Under the pieces are notes generated by a model, which was given only the letters and a program-made list of their open reading frames with translations, was not told the origin of the DNA and made no database searches. From contig CAYWPX010000004.1 in the NCBI GenBank assembly GCA_964460615.1, forward strand, positions 19,116 to 83,115: DNA of 64,000 nt, written 5' to 3'. The translations under genes were made by a program, and so were the position numbers. The DNA comes from an uncultured Planctomycetia bacterium. GTDB taxonomy: Bacteria > Omnitrophota > Gorgyraeia > CAYWPX01. Of this stretch, positions 1 through 64,000 are shown in pieces (within the stretch, counting starts at the first letter, position 1; every line of letters begins with the position of its first letter).

Positions 1-622
1 ACCCTTTCCCGCCATGACCCGGTGCATTGCGCGCATAGCACGACTCCAGCATAACCTTGCTATGCGAAGATGTAATCGTACTTAGAGGTCGGGGAGAAAT
101 AACACCTAAGGACGGAGGCATGTATCTGCTGATAATGTCGCTGAATCGATATGAAATTCCGTAATAATCAAATGACGTCATACCGCCTGTGGAAGGATTT
201 ATATCATCAGGGCAAAAAACAATTCCTTCTCCTTTAGTTGCAACATCGAGATACCTGTTAAGAGGCCTCATCTCGGGAGTATAGTTACTATAAAATAACC
301 CCTTGCCGGTTTTACCTCCAAAAGAAAAGTAGTAGCACTGTGTATCATTTGGAGGTACGCTATCAAGAACAAATTTTGGAAATCTCATATCATGTTCATC
401 CAGATACAAATGCCATGCTATTCCGTGTTGGCGAAGATTGTTGATACAGGTAATTCTTCTAGCTTGTTCTCTTATGTTTCCCATAGCAGGCAAAAGAAAT
501 CCTGCCAAAACCCCGACAATAGCAACAACAACCAGAAGTTCAATGAGAGTAAATGCATATTTTTTTCTTTTGGGCAGGTCATTTTCATCAAAAAATCGTC
601 TTAATGACGGTATGATTTCCAT
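1..622 (-). CDS. Prepilin-type N-terminal cleavage/methylation domain protein (H-X9-DG / DUF1559-like pseudopilin family); 3' end cut by window edge
   Basis: The reverse-strand translation from the ATG at 620-622 reads [77 protein letters not shown]... This is a class III signal peptide plus a hydrophobic pilin helix. It is a clear paralog of 9531..10247. It is absent from the ORF track because it is open at the window edge. Confidence 0.6.
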   Translation of the reverse strand, partial: MEIIPSLRRFFDENDLPKRKKYAFTLIELLVVVAIVGVLAGFLLPAMGNIREQARRITCINNLRQHGIAWHLYLDEHDMRFPKFVLDSVPPNDTQCYYFSFGGKTGKGLFYSNYTPEMRPLNRYLDVATKGEGIVFCPDDINPSTGGMTSFDYYGISYRFSDIISRYMPPSLGVISPRPLSTITSSHSKVMLESCYARNAPGHGGKG

Positions 623-742
623 GAATAATATTATACCACTTTTAATAATCAGAGGGCAAACTTCATTTGCCAAGGCATATACCTTTATAAAACAAAAAGG
701 AGCCTAAAAATAGGCTCCTTTTATCAGACATAAACAAATCTA

Positions 743-907
743 TTATCGACCGCTATCCTTACGTTTTGAATAACAGTCCTTGCAATAAACCGGACGATCA
801 CCGCTCGGCTTAAAAGGAACCTGACATTCTTTTTTGCAGTCTTCGCAAGTCGCTTTGTGCATTTCTCTTGGACGCCCCCCAAACCCACCGCCGCCTTGAA
901 ACCCCAT
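743..907 (-). CDS. Small zinc-ribbon protein with a CxxC-x17-CxxC motif and a Gly-rich N-terminus (54 aa)
   Basis: The reverse-strand ORF reads MGFQGGGGFGGRPREMHKATCEDCKKECQVPFKPSGDRPVYCKDCYSKRKDSGR. An AAGGAGG-like RBS (aaaggaggaagt) sits 5 nt upstream of the ATG. It is under the 60-aa cutoff of the ORF track. The spacing CEDC-17 aa-CKDC matches the CxxC-x17-CxxC domain family. Confidence 0.5.
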   Translation of the reverse strand: MGFQGGGGFGGRPREMHKATCEDCKKECQVPFKPSGDRPVYCKDCYSKRKDSGR

Positions 908-1095
908 ACTTCCTCCTTTGTTGTTGCATTTACCTGCCTATTAATAGGGACAGGCGCCCACCATCTTTAATAGTATTATATCCTTTTAATCCCTAAGGTC
1001 AATAAAAAGAATAATTAAAGTTGATAGAGTTGAACCTCTCAATCCGCCTTAAGGTAAGCATGCTGATCTTTGCGCTGGAAAAGAAAGGTAAACTA

Positions 1096-1836
1096 TTATT
1101 TTCTTTCGAATTTAATTTCACTGATCACCGCTTCAATCTTTCCTGACCATCCGGGCGGGGCATCACCCTCGATAAGATATCCGAAATCTTTTGTATAGTT
1201 AGGCTCGAGAGGTGCTGATCTATTAAGCATACTGCTTGCTTCAATGAGCCTATAACTTTTTTCTCCCAACCGTCTTCCCCTCGGATCCAGAAAATAAATA
1301 GTTATCTCCAGGAAACCTATACTTTTATCACCGATATTCTTTACGCTGCCCGTAACTCCCTTTTTCGGAGATTGTTTCCCAATAACGTCAATTTGCCCAT
1401 ATTCAGAGTCAACCTTTATATCCTGAAGCATCAGATATTTTTTTATATAATCTCTTTGGTCATCCCGTGCAGGCATATTAGATAGAGATTTAGCTTCCAT
1501 ATTAGCTTTTTTTGCATCCTGGCCTGCTTTATAGATACGGACGGCCAGCGTCCCAAAATACCCGCATAACATAATGGTTACTATTGATAAAAAAATAGTC
1601 TTAATAAATCTATTGTTGTTAGTAATTTCGGCTAAGATTACGCAGATCGGGAACAGCACACCCGCAATCCACGTAAATAGCATCAGCCCTACAAAGAAAA
1701 AAGCAAGGCTTGAGCTTACTTCTGGGTTATTAACGCTATATGCATTCCCTACTACGATAATATAATACTGAATAGCTTCGACAACCAATACAACCAAAGA
1801 AATTAAAAAGACTGCTATGCTTTGAGCTATACTCAT
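1096..1836 (-). CDS. Hypothetical membrane protein (N-terminal multi-TM region plus a C-terminal soluble domain)
   Basis: 246-aa ORF with 4 predicted hydrophobic helices in the first 110 aa. I recognise no known motif. Confidence 0.45.
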   Translation of the reverse strand: MSIAQSIAVFLISLVVLVVEAIQYYIIVVGNAYSVNNPEVSSSLAFFFVGLMLFTWIAGVLFPICVILAEITNNNRFIKTIFLSIVTIMLCGYFGTLAVRIYKAGQDAKKANMEAKSLSNMPARDDQRDYIKKYLMLQDIKVDSEYGQIDVIGKQSPKKGVTGSVKNIGDKSIGFLEITIYFLDPRGRRLGEKSYRLIEASSMLNRSAPLEPNYTKDFGYLIEGDAPPGWSGKIEAVISEIKFERK

Positions 1837-2011
1837 AACACCTTCAGTTTTTTTCTATGAACGTGTGATTTTTCTTTATCTTTCACCTAATCACTAATTA
1901 TTTTTCCTATTTTTCTGTCAACTGTCTACTGTCATCTGTCAACTTTTAAGTATTAATTATAAGCTATCAGCTATGAGCCATGAGCCCTGCCTGCCGGCAG
2001 GCAGGTATGAA

Positions 2012-3250
2012 TTACTTCACCGCGCAGGTCCCGCCGCCCAATTTTGTTTTGTAGAGTTTTTTATTATAAGGAAGCTTCATTAATAGCATACCCATCAGGC
2101 AGGAATCCGTTATCCCTGAAAAAATCAACCCTGAGCTCACAAATACCGAAATAAATATAAATGCCCAATGCACAAGTACTGCCATAATTATCCCGAATAG
2201 CACTATGGAACCCGCTATCAGCCTGACCTGGCGCTCCAGAGACACTCCGCCTTCTCCTTTTATTACAGAAAGGTTTTCCTTTTGCCAGCGGGTGATCCCC
2301 CCGCTCATGACCTTTACGCCGGAAATCCCTGCCGATAGGAGCATATCAGCTGCCATAGGGGACCTGTTCCCGGTCCGGCAATAGACTATATATTTTTGTT
2401 TAGACTCACTCAGATCATTTATCTTAGAAAGGAGCGTGTCTATGGGTATATTTATAGAGTTATTGATGTGAGCTTCGCTAAACTCCAAATTAGACCTGAC
2501 ATCCAGAAATTTGAAATAAGGGTCTTTTTCTATAATAGTGAGAGCGTCTTTAGGCATGATCATTTCTAAGCCTGCCGCCTCGCCTTTCTGGTTAACGCGG
2601 ATTATATTATCTATATTGAACGGCTTTGGCATAACTTTTGAACGCATATTTTTGACGAAAGTTTCTTTATCCACTTCTACAAAATACGGATTAGCGTTTT
2701 TCTCTTTTTTGATCGTTGAAGAGAATTTTTCATTATAATCATGTCCCGGGAATAATATCGTATCATCCGGAAGAGATTTTAATCTTTGTAGCGTATCAAA
2801 CATCGATTCAGGAGATCCGTTTTGAAAATCCGTCCTTCCCACACTTCCTATTAAAAGCACATCCCCTGTAAATAACCTTCCTTCTCCGTATAAGCTTATA
2901 GCGTCATCTGTATGCCCGGGCGTATATATCACTTTAAAAGCGCTTTCACCTATTTTAATCTCATCGCCTTCTTTGACCCGGTTTGAGGCAACGCTTGATA
3001 TCGCTTTTTCGTGCATTATCACCTCTGCTTTAAAATTCTTCTTCAATATCGCCGCCAGAGAAAAATGATCCGCGTGCGTATGGGTATCAATAACGAGTTT
3101 TAGAACAAGTTTATTCTTATTCAAATAACCGCTATACTCTTCCAATAAACTTATATGCCCGTCAATAACCACAGCATCGCCGCTTGAACTTAGGATATAC
3201 GAATAACAGCTCCCCGCCACAAACTGCTTCATCATAAAGTTTTTATTCAT
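2012..3250 (-). CDS. MBL-fold persulfide dioxygenase (ETHE1/CstB-like) fused to a rhodanese domain, with a C-terminal membrane anchor (YgaP/DUF2892-like)
   Basis: HxHxDH metal motif DTHTHADH near the N-terminus. Rhodanese active-site loop CRTGNRS. C-terminal hydrophobic helices and a Cys-containing tail. Confidence 0.65.
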   Translation of the reverse strand: MNKNFMMKQFVAGSCYSYILSSSGDAVVIDGHISLLEEYSGYLNKNKLVLKLVIDTHTHADHFSLAAILKKNFKAEVIMHEKAISSVASNRVKEGDEIKIGESAFKVIYTPGHTDDAISLYGEGRLFTGDVLLIGSVGRTDFQNGSPESMFDTLQRLKSLPDDTILFPGHDYNEKFSSTIKKEKNANPYFVEVDKETFVKNMRSKVMPKPFNIDNIIRVNQKGEAAGLEMIMPKDALTIIEKDPYFKFLDVRSNLEFSEAHINNSINIPIDTLLSKINDLSESKQKYIVYCRTGNRSPMAADMLLSAGISGVKVMSGGITRWQKENLSVIKGEGGVSLERQVRLIAGSIVLFGIIMAVLVHWAFIFISVFVSSGLIFSGITDSCLMGMLLMKLPYNKKLYKTKLGGGTCAVK

Positions 3251-3669
3251 TTTTCACCCCATCTTCTATTTTAAGTATAAACCAGGATTGCTTTTTTTGC
3301 TATTTGTTTTTACGGCGCTTTAGATGTGTGCTTATATTAACTTTGGACCGGTCGGGCCCGAAACGTAGGTGAGAGAAAATCTGTTATTCTTTGAGGAAAA
3401 ATATAATTTTTTAGATTTACCGGTTTCCCGGGCAGTAACTTCTATCTTATAAAAAAATATTTTTGAATATTCTGTCCGGCTGCCGATACATGAATATTGA
3501 CTGAATAAATTACCATAACCATGTAAATATTTAAAAAAACAACTGAAAAAATTATTATTTGTCAGCAGTCTTTTTCTATAAAAGTAATTTTCCGAAATCT
3601 CCTAATTTACCTAAACTGCCAGTACTGTCAAAATACAGTCAGCTTTTTGCATACGCTCAGTTTCCCTGA

Positions 3670-4017
3670 TTATTTGCCAAATTCAGAAAGTTTCTTCTTT
3701 AAGTCCTCGGTGGCTTTTTGTGACTTGGCAATAAGCTCCTTCTTTGCGTCTTCAATAACCTTTTTTGCTTCCTGAGAATCACTGTTGAGTTTTCTGATGA
3801 CATTCTGGGCAATATTCATGGCGCCATCATAATCTTTGGCGTTATAGAAAGCCTTGGCCTGCCCCACAAGATACTTTTCTTTCGCCTGAACAGAATTCAT
3901 TGTCTCAGAATGACGTATGGCATCATTGACAGATGAGGCTTTCTTGGGACCGCACCCGACAACTACCGAACTTAAGATCACGAGAAACGACAATATAAAA
4001 AAGTAATATTTCTTCAT
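3670..4017 (-). CDS. Small lipoprotein with a TPR-like helical domain
   Basis: Signal peptide ending in the lipobox-like VVGC. 115 aa, Lys/Ala-rich helical region. Confidence 0.45.
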   Translation of the reverse strand: MKKYYFFILSFLVILSSVVVGCGPKKASSVNDAIRHSETMNSVQAKEKYLVGQAKAFYNAKDYDGAMNIAQNVIRKLNSDSQEAKKVIEDAKKELIAKSQKATEDLKKKLSEFGK

Positions 4018-4070
4018 CTTCTTGATCCTCCCTATCTATTTTTAAGTGGCATCCTATGTGACGCCCCTTT

Positions 4071-5873
4071 TTATTGGCCTATGACTGACTTTAAACCTTC
4101 CATAATATCGCTTACCCCGGTGGACGACTTGTCAGGAGTTACGGGCATGGCTTCTGGCTGAGAAGGGGCATTGGTGCCTATCGCTTTATTTAATAGATCA
4201 CCGACCATTTCTTCGCCTTTTTTTGCCGCAACTTTTGTGCCTATATACTTGAGATCAGGCATAACTGAAATACCTTTACCGGAAGACTTGAACGTAACCG
4301 GGAATTCTATCAGGTTATCTCGGCCGGAGAGATAACGCATCTCTGGAACTCCCTTGATTATGGCATCCGAAAGTAACGGCGCAAAACTGATTGTACCGTT
4401 TCCGGTCAGCGTCCCCCCAAGGGTAAGTTGGGCCGCACCCTTCACATCCGCAAAATCTGTTTCAAATTTCAGATCAGGAAGGTCAATAAGCCCGTCCTTT
4501 ACCGTTATCGACTGATGTATCGGTTTGAGTAACGTATATTGCCTATTTAGGGCTTCTTTGGCTGCCGCCGGTAAGAACATACTTATGGCATCCAGAAGGC
4601 CCGGAATAATAGCAATGCCTCCCAGACTTTGCCTTATAAGATTGGTATCTAAAAGAACTCCGTTATCCAGCGTAAATACTCCATTACCTGAGAGCGACTT
4701 GGAGATCTCCTCCTCGCTAAGTCCTGTCATTGTACCGTCAAATGAAAGCCCGATTTTACCGTCAAGATATTGCGTACCTCCTACAACTGACTGAAGATAC
4801 TGTTTTACTCCTGGGATCTGGGCTTTCACATTCATAGATGTCTCGGGTATGGTATAGATGCTACTAACGTCGGCCGAACCGCCGACCGTGGCATTGGCTA
4901 ACTGCGCAGAAAAAGACCTGAGCGAAAGCCTGTCATCTTGGGCAATAGCTGAAAAATTGACGCGCTCTATCGGGATCTTAAATTGCGTAACTGAAAATTT
5001 ACCGTCACTTAGCATAAGCTCCGCTTCCAGCTTTGATATCTTGTTATCAACAAGTGTGATCTGGGGGACCTTTGCCTTGAGTATGCCTTTTATCTCCTCG
5101 CCTATTCCCATCTTCCCTGCAAGAGGAAGCGCCTGTATGAGTTTTGCATGATTTATCGTCCCCAGATCAACATCAAGATTGAGATCTTTAACATACATAG
5201 GCCCCGTCACAAACCCTCCCGTAGTACCCGAAATATTGACATTCTGCGTAAGAGACAAGAACGCCATTTTAATAATAAAATCTATCGGGGTATTAAGAGA
5301 CACGTTCTTAATATCCGCATCGATAGTATCAATAGAAATATCGGCAGGCGGTTCTCCTGAAAAGTCCTGAAAATGCAAAGTTCCGTTCCTGATAACAATA
5401 GAGCGAATATTAAAGTCAATCGCTATAGGCATAGCAGCAGCTTTTCCCGCTTTAGCAGCCGCCGGACGCGGGGCAGGAGCATTTTTTGGAGTATACCCAA
5501 ACACTTTTATGGTCCCATCCTTTAGTTTTGCTAAATGTATCGATGGACGCATGATCGTTATCGACGATACCTTGATCTGCTTTTTTAAGAGCGGCCAAAA
5601 CTCAAGCGCCATATCGCCACGGGCAAACGACAGCTCTGTAGCCATCTGACCGTCTTTTTCTGTAAAGACCTGAAATTTCTCAATTCCCAGAAGAATTCCC
5701 CCCTTCCATCCAAGCATAAGGCGTTCGATCTTGACAGGGTTCCCGACAATGGCTTCAATCTGGGAAGTGATCGATTTGTTATATTGGTTAATATCAAATG
5801 TTGCAATAAAAATAGCTGCTCCGGCAATTAAAATAATGATGGTTATTAAAATAAGTATGATGATTTTTTTCAT
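4071..5873 (-). CDS. AsmA-family protein (outer-membrane biogenesis / lipid transport family)
   Basis: The N-terminal TM anchor followed by FDINQYNKSITSQIEAIVGNPVKIERL is typical of AsmA N-termini. The 600-aa beta-rich body and the C-terminal region are consistent with AsmA_2. Confidence 0.6.
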   Translation of the reverse strand: MKKIIILILITIIILIAGAAIFIATFDINQYNKSITSQIEAIVGNPVKIERLMLGWKGGILLGIEKFQVFTEKDGQMATELSFARGDMALEFWPLLKKQIKVSSITIMRPSIHLAKLKDGTIKVFGYTPKNAPAPRPAAAKAGKAAAMPIAIDFNIRSIVIRNGTLHFQDFSGEPPADISIDTIDADIKNVSLNTPIDFIIKMAFLSLTQNVNISGTTGGFVTGPMYVKDLNLDVDLGTINHAKLIQALPLAGKMGIGEEIKGILKAKVPQITLVDNKISKLEAELMLSDGKFSVTQFKIPIERVNFSAIAQDDRLSLRSFSAQLANATVGGSADVSSIYTIPETSMNVKAQIPGVKQYLQSVVGGTQYLDGKIGLSFDGTMTGLSEEEISKSLSGNGVFTLDNGVLLDTNLIRQSLGGIAIIPGLLDAISMFLPAAAKEALNRQYTLLKPIHQSITVKDGLIDLPDLKFETDFADVKGAAQLTLGGTLTGNGTISFAPLLSDAIIKGVPEMRYLSGRDNLIEFPVTFKSSGKGISVMPDLKYIGTKVAAKKGEEMVGDLLNKAIGTNAPSQPEAMPVTPDKSSTGVSDIMEGLKSVIGQ

Positions 5874-5894
5874 ATTTTACCCTGTTCCCTGGCT

Positions 5895-6404
5895 TCAAGA
5901 ATGCTGATGAATAACAATTTTATCAGAAGTGATTTTAGAATTCGGAATTATGATTTTTTTATTATCAGACGAGGTTAAGATAGTATTAAATATCTGGATC
6001 TCGTTGACCGTCCCGACTGCGCCGCCGGCTTCAATTATATCTCCTGCTTTAAATGACCTAAAAAATATCAGCATGACCCCGGCGGCAAAATTTGCAAGGG
6101 ACCCCTGGAGCGCCAAACCTATTGCCAGGCCCGCGGCGCCGATAACCGCCACAAATGATGTAGTCTGTACACCCAACTTACCGACAGCGGCAATAATGAC
6201 AAAAATAAGGATTATAAAATAAATGATATTTTTGGCAAATAACGATAGCGTCCTATCTACTTTTGAATTTATCATTAACTTTTCGCATAATTGCGAAACC
6301 AGGCGCGCTAACCATTTGCCGATAACAAAAATCAATACAGCAGCAATAACACTGACCCCATACTGGGCAACATAACCGTAAATTTTATCTATGTATTCCT
6401 GCAT
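5895..6404 (-). CDS. mscS: Small-conductance mechanosensitive channel, MscS family (short form, 169 aa)
   Basis: The core motif VIGAAGLAIGLALQGSLANFAAGVMLIFFRSFKAGDIIEAGGAVGTVNEIQIFNTIL is near-identical to the TM3/beta-domain of E. coli MscS. It lacks the long C-terminal vestibule extension. Confidence 0.8.
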   Translation of the reverse strand: MQEYIDKIYGYVAQYGVSVIAAVLIFVIGKWLARLVSQLCEKLMINSKVDRTLSLFAKNIIYFIILIFVIIAAVGKLGVQTTSFVAVIGAAGLAIGLALQGSLANFAAGVMLIFFRSFKAGDIIEAGGAVGTVNEIQIFNTILTSSDNKKIIIPNSKITSDKIVIHQHS

Positions 6405-6485
6405 ATTTTACCTCATTTTTTGGCACGAATAAAGGGGCTTTCAATTCTGAAAGCCCCTTTATTATCACTCAGGAACTTTTCATAT

Positions 6486-8960
6486 TTACTTAATCTTTAT
6501 AACCGGCACAGGCTGTTCATTTACTCTTGCCGTAAACGAACTCGAAGAACTGTTGCAATGAGTCCCGGAATTATCCTCTACCCTTAGAACAACGCGGTAG
6601 TTTCCGCCTTTTTTATAAACGTGTTTAACCTTAACGCCTTCTGCCGTATCGCCGTCACCAAAGTCCCACATATATTTCAGGGTATCTCCGTCAGCGTCAC
6701 TTGAGGCTGATCCATCAAAGTCTGATTCTTCATCAGCGCAACATACCAAATTAGGGCCGGCATTAGCAACCGGGGGAGTATTCACATAAACTTTAGTAGT
6801 AGCCGAGTCGATAGAGCATGGCGTTTGGCGCTTATCATCAACCGTAACCCTTACTGAATAGGTCCCGCCTTTTTGATATGTATGGCTTGCTTTTGAACCG
6901 CCTTCAGAAGTTACGCCATCTCCGAAATCCCAGCTATATCTCAAGCCATCATTATCCGGATCGGATGAATTTGACGCATCAAAATCCATTCTTGAACCTA
7001 CGCATGCAGCTTCGGCTTTTGCGAGCGATGCGGTTGGCCCGGAATTTACGAAAACGCTCAGGCTGTCAGTTGCAACTGAACATTTTGTCCCCTGCCCGTC
7101 GTCAACTTCAAGAACCGGCCTATAGCTGCCGCTTTTTGCATAAGAATGTTTAACTTTTGCTCCTTCAGCACTCATTCCGTCTCCGAAGCTCCATTTGTAA
7201 CTCAAAGCGTCTCCATCCGGATCTTTTGAAGCGGAACCATCGAGAGCGATTTCAGTCCCAACGCAAACAGTAATGTTCTCTCCCGCTACTGCGATCGGCT
7301 GTTTGTTCAATTTCACCTTTATAACATCCGAAGCCGAAGAACACGGAGATTCAGAGCCGTCATTAACTGAAAGCACTACGGTATAGCTCCCGCCCTTCTT
7401 ATATACATGAGTAACCTTTTCGGCGTTACCCATTACTCCGTCTCCGAAATCCCAGTTGTACTCCAATTTATCGCCATCCGGGTCTTTTGACCTGGAACCG
7501 TCAAATGTGATCTTGTATTCTTGACCAGCCGGCAAACAGAGATCCATGTCTTCACCGGCATCGGCTATGGGGCTCGAGTTTATGGAAATCATTTTTTGAA
7601 TAGTTTCTATACTACAGGCTGTACCCGCGTTATCATTAACGGTTAACCTAACTTTGTAGGTTCCGCCCTTTTCAAATATTTTATTTACTCTTTTACCTTC
7701 GCCTGAAGTGCCATCGCCGAAATCCCATGCATAGGAAAGATTACCCGGCGAATCATCTTTTGTCGCGCTTGCATCAAAGGTAATCTCGTCTCCAACGCAT
7801 GAACTTTCAGGAGCCGAAAATGCCGGTTCAGGAGGTGTATTCACTTTCACTAATTGCGTTGTCGTTGACGTATCGCATGTTAAACCCGATGAATCCTGAA
7901 CCGTAAGAGTAACGTTATACTGTCCCCCCTTTTCATATATATGGGTAACAACCGGCTCGGTACTTGTTGTCCCATCTCCGAAATCCCATAAGAAAGAAAG
8001 TTTTTCATTGTTGGGGTCATAAGAACTTGTAGCGTCAAAAGTGAACTTGTTGCATTTAAGGTCAGGAGCCTTTACCATAGGCATAGGCTTCTCCGGGGCT
8101 ACAGGCTTCCCCGCTCTATAATATATAGGAAGGATATTACCTTTATCATCTTTAACTCTAATAGCTGCGTTGGCATATCGCTGAGTCTTTTTCGTTATCA
8201 CATATTCTAATCTGTGCGGTTGTTTGGATGTATTAAGGTCCAGAGCGGTTTCCGTCCATTCGGCGCTTGCAGAATCGTTAATTCTGAATCTTCCGCCCAG
8301 ATCAGGATCGCGGGCTTCTCCGGATGCACCATCCGGGTCAATATCATAATTCTGTATAACTACCTTTGCTGTATCGGCAGGTATCTCAGGATAAAAATAC
8401 ATCTTGTCGCCTTTATTGGGTAATAACCTGAGGGAGATTTTTGGGCTCCAGGATTCGGCGCTATCAGGAGAGATCCTCACATTGAATAAATTCTGGTCTT
8501 CTCCTTCTAAGGCATTGGCAACAAGTTTGAATCTGTAGGCATTGCCCACTTTTTCGCCTTTTTCTTTTGCGAACGGGCCGAATGTGTAGACGGCTTTATC
8601 ATACTCTTTGGATTCGCCGAATTTCTCTTTCGCTAATACGGTATTCCCGCTTCCATATACGGCAAACTCTATTACGGTATCCCATCCGCTTTCAACATCC
8701 GGTTTCTGATCTAAAAAACCCCCTGTATCAGGGTCATATACTCCGATAGTCACATCACCTGTTGCATCTGCAGGAACGTCAATATACACCTCTTGATTAT
8801 GATCTACGTCATCTGCGCCATAATAAGGGTTGCCTTCCGGCCCAAATACATACAGGTACTTTGCCATTGAATAATCCTCAGGAACCGTATAGGCACTTGC
8901 CATTCCGGCTAAACTTATTAAAATTGCCGGGATCATTAATATAAATGATATTTTCTTCAT
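6486..8960 (-). CDS. Secreted protein with an N-terminal beta-sandwich region and 7 tandem PKD domains
   Basis: Signal peptide MKKISFILMIPAILISLAGMASA. Seven repeats carry the PKD signature WDFGDG(T/V), spaced about 85 aa apart. Confidence 0.85.
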   Translation of the reverse strand: MKKISFILMIPAILISLAGMASAYTVPEDYSMAKYLYVFGPEGNPYYGADDVDHNQEVYIDVPADATGDVTIGVYDPDTGGFLDQKPDVESGWDTVIEFAVYGSGNTVLAKEKFGESKEYDKAVYTFGPFAKEKGEKVGNAYRFKLVANALEGEDQNLFNVRISPDSAESWSPKISLRLLPNKGDKMYFYPEIPADTAKVVIQNYDIDPDGASGEARDPDLGGRFRINDSASAEWTETALDLNTSKQPHRLEYVITKKTQRYANAAIRVKDDKGNILPIYYRAGKPVAPEKPMPMVKAPDLKCNKFTFDATSSYDPNNEKLSFLWDFGDGTTSTEPVVTHIYEKGGQYNVTLTVQDSSGLTCDTSTTTQLVKVNTPPEPAFSAPESSCVGDEITFDASATKDDSPGNLSYAWDFGDGTSGEGKRVNKIFEKGGTYKVRLTVNDNAGTACSIETIQKMISINSSPIADAGEDMDLCLPAGQEYKITFDGSRSKDPDGDKLEYNWDFGDGVMGNAEKVTHVYKKGGSYTVVLSVNDGSESPCSSASDVIKVKLNKQPIAVAGENITVCVGTEIALDGSASKDPDGDALSYKWSFGDGMSAEGAKVKHSYAKSGSYRPVLEVDDGQGTKCSVATDSLSVFVNSGPTASLAKAEAACVGSRMDFDASNSSDPDNDGLRYSWDFGDGVTSEGGSKASHTYQKGGTYSVRVTVDDKRQTPCSIDSATTKVYVNTPPVANAGPNLVCCADEESDFDGSASSDADGDTLKYMWDFGDGDTAEGVKVKHVYKKGGNYRVVLRVEDNSGTHCNSSSSSFTARVNEQPVPVIKIK

Positions 8961-9002
8961 AATGCTCCTTTCATTGTTTAATTTTTGATATGTTTATAAA
9001 TC

Positions 9003-9170
9003 TTATCTTTTCTTTCCGATAACAAAATAAAAGATCATACCTATGATCGGCAGCACCAGGATCAATGCTACCCATAATAGTTTTTTTTCTTTATCCATGG
9101 AGCTTTTAATAACATCGAGAATAGCGATTATATCCAACACCAGCGTAACCAGCCCGATCAACAGTCCCAT
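9003..9170 (-). CDS. PLD-nuclease N-terminal domain (PLDc_N) small membrane protein, 55 aa
   Basis: The reverse-strand ORF reads MGLLIGLVTLVLDIIAILDVIKSSMDKEKKLLWVALILVLPIIGMIFYFVIGKKR. Two TM helices with the conserved LW...P.IG..FY..G pattern of the PLDc_N family. It is under the ORF-track size cutoff. Confidence 0.5.
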   Translation of the reverse strand: MGLLIGLVTLVLDIIAILDVIKSSMDKEKKLLWVALILVLPIIGMIFYFVIGKKR

Positions 9171-9369
9171 TATCTGCCCCCTTTTTTTTAATTTTTAGGC
9201 GCTGATTTACTGATTCTAGTCATGATTTTTATTAAAAACATAAAGACGCCTAAAATAATCAATTTTCATTATAACTAATAGCAAAGTAATGTCATTGGTT
9301 TGATTATACTTTTTATTGACTTTCTGCCACTATTGGCATTTGGCTCTTAATCCCATTATAAACAAAAAT

Positions 9370-9400
9370 AGCAGTTCCATTTAACTTTCGGAACTGCAAT
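9370..9400 (-). terminator. Candidate intrinsic terminator downstream of 9531..10247
   Basis: The gcagttcc / ggaactgc 8-bp stem is followed on the minus strand by a T-rich run. Confidence 0.35.
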
Positions 9401-9530
9401 TTTAATTGGGGACAGCTACTAATTAATTTGTTTTCATTACTCTTATCTAATAAAATGAGAGCCAAGTCGGCTATTTATTCTCTCTTCCTATATATAATAA
9501 GTACTACTCTTTATATCTAAATGTTTTTAG

Positions 9531-10247
9531 CTAATTATGGTAATCAGGAGGCCCATTGGGATCGCTCAAAATCTTTTTGGTATCATCTATTTCATAGGGG
9601 TCCTCAAAATCCACCCACAAAAACGGGCCTGCTACATGCCCATCAACAAAGAGCGCCATAACGGATATTTTTGAGTAATCAGCCTCACTGTTTCCACAAT
9701 GGCCTGGCATATTAAAAGGATAACACGACTCAAGCCAGACCCTGCTGGTTGGCCTTGTAATAGAAGAATAAGGTCTTGGTAGATTATTCGGTAGCGACGG
9801 TCCATAAAAGAGGATGTTCCAGTTTGCATAATAAGAATTCCCCAATTCCCTGAAACTGATAAACCCGTTTGACTGTTCTTTTGTATCGTCAGGACATTGA
9901 AATATTTTAAGGCCTGGGCTATTATCACTTGTAATATCAAGATATTTATTAAGGACTCTGTCTTTCGTCAGCAAATACCCAAGCCTGCCCTTACCGCCGA
10001 ATTCAAACTGGCTTGTGGTTCCTGGGATATTATCCCCAGGGGATGCAAAAAGAGGAAAAGAGCTATTATGCTCTTCCAGATACATTTGCCACGCTATTCC
10101 ATGCTGACGGAGGTTATTCAGGCATTGTATCCTTCTTCCCTGTTCTCTAACACTTGCCATCGTCGGCAAAAGAAGCCCAGCCAAAATTGCCACGATCACA
10201 ATAACCACCAAAAGCTCTATTAACGTAAACCCGTGGATTCTTTTCAT
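9531..10247 (-). CDS. Prepilin-type N-terminal cleavage/methylation domain protein (H-X9-DG / DUF1559-like pseudopilin family)
   Basis: MKRIHG|[22 protein letters not shown] is a class III signal peptide plus pilin helix. It shares the [27 protein letters not shown] block with the 1..622 gene. Confidence 0.75.
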
Positions 10248-10938
10248 ATTTATATTATATCATTTTTTAAAAAGGAATAGTCTAATTTATCATTTGCTCA
10301 AATAAAAAAAGAGTTCAATTTTGAGCTCTTTTGTTTCATACTATTAATTAGGGAACGGCTATTATTTTTTTAATTACCTTGTTTAAAACCTGTACAACAG
10401 CAACCATTTATTTAAGATTTAATAGAAAGGCCCTTTTTTACTACCCCGCGTCCTTGCCATAACTAAAGTTTACATCTATCAGCTTATATTTCTCTTCTAG
10501 AGATTTCAATTCTTTTATCATCTGCCGCCTAACATGATAGGGGACGGTTCTCTCTAAAATTTCCCGACGAGAGTTTTTGTAGAGAACCGTCCCCTTTACA
10601 CTTATCTAAAAATTTGGGCAACAGCAACCATTTATTTGAGTTTAATAGAAGCTTCGCCTTTTTCTTTATAAGTTCCCCCTGTTGGACGCGTTTAGAGCCA
10701 TGGTATGTAAAAAGATAGCGGAAGAATTAAAACAATACACCTTTATATAAAAACTGAACATTGCTCAGGATTTTATCTCTCGAGCCTTTTTCTTAGTTCA
10801 TCTTGTTCTATGGTGCCAGGCACCACGTTATAAATATTTGATTTAAAATTAGTTATATCTAAAATTTAAAAAAATTGAACAGCGCCCTTTTATTTCCACT
10901 CTGTTCTAGTGATTGGTATTATATCTACGTAATATAAG

Positions 10939-11376
10939 TCATTTATTAGAATAAGTGTATATGACTATTTTGTGGGCCATTTTGGCATTATTACTCACAT
11001 TGACCACTATCTTGCCATCAACCGGGCCGAATATCGTTCCTCCCCCGAAAGTCCCGCTAAATGATGCGACGGTATCCTCAGGTCTGGCTTTAACAATATT
11101 TTGCTGTTCGATTTTTATCGGATAATTTGGCATAGTTTTAAAGTCTTTGGATTTATATTCTTGGCCCTCTTCAAAAGTCATGTCTGACTTAAAGCCGATC
11201 CCTATCTCATTATCTGAATTAATTGTAATGGACTTAGACCCTCCGGCATCAAGAGTAAAATCAGTTACATATTCCTTTCCATCGGGGAGTTTAAACCATT
11301 TCTCCTGTCCATAGCCAAGGTTGCACATAAATATTACCGCTACTAAACAAACCAAATATAACACAATGCGTTTCAT
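10939..11376 (-). CDS. Hypothetical secreted protein (145 aa)
   Basis: Signal peptide MKRIVLYLVCLVAVIFMCNLGYG. No recognisable domain. Confidence 0.45.
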   Translation of the reverse strand: MKRIVLYLVCLVAVIFMCNLGYGQEKWFKLPDGKEYVTDFTLDAGGSKSITINSDNEIGIGFKSDMTFEEGQEYKSKDFKTMPNYPIKIEQQNIVKARPEDTVASFSGTFGGGTIFGPVDGKIVVNVSNNAKMAHKIVIYTYSNK

Positions 11377-11527
11377 GATCTCTCCTTTAATTAAATCTAT
11401 AGTGCCGGATAAAAGGGGTCAGAGTGATTTGTTTTTTCTTCCCCTATAAAATACATTGTCCGAATCTAAACCGTCGGCTTGATTTCTTCGAAATCATTCT
11501 CGCCAAGATTCGGCCTGGCCTCAAGGC

Positions 11528-11556
11528 CAAAAAAAATCCCAAACCGTTTGGTTTGG
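11528..11556 (-). terminator. Rho-independent terminator after the tRNA-Val/tRNA-Asp unit
   Basis: A perfect 8-bp stem cccaaacc/ggtttggg with loop gttt. On the minus strand it is followed by T8 (plus-strand A8 at 11528-11535). Confidence 0.6.
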
Positions 11557-11781
11557 GATAAGGCATTCCTATATATTTTCCGTACTCATAAAGACCTTTG
11601 GTAAAAATTACAGTGCTACAATATTCAGCATATTACATTTTTGAAAACCGAGAATCGGGATTTAGGTCTTTCAACTGCTCCTATTTGTCGCAGTTTCAAG
11701 ATCAAATCTCGTTTTGCGTTAAGGTCCTTCGAACGCGCCTTCTCGTTGCGTTCTCAGGATCAAATCTCGCTTCGCGAGATT

Positions 11782-11859
11782 TGGCGGGGACGATGGGATT
11801 CGAACCCACGATCACGTGATCGACAGTCACGGGTCTTAGGCCATCTAGACGACGTCCCC
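11782..11859 (-). tRNA. tRNA-Asp (anticodon GTC)
   Basis: The reverse complement folds into a canonical cloverleaf: acceptor GGGGACG/CGTCCCC, D-stem GTCT/AGAC, anticodon stem CGTGA/TCACG with loop CTGTCGA, T-arm GTGGG-TTCGAAT-CCCAT. CCA is encoded. Confidence 0.85.
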
Positions 11860-12170
11860 GAATTTGCTACGCAAATTCGATTCTTTAGTAACATTAACAA
11901 TGCGACCGAAGGGAGCATTATACCCACTAAAGAATCAAAGCAATAGAAAAATCAGTCTTTTTGTAACCCTAGTAATGTTCCAAAGGAACATTATTCGCAC
12001 AAAAAGACCAAAAACTTATTATTTATATCAAAAAGAACTTGGACTTTGCATCAAATCTTGCCACCATCGAATCTAAACCGTCGGCCTAATCTCAAAAAAT
12101 TAGCACAATTTTTTGACATTATGCTCGACAAGATTCGATGCGCACAAAAATTTATTAGATTTTTGTGCAG

Positions 12171-12247
12171 TGGTGGGCAAGACAGGACTCGAACCTGTAA
12201 CCCCTCGGATGTAAACCGAGTGCGCCAACCGATTGCGCCACTTGCCC
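12171..12247 (-). tRNA. tRNA-Val (anticodon TAC)
   Basis: The reverse complement is GGGCAAGTGGCGCAATCGGTTGGCGCACTCGGTTTACATCCGAGGGGTTACAGGTTCGAGTCCTGTCTTGCCCACCA. It forms a canonical cloverleaf with anticodon loop TTTACAT and T-loop TTCGAGT. CCA is encoded. Confidence 0.85.
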
Positions 12248-12555
12248 TGGCCTTGCCTTACTTTAGTCCCGTTTCAAAAACGGAGTTAAATCTTATCACA
12301 AAGAGCCCCGGGTGTCAATGGAATAATTCCTTAGCTATCAGCCCTCAGCTTGCAGCCTTCAGCTATTTTTTCTCTCGTCTCTCGTCCGTCGTCCTTCGTC
12401 TATCGGTTTTACTATCAGCTATGAGCTATATTGTCCCCGCTTCGTAGAATTCATCAAAAATCTTCTCCGGGAATCCTCTGGATTTCCAGGTAGTAATATT
12501 TTTGATGAACTCCGCGGGATAGTTGATAACCGTGTAAAACCGTAGGTTTCACACA

Positions 12556-13155
12556 TCAACTAATCTTCCTCGACCCCGGCTTCACTATCTCAATCCCCTC
12601 TTCACATAAAGGGCAATGGTCTGGTTGAAAGGTCTCAATATCTACCTTAATAAGGCTAACGTACTTGGTGCCAAAGTCTACTTTTTCGTTGCTTCTATCT
12701 ATTATTACAGCTACGCCGGCAAGTTTTGCACCGGAGTTACGCACTAGCTTTACTACCTCTTTAATTGACCCGCCTGTTGTCATGACATCTTCTACCACAA
12801 GCACCTTATCCTCAGGGCCTATATGGAAACCTCTTCTAAAAGTCATTTCGCCGTTTTCTCTTTCGGCAAAGATAGACCTGACTTTGAGCGCGCGTCCGGC
12901 TTCGTAAGAGACAATCACTCCGCCTAATGCCGGGCCTGCTACTACTGTAATGCCGGATTTTTTGAAGGGCACAACAAGCTCCTTGCATAAAACTTCTGCA
13001 TACTTCGGATACTGCAACACTTTGGCGCACTGAAGATAGTGGCCGCTATGTAACCCGCTAGTTAAACGAAAATGTCCCCTCAAAAGCGCTCCAGTGGTCC
13101 TAAATATTTCTAAAAACTTATCTTTTTTTGTTGGTTTTGATTTTTTATTTGCCAT
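12556..13155 (-). CDS. pyrE: Orotate phosphoribosyltransferase
   Basis: PRPP-binding motif VLVVEDVMTTGGSIKEVV, 199 aa. It is the last gene of the pyr operon. Confidence 0.85.
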   Translation of the reverse strand: MANKKSKPTKKDKFLEIFRTTGALLRGHFRLTSGLHSGHYLQCAKVLQYPKYAEVLCKELVVPFKKSGITVVAGPALGGVIVSYEAGRALKVRSIFAERENGEMTFRRGFHIGPEDKVLVVEDVMTTGGSIKEVVKLVRNSGAKLAGVAVIIDRSNEKVDFGTKYVSLIKVDIETFQPDHCPLCEEGIEIVKPGSRKIS

Positions 13156-13296
13156 TTAAGTCCTCTTTTTGAATGACTCCGATTTGCCCTTTAAGGGCAA
13201 CATCGGAGGAATCAGTCCCGTAACTTACGTAAAAAATTTATTGCCGATGAACCTACGGTAAGAAATTTTTAGTGCCTAAGTTAGGGACTACCTTAA

Positions 13297-14016
13297 TTAT
13301 TGCGCTTCTTTGATCTCCTTTAATATCATAAGCGCTGCTTTTTTGGGGTCATCTGCCATAGTTATGGGCCTTCCCACAACTATAAAATCAGCGCCGTTTT
13401 TTATAGCATCTTTTGGCGTAGCGATCCTCTTCTGGTCGCCCTTACTAGCCCATAGAGGCCTCACTCCTGGTGTAACAATAATGAAATTTTTACCGAATTT
13501 TTTCCTGAGCATAGTAACTTCTTTCGGCGAAGCCACTACTCCGTCAAGGCCTGAACTTTTGGCCATACCGGAAAGTTTTAGTATATTAGCCCCTACGGCA
13601 CCTTTGAGGCCGATACTCTTAAGTTCTTTATCGTCGATACTTGTAAGTATCGTCACTCCTATTAAAATCGGCTTTTGAACTTTAAGCGCCTTTGCCTGAA
13701 GCTTCACGGACTTTGCGGTCTCTTTCATCATGCTTGGCCCACCGAGCGTATGGACATTGAACATAAAAACTTTTTTACTGACGGCTATTTTAGCGGCACT
13801 CGAAACGGTATTCGGTATATCATGGAACTTCAGATCCAAAAATACTTTACATCCTAAGCTATGGACCATCTTTATCGCTTCCGGCCCGCAATTTGTAAAT
13901 AGTTCACTGCCTATCTTAAATATCTTTACATAAGGCTGCAATTTCATTACAAGCCGCTCTGCCTTATACAAATTATCTACATCCAAAGCTACAATTAACT
14001 TATCACTAGCATTCAT
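13297..14016 (-). CDS. pyrF: Orotidine 5'-phosphate decarboxylase
   Basis: Motifs LIVALDV, FKIGSELF and FLDLKFHDIPNTV. The likely start is the ATG at 14014-14016 (MNASDKL). The ORF-track start at 14037 is a GTG-initiated N-terminal extension. Confidence 0.85.
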   Translation of the reverse strand: MNASDKLIVALDVDNLYKAERLVMKLQPYVKIFKIGSELFTNCGPEAIKMVHSLGCKVFLDLKFHDIPNTVSSAAKIAVSKKVFMFNVHTLGGPSMMKETAKSVKLQAKALKVQKPILIGVTILTSIDDKELKSIGLKGAVGANILKLSGMAKSSGLDGVVASPKEVTMLRKKFGKNFIIVTPGVRPLWASKGDQKRIATPKDAIKNGADFIVVGRPITMADDPKKAALMILKEIKEAQ

Positions 14017-14185
14017 ATTTTGCTCCACGAGGAGCACTCCGCCGCCTACCTATTGCGGCGGGAGCTTCTCTCTCATTTTAGGTAATTAGGTAAAATCTGA
14101 GCACTTAATTGCTATTTATTTTTTGCTTTTGCTATCAGCTATGAGCAATGAGCTACGAGCTTTTTCTTTATGCTTCGCCTAATCG

Positions 14186-15118
14186 CTATTCCTTTAAGCT
14201 TCCCACGAGTTTCTTAAAATCTGATATATTATTATTGATCAAATATTCCTTTATTCCTTCAAGAATATCAATCGATACTCTGGGATCAATAAAATTGGCA
14301 GTTCCCACTGATACAGCACTTGCCCCGGCAATGATAAATTGCAGAGCGTCATCAGCTGTCATTATCCCGCCCATTCCAATCACCGGTATCTCTACGGCCT
14401 TATAAACTTCTCTAACCATATAACAGGCGATCGGCCTTATACACGGGCCGCTAAGGCCTCCTGTAATATTCGCCAGATGTGAAGCCCTCGATTTAGTATC
14501 AATACTTAAACCAATAAAAGTATTCACAAGCGCAATCGCATCCGCCCCGCCTTTTTTGGCGGCTCTTGCTATCGGCTTAATATCGGTAACGTTGGGAGAC
14601 AACTTTGCAATCAACGGAAGTTTCGTAGCTTTTCTACAGCTTGAGACAATTTTTTCTACCAGCAATTCATCCTGCGAAAATAAGTGACACTTTCCATGGG
14701 CTCCATGTTCAATATTCGGGCAGGAGACATTTATCTCAATAGCTGCTACGCCCTTCACCTTATCAAGCTTTGAAGCCATTACCTTAAATTCTTCGATCTT
14801 GCCGCCCCCGATACTCACTATAGTAGTAATGCCTTTTTTTCTAAGGGCAGGGATCTTATTTTCTATAAGCTCATCTATACCTTCATTCTGGAGTCCTATC
14901 GCATTGAGCATCCCCGAAGGGGTCTCAATGATCCTTGGGGGTTTATTGCCTAAGCGGGGTTCCAATGTAACGGTTTTTGTCGTGATGGCGCCTATTTTTT
15001 TTATGTCAAAAAACTTTTCAAATTCCTTACCGTAGCCAAAGGTACCCGAAGCTACGATTACAGGATTTTTGAGTTTAAGCTTTCCTATATTTATCTCTAG
15101 TTTTGGTTTCATTGCCAT
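14186..15118 (-). CDS. pyrD: Dihydroorotate dehydrogenase catalytic subunit (class 1B)
   Basis: NPVIVASGTFGYG, the LGNKPPRI..TPSGMLNAIGLQN..G motif, and the FMN-binding C-terminus IGMGGIMTADDALQFIIAGASAVSVGTA. Confidence 0.9.
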   Translation of the reverse strand: MAMKPKLEINIGKLKLKNPVIVASGTFGYGKEFEKFFDIKKIGAITTKTVTLEPRLGNKPPRIIETPSGMLNAIGLQNEGIDELIENKIPALRKKGITTIVSIGGGKIEEFKVMASKLDKVKGVAAIEINVSCPNIEHGAHGKCHLFSQDELLVEKIVSSCRKATKLPLIAKLSPNVTDIKPIARAAKKGGADAIALVNTFIGLSIDTKSRASHLANITGGLSGPCIRPIACYMVREVYKAVEIPVIGMGGIMTADDALQFIIAGASAVSVGTANFIDPRVSIDILEGIKEYLINNNISDFKKLVGSLKE

Positions 15119-15882
15119 TTAATCTCTTTTGCATCAAATACCGGCCCGTCGCTGCAGACATTCTTATACCCGGAACGCGTCAATACCGAACAGCCCATGC
15201 ACGCTCCTATTCCACATGCCATTCTCTCTTCAAGCGATACTTCGCATTGGACCCCATAGCTTTTCGCAAGCCTAGCCACCTCTTCCATCATGATATGCGG
15301 GCCGCAGGTAAATATCTTGGAATTTACTTTGAGTTTTGGCAGATGCCTTTTAAGTTCATCAGTTACAAAACCTTTCCTGCCTTCACTTCCGTCGTCAGTA
15401 GATATACGGACATCCACGCCAAGTCTTTTTAGTTCGCTCTCGCATATGATAAACTTTCTGGATTTTGCACCGAGAAAAATAATGGTCTTTCTTTTCAGCC
15501 TTACAAGTTCCAGGGCTAAAGCATGTAATGGAGCTATGCCCATACCGCCTGCCACAAGAACATTAACTGTTTCTTTATCTTTCGGGATATTAAAGGTATT
15601 CCCTAAAGGAGCAATAACATCGATCACATCGCCGGGGATTTTCCCGGAAAGAAGTTCCGTACCTCTTCCGATAACCCTATAGAGCACTTCAATCCTGTCT
15701 TTATCAATATTGAATATACTGAACGGCCTTCTTAGCAATGGATCCGTCGAACCACTCAGTTTTATATGAATAAATTGTCCGGGGAGAATTTTTCCGGAAA
15801 GGGCTTTGTCCTCGAAAACAAGCTTATAGTGTTCAGGAACGATCCTTGTGTTCGATAATATCTTTACAATTTTATTTTCCAT
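15109..15882 (-). CDS. pyrK: Dihydroorotate dehydrogenase electron-transfer subunit (FAD/NAD-binding, 2Fe-2S)
   Basis: A ferredoxin-reductase-type fold with the C-terminal cluster motif CGIGACMGCSV. It overlaps pyrD by 10 nt. Confidence 0.85.
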   Translation of the reverse strand: MENKIVKILSNTRIVPEHYKLVFEDKALSGKILPGQFIHIKLSGSTDPLLRRPFSIFNIDKDRIEVLYRVIGRGTELLSGKIPGDVIDVIAPLGNTFNIPKDKETVNVLVAGGMGIAPLHALALELVRLKRKTIIFLGAKSRKFIICESELKRLGVDVRISTDDGSEGRKGFVTDELKRHLPKLKVNSKIFTCGPHIMMEEVARLAKSYGVQCEVSLEERMACGIGACMGCSVLTRSGYKNVCSDGPVFDAKEIKWQ

Positions 15883-15884
15883 AT

Positions 15885-17462
15885 CTATTTTTTTAATCCG
15901 GCCTGGTATTCCTGTATGGTCTTCACGCTTAAAGGCTTCTTCCTCAGGCTCTCCATGCCTGTTATAGACGCCTGCGCTCCTGAAATAGTCGTTATGCAGG
16001 GTATATCAAATTGCACCGCAACTGCCCTGATCTTACCTTCGTCCTCTTTAGGCCCTTTTCCGGTCGGTGTATTTATGATCAAAGATATCTTCCCGTCCCT
16101 TATTAGGTCCAGAAGGTTAGGCCTTCCTTCATGAAGTTTAGGAACCAGCTCTACAGGAATGCCGCTATTTAAGAGCGCTTTTCCTGTGCCTTCGGTAGCA
16201 TACAATTTAAAACCCATATCTGTCAGTTTCTTTGCAATAAATATGATCGAGCGTTTGTCTTTATGAGTAACGCTTATAAAAATATTCCCAGAAGTCGGGA
16301 GGTTCTGTCCGGCGGCTATCTGGCTTTTAATAAATGCAGCCCCAAAATCCTTGTCCAAGCCCATAACTTCGCCCGTGGATTTCATCTCCGGGCCTAAAAC
16401 TATATCTACTCCAGGGAAACGATTAAAAGGAAATACCGATTCCTTGACGGCAAAATAATTTATCTTAACTTCTTTAGTAAAACCTATCTCTTCAAGGGTC
16501 TTCCCTACCATTATCATGGTGGCGTATTTTACGAGGGGGATCCCGGTGGCTTTGCTTATAAAAGGAACTGTCCTTGACGCCCTGGGATTTACCTCAAGTA
16601 CGAATAATTCGTCATTTTTTACTGCGAACTGAATATTCATGAGGCCTTTTACATTGAGCTCTTTCGCCAGTTTGTGAGTAGCGTTCCTTACCCTATTCAT
16701 CAGATCCTCACTTAGCGTATAAGGAGGGAGCACCATAGCGCTATCCCCCGAATGTATACCAGCCTCTTCTATATGCTCCATAATGCCGCCTATTACAGAG
16801 ATCTTACCGTCTGAAATAGCATCCACATCGATCTCCATGGCGTCTTCAAGGAATTTATCTATCAATATAGGATGTTCCGGGGAAGCTTTTACCGCTTCAT
16901 GCATATATCTATCCAAGCCAACCTCATCATAAACTATCTCCATTGCCCTTCCGCCCAACACATAGCTTGGCCTTACTACTACAGGATAACCGATCGAAGC
17001 CGCAAGCTTTTTGGCCTCCGGGACTGATGTTGAGGTACCATTCTCCGGCTGTTTAAGATTGAGTTTTTTTAAAAGCACCTGGAATCTTTTTCTATCTTCC
17101 GCCTTATCTATGGAGTCTGATGAGGTCCCGAGTATCTTTACACCCGCCTTTTGTAAAGGGACCGCGAGATTTAAAGGTGTCTGGCCGCCGAATTGGACTA
17201 TTACTCCTATCGGCTTTTCCTCTTCTATAATATTTAATACATCTTCTTTTGTAAGAGGCTCAAAATATAGCTTATCAGATGTATCATAATCCGTAGAGAC
17301 GGTTTCCGGATTGGAATTTACCATTATTGACGTATAACCGATATCTCTGAGGGCGTATGCCGCGTGTACACAGCAATAGTCAAACTCTATGCCCTGACCG
17401 ATCCTGTTTGGGCCTCCTCCGAGAATAACGACTTTTTTGCTATTAGATTTTACTTTTACCAT
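15885..17462 (-). CDS. carB: Carbamoyl-phosphate synthase large subunit, C-terminal half only (second ATP-grasp/carbamate-phosphorylating domain plus MGS-like domain)
   Basis: Colinear with E. coli CarB residues ~553-1073. Matching blocks include [74 protein letters not shown] and [26 protein letters not shown]. The N-terminal half and carA are absent from the operon and the window. Confidence 0.8.
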   Translation of the reverse strand: [525 protein letters not shown]

Positions 17463-17545
17463 TATATTATCCTTTAATTTCCAGACTTATAAAGCTCATG
17501 GTTCATAGCTCATGGCTCATAGTTTCATGAATCTAAACAAAACTA

Positions 17546-18784
17546 CTAAAAGAACTCCATCTGTTTACTACTTGGCAAATTTTTACCGCCATCAAGAACC
17601 TTTATCTTGCCGAATACCCCGTCATATCCTGGTATCTTTTTTATGCTGTTATTGCGTAAATTAATTATACCCTGGGCAATCCTGGGATTCATATTACGAA
17701 CTAGATCATTCTCTGGGATATCAATTAGTATATCAAATTCGCTCCCAAATTGCCCTATCAATTTTAAATATTCCTTCTCGGCCGCGCGGGATTCCTTGCC
17801 GACCAGAAGCGCTTCACTAATTATCTCGATAAGCGGCACTAAACTCTTAAAGGCCGGCGGGTCCTTAGGAATATAATCAACTTTTCTATCCGAAAGAGCA
17901 CCGCACCTCGATAGAACGCCGACTGTCAATGGTTTGGTGCATTTCGGGCATCTTTGGAAAACATTTTTTGATTCCAAAGGTGACAGGCTGATTTCGCATG
18001 GCCTATGGCCGTCCCAGTAGTATTTCCCCTCTTCCGGGAAAAACTCAATAGTATAAAGAAACCTGCTTCTATCTTTAGTCTTAAGTATCTCTATAAGTTC
18101 CCTGTAGGTGAATTTCTTATTAAAAACATTGGCTTCCCTGCCAAGCTTTGTAAATGAATGCGCATCCGAATTTGAGATAAGGCTGAATCTATCTAAACAT
18201 GAGGCCCTCTCTGACATGGACGGATCACTCGACAAGCCTGTCTCCAGAGCAAAGATCTTGTCGGATTCACCCTCAAAACATTCTTCAAACTTATCAAACC
18301 CGGAATTAGAACCAAATACCGAAAAATGTGGCGTCCATATATGCGCCGGAACAATGAATGCTTCAGGGGATATATTTGATACCTTCTTGACAAGCCTGTC
18401 ACATTCCAATTTCAGTATCGGCCGGCCATCGCTTGAGAGGTTTCCGTATTCCGAGAGGGATTTATTTATTTCACGGGCGATTTTAAAACTCGGGGCAAAG
18501 ATCATATTATGGACTTTGCGAACCTTCCCGGCTTTAAAATAGATATTGGATACTTCCGCAGTAAGAATAAAATATATATTATTAAACCTGTACATTCCAT
18601 ATTCATCGCCGGATAGTTCTTTTTCGAGAATATCGATCCATTCCGGATGGGTAAAATCTCCTGTTCCAAGGCAAGATATCCCTTTATACCCGGCCCACTT
18701 GCTCAAATTGGGAAGATCTATATCAGGGCTCGTGGCGAGAGAATATCTTGAATGGATATGCAGATCCGCAATAAATTTATCCAT
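17546..18784 (-). CDS. PHP-domain protein with a C-terminal Cys cluster; endonuclease Q-like (TIGR00375-like)
   Basis: The N-terminus FIADLHIHSRYSLATSP is a PHP-type metal-binding signature (DLHxHS). 412 aa with conserved His/Asp residues and a CPKC...C cysteine-rich region near the C-terminus. It is inserted between pyrC and carB. Confidence 0.45.
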   Translation of the reverse strand: MDKFIADLHIHSRYSLATSPDIDLPNLSKWAGYKGISCLGTGDFTHPEWIDILEKELSGDEYGMYRFNNIYFILTAEVSNIYFKAGKVRKVHNMIFAPSFKIAREINKSLSEYGNLSSDGRPILKLECDRLVKKVSNISPEAFIVPAHIWTPHFSVFGSNSGFDKFEECFEGESDKIFALETGLSSDPSMSERASCLDRFSLISNSDAHSFTKLGREANVFNKKFTYRELIEILKTKDRSRFLYTIEFFPEEGKYYWDGHRPCEISLSPLESKNVFQRCPKCTKPLTVGVLSRCGALSDRKVDYIPKDPPAFKSLVPLIEIISEALLVGKESRAAEKEYLKLIGQFGSEFDILIDIPENDLVRNMNPRIAQGIINLRNNSIKKIPGYDGVFGKIKVLDGGKNLPSSKQMEFF

Positions 18785-19019
18785 TTTCTAGAAGCTCCGT
18801 ACTTTTCCTTAAGAATTCTACGATCTTAAACGAATGCGACCCCTGCCAGTAGATCCGGCAACATTCCGGACATTTATAATAATCACTATGAGTGCTGTAG
18901 ATATATTGGGGTACCTGATCTTTGATAGAACCCTTATCGATCTTTACGAGCTTTTTGTTACAAAGAACACATAAGCTTAAAAACTTGTAGTTCGTCGTTC
19001 GTACTTCGTATATCGTTAA
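18777..19019 (-). pseudogene. Fragment homologous to the C-terminal zinc-ribbon half of a Mut7-C (PIN-like RNase, DUF82) protein; no start codon or N-terminal domain
   Basis: An open frame with no ATG/GTG/TTG encodes ...LCVLCNKKLVKIDKGSIKDQVPQYIYSTHSDYYKCPECCRIYWQGSHSFKIVEFLRKSTELLENG. The CxxCN...CPxC..YWxGSH pattern is the Mut7-C signature. Its 5' part is occupied by the GTAC-rich palindromic element. It overlaps the start of the PHP gene out of frame. Confidence 0.35.
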
Positions 19020-19057
19020 TTATTCTCGATGTACTATGTACGATATACGATGTACTG

Positions 19058-20347
19058 CTATTCTATAAACTTTCCATCATCAAACACCAGCTTCCCCCCT
19101 ACAAAAGTCTGGAGGATTTTAGCTTTCAACTCTTTTCCCATAAACGGAGTATTCTTGCTTTTTGAAATAATAGTGTCGTTTGTCACGGTCCATTTGGCAT
19201 TAAGGTCTGCTATAACAATATCGGCTATATTGCCTTCTTTTATATAACCAGGATCGAGTTTTAATATCTTAGCCGGATTAATAGCCAATAACCGGACCAG
19301 TTCCGATAAACTTAGCACTTTTTTCTCGACCAGCTCCATATAAGAAACGCTAAAAGCTGTCTCAAGGCCGATTATCCCGAAAGGCGCAAAATCAAATTCA
19401 ACATATTTTTCAGAGTCTGTATGGGGCGCGTGGTCAGTGGCTATCACATCTATAGTGCCGTCTTGAAGCCCAAGCCTGACCGCCTCTAAGTCGGATTTGG
19501 ACCTTAACGGAGGATTCATTTTGGTATTACTATCATAGCCAAGGCAGCTCTCATCGGTAAGTGTAAAATAATGCGGCGCTGTTTCGGCAGTAACCTTAAT
19601 ACCGGAAATTTTGGCTTTCCTTATAATATCTACCGACTCTTTTGTACTTACATGCGCTATATGTATAGGACTTGAAGCCTCTTTAGCAAGATTTATGTCC
19701 CTGTCTACTATTTCATATTCTGCCTTATTAGGTATGCCTCGAAGCCCTGTTATAGTTGAGATATAACCATGATTTACAACTCCTCTGCCGCTGAGTGATT
19801 TATTCTCAGAATGGCTGATCAGAAGTAATCCGTTTTCCCTCGATCCCTTAAGAGCCAGAAGCATCAGCTTTGCATCGTCAACCGAAGATCCGTCATCTGA
19901 AAGCGCTATAATACCCTCTTTTTTCATAGCACCAAAATCGGTCAGCTTCGCTCCAATGCGCCCTTCAGTTATTGCGCCCGAAATATACACTCTGCAAGGC
20001 GCATCAGTTCTAATTATATCCTGAACAAGCTTAACTACCTCGGGCCTATCTATGGCCGGCTCAGTATTCGGCATGCACAATATGGAAGTAAACCCGCCTT
20101 TTATAGCAGCGCGGCTGCCGGTATACACAGTCTCCTTATCTTCACGGCCGGGCTCCCTCAGATGCACATGCATATCGATAAAACCGGGAAAAACATATTT
20201 ATCCCTAGCGTCAATGATATGGTCGGCTTTTAGGTCAAGACCCCTTCCGAGCTTATCGATCTTGCCATCCGCCACAAATATATCCATCACTTCATCGATC
20301 TTATTAAGAGGATCTACGATATGTCCGTTTTTTATTAAATATTTCAT
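19058..20347 (-). CDS. pyrC: Dihydroorotase
   Basis: Motifs FPGFIDMHVHLREPG and DHAPH, 429 aa. It overlaps pyrB by 4 nt. Confidence 0.9.
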   Translation of the reverse strand: MKYLIKNGHIVDPLNKIDEVMDIFVADGKIDKLGRGLDLKADHIIDARDKYVFPGFIDMHVHLREPGREDKETVYTGSRAAIKGGFTSILCMPNTEPAIDRPEVVKLVQDIIRTDAPCRVYISGAITEGRIGAKLTDFGAMKKEGIIALSDDGSSVDDAKLMLLALKGSRENGLLLISHSENKSLSGRGVVNHGYISTITGLRGIPNKAEYEIVDRDINLAKEASSPIHIAHVSTKESVDIIRKAKISGIKVTAETAPHYFTLTDESCLGYDSNTKMNPPLRSKSDLEAVRLGLQDGTIDVIATDHAPHTDSEKYVEFDFAPFGIIGLETAFSVSYMELVEKKVLSLSELVRLLAINPAKILKLDPGYIKEGNIADIVIADLNAKWTVTNDTIISKSKNTPFMGKELKAKILQTFVGGKLVFDDGKFIE

Positions 20348-21315
20348 TCTTTATTTGACTCTCCTGCCCCGCGCTTAGCGAGGCTTACTAAATACAATAC
20401 TGCCATTCTTATCGCAATACCGTTGGTCACCTGATCGAGTATGACCGAATTTGGCCCGTCGGCAACTTCACTCGACATCTCGATGCCTCGATTGATAGGC
20501 CCCGGATGCATGACTACGATATCTTTTTTGCAATTCTTAAGGCGTTCTGTAGTGATCCCGTATTTCTTGAAATACTCTATCTTGGAAGGGAACACGACCG
20601 CCGAATCTCTCTCAAACTGCATCCTTAGAACATTAATGGCATCCGCCCCCAGAAGAGCTTCCTCAATAGAGCTCGTTACTTTTACTCCCATCTTCTCTAT
20701 ACCCTCCGGTATCAATAAAGGCGGAGCGCAAACAGTGACCTTTGCTCCCAGCTTGGTAAGGCCCCATATATTGGACCTGGCGACACGTGAATGCGCTATG
20801 TCCCCGATTATGCTCACATTGAGCCCCTCAATCCTTCCGAGTTTTGATTTCAGGGTGAACATATCGAGTAGCGCCTGCGTGGGGTGTTCGTGCCAACCAT
20901 CGCCGGCGTTAACTACGCTGACATTAACCGTCCTAGCAAGAATATTAGGAGCGCCGGAACAGTTATGCCTTACTACAATGAGGTCTATTTTAAGCGCTTC
21001 TATATTGCGCCCGGTGTCTATTAGAGTTTCGCCTTTTGTCACACTTGAGGATTCTGTCGCAATATTAATTACATCCGCCGAAAGCCTTTTTGCGGCAAGT
21101 TCGAACGAAGTTCTTGTCCTCGTGGATGGCTCATAAAATAAATTCACTACGGTTTTTCCGCGGAGCGCAGGAACTTTTTTGATTTGCCTTGTTGTGACTT
21201 CCTTAAAACCCTCTGCAGTATATAAAATCAGCTCGATCTCTTCGGGCGTCAGATATTCCAAACCCAAGAGATCCTTTTTTGTCCAAAGAATTTTATTTTT
21301 AATGCCGTTTTTCAT
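20344..21315 (-). CDS. pyrB: Aspartate carbamoyltransferase catalytic subunit
   Basis: Motifs STRTR, HPTQ and HPGP, 323 aa. It overlaps pyrR by 4 nt. Confidence 0.9.
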
Positions 21316-21863
21316 TTATCTACGACCTTTTCGCAAATGACGACTTCGTCCTTGCCGTCAAGCTCTGTCAACCTCACCTCAATAATTTCGTCAAGCGATG
21401 TCGGGACATTTTTGCCGACATAGTCCGCTTTTATAGGAAGCTCTCTATGTCCTCTATCGATAAGGACCGCGAGCTGTATCTCTTTCGGCCTGCCGAAATC
21501 CACCAGCTCGCTAAGTGCGCATCTGATGGTCCGGCCCGTAAAAAGGACATCGTCAACAAGTACGATCTTTTTGTCAGTGATGTCAAAATCAAGTTTAGAC
21601 TCTTCTACGACCGGCTGGGTTGACAGCTCCGTCAGATCATCTCTGTATAATGTTATATCAAGGCTTCCGCAGCGGATCTTCTTGTTTTCTAATGAACTTA
21701 TTATTTTAAAAAGCCTGTCAGCGAGGTAAACCCCTCTTCTTTTAATGCCGACTAACGCCAGATCGGTAATGTCCTTATTGCGCTCTATTATCTCATGCGC
21801 AATTCTGACAAGAGCCTTTTCTATGGCTATTGAATCCATCAGTTTTGATTTTTCTCTGATCAT
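21312..21863 (-). CDS. pyrR: Bifunctional pyrimidine operon regulator / uracil phosphoribosyltransferase PyrR
   Basis: PRTase motif [18 protein letters not shown], 183 aa. It is the first gene of the pyr operon. Confidence 0.9.
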
Positions 21864-22083
21864 TATTTTCTCACATCTTTCAGCGATTATGCTATTGGCC
21901 TATTATGCGATTAGGTAAACCCGATCGCCTAATTGCTTAATCACTGCTTTTGTCTTTCACCTAATTACATAATCGCTTAGTCGCCCAATCACTTTCTTAT
22001 CTTTCACCCAATTGCCAAATCGCCTGATTGCCTAATCGCTATTTTTTTGACATTCCCGATCCTCAATCAAAAGAGCGGGACAT

Positions 22084-22110
22084 AAAAAAAACCGCTTAGC
22101 GCTTAACGCA
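22084..22110 (-). terminator. Candidate attenuator terminator downstream of the PyrR box
   Basis: On the minus strand a GC-rich segment GCGUUAAGCGCUAAGCGG is followed by U8 (plus-strand A8 at 22084-22091). I could not draw a clean long stem by eye. Confidence 0.35.
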
Positions 22111-22160
22111 CCAAGTGGTTTATCAGACCCCAAATCAATTTCTTATTCATTTACTTTTTT

Positions 22161-22195
22161 CCCTTGCCGGTCTCTCGGACTGGCTTAAAAGGTAC
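22161..22195 (-). promoter_or_regulatory. PyrR-binding RNA motif (anti-antiterminator loop) in the pyr operon leader
   Basis: The minus-strand RNA reads UUUUAAGCCAGUCCGAGAGACCGGCAAGGGAA. It matches the conserved PyrR box (UUUAA..UCC.GAGAGGCU.GCAAGG) and lies about 300 nt upstream of pyrR. Confidence 0.55.
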
Positions 22196-22330
22196 TAATA
22201 TTTTATTTTGCATCAGTATACGCTAAATATGAGTTATTGTCAAGATAAAAATCAAAAAAGAAAAAGGGGACAGGCTACTTTTTTTATTTTAGTTATCTCA
22301 AAAAGTAGAAAAGTAGCCTGTCCCCTTTTT

Positions 22331-22720
22331 TTACTCCTTAAGAAGTTCCTTGATTTTGAACATAAGTGTTTGCGGCTCATAAGGTTTGGTAATATAATCG
22401 TCTGCTCCTACCTCTTTAGCAAGGATTTTATCAGATTCATTGGTCCTGGCAGAAAAAATCAGTATTGGTATATTAAAATATTTTTCATCAAATTTAATCA
22501 TCCTGCAAACGCTATAACCATCTATCTTAGGAAGCATAAGATCCAGTATTATCAGATCAGGCGATTGTTTTTTTGCCATTTCAAGGCCCTCATGGCCGTC
22601 ATGAGCGACAATAACTTCATATCCGGCCGTCCTTAACCTGACCTTAAGGACCTCCACCAGGTCTTTTTCATCGTCTACAATAAGGATTTTTTTTACCATA
22701 GCTCTTTCTCCGCTCTTCAA
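22331..22720 (-). CDS. Single-domain CheY-like response regulator (receiver only)
   Basis: ILIVDDEKDLVEVLKVRLRTAGYEVIVAHDGHEGLEMAKKQSPDLIILDLMLPKIDGY with phospho-acceptor Asp, then the conserved T and K. It is a paralog of 32840..33226. Confidence 0.85.
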   Translation of the reverse strand: MKSGERAMVKKILIVDDEKDLVEVLKVRLRTAGYEVIVAHDGHEGLEMAKKQSPDLIILDLMLPKIDGYSVCRMIKFDEKYFNIPILIFSARTNESDKILAKEVGADDYITKPYEPQTLMFKIKELLKE

Positions 22721-22723
22721 ACC

Positions 22724-23971
22724 TTAGGGTTTTACAAAAAGCGCCGCGCCGTCAATCCCATCCATTTCAACTACACGAAGCTCAACCTTTCCTTCCAGGT
22801 CCACAATATTTCTTTTATTCTCATCATAATCATAATCAAAACGCTCGTCATTGCCAAGGCTCATAAAATTTATCCCGAGCTCGGTGTCCCTATTGATGTT
22901 TTCTGAAAGCACAACACTACCCGGAGGATATTCGATCTTGAAACTGGTGAACTTATCCTGCCCTGATTTATCTTTTGCCAAGCTGATCGTCGCTTCATAT
23001 ATATTCCCTGATTCGGGCTTAAACTCCAGAACAATTGTACCTCTATCCTTAAGGCCCATTACATTATAAAGGGTAAGGGCTTTAACTTTCCTTGAGTTTG
23101 GCACAAAAAAATGAGTTTCGGGCCTAAGTATTATGCCTGTTCCTATATTTGAAGAATTTCTTATGCTGCAGTAATTGAGCAGGTCTTTTTTTAAAACCTC
23201 TTTTTTGTCTTTAGCATATATCATCCCGGATATATCCACCATAATCGCAGTCACCATGGGTAAAAGTTCCGGGGCTATCTGGCCGTTTTCATTAAAATTT
23301 ATCTTCGTATTGGTATTATCATAATATTCGAAGTTGCATTTAGTCAACTCAAAATTATCAGATACTCTTTCGGGGATATCATCTATTCTTTCTTTATAAT
23401 TCTTAATAAGCTTCTTAGAGTCCGGATCAAATTTGAAGGTCATAACAGCTTTTTCGAAGGTTGATTCGGGCTGATAAATGATTTTTATATTGCTCCCAAC
23501 CGGGAGAAAATCCTGCAATATAACCTTATCGTCGGGCTTGTACTCCGTTTTATGATCGCCATAAATAAATGTTATGGGAGTCGGCAGGTAATCCTTAGCT
23601 CCTTCTTTTTTGGCTTCGACTATAGGTATCGGAGACCCGGGTTCCAATGGAAGCTCAAGGGTATATGTCCTGTCGCTTGTTATATCATAAGGCCCTTCAA
23701 CCCATGGCGGCACAAAGGCTACCGAATGCTCCCCAGCACTCAATAATTTAAGCGAATCTTTGACGCCATAAGACTCAAATTTCCCTTCACAAAGACTTTC
23801 CATCACTTCGGACATTTTTTGCTGCAGGATCACATCATTCTGCCCAAAAAAATATGCATTCATGGTAGAATACAGCATAAAGACCGTAACACCCGCTAAG
23901 ATCGACGCTATGGCAATGGAGACCAATAGTTCGATAAGCGTCATGCCGGATTGTTTTATTTTTTTAATCAT
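22724..23971 (-). CDS. Large minor pilin / pseudopilin (prepilin N-terminal methylation domain, 415 aa)
   Basis: MIKKIKQSG|MTLIELLVSIAIASILAGVTVFML is a class III signal peptide. The remainder is a large beta-rich body. Confidence 0.7.
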   Translation of the reverse strand: MIKKIKQSGMTLIELLVSIAIASILAGVTVFMLYSTMNAYFFGQNDVILQQKMSEVMESLCEGKFESYGVKDSLKLLSAGEHSVAFVPPWVEGPYDITSDRTYTLELPLEPGSPIPIVEAKKEGAKDYLPTPITFIYGDHKTEYKPDDKVILQDFLPVGSNIKIIYQPESTFEKAVMTFKFDPDSKKLIKNYKERIDDIPERVSDNFELTKCNFEYYDNTNTKINFNENGQIAPELLPMVTAIMVDISGMIYAKDKKEVLKKDLLNYCSIRNSSNIGTGIILRPETHFFVPNSRKVKALTLYNVMGLKDRGTIVLEFKPESGNIYEATISLAKDKSGQDKFTSFKIEYPPGSVVLSENINRDTELGINFMSLGNDERFDYDYDENKRNIVDLEGKVELRVVEMDGIDGAALFVKP

Positions 23972-24057
23972 AATTAATTCTTAAATTTTTAGTACGGCGT
24001 ATAGAGTACCGCGTTTTTTAACCCTATACTCCGTACGCAGAACTCTGTACAAAAAAT

Positions 24058-24462
24058 CTACTCCGTACTCGTCCATTCCAGATCTTCAAATAGCGTCACA
24101 AATTCCAAAACCGGTTTTTTTAGCATATCTGATTTAAATACTTTTATGTGTATCTCCAAAGGATCTGTTCCCGGAATAGGCTCCCTCAGGGTCCGCCATT
24201 CCATATTATTAAGTTTAAGCGGGGGTTCCGTGAGAGGAGGGCTGTAAAGATTACCGATCTCAAGTATCTGTTCTTTCGTAAAAGTCAGATTCTTCAAAGA
24301 CTCCATATTTATGCGCCCGACCATGAGCGCTGTCATTATCTCATCTGTGGCATATACCTGTTCAATTGACGCTGTAAACATTCTCATTATAGGTATTAGG
24401 CATACTCCTATTATCGTGATTGCTATCAGTAGTTCAATATAAGAAAACCCCGTAAGAGACAT
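24058..24462 (-). CDS. Minor pilin / pseudopilin (GspI/PilV-like)
   Basis: The internal start MSLTG|FSYIELLIAITIIGVCLIP gives a canonical short prepilin leader. The ORF-track start at 24513 adds an implausible 17-aa extension. Confidence 0.65.
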   Translation of the reverse strand: MSLTGFSYIELLIAITIIGVCLIPIMRMFTASIEQVYATDEIMTALMVGRINMESLKNLTFTKEQILEIGNLYSPPLTEPPLKLNNMEWRTLREPIPGTDPLEIHIKVFKSDMLKKPVLEFVTLFEDLEWTSTE

Positions 24463-24692
24463 AAAAACGCCTCTTCTTCTTAACTCTATTATTGAGCTTT
24501 GTTTAGTATGCATAATTTTTTGCTTATTCCTTACAATAATCTCTTACGCGGAAAATGCTTTTCTATTTTTCATAAATTTTAACATTTAGATGCCAGATGA
24601 CAGAAATCAGAAAACAGAAATTAGATTTTTTTCTTTTCTGTCTTCTATTCTCTGTTTTCTGTCTTCTGTTTTCTATTCTCTGTCTTCTTATT

Positions 24693-25043
24693 TTACAACG
24701 TACTATAACTAATTTGCACAGTTCTAACCGCCCTATTTACCTCGCCAAAAGCCGTGATAGTAGAGGTTTTATAATCATGTATCGCCCAGTATTCGCCGGC
24801 ATTAAGTTTTTTCTTCGAAACATTTCCTATACCATCACCGTCGGGATCAAGGCCTGTCCTTATCTCATAAAGAGATTTAGCCAATCCCCCCTCTGCCAGA
24901 TACAAGGCCTCCTGCCTATCCACTTCGCTTTGTACTAATGTAATCCTAGAAAAAAGCAGGGCTATCAAAGATAGCCCTACAAGCGTAAAAAACGAAAGCA
25001 TTATTATGGTTATTATAAGTATGTAACCTTTTTTGTTATTCAT
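24693..25043 (-). CDS. PilX_N-like minor pilin
   Basis: MNNKKGYILIITIIMLSFFTLVGLSLIALLFSRITLVQSEVDRQEALYLAEGGL resembles PilX N-terminal domains. The ORF-track N-terminal extension (MAHEK...) is encoded by the heptamer repeats and is rejected. Confidence 0.55.
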   Translation of the reverse strand: MNNKKGYILIITIIMLSFFTLVGLSLIALLFSRITLVQSEVDRQEALYLAEGGLAKSLYEIRTGLDPDGDGIGNVSKKKLNAGEYWAIHDYKTSTITAFGEVNRAVRTVQISYSTL

Positions 25044-25130
25044 GAAATTTATTGCTCCCGGCTCCAGGCTACAAGCTCCAAGCTCAATAAGTTTTTCATG
25101 AGCCAAGAGCCATGAGCCAAGAGCTAGTGT

Positions 25131-25592
25131 TTACCATTCCCTCGGAACCTGGCCGGAATAATCCCCCCATTTTGAATCCAGAGGATTCTTTATGTTAATA
25201 TAAACTTCCGCTGTGTCCGGGTGATACAGCCATCCCCCTTCGCTATATGCCGGTTCTTCGTTTGATACCGAATCAATATAAGTATTATTACCGGATTTTG
25301 AGCTTACAAGCTCAGGAGGCATTTTGGATAAATACGGCTTTTTCACTCCCAGATCAAGATACTGAGTTGTCAGTAGATCACCCAGGGTGGCAGGATATCT
25401 ACCTTCTTTGGCCCTAAAAAGAGTTATGCGATTCCTCAGAGAATCAAGATTTGTTTTTGAAGATGTTATTCGCGCCTCGACGTCAAACCCGATAAAATTC
25501 GGAATAAGCGTCGCAGCTAAAATTCCGAGTATAGCTATGACTATGAGTAGCTCTATGAGGGTGAATGCTAATTTGTAAGAATTGTTGTGCAT
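25131..25592 (-). CDS. Major pilin / GspG-PulG-like pseudopilin
   Basis: MHNNSYKLA|FTLIELLIVIAILGILAATLIPNF followed by a GspG-like body (..TNLDSLRNRITLFRAKEGRYPATLGDL..), 153 aa. Confidence 0.7.
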   Translation of the reverse strand: MHNNSYKLAFTLIELLIVIAILGILAATLIPNFIGFDVEARITSSKTNLDSLRNRITLFRAKEGRYPATLGDLLTTQYLDLGVKKPYLSKMPPELVSSKSGNNTYIDSVSNEEPAYSEGGWLYHPDTAEVYINIKNPLDSKWGDYSGQVPREW

Positions 25593-25708
25593 GTTAAACT
25601 CTCCTATTTTCGTCGTTCGACTTTCGTACTTCGTACATCGTTTTTAAAGTTACTTTTATTATTTTATCTTTGTCGATGTACTATGTACGAAGTACGATGT
25701 ACTGCTTT

Positions 25709-26926
25709 TTAATGTCTAAAAACTTTTATCAAATTAAAGATCGGCATAAGTACCGATAGCGCGATGAAACCTACCATCAGCCCCATGGATAAAAGAAGCG
25801 CCGGTTCCATAATCGTAACCATATTCTTAATGGAGCTCTCTACTTCTCTATCATAAAAAGAAGCTATCTCAAAAAACATCTGGTCGAGCTTTCCGCTCTT
25901 TTCTCCTACGTTTATCATCTGGACGACCATTGCCGGGAAGAGCCCGCTTGCCTTAAATGCCTCAGTCAGGCTTCCGCCTTCGGAGATAAAAACCCTAATG
26001 TCCTGTATTATCCTGCGCATAAACGTATTTGTTATCGTCTTTTCAAGTACCAAGAGCGATTCCAGCATTGGAACACCGGATTTTGTCATGGACCCAAGCG
26101 TCCTTACAAATCCCGCTATGAGTGTTTTGAGATAAAGATCGCCAAAAACCGGTATTCTAAAAAGTTTTTTATCGAGATTAAATCTTCCTTTAGGGCTCGC
26201 CTTATATGCTTTAAACCAAATATAAAGCCCAAAAATCATCGCTGCAAACACATACCAGAAGTTCCTTATCAAAAAACTCATTTTTAGAAGCACTAAAGTT
26301 GGTATCGGAAGCTTGGCTCCGGCAGTTTCAAATAGAGACGCAAATTTAGGAAGAACCACCGCTACCATGAAAGTTATAACGCTTAAACCGACTACCACGA
26401 GAATCAATGGATATATGGCGGCTGATTTTATCTTCCCTTTTGTTTCAAGTTCATGAAGGCCGGTAGTCGCAAGCCTATCCAATACCTCGTCAAGGTTACC
26501 GGCCGTCTCAGCCACTTTGACCATCGAAGCGTAGGTTTCGGGGAAAACCTTTGGATAGAGCCTAAGAGTTTCGGAAAAACTTTTACCTTTTTCAATATCT
26601 TCTAAAATTGCCTTAATGATAACTTTAAAATTTTTATCTTTAGCCTGGTCGAGAAGACCTTCAAGAGCAGTTGTGATGGCAACACCCGAATGAAGCATGG
26701 TGGATAACTGTTTAATAAAAAGTATTACTTCCTGCTCCGAGATCTTTTTTGGTTTAAAACCAAATTTTTCAAATGCTTTCTTTATCTCGGTCTTTTCTTT
26801 GACATATACTACCGTATAACCGAGCTGCTTAAGGCCCTTGGCGACCGTAAACTCATCTTTACCGTCGATAGACCCATCCAGTAAATTCCCCTGACGGTCA
26901 CGCGCTTTATATGTGTATTGTGTCAT
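25709..26926 (-). CDS. pilC: Type IV pilus / T2SS platform protein PilC/GspF
   Basis: 405 aa with two GspF-type cytoplasmic domains and three TM segments. It ends in the typical MPIFNLIKVF. Confidence 0.85.
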   Translation of the reverse strand: MTQYTYKARDRQGNLLDGSIDGKDEFTVAKGLKQLGYTVVYVKEKTEIKKAFEKFGFKPKKISEQEVILFIKQLSTMLHSGVAITTALEGLLDQAKDKNFKVIIKAILEDIEKGKSFSETLRLYPKVFPETYASMVKVAETAGNLDEVLDRLATTGLHELETKGKIKSAAIYPLILVVVGLSVITFMVAVVLPKFASLFETAGAKLPIPTLVLLKMSFLIRNFWYVFAAMIFGLYIWFKAYKASPKGRFNLDKKLFRIPVFGDLYLKTLIAGFVRTLGSMTKSGVPMLESLLVLEKTITNTFMRRIIQDIRVFISEGGSLTEAFKASGLFPAMVVQMINVGEKSGKLDQMFFEIASFYDREVESSIKNMVTIMEPALLLSMGLMVGFIALSVLMPIFNLIKVFRH

Positions 26927-26932
26927 ATAGGT

Positions 26933-28918
26933 TTAATTTAATTTTTTATTAATTTTCTTATCAATTCTTTTAAGCATTTTTTTTGCGCTCGAGGCAAATT
27001 TAGATTTGGGATAATCTGCCAATAATTTTTCAAATATTTGTTTTGAATTTTGATAATCCTTAAAATTTTTGTAAGTAATTTCTCCTGCCCTATATAACGA
27101 CTCATCCGCTTTAGGGCTATCTGGGAACTGGGTGGCAACCAAAATATAAGTATCAACCGCATCCATCAATCTTGTCCTGTCATCCTTGTATTGGCTTTCA
27201 GCCCCCCTATTAAAGCGCAGGTCCTCTGCTCTCTCAAAATAGATCATTGCGGTATTTCTCTTGCCGGTAGGAACTATATCCACTACGACCTCAGGAGGTT
27301 GCTTTGTATCCGGTGATTTTATCGCATCCTGAGATTTTATTATATGAGGAGTAATAAAGACCGCTAACTCCTGCTGGGAGTCTTTTGTAGACCTGTCAGA
27401 AAATAAATAACCGACAACAGGTATATACCCAAGTACCGGTATCCTGTTTACAGTCTTATTATCTTCACTCTTAATAAGCCCGCCTATTACTATTGTCTCT
27501 CCGTCTACTACTCTTACGGTTACATCGGCTTCACGGGTATTTACTGTCGGGCCTGTTGTAGCATCATTGCTTACTAAACTCGATACCTCGGGATGTATAT
27601 TCATTGTAACAAACCCATCCGAACTAATCCTTGGTAATACCTTAAGCGTCGTACCAACGTCAATAAATTTTGTATTCTCTACCGTACCTGTTGTAGTTGT
27701 GGTCTTCTCCTTATAAGGTACCCTCTGGCCTATTACAATTCTTGCTTCTTTGCCATTCAAAGTTGTTATGGAAGGAGAGGCCAATAAATGCGCTTTCCCG
27801 TCCCGTATAAGCGCGTCGACAGTGGCACTAGCCGTAAAATTTTTGAGAGTAAATGTTGTCAGCTTAAACTGCCCGCCTGTAAGATCGCTGGAAGGCCCTG
27901 CCAATGTAGTAGTACCTGCTACTGTTTCAGGAAACCGCGTAGCTCTGTCAAATAAACCGCGGCCGGGGCTATAATTTGCGCTATAGGTAACGCCGATATT
28001 TGAAAAAGCATCTGCCTGAAGATCCACTATCTTTGCCTCTATTACAACCTGCATAGGAGGGACATCTATCTCCTTTAAGAGCATATTTATTCTTTCGAAT
28101 GTCGCCGGATAATCCGTAACAATAAGGCTGGAGTTTGCTTCATTGGTGCTCATGGAGCCTTTATCGCTCAGTATTTTTGAAAGAAGCTTATAAGCATCGT
28201 CTACCGGAACGAATTTTATACCGATAGATTTAGTTATCATACCCTGCGATTCGGCGCTTGGGCCGGGTGAGATATAAATAATGCTTCCTTTGCGTGTATA
28301 GGCATAACCATTTGTAGATAATATAGCTTCCAAAGCCTCGTCTACAGTAACATCTCTCAAAGAGATGGTGACCTTTCCTTTAATATCTTTTAAGGCGACA
28401 AGATTAAGGCTGTAGGAATATGAGAGCGCCCTAAGAACACTTGAAAGATCGGCATCTTTATAATCAAGGGATATCTTATCATTAGGTCCCAATTTTCCTT
28501 CAATAGGCTTTTCTCCGGAAGCGTCCTCTAACCCGGACAGATCAATAATTGAGCTGGTTTTATCTGAAAAAGTTTTCCCCTCCGAAGGAGTCTCTTTGGC
28601 GCTCTCGCTCGTCGCGGGCACTTCATGGACAGATTCTGTAGGGCTCTCTTCAGTAATAAGAGGCGCGACATCAGCTTCGCCGGATATTTGTTCCGGGGCC
28701 TCCTCAATAGGCTCTGAAACCTTTTTTTCCTCAATGGGTTTTTTCTCCAGATATAAAACCGGTTTAGTATTGTTGACATCCTGGCACAACCCTGTTGCAA
28801 TAAAAATAGACCCCAGAAAAAATATCGACAGAGCCGACCGCAGAAAATACTTGCTCAATAAGATTTTATTCATATTCACCTCGTAAATTAATAAGCTAGT
28901 TAAATGGAACTTCCCCAT
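26933..28918 (-). CDS. pilQ: Secretin PilQ/GspD family with a C-terminal TPR-like extension
   Basis: The secretin C-domain contains GGLIKSEDNKTVNRIPVLGYIPVVGYLFSDRSTKDSQQELAVFITPHIIK, preceded by N0/N1-like domains. It has a signal peptide and is 661 aa. Confidence 0.85.
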   Translation of the reverse strand: MGKFHLTSLLIYEVNMNKILLSKYFLRSALSIFFLGSIFIATGLCQDVNNTKPVLYLEKKPIEEKKVSEPIEEAPEQISGEADVAPLITEESPTESVHEVPATSESAKETPSEGKTFSDKTSSIIDLSGLEDASGEKPIEGKLGPNDKISLDYKDADLSSVLRALSYSYSLNLVALKDIKGKVTISLRDVTVDEALEAILSTNGYAYTRKGSIIYISPGPSAESQGMITKSIGIKFVPVDDAYKLLSKILSDKGSMSTNEANSSLIVTDYPATFERINMLLKEIDVPPMQVVIEAKIVDLQADAFSNIGVTYSANYSPGRGLFDRATRFPETVAGTTTLAGPSSDLTGGQFKLTTFTLKNFTASATVDALIRDGKAHLLASPSITTLNGKEARIVIGQRVPYKEKTTTTTGTVENTKFIDVGTTLKVLPRISSDGFVTMNIHPEVSSLVSNDATTGPTVNTREADVTVRVVDGETIVIGGLIKSEDNKTVNRIPVLGYIPVVGYLFSDRSTKDSQQELAVFITPHIIKSQDAIKSPDTKQPPEVVVDIVPTGKRNTAMIYFERAEDLRFNRGAESQYKDDRTRLMDAVDTYILVATQFPDSPKADESLYRAGEITYKNFKDYQNSKQIFEKLLADYPKSKFASSAKKMLKRIDKKINKKLN

Positions 28919-28981
28919 GTTTAAGCCCGGAATCTCTTCTATTAATAAAATCTCAGAGATGTTAAAATTTCTGAGATTTGA

Positions 28982-29872
28982 TTAATCCTGTTCAATGCTT
29001 ATTACTATCTCTTCTCCTGTTTTATCCTTAAGGATAACGCTTACTTTAGAAATATCCTTAATATACATTTCATCTATTTTGTCGCCTATCTTGTAAACTT
29101 CTCCGTTTATTATAGCGGTCCTTATCCCTCCAAACCAATTTACACCCTGAAGCTTGTATTTTTTCCCGACACTTTCCGAAACCATCTTTTTTTCGGGTTC
29201 CATTTTTGATTTAAAAGGACTTTTTGAAATACTCAAACGCTCCAGGTATGGCACCTTTATCTCCTCGACGAGCTCTGCCGGGCGCTCACTAAGAAAAGTC
29301 CCCAGTATGACCCTGCATTTAATGGCCCCCTGCATCCCGGTCTTTGGAGCCTCGAGCTCCAAAGAAGAGGGTTTAAGGAATTTTGAGATGTTTTCAAGGC
29401 GGTAAAGATAATTTACAAAATTTTCATACGAAGCATTCATTTTCATCTCTATCTCAAGCTTTGAATAAGTGGTCTTATTTTTTGTTGCGGTCGGCCGTAT
29501 GGATACAAAATCAACATTATAAGCATTTCCCTGCTTGATAAGTTCATTCAAAATAGTGGGGATCCTTTCGCGGTTAGTCAATTTATCTTCAACGTCATAC
29601 AACCGCTTCCTGGTCTTATCGTAACTTATCTTAAGCTCGTTTAATTCTATTTTCTCTTTTTCCAGCTGAGGGGCCTCGGATTTAACGCTTGAGAGTTTTG
29701 TTTCGATGGACTTGATTTCGATTTTAAGCTTTTTAAGCTTGATATTCATCGGTTTATAAATAGCATTAAAATAAAAACTGAAAATAAATGCGAATACAAG
29801 CCCCAGGACAAGATACTGCTCCCGCTTTTTAAGCGCATTGAATTTATCTAATAGTTGGCGGTAATTTATCAT
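28982..29872 (-). CDS. PilO-like protein with a C-terminal PilP-like beta-domain (apparent PilO-PilP fusion)
   Basis: The N-terminal TM plus coiled-coil is PilO-like. The C-terminal ~70 aa, KLQGVNWFGGIRTAIINGEVYKIGDKIDEMYIKDISKVSVILKDKTGEEIVISI, matches the PilP/GspC homology-region pattern. Confidence 0.55.
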   Translation of the reverse strand: MINYRQLLDKFNALKKREQYLVLGLVFAFIFSFYFNAIYKPMNIKLKKLKIEIKSIETKLSSVKSEAPQLEKEKIELNELKISYDKTRKRLYDVEDKLTNRERIPTILNELIKQGNAYNVDFVSIRPTATKNKTTYSKLEIEMKMNASYENFVNYLYRLENISKFLKPSSLELEAPKTGMQGAIKCRVILGTFLSERPAELVEEIKVPYLERLSISKSPFKSKMEPEKKMVSESVGKKYKLQGVNWFGGIRTAIINGEVYKIGDKIDEMYIKDISKVSVILKDKTGEEIVISIEQD

Positions 29873-29905
29873 TTCTTTTTTCTTTTTGTACTAATGTTTT
29901 TCTTT

Positions 29906-29960
29906 AGCTATGAGCTATGAGCTATGAGCTATGAGCTATGAGCTATGAGCTATGAGCTAT
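29906..29960. repeat. Microsatellite (AGCTATG)x7.8 in the pilN-pilO intergenic region, overlapping the pilN stop codon
   Basis: Seven perfect tandem copies of AGCTATG plus one partial copy. The same heptamer family occurs at 1961-1990, 12411-12433, 14131-14162, 17491-17526 (inverted) and 25050-25125. Confidence 0.9.
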
Positions 29961-30541
29961 ATTGCCGGATGCGTAATGATCTCAAACTCTATAAACTTTT
30001 CTTTCTTCTCGGATTCCGGCCGTTCCGTATAAGAAAAATTTGTATCATTAAATATCTTTGACTTATCAAGCTCTATCATAAAATTACTTATCGATTCAAA
30101 TTTAGTTGTTTCCCCCTTAATTTTCATAGTCTCAGGATTAAGTATAATATTCTTGACCCAGAGATCCTCCGGGACAAGCTTCACTATCCCTACAAGATAT
30201 TTGCTTAAGGCAAAAGACCCTTCTTCCAGATCCTTGAGGGCTTTTAGTTTATCGTCAAGCCGTGCCTTATCAGCGATCAATTTTTCTTTATCTTTTTTGA
30301 TCATTTCCAGAGTACCTTTTGAGGATTCAAAATCATTTTTAGTTTTGTTGAAATTATTTGTCACTGATACAAGTTTTTTTGAGTAGACTTTAAGCATCGA
30401 AGCCTGATAGATAGTAACAACCACTCCTATTATGATAAATAGCGATACAGCATCCAGAAAAAGCGACTTTTTAAGAAATGGGAGCTTTATATAACTGGAT
30501 GATTTTCTTTCGCTATATAGGAGATTTATTCTTTTCTTCAT
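29957..30541 (-). CDS. pilN: PilN-like pilus assembly protein
   Basis: MKKRINLLYSERK (an INLLP-like motif), a single TM, then a coiled-coil. 194 aa. Confidence 0.65.
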   Translation of the reverse strand: MKKRINLLYSERKSSSYIKLPFLKKSLFLDAVSLFIIIGVVVTIYQASMLKVYSKKLVSVTNNFNKTKNDFESSKGTLEMIKKDKEKLIADKARLDDKLKALKDLEEGSFALSKYLVGIVKLVPEDLWVKNIILNPETMKIKGETTKFESISNFMIELDKSKIFNDTNFSYTERPESEKKEKFIEFEIITHPAI

Positions 30542-30650
30542 CCCGTAAGACTCCTTATATGGTCATAATAGTAAAATAAACTTTTATTGTATTTTTTCAT
30601 ATTTTTAGGACCAGCAAACAACTGATTCATGTTAATAGTCTTACGGAATT

Positions 30651-31880
30651 TCATTCTTCCTCTTGTATCTTTCTGTACGCAAGACCTATGGAGACAGCAA
30701 AATTAGCTGCTAGCTGCTCAATATTAAATTTCTTTTGCAATTCATTATTGATATTAAGACCCTTGACCGGATTTGCCATCTCTACAGGCACGTCGAGCCT
30801 TGATTTAATATATTCGGGAAGCCCTTTAAGATGCGAAGTTCCTCCCGCAAGAATAAGCTTACTTAGATTTGTCACACGTGATTTCATAAGCTGATATGAA
30901 AAATATTTAAACGAATGTTCCACATCATTTGCCAGATTTTCCAAAAGCGGGATGATCGCATTTCTCACAGTGAGCCCTTCCGGCGAACTTCCCTCGATAC
31001 CAAAATTAATTTTAAGACTTTCGGCAGTGTTGGGGTCCACGTTACAATAGCTGGCTATGGATTTTGATATTGAATCACCTGTAACACTCAGGTTTCTGGA
31101 AAAATAAATTTTTTTGTTCAGGCTGATGCTGAAGTTAACAAGGTCAGAACCTATATCAAGAATTCCTATGGGCTCATTATCAACCTGCCCTGAAAGTATC
31201 AACGCCTCATTAAGCGCAAAGGGATCCACCTCAACAGCCAGAACGTTGAAGCCGGATTTCCTGAATACCGATATGTGGTTAGAGATCACTTTTTTGGTAG
31301 CTATCACCAGAAGCACCTCAAGCTCATCCCTATTGCTTTCATGCGCGTCGCTTAGTAACAGCGTATCCAAAGAAAATTCGTCTATCTTTTCGCCGTAAGC
31401 CTGTTTTAATTCCCACAAAACAGCGTCATTTATCTCTTTTAGCGGCATGGTAGGGAGTTTCAGGATCTTGATCTCAACCGCTCCTGCCGGAAGATTGACG
31501 TATATATCTTTTGGCTTTTTGTCCTTAAAAGCGCTTTTGAATAACTTGAGAAGGAATTCATTCCTTTCAGTCTCTGAGGTTTCACGGCTGACACTGGGGA
31601 CCTCGAACATTCCTAGATCAAAAAGCTGGATATTCCCTGATTTATCTTTTGCGAACTGCGCAAATTTAATGAAATTGGATCCTATATCAACCCCGAAAGG
31701 ATAGAATTTTGCTATGTCTTTCTCTCTTAGGCTCTTTGCATTTTCCTCGGCTTTTATGCCGGGGATAACACCCTTGTGCTTCTCAAAAAAAGATGCTATC
31801 TTATCGCGCTTCTCGGTAGTAGCGGCGACTTTTTTGAATATCGACTCTACAATATTTTCTTTAGGATTAGTTTCTGCCAT
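30651..31880 (-). CDS. pilM: PilM-like actin-fold pilus assembly ATPase
   Basis: 409 aa. The GVDIGSNFIKFAQF phosphate-1 motif and the overall sugar-kinase/actin fold pattern are typical of PilM. Confidence 0.75.
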   Translation of the reverse strand: MAETNPKENIVESIFKKVAATTEKRDKIASFFEKHKGVIPGIKAEENAKSLREKDIAKFYPFGVDIGSNFIKFAQFAKDKSGNIQLFDLGMFEVPSVSRETSETERNEFLLKLFKSAFKDKKPKDIYVNLPAGAVEIKILKLPTMPLKEINDAVLWELKQAYGEKIDEFSLDTLLLSDAHESNRDELEVLLVIATKKVISNHISVFRKSGFNVLAVEVDPFALNEALILSGQVDNEPIGILDIGSDLVNFSISLNKKIYFSRNLSVTGDSISKSIASYCNVDPNTAESLKINFGIEGSSPEGLTVRNAIIPLLENLANDVEHSFKYFSYQLMKSRVTNLSKLILAGGTSHLKGLPEYIKSRLDVPVEMANPVKGLNINNELQKKFNIEQLAANFAVSIGLAYRKIQEEE

Positions 31881-31889
31881 AAATTATAT

Positions 31890-32843
31890 TTATACTAATG
31901 CCTCTTGGTTAAGTTGCGTAGACAATTCAACCTGTTTTACTGACTGCGGCTCTAAAATACCTAAAACCTCTTCCGCTAACGCCAAATAGTCGGCCGCCCC
32001 TTTGGAGCGGGGTTCAAAAAAATTAACAGGTTTTCTATATATCGGCGACTCGCAAATTTTTGAATTAGTATGTATAACAGAATTTAACATAAGATTTTTA
32101 AAATATGCCTTCAACTGTTCTAAGATAAGTTTATTGATGCTGAGCCTCGGGTCATAGATCGTAGGAAGAATGCCGAGTATCCTTAATTCAGAATTTAGTT
32201 TTTCTTTTATTATATTTATGGTTGATAAAAATTCCTTTAGGCCTTCGAGTGAATAATAATGCGTCTGAATAGGTATAAGGATATTTCTTGAAGCCGCAAG
32301 CGCATTCACCGTCAAAAGACTGAGTGACGGGGAGCAATCAATTATTATATAATCATAAAGATTTGTTATATTGGATTCGCAAAGGGCGCGTCTGAGCATT
32401 GACTCCTTGGAATCAAACTGCGCAAGTTCCGTAAGCGCGCATGCCAACACCGGAGTAGTAGGCGCGATATTCAGCCCCGGTATCAAAGTCGGCACGATAA
32501 CATCATCAATTTTCAGACTGCTATCTGTAAGAACATTGTAGATAGATTTTGTAACGTTATTTATATCTATGCCCAATCCAAGACTGGCGTGAGCCTGAGG
32601 GTCTAGGTCAATAATTAGAACATTTTTCCCTTTTGCTACCAAAGCGCCGGCAAGATTTATGGTAGTGGTGGTCTTCCCGCAGCCGCCTTTTTGGTTTGCC
32701 ACAGCAATAATATTGCTCGTTTTGACATTTACGGGCCTGATGTATTCAACCTTTGAAAACTTTTTCTTTGGAAATATGGAGATGGGAGTATTTAAAAATT
32801 TTATTGATTCATTCGCCAATTTTACCAAGCTAAATTTTTTCAT
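31890..32843 (-). CDS. ParA/MinD-family P-loop ATPase with a ~45-aa N-terminal extension
   Basis: Deviant Walker A VANQKGGCGKTTTTINLAG, Walker A' IIDLDPQ, Walker B IIIDCSP. It overlaps the response-regulator stop by 4 nt and ends 10 nt before pilM. Confidence 0.8.
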   Translation of the reverse strand: MKKFSLVKLANESIKFLNTPISIFPKKKFSKVEYIRPVNVKTSNIIAVANQKGGCGKTTTTINLAGALVAKGKNVLIIDLDPQAHASLGLGIDINNVTKSIYNVLTDSSLKIDDVIVPTLIPGLNIAPTTPVLACALTELAQFDSKESMLRRALCESNITNLYDYIIIDCSPSLSLLTVNALAASRNILIPIQTHYYSLEGLKEFLSTINIIKEKLNSELRILGILPTIYDPRLSINKLILEQLKAYFKNLMLNSVIHTNSKICESPIYRKPVNFFEPRSKGAADYLALAEEVLGILEPQSVKQVELSTQLNQEALV

Positions 32844-33226
32844 TTTTGGCCACCTATGTATTTTGAAATTAATTCCATCAGGTCTTTTGTGTTAAACGGT
32901 TTTGTCACATATTCATTCACACGAACCTGCTCACCGATCTTTCTGTCACTTTCCTGTGTTTTTGCGGTAAGCATTATTATGGGGATCTCTTTATACTTTG
33001 TATCAAATTTCAAAAGCCTTGCTACCTCATATCCATCGATTTTAGGCAAAAGCACGTCGAGAATAATCAGGTCGGGTTTAAGCGATCTTGCCTTGTCAAG
33101 CCCTTCCTGCCCATTCGTCGCAGTCAGCACTCCATATCCCGATGCTTCAAGCCTCACCTTAAGGGCATCCAATATCGGAACTTCATCATCTACAACTAAA
33201 ATTGTTTTTTTATCGTTATCAGCCAT
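32840..33226 (-). CDS. Single-domain CheY-like response regulator
   Basis: ILVVDDEVPILDALKVRLEASGYGVLTATNGQEGLDKARSLKPDLIILDVLLPKIDGY. Its start overlaps the histidine kinase stop by 1 nt. Confidence 0.85.
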   Translation of the reverse strand: MADNDKKTILVVDDEVPILDALKVRLEASGYGVLTATNGQEGLDKARSLKPDLIILDVLLPKIDGYEVARLLKFDTKYKEIPIIMLTAKTQESDRKIGEQVRVNEYVTKPFNTKDLMELISKYIGGQK

Positions 33227-34581
33227 TATAATACCAGTCCTTTATTCAGATTATTCAATAATTCCACGGGAGTTTTTCCATCCTCCGGAAAACTTGTGAG
33301 GAAGTATTCAAATTCTATTTTTACATTTATATTGTGAGCCTTAAACTCCTCTTTATCAAGCAATTTTTTTATTTTTTGTGCCAGATGATCAGCTTCTCTT
33401 TTTGATCCGGCCATGGCTGATATTAAAATATATCTGCCTCTAAAGCAACCTGTCTTTATAGCAGATTCTCTTATATAATTTGCCGCGGCTTTAACAGCGC
33501 TTTCCATAAGATCGCAGAGCTCTTTACCGGTAAGCGACGGAAGCCTTGATAAGGAACCTTTTGTTATATCAAATACTATCAGGGAAAACGACTTATCATT
33601 TTTGATAAGATCTCTTAGATGCTCTAAAAGAATATCGTCTTCAGAAAATCTGGGGATAGTAAAAGTAAAAGTCGAGCCCTTACCTATAACAGACTCAGCG
33701 GAAATTTTCCCCCCGTGCATCTCAACTATCTCTTTTGAAATAGCCAACCCCAGCCCCATACCGCCTATTAAAGACGGTTCTTTTCTTTTTTCCAGCAGAT
33801 ACATCTTACTAAATATCTTTTCAAGATCGTCCTTGTCAATGCCTCTGCCTGTATCAGTAACGGAAATTTCTACTCTGTTATCAAAATCCCTGAGACAAAC
33901 TGTTATGTTGCTGTAAAAAGGCGTGAACTTAACGGCATTCCCGGTAAGATTGACTATAACCTCCGATATCTTATCGGGATCTATCGATATAGGCGCAACA
34001 TTATCCGGCATTTCGATGGAAAATTTTATGCCTTTTGAGGCATTATTAATTTTAATGACCTCTATCTCGTTTTCAATAAGCTTTTTTATGTCAGCCTCTT
34101 TTCTTTTTAAAGAAATTTTCCTGTTTTCAAGGATCTCGACATTAAGAAGATTGTCGACCAGGCGCGCTAACCTATCTATGGATAGCATAATAGCCTTAGT
34201 ATATCTTTTTTGATTATCCGTCAAAGGCCCCGCTATCTCATCCTGTATAATAGAGGCAAATTCCCTTATACTCACCAAAGGAGTCCTGAATTCATGGGAA
34301 ACCTTGGAAATAATATTTGATTTAAATGCATCCAAGCTTTCGAGTTCGACTTTGATCATCTCACAACTTCTATGCTCCATTATTTCCCTGTACCACAAAA
34401 AAATCACAGAAATAAAAATTGTCCCCAGTATAAATTCCGTAGAGATAAATTCTTTGTTTGGAAAAAATAAAATATTGCAGATCCTTATTAATAAAAGAAG
34501 AATTATAAGAGAAAGAACGAGGATCTTGTATTTTTTGGTTAAAAGTGTTTTGAGTATGTAGCTTCTTTCGGTTTTTATCAT
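33226..34581 (-). CDS. Membrane sensor histidine kinase with a C-terminal degenerate GGDEF-like domain
   Basis: Two N-terminal TM helices. H-box SHEFRTPLVSIREF. HATPase_c with G-boxes DTGRGI and GGMGLGLAI. The ~140-aa tail aligns with GGDEF domains, but the active site reads RGRYI instead of GGDEF. Confidence 0.7.
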   Translation of the reverse strand: MIKTERSYILKTLLTKKYKILVLSLIILLLLIRICNILFFPNKEFISTEFILGTIFISVIFLWYREIMEHRSCEMIKVELESLDAFKSNIISKVSHEFRTPLVSIREFASIIQDEIAGPLTDNQKRYTKAIMLSIDRLARLVDNLLNVEILENRKISLKRKEADIKKLIENEIEVIKINNASKGIKFSIEMPDNVAPISIDPDKISEVIVNLTGNAVKFTPFYSNITVCLRDFDNRVEISVTDTGRGIDKDDLEKIFSKMYLLEKRKEPSLIGGMGLGLAISKEIVEMHGGKISAESVIGKGSTFTFTIPRFSEDDILLEHLRDLIKNDKSFSLIVFDITKGSLSRLPSLTGKELCDLMESAVKAAANYIRESAIKTGCFRGRYILISAMAGSKREADHLAQKIKKLLDKEEFKAHNINVKIEFEYFLTSFPEDGKTPVELLNNLNKGLVL

Positions 34582-34740
34582 TTGATAAATAGGGTTATGG
34601 GTTAAGGGTCATGGGCCAAGGGCTTAACCCTTTCCCCTCACCCCAAAACAGTTTTTAGATGGCCCAGCTGCGCAATAAGTTGCAAAAATCCCTCCTTATA
34701 GATTAAAAACAATCTCTAAGTTCGATATTTTTGCAACGCT

Positions 34741-34771
34741 TGGCTGGGCATTTAATTGCATAAATAAAATT
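34741..34771. promoter_or_regulatory. Perfect 14-bp inverted repeat (ttaattgcataaat-aaa-atttatgcaattaa) immediately downstream of pilB and upstream of the HK-RR-ParA-pilMNOQ genes
   Basis: Read directly from the sequence. A second 10-bp IR, ttgcaaaaat...atttttgcaa, lies at 34680-34738, together with G-rich GGGTTA-like repeats at 34595-34640. Confidence 0.4.
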
Positions 34772-34778
34772 TATGCAA

Positions 34779-36569
34779 TTAAATAGACTCCGCAACTCGC
34801 ATTATTTCACTGATCGTCGTAATACCTTCGAGGACTTTTTCATAGCCGTCCTCTTTAAGGGTCCTCATACCGTTTTTCTTTGCAACCTCTTCTATCTGAT
34901 AAGCGGCCGCCTGTTTTAAGACAAGCTCTTTAATATCTTCATCCACGGTAAGAAGTTCATAAATACCGATCCTGCCTTTGTAGCCTTTATTCTTACACTC
35001 CGGGCAGCCGGTCTCTTTGTATAGCATGGTATTTTTGTTTAATTTTCTTCCAAGGTTTTTTTCCAGAAACTCTATTTCTTCATCCTTGGGTTTATACTCT
35101 TTTCTGCATTTAAAGCAGAGTTTCCTTATAAGCCTCTGCGCCACAACTCCTGTGAGGCTTGAAGAGATCAAAAACGGCTCTATACCCATATTCAATAATC
35201 TGGTCACAGCACTTGAAGCATTATTGGTATGAAGTGTTGAAAAAACAAGGTGCCCCGTAAGAGCGGCATGTATGGAGATCTCTGCTGTTTCTACGTCTCT
35301 TATCTCGCCTATCATTATTATGTCCGGGTCCTGCCTAAGGATACTCCTGAGTCCATTGGCAAATGTAAGCCCGGCCTTTGGATTTATCTGAGACTGCCTG
35401 ATCCTTGAAATAACATATTCAACGGGATCTTCGAGGGTAATAATATTTTTATTAACTTCATTGATATCATTTAAAACGCCGTAAAGAGTTGTTGTCTTGC
35501 CGGAGCCGGTAGGCCCAGTGACAAGCATAATCCCAAAAGGCTTCCTGATCATCTCTTTTAATTTTTTAAGGGCTGCCTGCGAAAAACCCAGATCCTCAAG
35601 CCTGTAAAACCCAGATGTTTTATCGAGGATCCTGATGGAAATATTCTCTCCATATATCGTCGGAAAACTTGATATCCTGAGGTCTATCTTTTTATCTCCG
35701 ACAACCATATTAATACGGCCGTCCTGCGGAAGGCGGCGCTCTGTTATGTCCATCTCCGCCATGATCTTAATCCTTGATATAATTGCGGCTTCAAGTTTTT
35801 TTGGGACAGGCTCAAAAACAGAATCATATAAAACTCCGTCGACTCGGTAACGAATATAAAAATTGTGCTCATCCGGCTCTAGGTGTATATCGGATGCCTT
35901 TGATTCTACGGCGTCATTTATAAGTTTGTTGACTGTATTTATGATCGAAGGTTGTATTGCTTCTTTGATCGCCTCTTCGTCTCTGGGGCTTGGTGGAGCC
36001 GCTTTTTTTCTATCGGCCTGGCCTTGAACAAAATGTTTCTCCAGAGAAACTTTTTCTTCCGGCATGGCGGCTCCGCCGCCGACACCGCGCTCAAGTCCCA
36101 TAAAATCTCTTTTTGAGTCGGTGGAAACTTTTGCTTTGTAATATTTTTCTATGGAATTTTTTATTGAAGTCGGAGTTGCAAATATCGGCCGGATAGTCAT
36201 GCCGGTTGCGCGCCTTACCTCATCTATTGCGTCAACATCCAAAGGATTGACCATGGCAACAGTAAGAGCATCGCCAATAATATAAACGGGCATAATACTA
36301 TGTTTTGAAACTAATTCAAATGGTATTTTCGATAAGCAGTCTTTATCGATCTCGTATGAGGAAAGGTCTATGTAAGGGTAACCGATCTGTTCAGAGAGGG
36401 CTATTCCGATGTCTTCCTCGCCGACAAAACCGAGTTTCATAAGTATGGAAGCGAGTTTTTTGCCGGTTCTCTTTTGCTCTTCTAAAGCAATATTGAGCTG
36501 GTCACGGCTTATTATGCCTTTTTTTACCAGTATCTCACCAATCAGTGGTCTGCCGAATTCCTGGTCCAA
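34779..36569 (-). CDS. pilB: Type IV pilus assembly / T2SS ATPase PilB/GspE
   Basis: N-terminal T2SSE_N domain. Walker A GPTGSGKTTTLY, Asp box, His box. Tetracysteine motif CFKCRKEY...CPECKNKGYKGRIGIYELL. 596 aa. Confidence 0.9.
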   Translation of the reverse strand: MDQEFGRPLIGEILVKKGIISRDQLNIALEEQKRTGKKLASILMKLGFVGEEDIGIALSEQIGYPYIDLSSYEIDKDCLSKIPFELVSKHSIMPVYIIGDALTVAMVNPLDVDAIDEVRRATGMTIRPIFATPTSIKNSIEKYYKAKVSTDSKRDFMGLERGVGGGAAMPEEKVSLEKHFVQGQADRKKAAPPSPRDEEAIKEAIQPSIINTVNKLINDAVESKASDIHLEPDEHNFYIRYRVDGVLYDSVFEPVPKKLEAAIISRIKIMAEMDITERRLPQDGRINMVVGDKKIDLRISSFPTIYGENISIRILDKTSGFYRLEDLGFSQAALKKLKEMIRKPFGIMLVTGPTGSGKTTTLYGVLNDINEVNKNIITLEDPVEYVISRIRQSQINPKAGLTFANGLRSILRQDPDIIMIGEIRDVETAEISIHAALTGHLVFSTLHTNNASSAVTRLLNMGIEPFLISSSLTGVVAQRLIRKLCFKCRKEYKPKDEEIEFLEKNLGRKLNKNTMLYKETGCPECKNKGYKGRIGIYELLTVDEDIKELVLKQAAAYQIEEVAKKNGMRTLKEDGYEKVLEGITTISEIMRVAESI

Positions 36570-36731
36570 GATATATCCTTATCTAATTGTAATTATAATA
36601 TAAATATAATTAATTAAATTATTTAATTAAGTGGATATAGTAATCCAATATAAAAAACTTTGTTTAAATTCCACTAACTATTGTTAGGATATCATAATAA
36701 ATAATTATTTTCAAGCTATTAATTCATATTT

Positions 36732-36775
36732 AAAAAAAATTGCCCTGACAATTATGGCAGGGCAATGATTTTTCA
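36732..36775 (-). terminator. Rho-independent terminator after the giant gene
   Basis: An 8-bp stem ttgccctg/cagggcaa with a 10-nt loop. On the minus strand it is followed by T8 (plus-strand A8 at 36732-36739). It lies 20-60 nt downstream of the stop at 36795. Confidence 0.7.
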
Positions 36776-36794
36776 AGCATCTTAATATTTATTA

Positions 36795-39700
36795 TTACTC
36801 TGAATCTAACTTATCTTGGCTGTTATCTTTTTGGAACATATTCTTTTCTTTATCCATGCCCTCTTTTGGTGTTGTAGCCTGAGGCGTAACCTGCTGCGGC
36901 TGAGGAGCAAGTTGCTGCGGCTGAGGCGCAATGGACTTAACTGGGCTAGTGCTTATAGAAGGTGTAACTATAGTTTTCACTTTTGGCGCTATCATTGGCC
37001 TTACTTCTCTCCACATCCTTACATTTACTCCCGCGCCTTTTACGGTTCCGAATGTCACTGTCCCTGGCACGCTTAATAATAGAGGAGTCGATGTAGGCGT
37101 AATGGTCACTACCTCGCCCTGTGTGTCCCTGACGATAAATTTGGCTACACCGTTCATAATAATCACAGGCTTCGTCACCGCTTCTGATGTTGAAGATGCA
37201 TCATCGATTGCCTCACTAAGCGAAATTGTAAACCTAGTTGAACTATCCTGGGTTATTATATTACCGCTTGAATCGACTATTTGAACATCTACCTCTTTGG
37301 CACCAACAGGAGAAGTAGTCGAAATGATCTTTATAGTTCCCTGCCTGATTGTAAAATTACCTGAGCCGGTTACAGAATTATTAATCCTATCCTGAACGGT
37401 AAATGTCTTTAATTCTTCGCTGGAACCTTTAAGGCCGACAAACTTATGCAAGCCCAGATCACTAGCGCTAAATGTATAGGACGCCGGCAAGCCAAAGCTG
37501 GTATCTGATATCCCGACAGTCCCGGAATAATTACCTATCTTGGCGCCGTTATAATCAAGTGCGACTAAATCCATATTGAACGGTTCATTTACATAGTAGA
37601 AATTCCTTGATGCTAGCGGCCTGGATAAACTGATGGCAAAATTATTCGGGTTGAAGGTTATGATTTGCGAAATACCCTTTTTCGTCGCATCGGTTCCGTC
37701 GGAAGCTACAATCCTGATTGCGCCCCATTTATTGTAGGTAACTCCTGAGAGCCTGGCTAAGCCGTTATTAAAATCTGCATCACTGAGAACGGCTTTTGAT
37801 AGTGTGCCCTGTTGGTTAGTTGACGGCGTTACATACTGAATAGCGAGGTTCGCGGGACCTGCATAATTGGGCGTTACCCCTCCGGAAGCGGATCTGGCGG
37901 CAACATCAATACTGAACGGCCTATTAACAGTCTGGCTGGTACCGGTTACGCTTGAAGAACTACCGGTTGAAGTTGCGGTCGATGAAGCATTGGAAGTAGT
38001 TGACGCGTTATACGCTGAGGTAGTAACGACAAAATCATACGGGATAAATGCGATATTACCCGATTCCCCTTCGATCGTCGGATCTGTACTTTGGGCGGCT
38101 TTGATCACAATTGTCCCGCAATCATTATATTTGGCATTAACTGTCGCCACTCCATTTGACCATGAAGAATGAGACTCAGGAGTTAAAGTCTTAGTTCCGC
38201 TATCCGGAGTAACATAAGTTGTCGCAAGATTTATCTCTTCGGAATAATTTGTTATGGTTACATTGTCAGCGCCTTTGGCTGTAATGGTAATTTCAAATTC
38301 AACGCCACTAACCTGCTGGCTCGAGGCTGAAACAATGAAACTCCCGAGCCTGAAAGTATCCGCGGCAATATTTTCGACCTGATCTATAACTGTTTCATTA
38401 TTGTCTGGGAGTTTTATATAAATACTGTAGGTACCGTCACTGCCAACTGAAATTGGATTCATAATGCTGGTTAATGTGAGCCTTTCGGTCCCGGAAGATT
38501 CCAGAGACCCACTACTTCTAACGATCCTTACTGTTGTAGTGCTTGGGTTAGAAACAACAAGATCACCGTCTATCGTTGACGAACTAACTGAGGTTGTGCC
38601 TTTTGAATTAAGGGTAAAGGAACTTGAAAACACAACATCTATTATAGCGTTTGAAGGCAGCTGCTTTGAGGTAGTAAAATCTACCATCACTTCACCCGTC
38701 GAACCGGCTACAAGGCTTGCCGGCTGGACATTGGCGGTAGAGATGGTATCGCCGGTTACGGGAACCTTATACCAATTTATGCATCCTGTAACATTTGTAG
38801 AATTTTTGACATAAACCGGTATGTTTGATATGCCGCCTGTAACAGTAAGATAATCGTAACTAAGATACTCGACTCCTGATTTTGTAAAATTAATAGACCA
38901 AGTCCCGGCACTTGAAGAGGATTGCAAAGTTATAATGCCTGTACTTGAAGAAGCTAGAGTCAGGTCGCTGGCAATAATCTGCGTTGAGCTATCGGCAAAC
39001 GATAATTTTTTCCCGCCTGTTGTACAGTTAAGATTGTAGAACGTATTATCACCCGATATTTCGGAATCCATAGTAGAATAGAAACTTACCGTTCCGGATG
39101 AATTGACAAACTGGCCCAGATCATTTGTGAAATTACCTTTTAAAGTGAATGACTTTGATGCCGCCGGAGCCACAAAGCGGCCGTTAAAATACATATTATT
39201 TTTTATATCGAGATTACTATTAGTAAACACAGCTTCTGATGCCGTCCCTATTGAGAAGCTGCCGCCTATAACCGTACTACCGGTGCCTGATATAATTTTA
39301 CCTCCGTTACGGATATTGAGATCCCCGACAACATTTACATTATGGTTTCCAAAATTAATTGTCCCCGAGTAATTATTTATTTCCATGGACACCAGGGTGA
39401 TATCTACGTCTACATTGCAATCACCAAGGCCTTCGGAACCGAAATAAACCATATCCCCCGCCTCCGGCACAGATAATCCTCCGGAACCGCTTTCATAGTC
39501 AGACCAATTGGCAGCACTGTTCCAGAAAGCTGTATTTTGGGCAACCCAATACCTTTTTACACCAAGAAAAATCCATGGAGGTACTGTATTATTGCCGCCG
39601 TTATTTGAATCACTTGCAGTAATAGTATAATTAGTCCCATCGGGTATTAATACCGCCGAATCTGAAACATTTACACCTGTTACTGAATAGGATTTATTTA

Positions 39701-42700
39701 TTCTTAAATTCCACCTGTCGGTACCGGACCCATCATATCTTGCCAGGGTTATAAGCCCGCCGCCTGTCCCCATAAGGATAAGCTCTCCACCTTCAGCAAT
39801 ACTCTGCGTAGTCCCGGCTTCGAATAAGAAAACCTTCCCAGGCTGATAACAACTAAGGCTAAAGAAATCCGTGCTCCCTCCGACTATACTGGTCCTTGAG
39901 GCATCGATAAATTCTACTGTACTTTGATTGGCAAGGAAGGTCCCGGCATTTTCCCAGTTACCGCCTAAAGTAATATTATAATTATCACTCGTTGTATCAA
40001 GTACGGCTCCGGAGCCTATAGATAACACGTTTTCAACGGTTATATCGGTTGAAAGTTCATAGGTCACATGAGGAGCAGAATCTTTTGAAAGCACAAGTGA
40101 ATAATACTCTGAATCCAATAATGTCTGGTTAATATCGCTTCTTAATTCAAGTATGCTTGAGTTTGTAGTCCAATTTACCGTAGCCGAACTAGTAGCAGGC
40201 TCTCTTGAATATAATCCATTTATAATTATCGTTCCGGACGGTGTGATAACACTATCTTCCTCTATCATCAGATTATATAAAGGAGGCGTTGAAGAAAGAT
40301 TGGCTGTTCCTGACATAAAAAGAGTAGTGGATGAATTATGAGTAAACACCCCGGAGATCGCGACATCATTAGTTGTAATGATAATATTTGTTCCTGTAGC
40401 TATATAAGAACCTGTGGATGTGAACCCAGCTGAAGTAAATCCGCCTGTTGAAGTCCTTAGTGTTCCATTATTTACGATATTTTCAGTCACAGTAAGCAAC
40501 TTATCACCGCAGGTTAAATCCCCATTTGCATTTATAGTAAGGCTCTTTACTGCCCTTCCGACATCAAGTAACGGATTTCTCGAAGCTTGAGCTATAACTA
40601 CATTATCCGTCGTATTCGGCACATAACCGCCATCCCAGTTGGCGCCTAAACCCCAGCCTGTTGAGCTAGAACCTAACCAAGTGATCGTAGATGATGGGAA
40701 AACCCAACGCGGTGATGCAAGTAAATCGTCATTTCCGCTGTCATTTGCCGAATGGTTTGCCGTTATATCAAAACTTGAAGCATTGGAGTCTTTGACTTTT
40801 ACATAGCTTACAATAGTCCCTGACGGAGCGCTTAAAGACCACTGGCTTCCTGCCAAAGTTGAATTAAGAGTTATAAGCTTATTTGCTACTCCTGTTAAAG
40901 ACAAAGAATCCGCAATTGTGTGTGTAACACCGTTTTTAAATTTAAGTACAACTCCTGATGACAGATTGGTAGTATTTACCGATAGCGTATCTGTATAAAG
41001 CGAGTCAAGGAAAGATATGCCGCTTGATGAAGCATTTGTAATACTAATGTCATTAAAACCGTTTAAAGCGCCCCCTGTCGTTATAGACTGGCCAGCTGCG
41101 CCATTAAGCGTAATAGAAGATGTGCCTTTAATAAAGGTATCATTATTTGTCCAGTTGCCACCGACCGAAATATTAGCAGATCCCGCATCAAAAATATTTT
41201 TGTTCCCTGTGTCAGAGCTATAAATCATAACATTCCCTGTTATATTTACTGTAGAATTCCTTGCAATTACTTTTCCGTATTTTAGCGCCCCGTTAGCATG
41301 GCTTAGCGTTAAGCTGCTCATATTTAAATCAAATCCGCCTGTATCAAGGGTAGAGGTCTGGCCGTTACTTTGAGGATACAAAGTAAGAACACCAAAAGTA
41401 CAGCTCCCCTGCATGGTAAGGGTATAAGAGCCCCGCGGGTATATATAGGCACTTCCATATCTGCCGGCGGGGATAATACCGTCGTCTGCAGGATTGAAAG
41501 TAACGTATAGCCCGTCTATATTATATCCGGGGTTTTGATTGTAGCTTCCGACAAAAACAATAGGATTTTCGGCATTTCTTAAATCAAGGATTTTGCCAGG
41601 GTTTAAGACCGTTACCTTATTACCTAAAAAGCTTCCGACTGTAAATGTGCCGTCTATATATGTCCTTCCGGCAATAGTAACCGTCTGGCCTGCCGTAACT
41701 GTATTAAGATTAAATACTGACTTATCATCCCCGGTATTAAAAATAGGCGCTAGGCCTACCAGATTGATCGTTGAACTTCCACAATTAAAATTGCCTGATG
41801 ATGAATTCCAGTTGCCGCCAACCGTAAAGGTCGAAGATGATGCTGAGGCATCAAGTATACCGCTTATTGAAATATTATTACATGCAATGGAGTAATCCGT
41901 AGTCGACGGTCTAACATCAAGAGTTGCTGTTGAATAAATCGAAAGGTTTCCTGTCATTATATTTACGCCTGTCAGATCCCCGCTAAGATTATAAGTCGTA
42001 GCTGAATCCGGGGCAAATGTTAAATTATTATAGCCAAGCGTCGCGACATTAGTAGTGGTACCGGAGCCGGTATAAAAAACCGTTGAACCCGTAGTAGTAA
42101 ATGTCCCGTTTACGCCTTTAGTTAGGGGTGTGCCCGTTCCTGTTACAGCAAGCGTTCCGCTTGTAATATCCATCGCGCCATCAATAACAATATTTGCGCA
42201 GGTCAAATAATCCATCGATGTAAAACTTGCCCCGCTATCGATCGTCAGGGTTCCGGTAATAGCTGTGCCATTATAAACATTTAGAATATAAGACCCGGAG
42301 ATCCTAAGATTATTTAAACTAAACCCGCCTTCATTATAATCGCCTATAAATTTTGATGTGCCGCTAAGAGTAACTGTCCCGCCTGTTGCATTTATGGACC
42401 CATAGTTATCTATACTGCCTGACATATTTAAGTTTGTTGCGCCAAGATCAAGAGTCTTCTCAAGGTCCTGTATAAGATTAAACCCTGAATCTAAGGTTAA
42501 GGTACCTCCTGAATACTGATAAGGTATATCTGTATCTCCAACCGCGTTTCTGTCTACCCTCGTCAGATCTGAAGCTGTAACGGTCTTTTCATACACGGCC
42601 CCCACCTCGCCGACAGTAACTGAATTTTGATAAATATTAAGCCATACAGGATTTGAACTAGGCGCTGATACAACGATCACGCCGCCTGTTTCAACTCCAT

Positions 42701-45700
42701 CTATATTCATAAATCCGCTCAATACATCATTAGCCGCATATGGGTTTACATAAATTGTATAATTTCCACCTGCATCAGTCTGGCCGTCAAATCTTGATAC
42801 GCTATCTGTCAAAGCATAATATACAACTAAAGAAACATTTCTTACACCTGCTAAATTTCCATAGTTTTCATCATATACCCCGCCGGATATAGCTACTACT
42901 GCACCGATACGCCAGTTTATATTATTACCAGCATCGGTGCCATTGGAAACTATAATAACTCCCGAAGTGCAATGCTGGTAGCTTACAGTAGCGTAATCTA
43001 TCGTTACATTTGTAGATGTCCAGTTGCGTTTATTGACATTATCACTTGAAGAAATAACTATATTATTCCCGGATGTACCTTTTATGCTTATCGTCCCCCC
43101 GCCGGAATTATTCATATTCCCACCAAGGTAGAAGAAATTCCCGCCCAAACTTCCCGTCGGATAATTCTGGACGAGTTTTGAACTAGCGGCAGTAAGATTT
43201 ATGTCACCGCCGGTAACAAGGTTTTTGCCGTTAAGGTCAAGTGTAGCGTTGGCATTTATAGTAAGTGAGCCTAACATCGCAGTCCCAAGCGAGAGATTAT
43301 CCGCAAGTTTATAAGTTGTGGCAGTTGCAGGTGTAAGGATAAGGTTATTATATTGAGTAGCAGTGATATTGGTCTGGGTAGTGGACCCTCTATAAATTAC
43401 TGTTGAGCCGGTAGTTGTAAGAGTGCCGCTATTTGTAAAGGGAGTTCCTGTGCCTAAAATAACAAGATTACTATTTGAAATATCGAGCGTTTTACCCGAA
43501 TTAATTGTAAGGTTGGTTACCTTCATACCGCTGCCGGTAGAATCAACGGTTAACGAACCAATTATCGTTACCAATCCCAGATCCTGGGTCGTAGCGTTGG
43601 AATCCTTAAAGGTTTTTCCGGTCCCGTTAAATGTGGTAGTTCGTCCTGCAAGATCCTGCTTTAGCCATGTGGCGCCAGATGCAATAACGACATTACCAGA
43701 AAGAGTCACATTTGGATCCTGGTTAGCCAAATCAAAAATCCCGCTTACAACGGTAAGCGTCCCGGTTACATTTGTAAGTTCTCCTACAACACCGCAACTT
43801 ATACCTGAGGCAGGCTGAATATTTATGGTTCCATAATAACCGTTAGATCCACCGGTCCTGAAATAATTATTAGCCGCGGTAGGAGATAGTGTAAGAGTAG
43901 AATTTTCTCCGTGGAATGTCCCGTAGTTTGAGAAAGTCCCTTTTACAAGCCATGTGGAAGCCCCGGCATTGACAACAACCGACGAGCTATCAATTGTAAA
44001 ATGAGCATTGCCGGAAGAGGTATTACTCCTTAATATAGCATTGTCATGCACCGTGTAAGTGGCTTGAGCCCCGGCTTTTTTATAGAAACGCACTCCTCCA
44101 TTTGCGGGAGTAATTGTAATATTACCTATCGTCCCTGTATCGCCTGAAGAATAGATATCAAGATTCGACCCCTGATCGAGAATAGTACTGGTACTATTTT
44201 GTTTGAAACTTCCCGCTCCGCTTGAATCCCAGTCAGCAACAAGCTGTATTCCGCTGGTTGTAGACGTTAAGTTGGAATTAATATTAAGGTCATTCCCTGC
44301 ATAAAGATAAATATTTGTCCTCGTAATATCCTGGTCAATAGTTAAGTTATTTCTGGTACTAGATAAAACTAAGCTACTCGTTGTCCCGCCTGATATCTTG
44401 GCTGGAGTCCCGCTATATAAATCAGACACTGCTAAACTGGATGTCTGTTTATAACTTAGAGCGCTACCGGCTGGTATTGTAACTGTTTTGCCTGAGGCTA
44501 TGGATATATCACCTGCGCCTGTGTTATTATAGTCAGCATGCAAATACACACTTCCATTAGAGCCATTTAGAGTAATATTGTCGTTTATAATTAGATCTGT
44601 ATTTGCATATAAATAAAGATAACTATAGGCTTTGGTAATAGGGCTATTTATAGTAATAGAACCTGTCATTGATTGAACGGTTAAATATGTGCAACTGGTT
44701 AACTTATCCAAGATCGCAGTATCGAATGTCCAGTTTCCACCTTTTTTCAAATAAGCCGAGGCATTAGACAGACCTCCTGAAGCGCCAAAAAGTATATCGC
44801 CTGCATTATTATTATCATAATCGCAAGTAAAAGTGGGGGCCGTGGAAATTACAGAATTTATTGTAATATTCCCGTTCGAATAAAGATAATAACTTGCCAT
44901 CATCGATAGGGTAAGTGTGCCGTTTATCGTAATATTATCAAGTTCCGTCCCGGGGTTATTATCCGAATAGATATTTGCAGCAGTCATCCACCCTGTCAGA
45001 TTGATGTTATTAATGACCGTTTCATTGCCGGAATATATATTAAGATTATTCTGCGCAACATTGCTAGTTAGCGTACCTGCTGTCTGGTTAAATCTGCCCG
45101 AGCCGTCATTATCATAATCTGCGTAGATAGTTATGCTATAAGTAAACGAATTGTTAATAGTAAGATTGGATGCGAGGTCGAAGTTGTTATTACAATAAAT
45201 ACTATAGTTAGACGTCTTTGTTAATGTCCACGAACCGGATCCGATTATCCTAAGATTATAATATATTGTGCCATCAAAAAATGGCAGGCCATTGTACGTC
45301 CCGCTTCCATCCAATTCAACAGTTCCACTATCGGTATTCATAGGGAAACCTGTTATTATAGTCTGAGCGCCTTCTGCCCTAAGTGTGCCTTGGTTAGTTA
45401 GGTAAAACGCTGCCATGCCTAAAGCATTAATGTCAAGGACTGCCCCTTCGGAAATAGTAACGCGACCGCCGGTAGCGGTATTTAACGCATTCGTAGAAAG
45501 CTGGACACCATCAGCAGTTGTGTTTGAAATAATAACGTTATAGAAAAATGATAACCCGGGTTTAAGGGTCTGTACTTCACTGCCATTAAATGTTACGGTA
45601 GAAGTTCCGTAAGTAAACGTACCGCCATTTGTCCAGTTACCTGCAACTAAAATATTACCGCCCGGATTATACGTTTTCCCGGATATGATATAAACACCTT

Positions 45701-48700
45701 TATCAAAAGTTATATCGTCTCCGTCAGCACTGAATAATATTGCAGGATCTCCTAATTCAGCGGCATTGGCTATGTCAGAATTGGTAATTTCTGTTTTATC
45801 TGCTTCATGCGTCAAGGTTACATAATCCTGAAACATATCCAAACCTGCAATATTTGCTGCGGCGCCCAAGGTAGTCACGGTTGATGCCTCAACATCATCG
45901 CCTGCTACGAAAACATTTACAATATTATTGCCTATATAACCGGATACTTCCATTGTGTAATCGCCGTTAGAAGTGGTTGTCCAGAACGTTGAGCTTGAGC
46001 CATTAATAGAAACCTCAACAACCTTGCTTTCTGTTATCTTTGATCCGCCTATGCCATCATATAAGCTTCCGCTTACTGTATTAATAGCTCCGAACATCCA
46101 GTTGGTGTTATACCCGGCGTCTAAGCCGTTATTTACTCTAATTGTGCCGGAAGTACAATTTTGATAGCTGACCGTTGCATAATCAATTGTAACATTTGTA
46201 CTTGTCCAATTTCGCTGGGTGGTATTGGTAGAGGTAATGATAATATTATTTCCGGATACACCCGATATATTTATCGTCCCGCCTCCCGAATTATTCATAT
46301 TACCGCCGAGGGCTATGGTATTACCACCAAAACTGCCACTCGGGAAATTCTGCTGTAATCTTGCAGTGTTGGCCGCAATATTGATATTCCCGCCTGTAGT
46401 AAGATTTTTGCCGTTTATATCAAACCTTGCATCGGTATTTAAAGTAAGGGTACCTGTCATGGCAGTTGCCCCGGAAAGGTTGCCCGCCAAAATATATGTA
46501 GTAAGGCCTGATGGAGTAAGTGCAAGATTATTATACTGAGTAGCAGTAATATTAGTATCTGTGGTTGTGCCTGTATAAATAACAGTGGAACCGGTTGTTG
46601 TAAATGTCCCTGAATTTGTAAATGGAGTTCCAGTACCAAGAATTGTAAGTGTGGTATTAGAAATATTCAGGGAATTAGCTGGATTAATCGTAAGCGTTGT
46701 TGTTTTCATGCCGCTACCCGTTGAATCAACTGCTACTGAACCATTAATAACGGCATTACCCATATCCAGGGTAGTCGCATTTGAATCCTTAATAATTGTC
46801 CCGGCACCGCTAAAAGTAACTGTATTTGCATTTGTCTGTTTAAGCCATGTCGTACCACTTGCAAGAGTAAAGGTATTACTTGCACCGGCTATTGTAATAT
46901 TAGGATTACCATAAGTTGCATCGACTCCGCCGCTATTTAAAGAAAAATTACCGTTAATCGTAAGCGTGCTTGCTAGTCTAACCCTATTATTTCCGGCAGA
47001 GCCGGTATTGGCTACGACAAAATTATTAAAAGTTGCTACACCTGTAATAATTTGATTGGTAGCCCCGTTAAATGTAATTGTAGAATTCTGCGGAACTATT
47101 GAAGCTCCACCGCTTGAATTTATTTGGAATAATCCTTTAATAAACCAATTGGAACTTCCCATATAGAGCGTTACGCCGTCAAAAAGAGCATTGCCTGTGC
47201 CAGTTCCAGCTGTAGTTATAGTGGCATTATCATAAACGGTATAGCTTACGCTCGAACCTGCTACTCTTCTAAAAAGATACAGATATCCGCTTGAACCGGT
47301 AAGATTTATGTTTCCAACTGTTGCGGCAGTACCTGAAGTATACAAAGACACCTGCCCAACGCTTTGAATAGTAGTTCCCTGCGCCTGCTTAAAAGCGCCT
47401 GCTCCATTACTATCATAATCAGCCTGGAAAACCGTACCACCTGAAGTGGTGCCGGTTAAATTGCTGTTAACAAAAAGATCATTACCTGCATAAACTGCAA
47501 AATATGTTCTTGATAAGACTGAATCCATAGTTATATCATTTTTGGTCGAAGTTAAGATGATATAACCTCCTGTGCCTCCAGAAATTTTTGGAGTTCCGCC
47601 GCCAAAGAGATTTGAAGTGCTTATTGACGAAGCTTGCTTTAATGTCAAGCTTTGGCTTGCGCCAAGAGTAATTTGTTTTCCCGAAGCAATAATTATATCA
47701 CCACTCCCATTGGCTTCATTATCCGCATTAAACACGATTGATCCTGTTGAAGAGCTAAAAGTCAAATTTTCGTTTATATTAATATTATTATTGGTATATA
47801 TATAAATATAAGGATAACCGGTGCTAATGGGAGTATTAATCGTGACTGACCCTGATGGCCCCCTTGTATAAAGGCTGATGCTTGTAACGCTTGATAATTT
47901 GTAGAACATATCCAGATTATCGATAGTCCAGCTTGCCTTTTCAAGAGTTACGCTTGAGCTTGTTATCTGAGAAGAACCCCCAAACATTATGTCGCCAGTA
48001 CCGGTACTATCATAATCCGCCCTGAGAACTGCCCCCATCATAGCCATTGAATTGGTTATAGTTCCATTAAGAGTAATATCTTTATTTGCATATAGGCCCG
48101 GCTCTCCTATTATTGCGCCATTTACAACTATCGAATCATCGGCGGCATTATCAGAATATACCATTAAAGAAGGCCCGGGGTAACTATTTGTCCTTGTATT
48201 ATTCCCCAAAGTCGTGTTACCTGAAGAATAAATATATACGGTTACATAAGGAATCGTTATGGTTCCTGCGGTTTGAGTAAATGTACCGGAACCATTATTG
48301 TCATAGTCAGCGTAAAAATATGCACTTCCCCACTGATACCCGCCAAAAGTGATATTCGAAGCAATATCTAGATTATTATTGGCATAAAAATAATATCCAT
48401 AAGGTATAACGCTAGGTATACTTATTGTCCAGGTACCGGAACCGGAGAATTTTAGATTATAAAAAACCGTCCCAGCCGAAAATGGGAAGGCTGTGTAACT
48501 CCCGCTTCCATCAAGCTCTACGGTCCCGGCATCCGCATTTATTGGCTGATAAGAACCTACTGTCTGGCCGCCTTCCATCCTCAATGTACCGTTATTAGTA
48601 ATATAGTAAGGATAGAAATTTACGGTATTTATATCAAGTACTGCCCCGGCAGAAATTGTAACGCGCCCATTGGATAATGTACTGAGTTGGGTTGTCGAAA

Positions 48701-51700
48701 CCTGAACTCCGTTTGCCGTTGTGTTTGATATTACAAGATTATAAAAACTTGAGTTACCGGGTTTCAGGTTCTGAGTAGTTGTACCATTAAATGTTACGGT
48801 AGATGTACCGCATGTAAAAGCCTGCCCGTTAGTCCAATCACCGGCAACATCAATATTAGCGCCAGGATTATATACTTTGCCGGTTAATATATAAACACCG
48901 TTTGAGAAAGTTGCCTTATTAGCCCCGTCAACGCTCACCAAGCAATCCGAATCATTTATATTATCTGCTATAGCCAGATCAGTATTACTAATACTGGTAA
49001 TACCGTCCTCATGGCGCAAAGTAGCAAAATTCTGGAAAATATTTACCCCCGATATATCGCCGCTGGATGAAACCTTTGTAACAGTGGATGCCTTGACGGC
49101 ATCTTCGTCAACAAAAATAGCTATAACGCTATTTTCTGAGATGGCGCTTGTACTAAACATACTAAAATCACCATTAGATGTTGATCCTGTACCAGCCAAA
49201 GCTCCATTAACTGTTAATTTTAGATTTTTACTGGAAGTTATTTTTGCCCCGCCAATAGCGTCATACAAACTTCCTGCTATTATATCGCCGAATATCCATC
49301 CGGAGTTATTCCCGGAATCCACGCATCCATTGCTCCAAGGAGCGCGTATAGTCCCTCCCGTTACCACACTATCCTTTATATCCGCGTAAGAAATGCCTGA
49401 TGTAATATTCCCCGGAATTGCGATAGTGTACCTATCATCAACGGCTCCGTCGACATCATCCTCTGTGCTTCTTAATAATACAACTCTACCGGAAGCACCG
49501 GCAATACTAAATGTATTTGTTACCGTCTGTGTTTTCCCTTTTTCAAAACTTATCTGCTTATCCAATCCTCCTAGTGTAGTTTCTAAGGTTAGCTTATAAA
49601 ATGAACTGGTTCCGTAAACCGACGCAGAAGCGCTTCCGGTCAGTTTAAATTCAGAATTTCCGCTAACAAGATTTATATCTGTAAGATCCAGATCTCCTTC
49701 AACCGACCAGACTCCGGAACCGGGATATATGCTTCCCTGCCTACTTCCGGTATGTCCTTTTACTAAGACGGTGATATCGTCAATAAGCGCTGTCGAAACA
49801 TCCTGGACGTCATTATAGCCTTCAAATTTTATGCCTGTAATAGGGCTATACGGCGTCACATCCCACGAAACCTGAGTCCAGTCGTCATAATTTTCGTCTC
49901 TAAATGAGTGCAATTCGTGATACACATCCTCCGAGTCTTTTACAAATACCTTCAGGTCATCGCAACAGCCTTCCACATACCCTTTAATATAAAGACTTAC
50001 CCTCAACGCATCCATCGGATCAAAATCGCTGGAGACAACGCTCCAGGATTCATAATCTGATGAATAAATATTCCTCTGCACATCCAAAGAATATAACCCT
50101 GAATGGGCGTCATCACTGGCTATTGAAGCCTGGGCATTGGGATTTTCATTAGCCCACCCGGTAAAATCCCCTGTCTCAAAAGTCCCGCTTTCAAACACAT
50201 TTCCAAGCGTATGCACACCGCCTAAAACGGTAAAATTGGGGCTTGACACTGACCCGTCCAAACCTATCTCATTGGTTGGGCCTCCGAATAAATAGATATT
50301 GCCATTTACAGAATAATTTCCAGCTCCCACTGTGACCGATTTATCGTTCATCTCGCCATTATTTTGGAAGATTATATTATTAAACTGCTTACCACCGGCG
50401 TTAAAAGCAATATTATTAGTAGTAGTATCAAGCGTAAGTGTAGAATTCACAGGGTTAAAAGTGCCTCCAGTGATTGAAAAATCACCGGTTGACGTAATGA
50501 TCCCGTTTTCTCCGGTCACTGTGCCGCCCGTCTGGGAATATTTGGCTATGTTAAGTGCATATGTGTCCAGGCTAAGATTGCCGTTTGAAATGCTGAACTC
50601 GTTTGATACCGTAGCATTACCCGATAAACTCCAGCTTCCCGTCCCGCTTATCGTAAGGTCATAAAAACTTCCTATGTTGTTTGAAATATATTTTACCCCC
50701 TCGGCACCGTCCAAGATAACCTCATTATTGCCTGAAATAAATGTGCCGCTACTTACCCAACTACCTGAGAGGTTGATAGTTTTGCCGTTTGCATTAAAAG
50801 ACGTGTACTGATTTATTACAAAATCACCTTTAATGCTTATGGGATTGGAACTCGAATGGATAACTACCGACTTAGAATAAATCCCGTCGCTTATTGTCAA
50901 ATTATAAAAATTAAAATCAGCTGTATCGGTTTCCGCAACAAATATAGAAGCTGTATCCCATCCTCCAAAACGGAACGTCCCACCGGTCGGGGTAAAATTG
51001 GACCCATTGGCAAAATACGCTGTACCGTATGTTGCATGCTGCCCGCCGTATACGGTTATTGTGCCTCCCGATATATCCTCTGACCAGTTAGGCCCGCAAT
51101 ACCACGGGCTATTTGTGCCGCCATTATAATTCATTCTTCCTATATTCAATGTTCCTGAAGACATTTTTAGTTTTGCCGGCTGGCTTCCGGTGCTTCCATA
51201 ATAAACTCCGGTAAAACTGGCCGTAAATCCATTTACATCAAAAGTTCCAGAATTATGCCTAAAATGCTTTCCATTAAGGTTGCTGTTTAAAGTTACTGTA
51301 TCTGTAAGATTTGTCTTATTAATATCAAAATATGTTGAAGCATTATACCCAAAATCATTATTTGTCCCCGAAACAGAGATTGCAGAATTTCCAGCACCTA
51401 ACATTTCTATTCTTCCATAGTTAAAATCAAAGGAATTATTTCCGGAAATACTTATATCTCCTCTGACCTGTATTACGGCTCCACTACCTGCCGCGCTTGT
51501 GGTATTGGTCGTCCCTCCGGTAACAGTAAAATTTCCGGTAACACTCAAAAGATCCGTAGTGGAATTTATATAAAGCGTTCCGCCGGATTTAAGAAAGTTT
51601 CCTGTCACATTTAAAGTCTTGCCGTTGGGGTTAAATGTGCCTGATTGAATGGTAAAGTCACTTCCAACGGTTGTAGTAGTAGAATATAAAGATACGGTAT

Positions 51701-54700
51701 TTGCGCTATTATTGATGGTAAGCTTATTAAAACTGCCGGCATTTATGTATATTGCCTGGGCAGTTGAACCGTTAAAAATTACAGTGGAAGTATTTGAATT
51801 AAATACACCGTATTGGTAAAAATTGCCACCGATATTTACTGTGGAGTTGCCAAGTGTAAGGGTTTTATTATTATCCTGATTGGTTGTATTATACCCGACC
51901 GCTAAATTTCCTTTAACAGTGAGGGGGAAACTATTGGTATTAAACGCATCCACTCTTGCCGCATAGCCGTCACCCACAATGGATAAATGGCCGTCAATCG
52001 TAACTTCTCCTGTCTGATTAACTGTCGATGAACTACCTGCAATATTTATGTTTCTTTTATAAGTATGAGCGGGTAAATTTTGAGGGGATGCTGAAATAAA
52101 ACTAAAACTGGTATCAACTATCGCATTACTATCCAAGGAAAGCGCGTCGCCCGATTTATACAAATAAATAGTATTACTACCGGTCATAGTGAGAGTGCCG
52201 GCGCCTATAGTTAAAACGCCGTCTACCCCAAAGGTAAGATTAAGAGTAGTAACCTGGCCGGAGGCACCGCAGGTAAGATTATAAAATTTCGCCGTCCATG
52301 CTGTAACAGTACTGGGATTTATCGCTCCTGTCCCTGTAAGATTGACAGTTGATTTACCATATGTAAATGTCCCGGATGTGCTGGTCCAGTTACCAGAAAC
52401 TGTGATGGTAGATGTACCTGTAGAGTTATTGGTCCCGGCAAAAAGTGTACCTCCTGAATTAATAAGCATATTTACACAAGATAGGTTATAAGAGCTGGTG
52501 CCGGTATATATATTAAGGAAGGAACCGTTATTTATCGCCACATCACCGCTTGATACAACATTCCCGGTAGGCGTGTAGGTTTTACCGTCCAATACATTTA
52601 TTCCTTTGGTAAATGTAGCATTACCGGATGATACGCTGAATAATTTATCTGTATCGGAAAGATTATTCATATTCGCCAGATCAGAATTAGTCAGGCTCGT
52701 TATGCTCCCTTCATGCCTTATAGTTGTATAATCCTGTACTATATTTATACCCGTCAGATCCCCTGTAGCAGAGACCTTGGTAACTGTGGAAGCCTTTAAT
52801 GTATCACCGCTCAGATATACAGTGATAATATCATTGGCAACAAGCGTATCACTTGTAGTAAGACTAAAATCACCATTTGAACTGGTTGCCTGCGTGGGAG
52901 TAGAGCCGTTGATAGACACCTTTATTGTCTTTGCATCGGTAATTTTGGATCCGCCGATGGCGTTATATAAACTGCCTGCTATTGTATTACTCGCCCCTTC
53001 TCCGAAGACCCAGTTGGTATTATTGCCGGAATTTGTACTACTGCCGGGAGCTATGGAAGCCGGTGTTCCTCCGATACATGACTGGTCTTTTACATTCACA
53101 TCGAGTAAAGTAAAAACTCCCGCTCCCTGCCAGTTTCTTTGAGTTCCAGTTACACTTGAAGTAATGGATATGGGATCTCCTGCTGAAGGATTACCCTCAA
53201 AATCAATTATCCCGTCATTTGATACGCTTCCCCCCAATACCACATCTCCTGTCGAAAAGTTCTCCCATAACCCCGGAGCTTCCACAATTACTGAACCGGC
53301 AGTGACATTATTGGTTGTCTGCGTAAGCGTCCCAACTATATCAAGCGTCCCTGTCACATTGAGATTATCCGCTATAGTCACCAAATTCCCCGGGTAAATA
53401 GCCAGATTGTTAAACTGCTGATTGTTACTCGTAATACTGCCTGAGTTATTAATAATAATGGTTGATAAACCTTTCGTAAAAGCGCCATTACTAAATGAAA
53501 GATTGCCATTAACCATCAACGTCCCTTCTGATCCATCAAGCGTACCTCCGGACATCCCAAAACTCCCGACCTCATAAGTGCTATTTAATAAAACAGTACC
53601 TGATTCAATAAGCGCCCGCCCTTCAGTCGCAGGCAACTGCCCGGCAGCCCAATTTGAACTACTAGACCATTCTCCTTCGCCATTCCAGCCGTTTTTATAA
53701 TGGTTTGCTATATCAGTAGGTGCCAACGCATAGTCATATACTCTTACCTCGTCGATTGAACCTTTAAAAAATTCTGAATGTCCTATACCAGCATTACCTA
53801 TTACCAACTCATGATTTGAATCAGACAAAAGAGGCAAGCTGTGTTGTGCAAAATTTTCCGCTTGCGCTTCTACACCATTTACATAAATCTTATAACCTGT
53901 TGTTGTCACAGTATAAGCTATATGATACCAAGTATTTAGGCTATAGGCATAACTAGCGTCTGCGTATGTAGTCACCCATTCGTCCCCATCGCCTATATCG
54001 CCGTGGATAGTTGTACCTCCTTCAAATTTAAAATCAAAACTGCTATCCCATGGCGATCTCGAGCCAAATATTGCTATTTCAGTTCCGTTGCCGGTTAACT
54101 TGGCCCATGCCTCAACTGTATAAGAACCTACTATCTCAGGACTATTAGGTATTGAAATATAGGAAGTCAGCCCGTCAAATGAAGCTGAAGCCGTACCCGG
54201 ATTTCTTCCATATTCAACCATAACTCCAGACCCATAAGTAATTCCTGTTTCTGTGCCATCATAACCGTTGCCTGAATAATCGAGAGCATCTCCATCCAGT
54301 TTCCACCATCCCATAAGCCGGCCAAATGACCATGCCCTGTTATTCCCGGAATCTACACAACCCTCCCCGGCGCTAATAAGCGTAGAATCTGAAACACAGT
54401 CCTTTACATCTACATAAGTAGCAGAAAAATCTTCATATAATCTTAGCGTGTACCTTGTATCATCAACCGTACTTCTTAAAGTAAGCTTATGGCTTTCATC
54501 AGATCCTGAAAGCCAAATAATACCTTGGATTATCTGAAGGGATCCGGCTTCAAATTTAATTGTTTTTCCTGATTCAGTAGATAAATCAAGGTTATAAAAC
54601 ATATTATTCCCTGATATAATAGATGTACCGGAACCTGTAAATTTTATTACTCCATATTCGGTAGAACTAAACCCTCCGGAGGTATTATTTGTCCAGTTGC

Positions 54701-57700
54701 CGCCAACTTCAATACCGCCATCGTCAATAATTGCAATATTGGCATTACCATTTATTGTTACGGATCCCGCAACCGGTAAATAATATCCCTGTTGAATTGC
54801 AACAAGCGCATCTCCATTTAAAACTAATGACCCATTCACCGTTAACCCAAACGGATCAAGGCCAGGCCCAGTGCTCGAACCATTAATAGTTAAATCACCA
54901 TTAATTGTTGCTTCACCGCTTGGGCTACTCACACCCGTATCTCTGGTATCTTCAATAATTAAATTATTAAATGTCCCTATTAATTGAAAATCAAGAGCAT
55001 TGATATCAAAAGTTGAAGTATTAGTCATCCAGTCAGCATTTTCCGCTGCGGCGCAATTAAAACTCCCGGCATCACTCATATTTACAGTATTCGAGGCAAC
55101 AAATGTCCCGCTTCTTATATCAAGATGCCCAGCGCCAGCGCCTCCTATAGTCATATTGCCCGAGCCGCCTCTTAATATACCTGTCTCCCCGCTATTGCCA
55201 CCAACTATAACATAATTATTAGCTGTGAGATTAAATGTACTCATATCAAAAGTCCCTCTAATAACTTCGAGGGAATTTGAAACTGTTAAATTGTGGTTTA
55301 CTAATGTCCAATAACCTCCCTGGCCGTTTACTTTAAGAATATAAAGAGCCGCTGTACCCGGATCAAAAGTCTTGCCGGAAGCCGTGCCATTTAAATTAAT
55401 TGTGCTCGTTCCGTAATTAAAAGAACCTGTGCCTGACCAGCTACCAGCGCAGTTAATAGTAGCATTCCCACCGGTTAAAGTGCCGCTATTTGTAAAATCT
55501 CCTCCTATCGTCATGCTTGGGGCAGCATAACTTGTGCCATCGCCAAAAACAATTGCGCTTACGTTAGCGCTCGTATTAGGCCTGATATTTACATATCCTG
55601 TAACTGATATTGTAGAATTATTTGCCAAAAGCTGTGAACTGTGCGATGAGTCCCAGGTAGCCCCTATATTCATATCTCCTGTGACCGTAATGGAATAATT
55701 ATTGGGACTATCAGTATCTATCACCCCGACATCGTTTGTCTGCCAGGTTGCTATCATAAAATTTGAACAGTAAATATTCCCGCCAAGTTTTCCATAGGAC
55801 GAAGCATCGCCAACTCCGCCTCTGATATTCAAATGCGGATATGGGTTCTGGCTGGTTACACCAGGCAAAATATTCGGAGATGCCGGATTTGTGGAATTTA
55901 TGAGGAGATCAACTGTAGGTTTTTGCGCTCCATAAATAATCCCGTTATTTTCAAAGCTATTAGCGCTTGCATATACATACATATCATATGCGCCGTTTAA
56001 AGTACCGCTTTGGAGTTTTAATTTTCCGCCGTTGGCTAAACAAATGCCGGTATTTAAGGTAATGGTCCCGCTTGTATTGATTGTAAAATTATAAAATCTT
56101 TTTGGAACCTGAGCAAAAACCCCGCAACTAATTGACCCCGTGCCATTCATCACCACTGTGGAGCTACCATATATAAATGTCCCGTTAGTATTATCCCAGT
56201 TACTTCCGCAATAGATTGTCCCTGTAGTAGCGCTAAGTGTCCCGCCGCTCGCTATTTGTAAAAGGCCGACACTGGTGAGAATGCTTGCGCCTACGGCTAA
56301 TGTTCCTCCATTATTTATAAATACCGTTTGAACCGTCATGCCGTTACCTGTAGCGTCAATACTGAGGCTTCCGTTTATATTCACAGTCCCTATATTTTGA
56401 GTAGTTACATTGGAATCTTTAAAAATCTTCCCAGCCCCCGTAAACATCACACTTCTTTCAGCCGTAACCTGTTTCGTCCAGGTTGCGCCATTTGCTATTG
56501 TTACATTTCCACCAATAGTAACATTGGGACTACTGGTTCCAAGATTAAGCACTCCGGCAGTAATAGTAATGTCGCCATTTACTGTAAGCGTTGCATTGGG
56601 GGTGATTCTATTATTAGGGGATACGCCTGTATTATTTATAACTATATTATTATAAGTGTTGGTTGCGCCGTTTGAAAAACTCTGGTTACCAGTCCCATTA
56701 AAAGTAAGCGTCGATGTCCCGCCATTAAAGGTCCCGACGGCGGAAAAAGTGTATTTACAAGACCAATTCGAATTCTGCGCATTTATGGTTACGCCTGATT
56801 GTATAGATATCGCGTAATTAGAATTGATATTTACCCCATCATAAGCATTATATACGGCATTGCTCGCCCCTGCTCTTTTGTAAAAAACAGGTGTAGCTGT
56901 ACTACCTGTTGTAACTATATTACCAATTGAACCGGCGTTTCCGGATGAATATGAAGAATAAATAAGAAGATTATAGGAAGATGTAATGGTAGAACTTTGC
57001 GCCTGTTTAAATAACCCCACTCCGCTACTATCATAATCCGCATAAAAAGAATTTGATGTTGAGGAGGTAGTAACGATATTACTATTTATATTAAGATCAT
57101 TGGCGGCATAAAAAAGACAATAAGTCCTCGTTAAATCAGAATTTATCGTGATATCATTTTTGGTTGAATATAAAGTAATAGAACTGCCCCCTCCCCCCGT
57201 AATTCTCGGGGTCTCTCCCGTAAAAAGATCCGCCGAAACAATGTTTGAGTTTTGCTTAAAATAAAAGGTTGTGTTTGCCCCCAGGCTCACAGTTTTTCCG
57301 GCAAGTATCGAGACATCCCCGGTGCCGTTACCGTCGTTATCCGCCTTCATCGACACACTAGTTGCGGCTGTGGCGGTGATATTATCATTTACAGCAATAT
57401 TGTTATTAGCGTTGAAAGTTACTGATCCTGCGATGGCAAGCGGGCTATTTATAGTTAGATCGGTCTCGGCCTGTAATGTCAAAGTGGCGATTGAACTTGA
57501 AAGGCCCGTATTTAAAGTAAATGCCCCGGTATTGGACTTAATAGTCGCCATGCTAGCGCTTATCTTCGAAAGGAAATCGCCTGATGAAGCAGTCCAACTT
57601 CCGCCCTTTGTTACGTTGACACTATTACTATACCCCACAACATTACCGTTCGGGCCTATGCTGAAGCTTTCCGATCCTGCGGCGTCGGTATTATCATAAT

Positions 57701-60700
57701 CAAAGTTAAAATCCATGGAACTCATAACACCAAGCGGCAGGCTTATAGCACCATTTATGGCTATATTTGTATTTGAAAAGAAGCCTATGTAAGCCGACCA
57801 AGACATCTCTGAACATGAAATAGTAGCACCTTCATTCAAAGTTATCGAATCCGTAGACGAAGCTCCTGATATATTGTCAGAATAGACATACAAATAGCCA
57901 GACGAACCCATAAAATCAGAACCAACAACTATATTGTTTAAATAAGTAGCCCCTGTCGAATAAATATGCAGATAGGTTGATAACGAACCTGAGCTTACTG
58001 TAACAGTCCCGGAAGTATGGTTAAAACTTCCTACTCCGTTCCCATCATAGTCAGTATTAATAAAAACATCGTAACCATTTATATATAAATCGCCGCTCAA
58101 GTCCAAATTATTCGCTACATAAATATAAACTTCTCCGGAATCACTGAATACAAGAAAATAATCTGAGATCTTTAAATTGTTATAAGTACTGCCTAAAGGC
58201 AGTGAATCCCCGTACCAATAACTATTCCCATAATACCAGATCGTCCCTGAGTCTAAATCATTGTTAATTATTGGGTAACTCCCGCCCCCTATTTTAAATG
58301 TTCCGTTATTATCAAACTGCGCCTCGCTGGCTGAAAACATGGCATTGCCTATGTCATAAAGAGCATCTTCGGATATGGTAAGGTGCGATGAGATATAAAT
58401 TTCCTGATAACCATAGGCGCTGACGCCTGAGGTATTTGAAATGGTAAGGCTATTAAAGAGCAATTCCATACTGCCATTCATGGTCTGGGCTGAAGATCCA
58501 TTAAACGTAACGTCATATTGACCGGGGGTAAAACTACCTCTTATATCCCAGTTTCCCTGGATACTTATATTCCCTCCCGGGACATAAATTTTATTTCTCG
58601 GAACATAAAGGCCTTGTGTAAATATGGCATTATTGCCGGACATATCATAAAGAATATCTGTATCACTTATCTTTGCCGATATGAGATCCGCATTTGTAAG
58701 CTGGGTTATACCAGCTTCATGCCTGAGTGTAACAAAGCCTGCATAAAATTCCAGCCCTGAAAGTGTTCCACCGGTTGAAACTTTTGTCACTAAAGATCCT
58801 TTGACAGCCGAACCGCTTATATAAATAATCATTTTATCATTTGCCACGAGAGACACATCATTAAATACAAAATCGCCGTTTGATGTTGTGGTAGTATTAT
58901 AGGTAGTAGTACCGTTTATTACGGCTTTTACACTAAGCCCTCCTTCGACTTTTGACACCAAGTCGCTCGTATAGATACTTCCGCATACTGTATTTGCCCC
59001 TACAAAAATCCATCCGACGTTATTAAGCGAGTCCGTCCCTGAAACTACCGCAATCGCTGTACCTGTTCTTGTCTGGTCTTTTACATTGACATCTATCATT
59101 GTAAATGTCCCTGTCCCGGACCAGGCTCTCTGGGTATTATCTACTGTACTTCTAATAAGTATATCATCATTATCCCCGCCGGCTGCTGTGCCGCCATTTC
59201 CGTTAAAAGTAATTGTCCCGCTATTTGCTACACCACCACCTAATGTGACATCACCAGTTCCGTTATTCTGCCAGGTTCCGCCTCCGTTTACCGAAACGTT
59301 TCCCACTACCCTTAAATCATACGACCCCTGGTCAAATATTCCGCTCGCAACGCTAAATATTCCGCCTATTTCAATATTGCTAAGAGGCTGCAAAGTAGAC
59401 CCGCTGGATTTAGATAGATTGTTGAATGATTGGCCATTCCCAAGTTTTACAGTTTTTATCCCGCTAGTACCGCTAAAATAAACTGCGGAAGTTCCTTTAT
59501 TGAATACACCGTTTGAACTGTCCCAGTTGCCAGGGCAGTAAATATTGGATGAATTTGCGTTTAAAGTACCGGTAATTGTAATATTACCGCTTCCTGATAG
59601 TTGGAGAGTTCTATTTGTAGTGCCATCGTTTGTATCAAGCGTTCCTGAAATAATGTCCAAATTACCATAAACAGTAGTCGTTGAAGCAGTTGAAAGTCTG
59701 AATGTAGCTCCACCGTCGATCTTTAAATTATAATAACCGATATTTTTGATTGATTTAGTCCCGGAACTTGCATTATATTCGAAAAGTCCGGAGTTTGTAT
59801 CTCCAGTTAATGTTACGGTTGTTTCATCGCCGTTAAGCTTAACTGTTCCATCGTTACTAAATGTCCCGGAAACTACTAAATTTTTCCCGTTTAAACTTAA
59901 AGTTCTATTTGCTCCGATTGTTAAATTCCCGCCGCATGTCAGATCCGCGCCCAATGTTAAATCAGTCCCCATAAGATTCATAATAATCGAAGCTGTTATT
60001 GTATTGGCACCTTGGGTAATTGTACCGCTATAACCAGCCTGGAAATCCAAAGTCCCGACACTGATGTTTGTATCAATGACCAGATTCCCGTTTTTACCAT
60101 TAGCTCCGTCAAAAATCGCTGTATCGCCTGTCACCGGGGCCCCCGCACCTCCATCACCGCCGGAACTTGATGACCAATTATTAGGATCACTCCAGTTACC
60201 GCTCCCTGAAGCTACCCAGTAACGCGTAAGAGGAGGCGTCCCGTCAAAAAACATCAAACGGTTATTACCTGTATCTGTGGCGATAATAATTTTATTGGTA
60301 CTGTCATAGGTTACGCCTCTAGGATATGATAATTTATTTTGTGTAAGGCCGTAAGAACTTGTCGTAAAATTAGGCTGGCCTAAAACATAAAGGGCAGTTT
60401 CTCCGTTTGTGATCTCATTTACATCAAAAACCATTATTCTGCTATTTCCATAATCTGCTACAAAAAGTCTTTTATCTATACTGTCGTAAGCGGCTCCTTC
60501 AGGATTAACAAGTTTACTCTGCGAACATGTTCCCCAAGTAGTGCTAAAATCAGGCTGGCCAAGAACATTGATTGCATCTTCACCATTAGTAATGCTTGTA
60601 ACATCAAAGACCATCACTCTCTGATTTGAACTGTCAACCACAAAAAGCCTTTTAACGGTTGTGCCATCATCATAGGCAACGCCCTTCGGAGCAAAGAACC

Positions 60701-62576
60701 TGTTTTGCGTTCCACTTGTAGAACCTGAACTGGTAAAATTCGACTGTCCGATAACATAACTGGCGTTCATTCCGTTTGATATACTTGTAACATCATAAAC
60801 TGTGACACGGTTATTCCCGTATCCAACAACAAATAGTCTTCTATTGGTACTGTCATAAGCTAACCCTCTCGGGGTATAAAGCCCGCTTTGGGTTGTTGTC
60901 CCGGAGGAGCCGCTAAAGGTAGTCTGGCCTATTACATAACTGGCGTTCATACCATTTGTTATCCCGGAGCTCAGGTCAAAAACAAGAACCCTGTGGTTTG
61001 TGCCGTCAGAAACAAATAAATAATTTCTCGCACTGTCATATATTACATCTGTAGGCTGGTTCATAGTAGATTGCGTAGCAGAAGAACTATATGAAGTAAA
61101 ATCCGTCTGGCCTAAAACATAATCTGCCGCATAATCTACAAGGTGATCGGTTGAATCAAGATTAAAAACTAAAACTCTGTTATTATTCGTATCAGCAACA
61201 AATAACCTGTGATTTACAGAATCGATCGCAGGGGATCCAAAAGGCTGGCTAAACCCTCTATTATTTGGCCCGCCATTAATAGCCCCTGTTGTATAAACAG
61301 GATTACCCGATCCATCCAACTGACCCAGCAAATTGGATGCATTCATACCGTTTGATATAGAAGCAGTATTAAACACCATTATTCTGTTGTTAGAATAATC
61401 ACCGACATATAAATTTTGGGTTGTCCCGTCAAAAGATACGCCATATGGCGAATATAACCTGTTTTGCGAAGTTGTATAACTACTCCCTGACCATGTTGTC
61501 TGCCCAAGAACGTAACTCGCATTCATGCCATTTGACATAGTAGTAACATTAAACACCATTATCCTGTGGTTATTCCTGTCCGTAACAAAGAGCAGTTTAT
61601 TTGTACTGTCATAACCAAGGCCGCATACACCACTTAGTGTAGATTGGCTTGCCGAACCTGAAGTTCCTGTCCAGGTGGTCTGCCCTAAGACATACGAAGC
61701 ATTCATTCCATTACTGATACCCGAATTAAAATTAAAAACCAATACTCTGTTACAGCTTAGATCGCTTACGAATAAATTCTTTGTTGTTGAATCATAGGCA
61801 AGCCCTATCGGCCAGGTCATCGTATTCTGCGATGCTCCGCCAGAGTAAGTAGTAAAATCCGGCTCCCCAAGAACATAAGTAGCATTCATGCCATTAGTAA
61901 TGCCACCGGCCAAGCTAAATACTAATACCCTTCTACGATTTCCATCAGCCACAAATAGATAATCGTTCGAATTGTCATAAAGCATTTGTGCGGGATAATA
62001 AAATCCGTTCTGGCCTCCTCCTGTTGCGGTATTAGTAAAATTTGACTGGCCAATTACGTAGCTGGCATTCATACCATTTGTAATGCCACTGGATAGATCA
62101 AAAACCAAAACCCTATTGGCATTCTCTTCGGAAACAAACAATCGTTTGTTTGCGCTATCATACGCCAAATATTTAGGGCCCACCATATTATTCTGGGAAG
62201 CCGAGCTGACATTTGTTGAAAAATTAGGTTGTCCTAAAACATAATCTGCAGATCTATCCACAAGATTATTACTGCTATCAAGATTAAAAACCAAAACCCT
62301 GCGGTTAGTGACATCGGCAACGAATAACCTATGGTCAACAGTATCTACTTCAACGCCCATAGGTTGGTAAAGAGATCTATTACTAGGGGTGTCATTAGGC
62401 CCATTTTTTGTATAAATAGGTGAACCGGCATCGAGTTCGCCGGCAAGATTTATAGCATTTGCGCCATTTGTTATTGAAGCGGCAAAAGAAAAAATAGCAC
62501 TTCCACTTAAAATTAAAACGAAAGTGCTAATAATAACCAATATTCTGATATTTTTTATTTTCTTTTTAGTTTTCAT
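36795..62576 (-). CDS. Giant secreted or surface protein of about 8590 aa with these segments: Sec signal peptide; NHL-repeat beta-propellers; G/S/T/N-rich beta-helix-like repeat modules; LamG (concanavalin A-like) domain; CBM4_9-like carbohydrate-binding domain; C-terminal Ig-like domains; Pro/Gln-rich tail
   Basis: An uninterrupted 25.8-kb ORF. The likely start is the ATG at 62574-62576 (MKTKKKIKNIRILVIISTFVLILSGSAIFSFAAS), with an AAGGTG RBS 6 nt upstream. The track start at 62621 is TTG. About 14 NHL repeats of the type NNRVLVFDL/NNRIMVF span aa 60-795. The LamG signature spans aa ~2770-2975 (WYHIAYTV..YKIYVNGVE..GSIDEVRVYDYAL). The CBM-like domain spans aa ~4140-4290 (FESGTFETGDFTGWANE). 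There are large internal repeats. Codon usage and composition match the neighbouring genes. Confidence 0.8.
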   Translation of the reverse strand: MKTKKKIKNIRILVIISTFVLILSGSAIFSFAASITNGANAINLAGELDAGSPIYTKNGPNDTPSNRSLYQPMGVEVDTVDHRLFVADVTNRRVLVFNLDSSNNLVDRSADYVLGQPNFSTNVSSASQNNMVGPKYLAYDSANKRLFVSEENANRVLVFDLSSGITNGMNASYVIGQSNFTNTATGGGQNGFYYPAQMLYDNSNDYLFVADGNRRRVLVFSLAGGITNGMNATYVLGEPDFTTYSGGASQNTMTWPIGLAYDSTTKNLFVSDLSCNRVLVFNFNSGISNGMNASYVLGQTTWTGTSGSASQSTLSGVCGLGYDSTNKLLFVTDRNNHRIMVFNVTTMSNGMNASYVLGQTTWSGSSYTTSQNRLYSPYGVSFDGTTQNLYVGDYSNNRIMVFNTASISNGMNASNLLGQLDGSGNPVYTTGAINGGPNNRGFSQPFGSPAIDSVNHRLFVADTNNNRVLVFNLDSTDHLVDYAADYVLGQTDFTSYSSSATQSTMNQPTDVIYDSARNYLFVSDGTNHRVLVFDLSSGITNGMNASYVIGQTTFSGSSGTTTQSGLYTPRGLAYDSTNRRLFVVGYGNNRVTVYDVTSISNGMNASYVIGQSNFTSSGSTSGTQNRFFAPKGVAYDDGTTVKRLFVVDSSNQRVMVFDVTSITNGEDAINVLGQPDFSTTWGTCSQSKLVNPEGAAYDSIDKRLFVADYGNSRIMVFDVNEITNGETALYVLGQPNFTTSSYGLTQNKLSYPRGVTYDSTNKIIIATDTGNNRLMFFDGTPPLTRYWVASGSGNWSDPNNWSSSSGGDGGAGAPVTGDTAIFDGANGKNGNLVIDTNISVGTLDFQAGYSGTITQGANTITASIIMNLMGTDLTLGADLTCGGNLTIGANRTLSLNGKNLVVSGTFSNDGTVKLNGDETTVTLTGDTNSGLFEYNASSGTKSIKNIGYYNLKIDGGATFRLSTASTTTVYGNLDIISGTLDTNDGTTNRTLQLSGSGNITITGTLNANSSNIYCPGNWDSSNGVFNKGTSAVYFSGTSGIKTVKLGNGQSFNNLSKSSGSTLQPLSNIEIGGIFSVASGIFDQGSYDLRVVGNVSVNGGGTWQNNGTGDVTLGGGVANSGTITFNGNGGTAAGGDNDDILIRSTVDNTQRAWSGTGTFTMIDVNVKDQTRTGTAIAVVSGTDSLNNVGWIFVGANTVCGSIYTSDLVSKVEGGLSVKAVINGTTTYNTTTTSNGDFVFNDVSLVANDKMIIYISGSAVKGSLVTKVSTGGTLSGLEFYAGFVTLRHEAGITQLTNADLISAKISDTDILYDMSGNNAIFTQGLYVPRNKIYVPGGNISIQGNWDIRGSFTPGQYDVTFNGSSAQTMNGSMELLFNSLTISNTSGVSAYGYQEIYISSHLTISEDALYDIGNAMFSASEAQFDNNGTFKIGGGSYPIINNDLDSGTIWYYGNSYWYGDSLPLGSTYNNLKISDYFLVFSDSGEVYIYVANNLDLSGDLYINGYDVFINTDYDGNGVGSFNHTSGTVTVSSGSLSTYLHIYSTGATYLNNIVVGSDFMGSSGYLYVYSDNISGASSTDSITLNEGATISCSEMSWSAYIGFFSNTNIAINGAISLPLGVMSSMDFNFDYDNTDAAGSESFSIGPNGNVVGYSNSVNVTKGGSWTASSGDFLSKISASMATIKSNTGAFTLNTGLSSSIATLTLQAETDLTINSPLAIAGSVTFNANNNIAVNDNITATAATSVSMKADNDGNGTGDVSILAGKTVSLGANTTFYFKQNSNIVSADLFTGETPRITGGGGSSITLYSTKNDITINSDLTRTYCLFYAANDLNINSNIVTTSSTSNSFYADYDSSGVGLFKQAQSSTITSSYNLLIYSSYSSGNAGSIGNIVTTGSTATPVFYKRAGASNAVYNAYDGVNINSNYAISIQSGVTINAQNSNWSCKYTFSAVGTFNGGTSTLTFNGTGNQSFSNGATNTYNNIVINNTGVSPNNRITPNATLTVNGDITITAGVLNLGTSSPNVTIGGNVTIANGATWTKQVTAERSVMFTGAGKIFKDSNVTTQNIGTVNINGSLSIDATGNGMTVQTVFINNGGTLAVGASILTSVGLLQIASGGTLSATTGTIYCGSNWDNTNGTFIYGSSTVVMNGTGSISCGVFAQVPKRFYNFTINTSGTITLNTGICLANGGKLKLQSGTLNGAYDMYVYASANSFENNGIIYGAQKPTVDLLINSTNPASPNILPGVTSQNPYPHLNIRGGVGDASSYGKLGGNIYCSNFMIATWQTNDVGVIDTDSPNNYSITVTGDMNIGATWDSSHSSQLLANNSTISVTGYVNIRPNTSANVSAIVFGDGTSYAAPSMTIGGDFTNSGTLTGGNATINCAGSWSGTGSFNYGTSTINLNGTASGKTFDPGTAALYILKVNGQGGYWTLVNHNLTVSNSLEVIRGTFDMSTFNLTANNYVIVGGNSGETGILRGGSGNMTIGGAGAGHLDIRSGTFVASNTVNMSDAGSFNCAAAENADWMTNTSTFDINALDFQLIGTFNNLIIEDTRDTGVSSPSGEATINGDLTINGSSTGPGLDPFGLTVNGSLVLNGDALVAIQQGYYLPVAGSVTINGNANIAIIDDGGIEVGGNWTNNTSGGFSSTEYGVIKFTGSGTSIISGNNMFYNLDLSTESGKTIKFEAGSLQIIQGIIWLSGSDESHKLTLRSTVDDTRYTLRLYEDFSATYVDVKDCVSDSTLISAGEGCVDSGNNRAWSFGRLMGWWKLDGDALDYSGNGYDGTETGITYGSGVMVEYGRNPGTASASFDGLTSYISIPNSPEIVGSYTVEAWAKLTGNGTEIAIFGSRSPWDSSFDFKFEGGTTIHGDIGDGDEWVTTYADASYAYSLNTWYHIAYTVTTTGYKIYVNGVEAQAENFAQHSLPLLSDSNHELVIGNAGIGHSEFFKGSIDEVRVYDYALAPTDIANHYKNGWNGEGEWSSSSNWAAGQLPATEGRALIESGTVLLNSTYEVGSFGMSGGTLDGSEGTLMVNGNLSFSNGAFTKGLSTIIINNSGSITSNNQQFNNLAIYPGNLVTIADNLNVTGTLDIVGTLTQTTNNVTAGSVIVEAPGLWENFSTGDVVLGGSVSNDGIIDFEGNPSAGDPISITSSVTGTQRNWQGAGVFTLLDVNVKDQSCIGGTPASIAPGSSTNSGNNTNWVFGEGASNTIAGSLYNAIGGSKITDAKTIKVSINGSTPTQATSSNGDFSLTTSDTLVANDIITVYLSGDTLKASTVTKVSATGDLTGINIVQDYTTIRHEGSITSLTNSDLANMNNLSDTDKLFSVSSGNATFTKGINVLDGKTYTPTGNVVSSGDVAINNGSFLNIYTGTSSYNLSCVNMLINSGGTLFAGTNNSTGTSTITVSGNWTSTSGTFTYGKSTVNLTGTGAINPSTVTAWTAKFYNLTCGASGQVTTLNLTFGVDGVLTIGAGTLTMTGSNTIYLYKSGDALSLDSNAIVDTSFSFISASPQNLPAHTYKRNINIAGSSSTVNQTGEVTIDGHLSIVGDGYAARVDAFNTNSFPLTVKGNLAVGYNTTNQDNNKTLTLGNSTVNIGGNFYQYGVFNSNTSTVIFNGSTAQAIYINAGSFNKLTINNSANTVSLYSTTTTVGSDFTIQSGTFNPNGKTLNVTGNFLKSGGTLYINSTTDLLSVTGNFTVTGGTTNTTSAAGSGAVIQVRGDISISGNNSFDFNYGRIEMLGAGNSAISVSGTNNDFGYNASTYFDINKTNLTDTVTLNSNLNGKHFRHNSGTFDVNGFTASFTGVYYGSTGSQPAKLKMSSGTLNIGRMNYNGGTNSPWYCGPNWSEDISGGTITVYGGQHATYGTAYFANGSNFTPTGGTFRFGGWDTASIFVAETDTADFNFYNLTISDGIYSKSVVIHSSSNPISIKGDFVINQYTSFNANGKTINLSGSWVSSGTFISGNNEVILDGAEGVKYISNNIGSFYDLTISGTGSWSLSGNATVSNEFSISNGNLSLDTYALNIAKYSQTGGTVTGENGIITSTGDFSITGGTFNPVNSTLTLDTTTNNIAFNAGGKQFNNIIFQNNGEMNDKSVTVGAGNYSVNGNIYLFGGPTNEIGLDGSVSSPNFTVLGGVHTLGNVFESGTFETGDFTGWANENPNAQASIASDDAHSGLYSLDVQRNIYSSDYESWSVVSSDFDPMDALRVSLYIKGYVEGCCDDLKVFVKDSEDVYHELHSFRDENYDDWTQVSWDVTPYSPITGIKFEGYNDVQDVSTALIDDITVLVKGHTGSRQGSIYPGSGVWSVEGDLDLTDINLVSGNSEFKLTGSASASVYGTSSFYKLTLETTLGGLDKQISFEKGKTQTVTNTFSIAGASGRVVLLRSTEDDVDGAVDDRYTIAIPGNITSGISYADIKDSVVTGGTIRAPWSNGCVDSGNNSGWIFGDIIAGSLYDAIGGAKITSSKNLKLTVNGALAGTGSTSNGDFSMFSTSAISENSVIAIFVDEDAVKASTVTKVSSSGDISGVNIFQNFATLRHEDGITSISNTDLAIADNINDSDCLVSVDGANKATFSNGVYILTGKVYNPGANIDVAGDWTNGQAFTCGTSTVTFNGTTTQNLKPGNSSFYNLVISNTTANGVQVSTTQLSTLSNGRVTISAGAVLDINTVNFYPYYITNNGTLRMEGGQTVGSYQPINADAGTVELDGSGSYTAFPFSAGTVFYNLKFSGSGTWTISIPSVIPYGYYFYANNNLDIASNITFGGYQWGSAYFYADYDNNGSGTFTQTAGTITIPYVTVYIYSSGNTTLGNNTRTNSYPGPSLMVYSDNAADDSIVVNGAIIGEPGLYANKDITLNGTITNSMAMMGAVLRADYDSTGTGDIMFGGSSQITSSSVTLEKASWTIDNLDMFYKLSSVTSISLYTRGPSGSVTINTPISTGYPYIYIYTNNNININENLTFSSSTGSIVFNADNEANGSGDIIIASGKQITLGASQSLTLKQASSISTSNLFGGGTPKISGGTGGYIILTSTKNDITMDSVLSRTYFAVYAGNDLFVNSNLTGTTSGGTVFQADYDSNGAGAFKQAQGTTIQSVGQVSLYTSGTAATVGNINLTGSSGYLYLFRRVAGSSVSYTVYDNATITTAGTGTGNALFDGVTLYMGSSNWFIKGLFQINSSGGASIVPQNSTITFNGATNQIITGVATFNNFVVANTGSAGNNRVRLASTLTINGNFSLNSGGVDATYGNPNITIAGASNTFTLASGTTWLKQTNANTVTFSGAGTIIKDSNATTLDMGNAVINGSVAVDSTGSGMKTTTLTINPANSLNISNTTLTILGTGTPFTNSGTFTTTGSTVIYTGTTTDTNITATQYNNLALTPSGLTTYILAGNLSGATAMTGTLTLNTDARFDINGKNLTTGGNINIAANTARLQQNFPSGSFGGNTIALGGNMNNSGGGTINISGVSGNNIIITSTNTTQRNWTSTNVTIDYATVSYQNCTSGTIRVNNGLDAGYNTNWMFGAINTVSGSLYDGIGGSKITESKVVEVSINGSSSTFWTTTSNGDYTMEVSGYIGNNIVNVFVAGDDVEASTVTTLGAAANIAGLDMFQDYVTLTHEADKTEITNSDIANAAELGDPAILFSADGDDITFDKGVYIISGKTYNPGGNILVAGNWTNGGTFTYGTSTVTFNGSEVQTLKPGLSFFYNVIISNTTADGVQLSTNALNTATGGRVTISEGAVLDINALGMAAFYLTNQGTLRAEGAQTIITGFPMNTDSGTVELDGSGTYNGLPFFDGTIYYNLRIIGSGSWTLTKTSNYSIYCNNNFDLASNLTINNSFTYSITIYADYDNDGSGRFNQTAGTLTSNVAQNNLNIYSGNETVINNINLTGWMTAANIYSDNNPGTELDNITINGTLTLSMMASYYLYSNGNITINSVISTAPTFTCDYDNNNAGDILFGASGGLSNASAYLKKGGNWTFDTAILDKLTSCTYLTVQSMTGSITINSPITKAYSYLYLYANTDLIINDNITLNGSNGSVYLHADYNNTGAGDISIASGKTVTIPAGSALSYKQTSSLAVSDLYSGTPAKISGGTTSSLVLSSTRNNLTIDQDITRTNIYLYAGNDLNINSNLTSTTSGIQLVADWDSSGAGSFKQNSTSTILDQGSNLDIYSSGDTGTIGNITITPANGGVRFYKKAGAQATYTVHDNAILRSNTSSGNAHFTIDSSSVVVNAGASTWLVKGTFSNYGTFHGENSTLTLSPTAANNYFRTGGSNGYYGTINIQPASGISCGVVGELTNVTGTLTVVSGIFDLANQDPNVTLSGNVVIASGATWLKQDLAGRTTTFNGTGKTFKDSNATTQDLGLVTIIGSLTVDSTGSGMKVTNLTINSGKTLDISNSNLVILGTGTPFTNSGTLTTTGSTVIYRGSTTQTNITATQYNNLILTPATATTYKLADNLSLGTAMLGSLTINANATLDLNGKNLVTGGDINLTAASSKLVQNYPTGSLGGNFFYLGGNMNNSGGGTISIKGTSGNNIVISSSDNVNKRNWTSTNVTIDYATVSYQHCTSGVIIVSNGTDAGNNINWRIGAVVAISGGVYDENYGNLAGVRNVSLVVYYALTDSVSRFDGQTDAGGNYTIYVNPYAANDVLSGFMNIDGVETGGVIVVSAPSSNPVWLNIYQNSVTVGEVGAVYEKTVTASDLTRVDRNAVGDTDIPYQYSGGTLTLDSGFNLIQDLEKTLDLGATNLNMSGSIDNYGSINATGGTVTLSGTSKFIGDYNEGGFSLNNLRISGSYILNVYNGTAITGTLTIDSGASFTSMDYLTCANIVIDGAMDITSGTLAVTGTGTPLTKGVNGTFTTTGSTVFYTGSGTTTNVATLGYNNLTFAPDSATTYNLSGDLTGVNIMTGNLSIYSTATLDVRPSTTDYSIACNNISISGILDASASSSTFTVGGNWNSSSGNFNCGSSTINLVGLAPIFNTGDDKSVFNLNTVTAGQTVTIAGRTYIDGTFTVGSFLGNKVTVLNPGKILDLRNAENPIVFVGSYNQNPGYNIDGLYVTFNPADDGIIPAGRYGSAYIYPRGSYTLTMQGSCTFGVLTLYPQSNGQTSTLDTGGFDLNMSSLTLSHANGALKYGKVIARNSTVNITGNVMIYSSDTGNKNIFDAGSANISVGGNWTNNDTFIKGTSSITLNGAAGQSITTGGALNGFNDISITNASSSGISFLDSLYTDTLSVNTTNLSSGVVLKFKNGVTHTIADSLSLTGVANKLITLNSTLAGSQWSLSAPSGTIVSYVKVKDSNASSFDITANHSANDSGNDDLLASPRWVFPSSTITWLGSSSTGWGLGANWDGGYVPNTTDNVVIAQASRNPLLDVGRAVKSLTINANGDLTCGDKLLTVTENIVNNGTLRTSTGGFTSAGFTSTGSYIATGTNIIITTNDVAISGVFTHNSSTTLFMSGTANLSSTPPLYNLMIEEDSVITPSGTIIINGLYSREPATSSATVNWTTNSSILELRSDINQTLLDSEYYSLVLSKDSAPHVTYELSTDITVENVLSIGSGAVLDTTSDNYNITLGGNWENAGTFLANQSTVEFIDASRTSIVGGSTDFFSLSCYQPGKVFLFEAGTTQSIAEGGELILMGTGGGLITLARYDGSGTDRWNLRINKSYSVTGVNVSDSAVLIPDGTNYTITASDSNNGGNNTVPPWIFLGVKRYWVAQNTAFWNSAANWSDYESGSGGLSVPEAGDMVYFGSEGLGDCNVDVDITLVSMEINNYSGTINFGNHNVNVVGDLNIRNGGKIISGTGSTVIGGSFSIGTASEAVFTNSNLDIKNNMYFNGRFVAPAASKSFTLKGNFTNDLGQFVNSSGTVSFYSTMDSEISGDNTFYNLNCTTGGKKLSFADSSTQIIASDLTLASSSTGIITLQSSSSAGTWSINFTKSGVEYLSYDYLTVTGGISNIPVYVKNSTNVTGCINWYKVPVTGDTISTANVQPASLVAGSTGEVMVDFTTSKQLPSNAIIDVVFSSSFTLNSKGTTSVSSSTIDGDLVVSNPSTTTVRIVRSSGSLESSGTERLTLTSIMNPISVGSDGTYSIYIKLPDNNETVIDQVENIAADTFRLGSFIVSASSQQVSGVEFEITITAKGADNVTITNYSEEINLATTYVTPDSGTKTLTPESHSSWSNGVATVNAKYNDCGTIVIKAAQSTDPTIEGESGNIAFIPYDFVVTTSAYNASTTSNASSTATSTGSSSSVTGTSQTVNRPFSIDVAARSASGGVTPNYAGPANLAIQYVTPSTNQQGTLSKAVLSDADFNNGLARLSGVTYNKWGAIRIVASDGTDATKKGISQIITFNPNNFAISLSRPLASRNFYYVNEPFNMDLVALDYNGAKIGNYSGTVGISDTSFGLPASYTFSASDLGLHKFVGLKGSSEELKTFTVQDRINNSVTGSGNFTIRQGTIKIISTTSPVGAKEVDVQIVDSSGNIITQDSSTRFTISLSEAIDDASSTSEAVTKPVIIMNGVAKFIVRDTQGEVVTITPTSTPLLLSVPGTVTFGTVKGAGVNVRMWREVRPMIAPKVKTIVTPSISTSPVKSIAPQPQQLAPQPQQVTPQATTPKEGMDKEKNMFQKDNSQDKLDSE

Positions 62577-62610
62577 TTTACACCTTTTTGGGCTTATGCA
62601 TAATAATAAC

Positions 62611-62640
62611 AAAAAACCCAAGCTCCAATTTCCGCTTGGG
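62611..62640 (-). terminator. Hairpin plus U6 intrinsic terminator/attenuator about 35 nt upstream of the giant gene start codon
   Basis: The minus-strand RNA reads cccaagc-ggaaauugga-gcuuggg followed by UUUUUU. It is located between the structured leader (62641..62870) and the RBS of the giant gene. Confidence 0.5.
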
Positions 62641-62679
62641 TTAATAAGAAAATTTAAAGTTAATTTTTCTTAATTTCGG

Positions 62680-62870
62680 CAGCCCTGCTATCCCGAAACT
62701 TCGGGACCAGAAGCTTTGCTCCGACGCCTTATATTTCAGCTGTCGGAGTTCCGACTTCCAATAACTAATTACTGGAACATCGGAACGTCCCCGGATTACT
62801 CCGGGTTTGCCTCCCGACGTTTGCAGTCGGGACCCGCACCAAGCGGATTTTCGCTTATATTCTAATATAA
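62680..62870 (-). promoter_or_regulatory. Highly structured region of five consecutive near-perfect GC-rich hairpins; candidate 5' leader, riboswitch-like element or small ncRNA. Strand uncertain
   Basis: Hairpins, each in an AT-rich context: cccgaa-ac-ttcggg; ctccgac-N16-gtcggag; ttccga..ccagtaattagttattgg..tcggaa; ccgga-ttac-tccgg; cccgac-gtttgca-gtcggg. The ORF-track 85-aa ORF 62641..62898 overlaps these hairpins and is probably not coding. Confidence 0.35.
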
Positions 62871-63175
62871 GTATATCATAAGAATGGTTATTTATCAATA
62901 GGTCCCCATTTTTAATGTTTTTTTAATATTTTTCTAACATTTCTTAACAAATTTAACTTTTTCTACAACTTTTCAAAAGTTATTTTATATCTTTACTATA
63001 ATTATAGCTCTTTTTATCATTCCTGAATTCCCCCCGACTACTACATTCGAGGGCAGGTTTTGTCAGGAATCTATCATTTTGTCATACCTGCCTACCGGTT
63101 TACCTGCCGTAGGCATGGCAGGCAGGCCCGAGATCTTTAGTCGGGTATCCAGTTCTTATTTATAGATTCCCGCCT

Positions 63176-63222
63176 GCGGCGGACAGGCCCGCCTGCGCGG
63201 GAATGACAGATTATTAAGTTTA
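63176..63222. repeat. Left copy of a 41-bp perfect direct repeat (ggacaggcccgcctgcgcgggaatgacagattattaagttt) flanking the GIY-YIG gene
   Basis: The identical 41-mer recurs at 63769..63809. It contains the hairpin cccgc-ctgc-gcggg. Confidence 0.85.
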
Positions 63223-63264
63223 AGCTCTTTTGTCATACCCGCATTGTTCTTGGCGGGTATCCAG

Positions 63265-63555
63265 TTATTTTATCAATTCAGGATATAAGTCATCCCAATT
63301 TGGATTATCTTTTTCAATAAGCCTGATTTTCCATTCTCTTTTCCACTTTTTCATCTGTTTTTCTTTTAATATGGCAGATTCAACATCAGAAACTTCATCA
63401 AAAAATACCAATTTGCTAACATCATATTTCTTTGTAAATCCATCCACCAAGCGATTCTTGTGTTCAAATACTCTTTTAATAATATTATTTGTTACTCCAA
63501 TATACAGCGTTCCATTCTTTTTACTTGCAAGGATATAGACATAATATTGGCTCAT
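63265..63555 (-). CDS. Small GIY-YIG nuclease-family protein (96 aa)
   Basis: MSQYYVYILASKKNGTLYIGVTNNIIKRVFEHKN contains the GIY...YIG motifs with conserved R and E. It is a stand-alone catalytic domain. Confidence 0.8.
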   Translation of the reverse strand: MSQYYVYILASKKNGTLYIGVTNNIIKRVFEHKNRLVDGFTKKYDVSKLVFFDEVSDVESAILKEKQMKKWKREWKIRLIEKDNPNWDDLYPELIK

Positions 63556-63761
63556 ACTTCTTTAATTAAATTTCCTTTGATTAACTAAACCCTGGATTCC
63601 CTTAGGAATTTTAAATCATAAAATTCCAAGGACTTAGTCTCCCCCGAAATTGCAAAGCAATTTCTGGGGATAAAATCCTGGAAATTGAATCACAATTTCT
63701 CAGGACCGGAAATGCTACGCATTTCTCGGGCCCGCCTGCCGGCCCTCGGCTTCGCCGCGAG

Positions 63762-63812
63762 GCGAGCGGACAGGCCCGCCTGCGCGGGAATGACAGATTA
63801 TTAAGTTTTAAT
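63762..63812. repeat. Right copy of the 41-bp direct repeat
   Basis: Matches 63181..63221 exactly over 41 nt. Confidence 0.85.
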
Positions 63813-64000
63813 ACCGTGGTGCCTGGCACCTAGGTTGAAGATGACGATGAATTCGCCTTTAGGATTATTTTTAGAAAAGTGCGCGATTGACTCGCTTACC
63901 TTTTCGCGCCTTACCTCTTCGAATTTTTTTGTAAGCTCTCTTGAAACTACAATTTTAATATCGCCAAAAATTTCTAGTATATCTTCCAAAAGCCCCAAAA
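63801..64000 (-). CDS. rsmI: 3' end of a 16S rRNA 2'-O-methyltransferase RsmI-like gene (tetrapyrrole-methylase family); partial, continues beyond the window
   Basis: The C-terminal peptide ...VVSRELTKKFEEVRREKVSESIAHFSKNNPKGEFIVIFNLG resembles the RsmI C-terminus (ELTKLHEE..RGT..E....KGE.V.VI.G). Confidence 0.45.
   Translation of the reverse strand, partial: LGLLEDILEIFGDIKIVVSRELTKKFEEVRREKVSESIAHFSKNNPKGEFIVIFNLGARHHGIKT

Follow-up and report, generated by a model that had tools for sequence, protein, structure and literature searches.

A small GIY-YIG nuclease gene among tagged hairpins in an Omnitrophota genome: a very probable Ssn/SRM module

In a 64-kb stretch of DNA from an uncultured Omnitrophota bacterium, referred to here as the window, a small gene for a GIY-YIG nuclease lies beside rsmI, surrounded by hairpins and bracketed by a perfect direct repeat. 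The initial annotation of this stretch saw in these features a small mobile cassette or a recombination hotspot, which raises the question of what kind of unit the gene, the hairpins and the repeat form together. The analyses presented here indicate that the locus is very probably an Ssn/SRM module, in which a small GIY-YIG gene is located among its cognate tagged hairpins. Ssn proteins are site-specific ssDNA endonucleases that bind NTS/SRM hairpins (Chenal et al., Nat Commun 2025, PMC11893778).

The gene, designated ssn hereafter, is present as a single copy in the window at positions 63265-63555 of the minus strand, where an ORF of 96 aa had been read as a stand-alone GIY-YIG gene. This reading was confirmed by Pfam, with model PF01541 (GIY-YIG) matching residues 3-77 of the protein over 77 of 78 model positions (E=2.2e-14); the C-terminal end lies 19 residues past this domain, and a second domain is absent. 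The AlphaFold model of the protein is compact and single-domain, has the GIY-YIG fold and a pLDDT of 94.4, and finds its best PDB fold matches in the UPF0213 protein BH0048 and the Slx1 nuclease domain (1zg2, 7cq2, 1ywl, 4xlg), with the UPF0213 protein EF2693 also among the nearest solved structures.

For comparison with SsnA, the 94-aa ortholog of Neisseria gonorrhoeae, which has nine exact NTS copies within the 3.3 kb around its gene, was used as a stand-in for N. meningitidis SsnA. The two proteins align without gaps over their full length at 49% identity (E=8e-38 for the pairwise comparison, 8e-27 in a 7.3-Gb database). Residues Y7, Y18 and E65 of the 96-aa protein align with Y6, Y17 and E64 of the ortholog and, along with R28 and H32, are invariant in an alignment of 27 homologs. 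They are the counterparts of the residues mutated in N. meningitidis SsnA, where mutation of Tyr, Tyr or Glu abolished cleavage (PMC11893778). Membership of the Ssn family, which corresponds to cd10448, was defined by its authors through homology with a cut-off of E<1e-10 (PMC11893778). The match to the N. gonorrhoeae ortholog lies below this cut-off, and the length of 96 aa falls in the range of the family, whose members are single-domain proteins of about 94-100 aa. By homology, the 96-aa protein is a member of the Ssn family, and it would be expected to have the corresponding enzymatic activity. NCBIfam holds no model for the small GIY-YIG Ssn family, PADLOC gave only sub-significant matches, and the best match to the protein in the GTDB representative set was 71%.

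The feature of the Ssn family in which the gene is flanked by SRM hairpins was also found at this locus. Directly next to the ssn stop codon, and in inverted orientation with respect to the gene, lies an intact tagged hairpin at 63231-63264 (plus strand; TGTC-ATACCCGC-loop10-GCGGGTAT-CCAG). It has a perfect 8-bp stem and a DNA fold z of -4.0. When the 64 kb were searched with the published SRM pattern, which is strict, this hairpin alone matched (0.16 matches expected). With a relaxed tag/stem/tail detector, a second intact tagged hairpin was identified at 63163-63208 (minus strand; TGTC-ATTCCCGC-23-nt structured loop-GCGGGAAT-CTA), with no stem mismatches and a DNA fold of -16 kcal/mol (z=-4.1). 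The first 20 nt after its initial T are the Neisseria NTS consensus, and the left copy of the direct repeat covers the 5' half of this hairpin. Two degenerate SRMs follow on the plus strand, one at 63080-63152 (TGTC-ATACC ... GGTAT-CCAG; z=-3.4), whose loop is expanded and which has nested CCTGCC/GGCAGG hairpins, the other at 63015-63073 (TATC-ATTCCTGA ... TCAGGAAT-CTA; z=-2.0), where the tag is matched with one mismatch. Single-strand DNA folds of these four left-hand hairpins thus range from z=-2.0 to -4.1. The tacccgc/gcgggta hairpins of the initial annotation were recovered as the stems at 63231-63264 and 63080-63152, the latter of which includes a 17-nt module, GGCAGGCAGGCCCGAGA, that recurs inverted at 63724-63740.

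Upstream of ssn, fold predictions and tag/tail matches delineate an array of five consecutive local hairpins at 63588-63800 (minus strand; DNA fold of -59.4 kcal/mol, z=-8.8), which is bounded by an orphan 5' half-SRM at 63766-63797 and by a GGGAATCCAG tail at 63592-63602, 36 nt before the ATG. The upstream element is split or degenerate, its hairpin being separated into two parts by about 170 nt of other hairpins. A single giant-loop hairpin spanning 63592-63797 was also considered and dropped, because the strand folds into five local hairpins and the outer stem of the giant one contains two mismatches. The hairpin triplet described earlier was found as three tandem GAAAT-NN-loop-NN-ATTTC hairpins at 63646-63664, 63681-63699 and 63709-63725 (three matches against 0.05 expected); such tandem hairpins were absent from the 105 other loci compared.

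TGTC tags are located at 63231 (plus), 63208 (minus), 63080 (plus) and 63797 (minus), and four exact matches to the motif TGTCATWCCYG, plus one with a single mismatch, lie within 63015-63795, the 64-kb window having no further exact occurrence. Searches of the window with the motif, the SRM pattern and the relaxed detector revealed no tagged hairpins outside 63015-63800. The hairpin motif that had also been reported at 1990-2010 is there, as the perfect 20-nt palindrome CCTGCCTGCCGGCAGGCAGG at 1986-2005. No Rfam family matched the hairpins of the locus. If translated, these hairpins yield peptides such as WIPAFAGMT.

The association of gene and hairpins was surveyed in homologs from more than 12 phyla, at 83 independent loci. 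Since the published SRM pattern was too strict for this purpose (it matched at 43 of the 83 loci and misses stems such as CCCTGC), a structural detector was used, consisting of the tag, an 8-bp stem with at most one mismatch and a C[CT] tail; shuffled flanks and distal sequence served as controls. A tagged hairpin was present within 300 nt of the gene at 80 of the 83 loci and on both sides at 67, and 64 loci had the layout of an upstream-forward and a downstream-inverted hairpin. Hairpin density reached 4.36 per kb in the flanks; it was 0.087 per kb at greater distance from the gene and 0.019 per kb when the flanks were shuffled. Across these loci, 44 different stems occur under constant tags, and the loops of the 217 hairpins next to homologs measure 4 nt in 127 cases and 50 nt at the longest. 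In an independent set from IMG/VR, hairpins were found at 28 of 41 loci, 24 of them with hairpins on both sides. Additionally, 26 of 84 homolog loci have direct repeats in their flanks that consist of hairpin units and are 25 nt or longer.

The direct repeat of the present locus is real and perfect, as had been claimed, although each copy comprises 43 nt (63179-63221 and 63766-63808) rather than 41; none of 100 dinucleotide shuffles contained two matches to it. Read on the minus strand, the left copy is made up of 13 nt of flank (AAACTTAATAATC), the tag, the 5' stem and 18 nt of the hairpin loop. The right copy carries the same 5' half of a hairpin without its 3' partner following, and its 13-nt flank includes the stop codon of rsmI, whose 3' end (63801-64000, minus strand) adjoins the module; positions 63801-63808 correspond to the last two codons and the stop (AAA ACT TAA, minus strand). 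The C-terminal tail of RsmI is not conserved in relatives. Beyond this locus, the 43-mer was found in none of the sequence sets searched, JGI metagenomes and IMG/VR included. Its hairpin part gave one exact match in the JGI metagenomes, a solo copy on an unrelated GC-rich contig (L106) without ssn, and none in IMG/VR. Were one copy removed together with the 544 nt that separate the two, a total of 587 bp, one intact hairpin would be left just after rsmI, and the predicted junction of this deletion allele is AAACTTAATAATCTGTCATTCCCGCGCAGGCGGGCCTGTCCGC joined to CGCAGGCGGGAATCTAT. The repeat is a duplicated half-hairpin with 13 nt of flank and is neither a transposon end nor an att site. The idea of a mobile cassette or hotspot is partly supported, in that gene and hairpins form one unit with an insertion-sequence-like layout and the gene has a foreign look; it missed that systems of this kind had already been described.

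The foreign look comes from base composition, the GC content of ssn (0.289) lying 4.6 SD below that of the 30 other ORFs in the window (0.410 +/- 0.026). Along the locus, the hairpin clusters have a GC content of 0.48-0.55, as against 0.29-0.33 for the gene. Uniqueness of the repeat and conservation of the gene in place had been named together as findings that would speak against a cassette; the 43-mer was indeed found at this locus only in the sequence sets searched, but in three Omnitrophota relatives with glmS-rsmI synteny preserved upstream, the gene is missing at this position. With RsmI identities of 62-73% (best 73%), these relatives are too distant, and their downstream synteny is different, so that they provide no clean empty site. 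The GC outlier and the absence in relatives are consistent with acquisition of the gene.

In the Ssn/SRM module that we propose, DNA would first have to become single-stranded, through replication, repair or DNA uptake, for a hairpin to fold. Judging from four homologous enzymes tested in vitro, the protein would bind the hairpin in one strand orientation only and would cut the bound strand a few nt 5' of the tag, whereas dsDNA, RNA and the opposite strand would be spared. The characterized Ssn enzymes cut ssDNA and not dsDNA, and in their substrates the loop may be lengthened and its identity is not required (PMC11893778), which fits the long-loop hairpins at this locus. The 43-bp repeat would have arisen by local rearrangement at the hairpins. 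Since removal of the 587 bp restores a single hairpin, the simplest history would be that a hairpin was already present and received the ssn segment by entry or by duplication, an argument from parsimony. As no tagged hairpin lies outside the 800-bp cluster in 64 kb, a role of the Neisseria type, in which incoming DNA with hundreds of genomic hairpin copies is restricted, may not apply here.

An alternative that partly overlaps with this explanation, and that we regard as unlikely, is that the module is an active transposable element that moves as a whole, with Ssn as its own transposase or as a passenger mobilized in trans and with the 43-bp repeat as the footprint of insertion. TnpA for IS200/IS605 and the RAYTs for REPs are the models for such a system. 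The inverted hairpins around a lone nuclease gene resemble the layout of an insertion sequence, the deviating GC content of ssn and its absence at this position in the three relatives fit a transposon as well, and homologs of 65-75% identity are spread over more than 12 phyla in unrelated contexts (e.g., between fabD and fabG). Further support comes from the Nitrospirota MAG CAWAQG01, in which a 556-bp cassette occurs seven times, the copies being 98.4-100% identical. The cassette contains no ORF other than ssn and has terminal inverted repeats of about 120 nt (ends GTTGCATCAC..AAATCTATTCGAA); perfect 5-6-bp flanking duplications accompany three of the six copies readable at both ends. The combination of terminal inverted repeats and a short duplication that marks insertion sequences is thus found in the Nitrospirota relative but not at the present locus, which has neither terminal inverted repeats beyond the hairpins nor a short target duplication, and where the flanks next to the tags differ. 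Moreover, the window contains one copy, the 43-bp duplication is far above the usual length of a target-site duplication, and the 43-mer was found nowhere else. The Nitrospirota cassette, for its part, may have been moved by an unrelated transposase that recognizes its outer repeats, and we know of no GIY-YIG protein that acts as a transposase. A related proposal, in our judgment decidedly unlikely, treats hairpin-ssn-hairpin modules as autonomous mobile elements whose cutting step is supplied by the GIY-YIG ssDNA nuclease. Here, staggered cuts at an extruded hairpin, one 5' of the tag in the sense strand and one on the opposite strand in the single-stranded loop region, would give the module access to another hairpin, and fill-in would duplicate the half-hairpin and its flank, leaving the 43-bp repeat as the footprint; the seven Nitrospirota cassettes would represent a second, more IS-like version.

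A housekeeping repair nuclease of the UPF0213/YhbQ/Slx1 type, with the palindromes serving as terminators of rsmI, ssn and their neighbors, would agree with the nearest solved structures (BH0048, EF2693 and the Slx1 domain) and with the position of hairpins at gene ends. This explanation is very improbable in view of the profile-level match to UPF0213, at E=2e-4 as against 49% identity to SsnA, and of a gene position that is not conserved among relatives. Terminators would not need the conserved unpaired tags and tails, and the hairpins track the gene across phyla with a 50-fold local excess; the terminator search of 62500-64000 yielded one site, inside the upstream array, which is no more than in shuffled sequences (1.6 expected). 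There is also next to no chance that the gene encodes a free-standing homing endonuclease of the Seg or I-TevI type, which would cut a specific dsDNA site wherever a genome lacks the gene and would then be copied in through repair. Such enzymes share the catalytic domain, and a group I intron endonuclease model matched weakly, at 21.5 bits against a cut-off of 56; however, a single-domain fold of 96 aa leaves no room for the DNA-binding domain needed (Pfam), the gene lies neither in an intron nor in a conserved gene, no homolog was found in 50,697 curated phage genomes, and characterized family members leave dsDNA uncut (PMC11893778). As for the repeat, L098, a Logan short-read contig from this genome, stops inside it, which might suggest an assembly artefact. 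An independent assembly from a different sample (ENA contig L001), which like L098 contains the whole of rsmI, makes this hardly credible: it is 99.75% identical and shows the same two copies with the same 544 nt between them, and all four mismatches lie outside the gene and the repeat.

Altogether, the locus is a fresh Omnitrophota example of a module that was described and biochemically tested in 2025, and by itself it adds little. The occurrence of the module in an Omnitrophota stretch otherwise without such hairpins represents the opposite extreme from Neisseria, and the confinement of the hairpins to the surroundings of the gene argues that the gene plus its own hairpins is the basic entity. 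The duplication of a half-hairpin marks the hairpins as sites of local rearrangement. In combination with the multi-copy Nitrospirota cassette, the question posed by the 2025 authors, whether the modules are mobile and what moves them, becomes directly testable. For annotation, modules of this kind account for a class of spurious ORFs, and of breaks in assemblies, in the vicinity of small GIY-YIG genes.

Among known systems, homing endonucleases such as I-TevI and Seg share with the locus the catalytic domain and a selfish-element flavor. Unlike the present system, GIY-YIG homing enzymes possess DNA-binding domains and long linkers, cleave dsDNA and typically come from phages and organelles. 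UPF0213/YhbQ and the domain of eukaryotic Slx1 are alike in their minimal GIY-YIG fold but distant in sequence, and they lack the C-terminal W71-R73-W75-K76 ... N84-P85-W87-D89 motif that is invariant in the present family. We know of no association of these proteins with hairpins, and literature searches on GIY-YIG proteins with hairpins or repeats, on YhbQ and on COG2827/UPF0213 yielded nothing relevant; the link between gene and hairpins lies in the REP literature. In the REP/RAYT systems, or REPtrons, GTAG-tagged REPs flank HUH tyrosine transposases that resemble those of IS200/IS605. Their palindromes can multiply in the genome, and the enzyme acts on ssDNA hairpins. As in the present locus, a single-copy nuclease gene is bracketed by inverted, tagged palindromes that fold in ssDNA; the differences are the HUH/Y1 fold, compared with GIY-YIG here, and the tag. 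No strand-transfer chemistry is known among GIY-YIG enzymes.

The CGTC-tagged REPs described by Di Nocera et al. (BMC Genomics 2013, PMC3733652), which include Neisseria dRS3 and Rickettsia RPE-4/RPE-6, come closer. They are defined by an unpaired CGTC or TGTC tag, a stem of 8-9 bp that starts with A-T and T-A pairs, and a tail fitting CCA; the units often form head-to-head pairs, the loop is typically 4-5 nt long, with exceptions noted, and copies are dispersed through the genome in high number (PMC3733652). Tag, stem and tail are found here in ATACCCGC/GCGGGTAT with CCA and in ATTCCCGC/GCGGGAAT with CTA, whereas the loops, at 10 and 23 nt or far longer, depart from the REP length. On these sequence features, the hairpins of the locus are CGTC/TGTC-tagged REPs, alias NTS/SRM, although low in copy number within the 64-kb window, where they are confined to 63015-63800. 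The 2013 study concluded that CGTC-tagged REPs had no dedicated enzyme (PMC3733652); ssn is flanked by such repeats both here and in the 2025 work (PMC11893778), whose authors likewise noted the insertion-sequence-like layout of the modules. The upstream hairpin is split and a perfect 43-bp half-hairpin duplication is present here, unlike at the SsnA locus, and the host is an Omnitrophota bacterium rather than N. meningitidis, with hairpin copies in 64 kb restricted to the 800-bp neighborhood of the gene as opposed to the hundreds found in pathogenic Neisseria. The likeness to the SsnA system lies in the single-domain GIY-YIG protein of about 95 aa with its Tyr, Tyr and Glu residues, in the oriented (T/C)GTC-CCA hairpins and in the hairpin-gene-hairpin layout.

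The only credible gene of the region, a 96-aa ORF at 63265-63555 (-) designated ssn, lies between the direct repeats as the initial annotation had described, and its product matched the Pfam GIY-YIG family end to end (E=2.2e-14). The Neisseria reference ortholog was taken from a PLSDB entry that is labelled as a plasmid but is in fact a gonococcal chromosome; it is a 94-aa protein with Y6, Y17 and E64, accompanied by 9 exact copies of the tagged hairpin NTS within 3.3 kb, and it aligned with the window protein over the full length without gaps at 49% identity (E=8e-38). Residues Y7, Y18, R28, H32 and E65 were invariant in 27 homologs, as was the C-terminal motif W71-R73-W75-K76 ... N84-P85-W87-D89. 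The predicted structure is one compact GIY-YIG domain (pLDDT 94.4), with the UPF0213 proteins BH0048 and EF2693 and the Slx1 nuclease domain as the closest solved structures; no Ssn structure was found in the PDB copy searched.

DNA folds and motif counts confirmed that the surroundings of the gene are dense in hairpins. The 11-mer TGTCATWCCYG occurs there in 4 exact copies and 1 copy with one mismatch, all in 63015-63795, with no exact copy elsewhere in the 64 kb. Read on the proper strand, the hairpins follow a common plan consisting of an unpaired tag TGTC, a stem starting from AT (ATACCCGC or ATTCCCGC), a loop, the complementary stem and a tail, again unpaired, of CCA(G) or CTA. Intact hairpins are found at 63231-63264 (+), with a 10-nt loop and abutting the ssn stop codon, and at 63163-63208 (-), with an internally paired 23-nt loop. 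Degenerate or expanded ones lie at 63015-63073 (+) and 63080-63152 (+), and another such element is located upstream of the gene on the (-) strand, where its tag and 5' stem (63766-63797) are separated from its GGGAATCCAG tail (63592-63602), 36 nt ahead of the ssn ATG, by ~170 nt that fold as 5 local hairpins. Relative to ssn, the upstream hairpin is thus forward and the one directly downstream is inverted, with more units beyond it. The published pattern for SRM, the wider group of tagged hairpins, matched the window once, at 63231-63264 (0.16 matches expected).

Another three hairpins were seen in tandem at 63646-63725. They have the form CCNG(A)GAAAT-NN-loop-NN-ATTTC-NGG, with stems that differ by paired changes, and among the 106 loci fetched to that point this type was present only in the window locus. 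The palindrome noted earlier near 1990-2010 is a perfect 20-nt one at 1986-2005 (CCTGCCTGCCGGCAGGCAGG), directly after the stop codon of an ORF at 2012-3250 (-); TATGA comes after it and is similar to the end, GGCAGGTATGACA, of the degenerate hairpin that starts at 63080, and the palindrome may be a decayed tagged hairpin or a plain terminator.

On sequence evidence, the locus is assigned to the Ssn/SRM kind because of the gonococcal match, the conserved residues, the SRM pattern match and the single-domain GIY-YIG model. A homing endonuclease was rejected as an explanation, since the protein has no DNA-binding domain and gave no matches in 50,697 phage genomes. A UPF0213-type gene with terminators was likewise rejected, since the UPF0213 match is only distant and 62500-64000 contains a single terminator-like site, no more than in shuffles. 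Some database homologs (P0081, P0091) are extended at the N or C terminus by flanking hairpins translated by read-through; MSYPRRRVSS... and ...WIPNQVGNDRQ are examples.

Close homologs of the window protein number in the thousands (65-75% identical) and occur in Omnitrophota, Planctomycetota, Chloroflexota, Patescibacteria, Nitrospirota, Bacteroidota, Bdellovibrionota, and Alpha- and Gammaproteobacteria. Many are on contigs of 500-2000 nt, which is consistent with assemblies breaking at the repeats. Their contexts are unrelated, and include a position following a giant gene of an Omnitrophota genome, one between fabD and fabG, and one with DUF2130 on one side and a UvrD/PD-(D/E)XK-type helicase-nuclease gene on the other. 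In Pseudobdellovibrionaceae (loci L008-L017 and L024, ~3950-4440), ssn and two hairpins sit between fabD and fabG within the fatty-acid synthesis cluster, an arrangement kept in many samples and in two or more related lineages.

The same layout was detected around these homologs by means of a search for tag, 8-bp stem (at most 1 mismatch) and tail in 83 independent loci. At least one hairpin was within 300 nt of the gene in 80/83 loci, hairpins were on both sides in 67/83, and 64/83 had the forward-upstream, inverted-downstream layout; the median gap was 16 nt on the ATG side and 11 nt on the stop-codon side. Hairpin density was 4.36 per kb in the flanks, compared with 0.087 elsewhere in these loci and 0.019 after the flanks were shuffled. 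Among the 217 hairpins there were 44 different stems with near-constant tags (TGTC in 167, CGTC in 48), and 171 had the tail CCA. Of 41 more distant homologs drawn from IMG/VR as a second sample, 28 had a hairpin and 24 had hairpins on both sides.

The direct repeat, annotated as a perfect 41-mer, is indeed perfect and present twice, but its length is 43 nt (63179-63221 and 63766-63808, with a spacing of 587 nt); two copies never arose in dinucleotide shuffles of the window. A Logan contig of the same genome ends inside the 43-mer. An assembly product was nevertheless rejected, and the repeat is therefore real, as both copies are present in an ENA contig from another sample that covers 62391-64000 at 99.75% identity, with 4 differences, all outside ssn and the repeat. 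On the hairpin sense strand, the 43-mer reads AAACTTAATAATC + TGTC + ATTCCCGC + GCAGGCGGGCCTGTCCGC and combines a 13-nt flank with the tag, the 5' stem and an 18-nt piece of the loop. The left copy forms the 5' half of the hairpin 63163-63208, which is intact; the right copy opens with the last two codons and stop codon of the neighbouring rsmI (AAA ACT TAA) and has no matching 3' stem after it. Removing one copy with the intervening 544 nt would leave rsmI with a single intact hairpin directly after it. We infer, as the most economical history, that one segment carrying ssn, the hairpin downstream of it and the hairpin array upstream was inserted or duplicated into a pre-existing hairpin. Such flanking repeats are not unusual: 26/84 loci have ssn homologs between direct repeats of 25-204 nt made of hairpin units, often whole head-to-head hairpin pairs.

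RsmI itself ends in an 11-residue tail, NLGARHHGIKT (63801-63840 (-)), whose palindromic coding DNA, GGTGCCAGGCACC, runs into the repeat, so that the rsmI 3' end has been reshaped by hairpin-rich DNA. The tail is absent from relatives and therefore gives no guide to which 43-mer copy is older. The 43-mer was not found beyond this locus in all sequence searched. Its 32-nt hairpin part (TGTCATTCCCGCGCAGGCGGGCCTGTCCGCCG) had a single exact match elsewhere, within 4044-4200 of the locus fetched from a JGI metagenome contig (Ga0116164_10000009) of an unrelated GC-rich organism, where the half is followed by a long insert and then by a GGAATCC tail and inverted partner, with no ssn within 9 kb; the long-loop hairpin variant is thus common to very different genomes.

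The suggestion of a small selfish or mobile cassette was borne out in part. The GC content of ssn is 0.289, against 0.410 +/- 0.026 in 30 other ORFs, and in three Omnitrophota relatives (RsmI identity 62-73%), where upstream synteny is kept to rsmI (glmS-rsmI), other genes follow rsmI, with neither ssn nor a hairpin. An amidohydrolase gene precedes glmS-rsmI in one of them, GCA_028699255.1, as in the Logan contig. The GC offset and this absence count for acquisition of ssn. Mobility is not firmly claimed because the relatives are distant, the window has one ssn copy and the 43-mer was otherwise unfound. In GCA_028699255.1, a different 83-aa GIY-YIG gene (36% identical; 1140-1930 of the fetched locus) adjoins a tRNA gene and is surrounded by duplicated fragments of the tRNA 5' and 3' ends (GCGTCCCCATCGTC... 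and ...GAATCCCCATGGGGACGCCA, two copies of each), a pattern suggestive of insertion at a tRNA.

In the Nitrospirota MAG CAWAQG01, an ssn cassette shows a signature of transposition: the 556-bp cassette is present in seven copies (L049, L052, L055, L056, L058, L087 and L091), 98.4-100% identical, in seven different contexts. Its only ORF is ssn (94 aa), and its ends are ~120-nt imperfect terminal inverted repeats, each comprising two GTTGCATCAC..AAATCTATTCGAA sub-repeats and one tagged hairpin. Three copies have perfect 5-6-bp flanking duplications (GCTCG, CTTTT, AAAGAT) and a fourth has AGGAG/AGAAG flanks (4/5 match). This does show that ssn cassettes of this kind are able to multiply. Together with the half-hairpin duplication, the cassette provides handles on how Ssn/SRM modules spread.

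Elsewhere in the window, a c-di-GMP-I riboswitch aptamer (62675-62738 (-); 38.4 bits, gathering score 35) sits in the leader of an 8608-aa giant gene (36795-62621 (-)), with an extended -10 promoter-like site ahead of it (62898->62870 (-)) and a weak second aptamer-like match at 62786-62809; c-di-GMP may control this surface-protein-like gene. A second, unrelated palindromic repeat family has two intergenic copies (19001-19055 and 25624-25697), with arms TTCGTACTTCGTA(T/C)ATCGT and the complement ACGAT(A/G)TACGA.GTAC 23-38 nt apart.

Chenal et al. 2025 described NTS (CGTCATTCCCGCGMAVGCGGGAATCYRG) as the oriented form of the Neisseria repeat dRS3 and SRM as its relatives, both of which flank ssnA, a small GIY-YIG gene, across bacteria. 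The degenerate pattern they used placed at least one SRM near 71% of homologs and SRMs on both sides of 42% (PMC11893778). N. meningitidis SsnA and three further homologs bind the hairpin as ssDNA only, and cleavage is on the hairpin strand a few nt upstream of the tag, leaving dsDNA, RNA and the reverse strand uncut, with a loop of dispensable identity that can be extended (PMC11893778). By analogy with these four homologs, the window Ssn would likewise bind and nick ssDNA: tagged hairpins would fold when the locus DNA is single-stranded, and Ssn would bind them in one orientation and nick 5' of the tag. Meningococcal SsnA lowers transformation by NTS-bearing DNA, and NTS-ssnA-NTS was likened to an insertion sequence, with domestication suggested (PMC11893778). 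No further hairpin copies are visible in the 64-kb window beyond this locus. The module therefore seems to be self-contained, either selfish or a remnant, in that the nuclease comes with sites of its own; it does not seem to be a Neisseria-type genome-wide system. CGTC-tagged REPs, which include Neisseria dRS3 and Rickettsia RPE-4/6, have a CGTC tag that is often TGTC, stems of 8-9 bp from AT and a CCA tail, and were described as having no dedicated transposase (Di Nocera et al. 2013, PMC3733652). The window hairpins match this anatomy feature for feature, and the locus is a further example of the kind of module published in 2025.
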